This document shows, in pieces, positions 1 through 3,022 of a DNA stretch of 3,022 nt. Both the position numbers and the translations under genes were made by a program. A model generated the notes under the pieces. That model was given only the letters and a program-made list of their open reading frames with translations. It did no database searches and was not told the origin of the DNA. The DNA is taken from IMG/VR virus record IMGVR_UViG_2531839435_000013. The stretch is one strand, 5' to 3'. Origin of the DNA: a virus. Its lineage: Duplodnaviria > Heunggongvirae > Uroviricota > Caudoviricetes. Position 1 is the first letter of the stretch. Every line of letters begins with the position of its first letter.

Positions 1-1020
1 CTACTTACTGACCACAAGCGGTAAATCCAGTGTTGGTGTGATTTTTGTTTTACGATCGTAAATCAACACCTGATTTTCTGTTTTGTGTCCACTGAAAATT
101 TGTTTGTCGCGACTGCTGCCTTCGTAATCTGAAATCCCTTTGGCTTTTATGTCATGGAAGTTGCACCCAAACGGAACGTCGGCTTTTTGCTCGGCTGCAC
201 GTTTGGCCTGATTCCACCAGTTGTTCAGTGTCTTAGCTATGACCTTCCCGCCTTTGGTTGTGTTGATCACATACTCGCATGTGCCGGAAGATACATTTCG
301 GGCTAACTGGATCGCCGTACGTAATCGTGGAGACCATTCCTTGATTTGTTTGGTGCCGGTCTTGTTTTGCTCAATGTAAATCCCTTTGTCCATAATATCC
401 TGCCATTTCAGCTCGAACACATCACCGAGCCTTGCCGCACAGAGATAGGATATCTCCATTGCAATACGTAACTGTGGAATTGCTTCCGCATATATCGCAG
501 CATACTGTTCATCGGTGATGTAAACGGTACGGGCTTTAAGCGTGAATTTTCTGACCCCTTTGCATGGATTATTTTTCACATACCCACGCTCATATCCCCA
601 TCCGTATACTCGACTCAGACTTGCCAGTTCATGGTTAGCCTGGGTCTTACTCTCAAGTCCCCGCTTATCCATGAAAATTCTTACCTGCTCAATTTTTACA
701 TTATCAGCAAGCACTTTTCCGAATACCGCCAACAATGCCCTTTGATGTTGCCGATAATCTTTTTGGGTTCGGGGGGCCAGTTCTGTAAATGCAGGGGAGT
801 CCATAAACATGTGCCATAATTTAGCTACAGTCATTATGTTGTGGAGTTTTGCTTTTTCCAGCTCATAATTTTGCCAGACTTTAGCTACGCTGGTTTCCCG
901 CAATCTTCCGAGCCCTATAGTTCTTGTGCTTCCTTCGGGTTTCCATACGTAACTGTAACCATTCGATCTAACTCGCGGTGGTAGTGCATTATCTTTTTTG
1001 TTTTTTCTTGGTCTTCCCAT
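1..1020 (-). CDS. int: Tyrosine-type site-specific recombinase (lambda-family phage integrase), complete, 339 aa
   Basis: Minus-strand ORF with ATG at 1020..1018 and TAG stop at 3..1. The N-terminus MGRPRKNKKDNALPPRVRSNGYSYVWKPEGSTRTIGLG resembles the lambda Int arm-binding N-terminus (MGRRRSHERRDLPP...FGLG, from memory). The C-terminal catalytic region is recognisable: Arg-I candidate R197 in AARLGDV (430..432), H289 in NFHDIKAKG (154..156), H312 in SGHK (85..87) and the nucleophile Y321 in LIYDRK (58..60), with lambda-like H-to-Y spacing. A GAGG about 10 nt upstream of the ATG could serve as RBS. The start overlaps the 3' end of the upstream xis-like ORF, as in lambda. Confidence 0.95.
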   Translation of the reverse strand: MGRPRKNKKDNALPPRVRSNGYSYVWKPEGSTRTIGLGRLRETSVAKVWQNYELEKAKLHNIMTVAKLWHMFMDSPAFTELAPRTQKDYRQHQRALLAVFGKVLADNVKIEQVRIFMDKRGLESKTQANHELASLSRVYGWGYERGYVKNNPCKGVRKFTLKARTVYITDEQYAAIYAEAIPQLRIAMEISYLCAARLGDVFELKWQDIMDKGIYIEQNKTGTKQIKEWSPRLRTAIQLARNVSSGTCEYVINTTKGGKVIAKTLNNWWNQAKRAAEQKADVPFGCNFHDIKAKGISDYEGSSRDKQIFSGHKTENQVLIYDRKTKITPTLDLPLVVSK

Positions 1021-1240
1021 TGTTCAGCGCCTCAAAATCGGGGTCAGCGGAAACCAGCTCAGGTGCTTTTGGCATCGTTGTCAGTCCGTGCGGAATATCC
1101 CTGCGAAGAACTATTGGTTCGTTTTTAGGACCGATTACAAATGGGATGCCGTGCAGCCTTAACTGGTGTTGTTGTTTTGTGTATCGCTTGTATTTCGTGA
1201 TCTCTTGAATCTCTGTTGGCGATAGCGTTAATTCGTACAT
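989..1240 (-). CDS. xis: Excisionase-like small basic protein (lambda Xis-like), 83 aa
   Basis: Minus-strand ORF with ATG at 1240..1238 and TAA at 991..989. It sits immediately upstream of int and overlaps it by 32 nt in another frame. The protein begins MYELTL (lambda Xis begins MYLTL, from memory), has a Pro/Gly-containing middle (IPFVIGPKNEP) and a lysine-rich C-terminal tail (GKTKKKQKR), as lambda Xis does. No strong Shine-Dalgarno is visible upstream. An in-frame stop at 1273..1271 rules out a longer N-terminus. Confidence 0.75.
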   Translation of the reverse strand: MYELTLSPTEIQEITKYKRYTKQQHQLRLHGIPFVIGPKNEPIVLRRDIPHGLTTMPKAPELVSADPDFEALNNGKTKKKQKR

Positions 1241-1306
1241 GTGGTCACGCGTCTTACAGCATGACCGCCGTCAATATAATTCGGAGACGGCGATCAGGGG
1301 TGAACA

Positions 1307-3022
1307 TTAAAAATCAACCGGATTCGGGATCAGTTTTTGCCAGATTGCTGAAACGTATTTTGCCTGGTAACGGGCGTCATCAAGTGCATTATGGCGCTCA
1401 CCTTCGAATGGAATAGCCGTTCTGGCATCGAAGTCTATGGCTTTCCCCAGCTCAACGATTGTGCGTACATCGCGATCGTTGTAGTAACGCCACGGGCAGG
1501 GGATCCCCTGCCGTTCGTATGAACGGCGCAAAATCGTGTTGTCGAAGTTGGCTCCATTTCCCCAGACCTGAACAAAAAATTCGCCGGAGTTTTCGTCGAT
1601 AAATTCCCGCAATTGTAACAGTGCATCATCTAACGGGATTTCATCGGTCATAATGGCAGATTGCGCCTCGCGTGATTGCTTAAGCCACCATTTAATGGTG
1701 TCACGATCAATGACTCCGCCAGCAGTTTCCAGATCGATAGTCTTACTAAATTCCGGTCCCATATCTCCGGTTTGCGGATCGAAAAATATTGCACCTATTG
1801 AGATGATCGGGGCATCAGGATTTTTTCCCATGGTTTCAAGGTCGATCATTAGATGGTCACACGTCCTGCTGGTGGATGTGATTTCGTGATGACCGTTCAC
1901 CTTAATTGGGTGATCTGCCGTCTCGCCAGTTTCATTATCGCTATTGTGATGCTGATTGCCGCCAGTGTTCTCCTTGTGTGGATGTTCAGCGCCTTCCATT
2001 TCCTCCGGATCATCTTCCTGAACTTCAACCTGGTTCTTGTCATCGAATGTTTCCTGGTATGTTGCGTCGCCCATCACCGCGCCACAATCAGGGCAGTTGC
2101 CGCCGCCGGTCTGACCGCAGGCGGTGCAGATTTTTTCCGGTTCCTGTTGCACTACTGGTTCAGGTTGTTTCGTTTCTGGCTCGTTTTGTTGCGTATTTGG
2201 GCTGTTTTGTTCCGCTTTCTGGTCGTTCTGTTCCGTTTCATGCTGGTTCTGGTTCACAGAATCGCGGGTCTGGAGCCCCTTAACCCATTTCGGATCATTC
2301 GGGTCGCTAATCCCTTCAACAAATTCACCACGTGATGCAGCAAGCAACTTATCGGCGTCAGGCTGGCTGATATTGGCTGCCTGCATAATTTTGTTTACTT
2401 CGTCAGCGGTAACTTTTATCGGCTCTGGTTGTTCTGAATCTTCAGCGGTATCTACATTTTGTTGTGAACCTGAGTATGTACTGTTTTTGCGGGCGAAATA
2501 TTCTTCTTTCGTGATTTCAGTAGCCCCGGCAGCCAGCGCCTTATCCAGACCAGAAAGTTTGTTTGCGCGACCGTATTTTTCGCCATCCTTATCTGCGAAG
2601 AGGAAATAGAACGGCCCCTCACGCTCTACAGATGGTTCGACTTCCACTTTGCATTCGGTTTTTTCGTTGTCCGGAATTGCCGTTTCCACTGCATCAGTTT
2701 CTGGTACTGGCGACGAGAGAGTATCAGTTGCGCTCTGATTTGTTCCTTCATCTTCAAACACGCCCTTTGTAGTCAGGTATTCAGTAATGTATTTGTTCAG
2801 TGCCACGGATCTTTGTGAATGTCGATCGGACGTCACGGACAAGGCCAAAAATAGTTGGCGGTCGTAGCGAAGGGCATCAGGCTGTTTGCGCATGATGCCG
2901 AGATACGCTTCCAGTCTTCGCGGTCGTTGTCGATAACTTCTTTTTTGCCCAGCGATGGATGCTGCCGTCAATGTTTCCGGCATCCACATCACCAGGCCAG
3001 AGAGCGTAGGCCAGTTCGTCAT
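1307..3022 (-). CDS. RecE-like protein with C-terminal DnaQ-like DEDDh 3'-5' exonuclease domain (often annotated as exodeoxyribonuclease VIII in lambdoid prophages); 5' end at window edge, true start uncertain
   Basis: A 571-codon minus-strand ORF ending at TAA 1309..1307. The C-terminal domain (about aa 388-571, nt 1310..1861) carries the three DEDDh motifs: Exo I in LMIDLETMG (D394 at 1841..1843, E396 at 1835..1837), Exo II in [11 protein letters not shown] (D494 at 1541..1543), Exo III in [11 protein letters not shown] (H544 at 1391..1393, D549 at 1376..1378). The central region ([25 protein letters not shown] ... [28 protein letters not shown] ... [10 protein letters not shown]) matches, from memory, the central part of E. 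coli RecE from the Rac prophage. The ORF begins with ATG exactly at the window edge, so the real gene may extend upstream (see findings). Confidence 0.85.
2129..2260 (-). repeat. Imperfect tandem repeats of about 21 bp inside the exonuclease gene, encoding a Q/E/N/P-rich low-complexity linker
   Basis: Plus strand 2178..2243 shows three similar units (ggctcgttttgttgcgtattt / gggctgttttgttccgctttct / ggtcgttctgttccgtttcatg). On the minus strand they translate to [43 protein letters not shown] (aa 255-297). This lies directly upstream of the CxxC-x7-CxxC motif. Confidence 0.5.

Follow-up and report, generated by a model that had tools for sequence, protein, structure and literature searches.

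A lysine at the second catalytic arginine position is a conserved clade trait in a large group of lambda-type prophage integrases

A lambda-type tyrosine integrase encoded at one end of a lambdoid prophage carries lysine where nearly all tyrosine recombinases have their second catalytic arginine (Arg-II). Across its relatives, as judged from alignments, this lysine is a conserved clade trait, old and stably inherited, and not a sign of gene decay. We consider it very likely that three elements jointly explain the observation: the integrase is functional, it belongs to a lambdoid prophage that integrates at serT, and lysine replaced Arg-II in a single event and has since been kept by selection. 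Among about 12,000 tyrosine recombinases, the Arg-II position is occupied by arginine in 99.1% and by lysine in 0.5% of sequences (PMC2943603). This frequency was the only record of a natural lysine at Arg-II in the literature searched, which yielded neither the description of a clade with this feature nor a functional study; a family-wide survey from 2021 calls the catalytic pentad 'otherwise strictly preserved' and leaves natural lysine at Arg-II unmentioned (PMC8138268). The integrase gene as such is unremarkable, hundreds of genomes already have it annotated, and lysine is known to support catalysis at this position; the surprise is a moderate one. The conserved R-K-H-K-H-Y active site is a natural variant shared by a group of integrases that is common among enterobacterial prophages.

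The window, i.e., the whole 3022-base stretch of DNA that was analyzed, is occupied throughout by three minus-strand open reading frames (ORFs) in the ORF list. The integrase gene (int; 1..1020, with the stop codon at 1..3 and the ATG at 1018..1020) encodes a protein of 339 amino acids that matches the Pfam profile PF00589. Its start shares a 32-nt overlap with the ORF for an 83-amino-acid DUF4224 protein (989..1240, minus strand) located in the xis position, which was assigned by Pfam PF13986 (E = 2.7e-11) and by PHROG 1266, annotated 'excisionase'. The remainder consists of the 3' part of an exonuclease gene that runs off the window (1307..3022, minus strand; Pfam PF16473, Rv2179c-like 3'-5' exonuclease, E = 1.1e-67). 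Its counterparts in the records of relatives are labeled 'exonuclease', and as an early-region neighbor it serves as context for int only. Judged by this gene content, the window covers one end of a lambdoid prophage, with int, an xis-like gene, and an early exonuclease gene. Annotations of Escherichia coli FDAARGOS_1077 (DNA 99.8% identical to the window), of coliphage Evi, and of the Sp4 prophage in E. coli O157:H7 Sakai show this gene order as well.

By homology and structure prediction, the int protein is a three-domain, heterobivalent lambda-type integrase, since its best Foldseek matches are full-length lambda Int. The Phage_integrase profile PF00589 was matched over residues 168-323 with 33.9 bits, compared to a gathering cut-off of 27.1. 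A phmmer search against the PDB aligned lambda Int (1z1b_A) over its full length (E = 7.8e-18), beginning at residue 1 in the MGRxR..LPP region; the separate lambda Int arm-binding domain 1kjk was a weak match (E = 0.18). With the AlphaFold2 model of int (mean pLDDT 80, good to residue 298), the top Foldseek match in the PDB was again 1z1b_A (E = 1.7e-16, 349 aligned columns), and the catalytic-domain fold was shared at probability 1.00 with lambda Int, Tn1549 Int, XerA/D/H, IntI, and Cre. Residues 312-339 of the model, which include H312 and Y321, have a pLDDT below 50, and the model supports the fold, not the active-site geometry. Among NCBIfam models, no family-specific one was found, the sole match being XerC, below threshold. 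[quoted passage not shown] Like lambda integrase (1z1b, 1z1g, 5j0n), int comprises an N-terminal arm-binding region (MGRxR...LPP) followed by core-binding and catalytic domains, with the active-site R, D, K, H, H, and Y in register and an xis-like gene overlapping the int start. The two differ in that they share only about 25% identity, in that int has lysine for lambda R311 and C-A-A-R for T-G-Q-R in box I, and in that the small partner protein of int is a DUF4224 protein rather than lambda Xis and its probable integration site is the 3' end of the serT tRNA gene, with 60 bp of identity, rather than lambda attB.

Alignment to lambda Int assigned the active-site residues as follows, all on the minus strand. 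R197 (AGG, 430..432) corresponds to Arg-I (lambda R212) and is invariant in close homologues, and D200 (421..423) is the acidic residue that follows it (lambda D215). K220 (AAG, 361..363) is the β2-β3 catalytic lysine (lambda K235), located in NKTGTK as compared with SKTGVK in lambda, and is invariant in the close set (122/122 sequences) as well as in the wider set (118/118). H289 (CAT, 154..156) is the box II histidine (lambda H308), H312 (CAC, 85..87) the His-II/III residue (lambda H333), and Y321 (TAC, 58..60) the nucleophilic tyrosine (lambda Y342); among the 122 close-set sequences, H312 is kept in 119 and Y321 in 118. The remaining position, Arg-II of the H-x-x-R box, is occupied by K292 (AAA, 145..147). 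Three independent alignments agree on this placement. The phmmer alignment to lambda Int paired 'nfhdikakg' with 'tFHELRsls' at high posterior probabilities, which puts K292 in the Arg-II column. MAFFT alignment with lambda Int and Arg-bearing relatives set FHD[IL]K-AK over FHD[IL]R-AK without a gap. Finally, with an HMM built from 28 Arg-bearing sequences only (27 Arg relatives and lambda Int), FHDIKAKG fell on the model positions FhDlRaka with maximal posterior probability. A previous inspection of this DNA, henceforth termed the sequence-only reading, had placed a lysine encoded by AAA at 145..147 in the Arg-II position by eye and listed R197, H289, H312, and Y321 as present; alignments and codon coordinates bear out both statements. 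Because every close homologue cluster has the lysine and the AAA codon is common to three independently sequenced relatives, K292 is, on the strength of these comparisons, neither a chance event nor a sequencing slip.

The profile alignment and the inspection of close homologues that had been proposed as a check were carried out on two sets of relatives. A search of 5.8 billion proteins yielded 120 cluster representatives with 55-96% identity to int, from Escherichia, Citrobacter, Klebsiella, Salmonella, Cronobacter, Dickeya, Sodalis, and other hosts; lysine stays in the Arg-II column in all 120. More distant relatives were sought with HMMER, exhaustively across 1.84 billion cluster representatives. 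From the 4324 sequences that were returned, the best 150 were taken, and those of near-full length, 116 in number (about 29-54% identity, 50% clustering), were aligned. In this distant set from the best 150 of 4324, the Arg-II column contained lysine in 88 cases, arginine in 27 (excluding lambda Int), glycine in one, and asparagine in one. The Lys-type sequences are characterized by the motif FHD[IL]KAKG[IV]SD[FY], whereas an Arg-type sister group in the same alignment has FHD[IL]RAKxxTD. In a neighbor-joining (NJ) tree for which column 292 was masked and lambda Int served as outgroup, a single clade of 96 tips takes in all Lys sequences, and parsimony roots column 292 at arginine. Nested within the Lys clade is an Arg subclade with six members that may reflect reversion or misplacement by NJ. 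The suggestion of a divergent integrase subfamily is thus supported, with lysine in 120/120 close clusters and 88/116 distant representatives and essentially one NJ clade. The R-to-K substitution would have arisen a single time, early in the history of a large group of phage integrases from gammaproteobacteria, and would have been maintained there by purifying selection. Arginine could be restored by one A-to-G transition (AAA to AGA), and lysine is nonetheless kept in all 120 close clusters; since the two codons are a single transition apart, a lack of mutational access does not explain why it was retained.

Lys-type integrases also occur in isolated or induced phages. A tblastn survey of 50,697 phage records, in which the HD[IL]KAKG motif was confirmed in each carrier named, identified them in Evi, vB_EcoS-689R5, Stenotrophomonas phage BUCT709, Salmonella phage 118970_sal3, Pectobacterium phage ZF40, and Escherichia phage Fostie. 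The integrase of Evi, a coliphage isolated from infant faeces (PMC10910852), is 98.8% identical to int, and ZF40 is a temperate phage obtained from an induced lysogen (PMC3391216). A further close relative is the Sp4 integrase ECs_1055 of the Sakai strain, which is 96% identical over 339 amino acids; it retains the HDIKAKG motif and shares with int the gene order and the site between yccA and serT, and differs in 12 amino acids as well as in the remainder of the prophage. In cells treated with mitomycin C, Asadulghani et al. found both attP junctions of circularized Sp4 and Sp4 DNA that had been packaged (PMC2669165). Excision of Sp4 was seen only after mitomycin C, under amplification by the neighboring Sp5 and in a background that contains numerous further integrases (PMC2669165); we regard it as unlikely that one of these catalyzed it in trans. 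Sp14 is treated together with Sp4 in the same study (PMC2669165).

The flanking DNA of relatives carries a matching attachment signature. In two genomes examined, the int region adjoins yccA, with serT opposite. At both ends of Sp4, a stretch of 60 bp is identical to the 3' portion of serT (tRNA-Ser UGA), one copy about 140 bp past the int stop codon and the other inside an intact serT at the far end. Phage Evi has a single copy of the serT 60 bp, again about 140 bp past the int stop codon, as expected of an attP core, and in strain FDAARGOS_1077 a single copy was found, beside int. Between yccA and int, no tRNA gene was found other than the 60-bp serT 3' fragment. The repeats in these relatives indicate that the prophage probably integrates at the serT tRNA gene next to yccA in E. 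coli; attP is located outside the window.

How a lysine could serve at Arg-II is suggested by work on recombinases and topoisomerases. Gibb et al. (2010) described that Arg-II hydrogen-bonds to a non-bridging oxygen and to the tyrosine oxygen, and that a lysine modeled in its place is able to reach the phosphate (PMC2943603). [quoted passage not shown] Vaccinia TopIB R223K has about 10% activity left (PMC2943603). The sequence-only reading had called R-to-K changes at Arg-II strongly deleterious in well-studied enzymes, which is overstated in view of these data. We infer a catalytic role of K292, and any compensation, by analogy with these mutants. The active site of int would read R197 / D200 / K220 / H289 / K292 / H312 / Y321, with lysine as the substitute for the second catalytic arginine and otherwise the usual chemistry: Y321 would attack the scissile phosphate, K220 would act as general acid, and R197 together with the ammonium group of K292 would neutralize the non-bridging oxygens. 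In analogy to Cre R292K, K292 would contact the phosphate without a simultaneous hydrogen bond to the tyrosine oxygen, and the lost contact may have been made dispensable by changes such as C194-A195 in place of T-G before Arg-I. Int, on the one hand, and Cre R292K and TopIB R223K, on the other, have the equal change at the equal position, and in the mutants lysine supports cleavage and recombination (PMC2943603); they differ in that the latter are single mutants of Arg-adapted enzymes, whereas the lysine of int belongs to an evolved wild type with many co-varying positions. Such evolved Lys enzymes presumably carry second-site adaptations.

Residue 194 (C194; 439..441, minus strand) is the position that discriminates best between Lys-type and Arg-type sequences. 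Located three residues before Arg-I, where the canonical box I motif T-G-x-R has threonine, it is cysteine in 79/88 Lys-type sequences and threonine in 25/28 Arg-type sequences (lambda Int among the 28), and the combination of arginine with cysteine did not occur. Lys-type sequences have C-A/R-x-R in box I instead of T-G-x-R, and the nested Arg subclade has T-G again. The co-variation of C194 and K292 may indicate a compensatory pair or mere shared ancestry. Other basic residues were considered and discarded as compensators. R304 (CGC, 109..111, minus strand), which the sequence-only reading had proposed, is arginine in 79 and lysine in 39 close homologues and a gap in 81/118 sequences of the wider alignment, and the proposal does not hold for a position that most members of the wider clade lack. 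Conservation also extends to K294 and R323, but both are equally common in the Arg-bearing sister group, and neither qualifies as a clade-specific compensator. We consider it improbable that K292 is a bystander altogether, with another arginine folding into the Arg-II position. There is precedent in the CTnDOT integrase IntDOT, in which a downstream arginine functionally replaces the missing Arg-I (PMC8138268), and candidates exist: R323, two residues after the tyrosine, is invariant among close homologues, and arginine is enriched in the Lys clade relative to the Arg clade at R232 (85% vs 22%), R145 (80% vs 26%), and R114 (77% vs 30%). Against this stand the R/K variation and frequent loss of R304, the modeled reach of a lysine to the phosphate (PMC2943603), and the invariance of K292 at one mutation from arginine, which is unexpected for a bystander.

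It seems very unlikely that int has lost its catalytic activity or is in decay within a prophage left as a fixed remnant; the sequence-only reading had likewise contemplated an inactivated integrase in a decaying prophage. The 99.1% conservation of Arg-II and the defects of Sp4 in Sakai, which affect several functions other than the integrase, packaging genes among them (PMC2669165), are what such a reading can draw on. The int ORF, however, is intact and at 339 amino acids has the same length as its relatives. Pairwise Nei-Gojobori estimates gave a dS of 0.18, a dN of 0.005, and a dN/dS of 0.028 against phage Evi, and a dS of 0.36, a dN of 0.017, and a dN/dS of 0.046 against Sakai Sp4; int is under strong purifying selection. 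DNA similar to positions 1..1300 of the window is present in 750 of 5426 complete E. coli genomes. With an uninterrupted frame, dN/dS values of 0.03-0.05, and a lysine that is clade-wide down to about 30% identity rather than lineage-specific, int does not have the marks of a degenerate integrase. The presence of Lys-type integrases in isolated temperate phages, the excision and circularization of Sp4, and the 60-bp serT core common to attP and attL/attR further contradict decay; the last two are also evidence of the kind that the sequence-only reading itself had named as decisive against inactivity, namely that close homologues with the same lysine are active. Co-option to a role other than recombination, for instance as a DNA-binding regulator akin to the repressors YopR/MrpR and SroF, is an extremely remote prospect in our estimate. 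YopR, MrpR, and SroF do appear among the weaker Foldseek matches (ranks 20 and 31-40), but the best structural matches are to lambda Int at full length, the nucleophilic tyrosine and all other pentad residues are kept, and the gene is located at a prophage end beside an xis-like gene and an att core.

A functional Lys-type integrase would join other natural departures from the pentad. IntDOT and IntDes are likewise clade-level variants that are active or presumed active, and differ from int in that Arg-I (missing or shifted) or the first histidine is affected, not Arg-II (PMC8138268). With the large Lys clade, the importance of the bidentate arginine contact can be probed in naturally evolved enzymes, and compensating second-site changes could come to light. 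Members of the clade are common in E. coli, including O157 prophages with effector genes, and are also found in Salmonella, Klebsiella, and Pectobacterium. These integrases would be miscalled as defective wherever annotation rules or scores of prophage 'intactness' demand an R-H-R-Y tetrad. A more far-reaching idea, which we put forward tentatively and hold to be rather unlikely, is that the Lys-II clade represents a distinct catalytic solution in which the Arg-II change is coupled to the remodeled box I and the balance of cleavage and ligation is shifted, for instance such that the covalent intermediate persists longer, as it does in Cre R292K, and is used with the DUF4224 factor to control integration versus excision. 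If this were true, widespread enterobacterial prophage integrases would provide a natural model for dispensing with Arg-II.

The DUF4224 protein lies outside the lambda Xis family. As a small ORF in the xis position that overlaps int, it is a probable recombination directionality factor of this integrase. Across the literature searched, DUF4224 is mentioned only incidentally, and Asadulghani et al. considered the Sp4 copy of the xis-like gene probably non-functional (PMC2669165). In the related phages checked, a DUF4224 gene is located directly upstream of int in six of six.

Among relatives of the integrase, the residue three positions before the catalytic Arg-I and the residue in the Arg-II column co-vary almost perfectly between Lys-type and Arg-type sequences, i.e., those with Lys or Arg at column 292. 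Cys194 (439..441, minus strand) was paired with Lys292 (145..147, minus strand) in 79 of 88 sequences and Thr194 with Arg292 in 25 of 28, while the combination of Arg and Cys did not occur (0 cases). The Lys clade also lacks Gly195 of the canonical T-G-x-R motif, a position occupied here by Ala195 (436..438, minus strand). The pairing of changes at 194 and 292 could be compensatory or due to phylogeny alone. In some Arg-type relatives, Arg replaces the box II His and the motif reads F-R-D-[IL]-R rather than F-H-D-[IL]-R (L005, which is Pseudomonas phage Ostro, and the cluster representatives P0161, P0184, P0218, P0232, P0242, and P0254). Judged from these aligned motifs, this replacement is a further natural variation of the catalytic pentad within the same wider integrase group.

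An AlphaFold2 model of the integrase (4..1020, minus strand) was confident for residues 4–298, and pLDDT fell below 50 for the last 28 residues (312–339), which include the catalytic residues H312 and Y321. This low-pLDDT segment is reminiscent of the C-terminal segment of lambda Int, which carries the Tyr and is mobile when DNA is absent.

In the position typical of xis lies a gene for a small DUF4224 protein (989..1240, minus strand), which overlaps the start of int by 32 nt. In each of the six related phages compared, a DUF4224 domain likewise lies directly upstream of int (L003, 83..298; L004, 74..301; L005, the Arg-type Pseudomonas phage Ostro, 62..304; L006, 98..301; L007, 72..218; L008, 73..297). 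Because this position next to int is conserved, the comparison suggests the DUF4224 protein as a candidate directionality factor of this integrase group. The protein appears to be uncharacterized in the literature searched; the copy in Sp4, a prophage of E. coli O157:H7 Sakai, was described as being without DNA-binding motifs and probably non-functional (Asadulghani et al., PMC2669165).

The neighboring gene (1307..3022, minus strand) runs past the window end, measures ca. 2.47 kb in relatives, and is annotated there as 'exodeoxyribonuclease VIII' or 'exonuclease'. The C-terminal part of its product contains a DEDD-type Rv2179c-like 3'-5' exonuclease domain (1340..1855, minus strand; E = 1.1e-67), preceded by a Q/E/N-rich low-complexity stretch and a zinc-ribbon-like CxxC...CxxC motif, CTACG...CPDCG (2081..2128, minus strand).

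In phage Evi and related prophages, a 60-bp sequence exactly identical to the 3' part of serT (tRNA-Ser UGA) adjoins int. It falls outside the window, ca. 140 bp past the int stop codon, and maps to 5800..5859 in both L001 and L002, 11098..11157 in L009, and 1389..1448 in L010, all related phage or prophage sequences. In Sakai Sp4, a second copy is found at the far prophage end, inside the intact serT. Together, the identity next to int and its repetition at the far prophage end identify, at the sequence level, the 60-bp repeat as the att core and show that the site of integration lies between yccA and serT. In the complete E. coli genomes searched, int-xis DNA was present at 898 places across 750 genomes, with a maximum of four places per genome, and three of all places were plasmid-borne.
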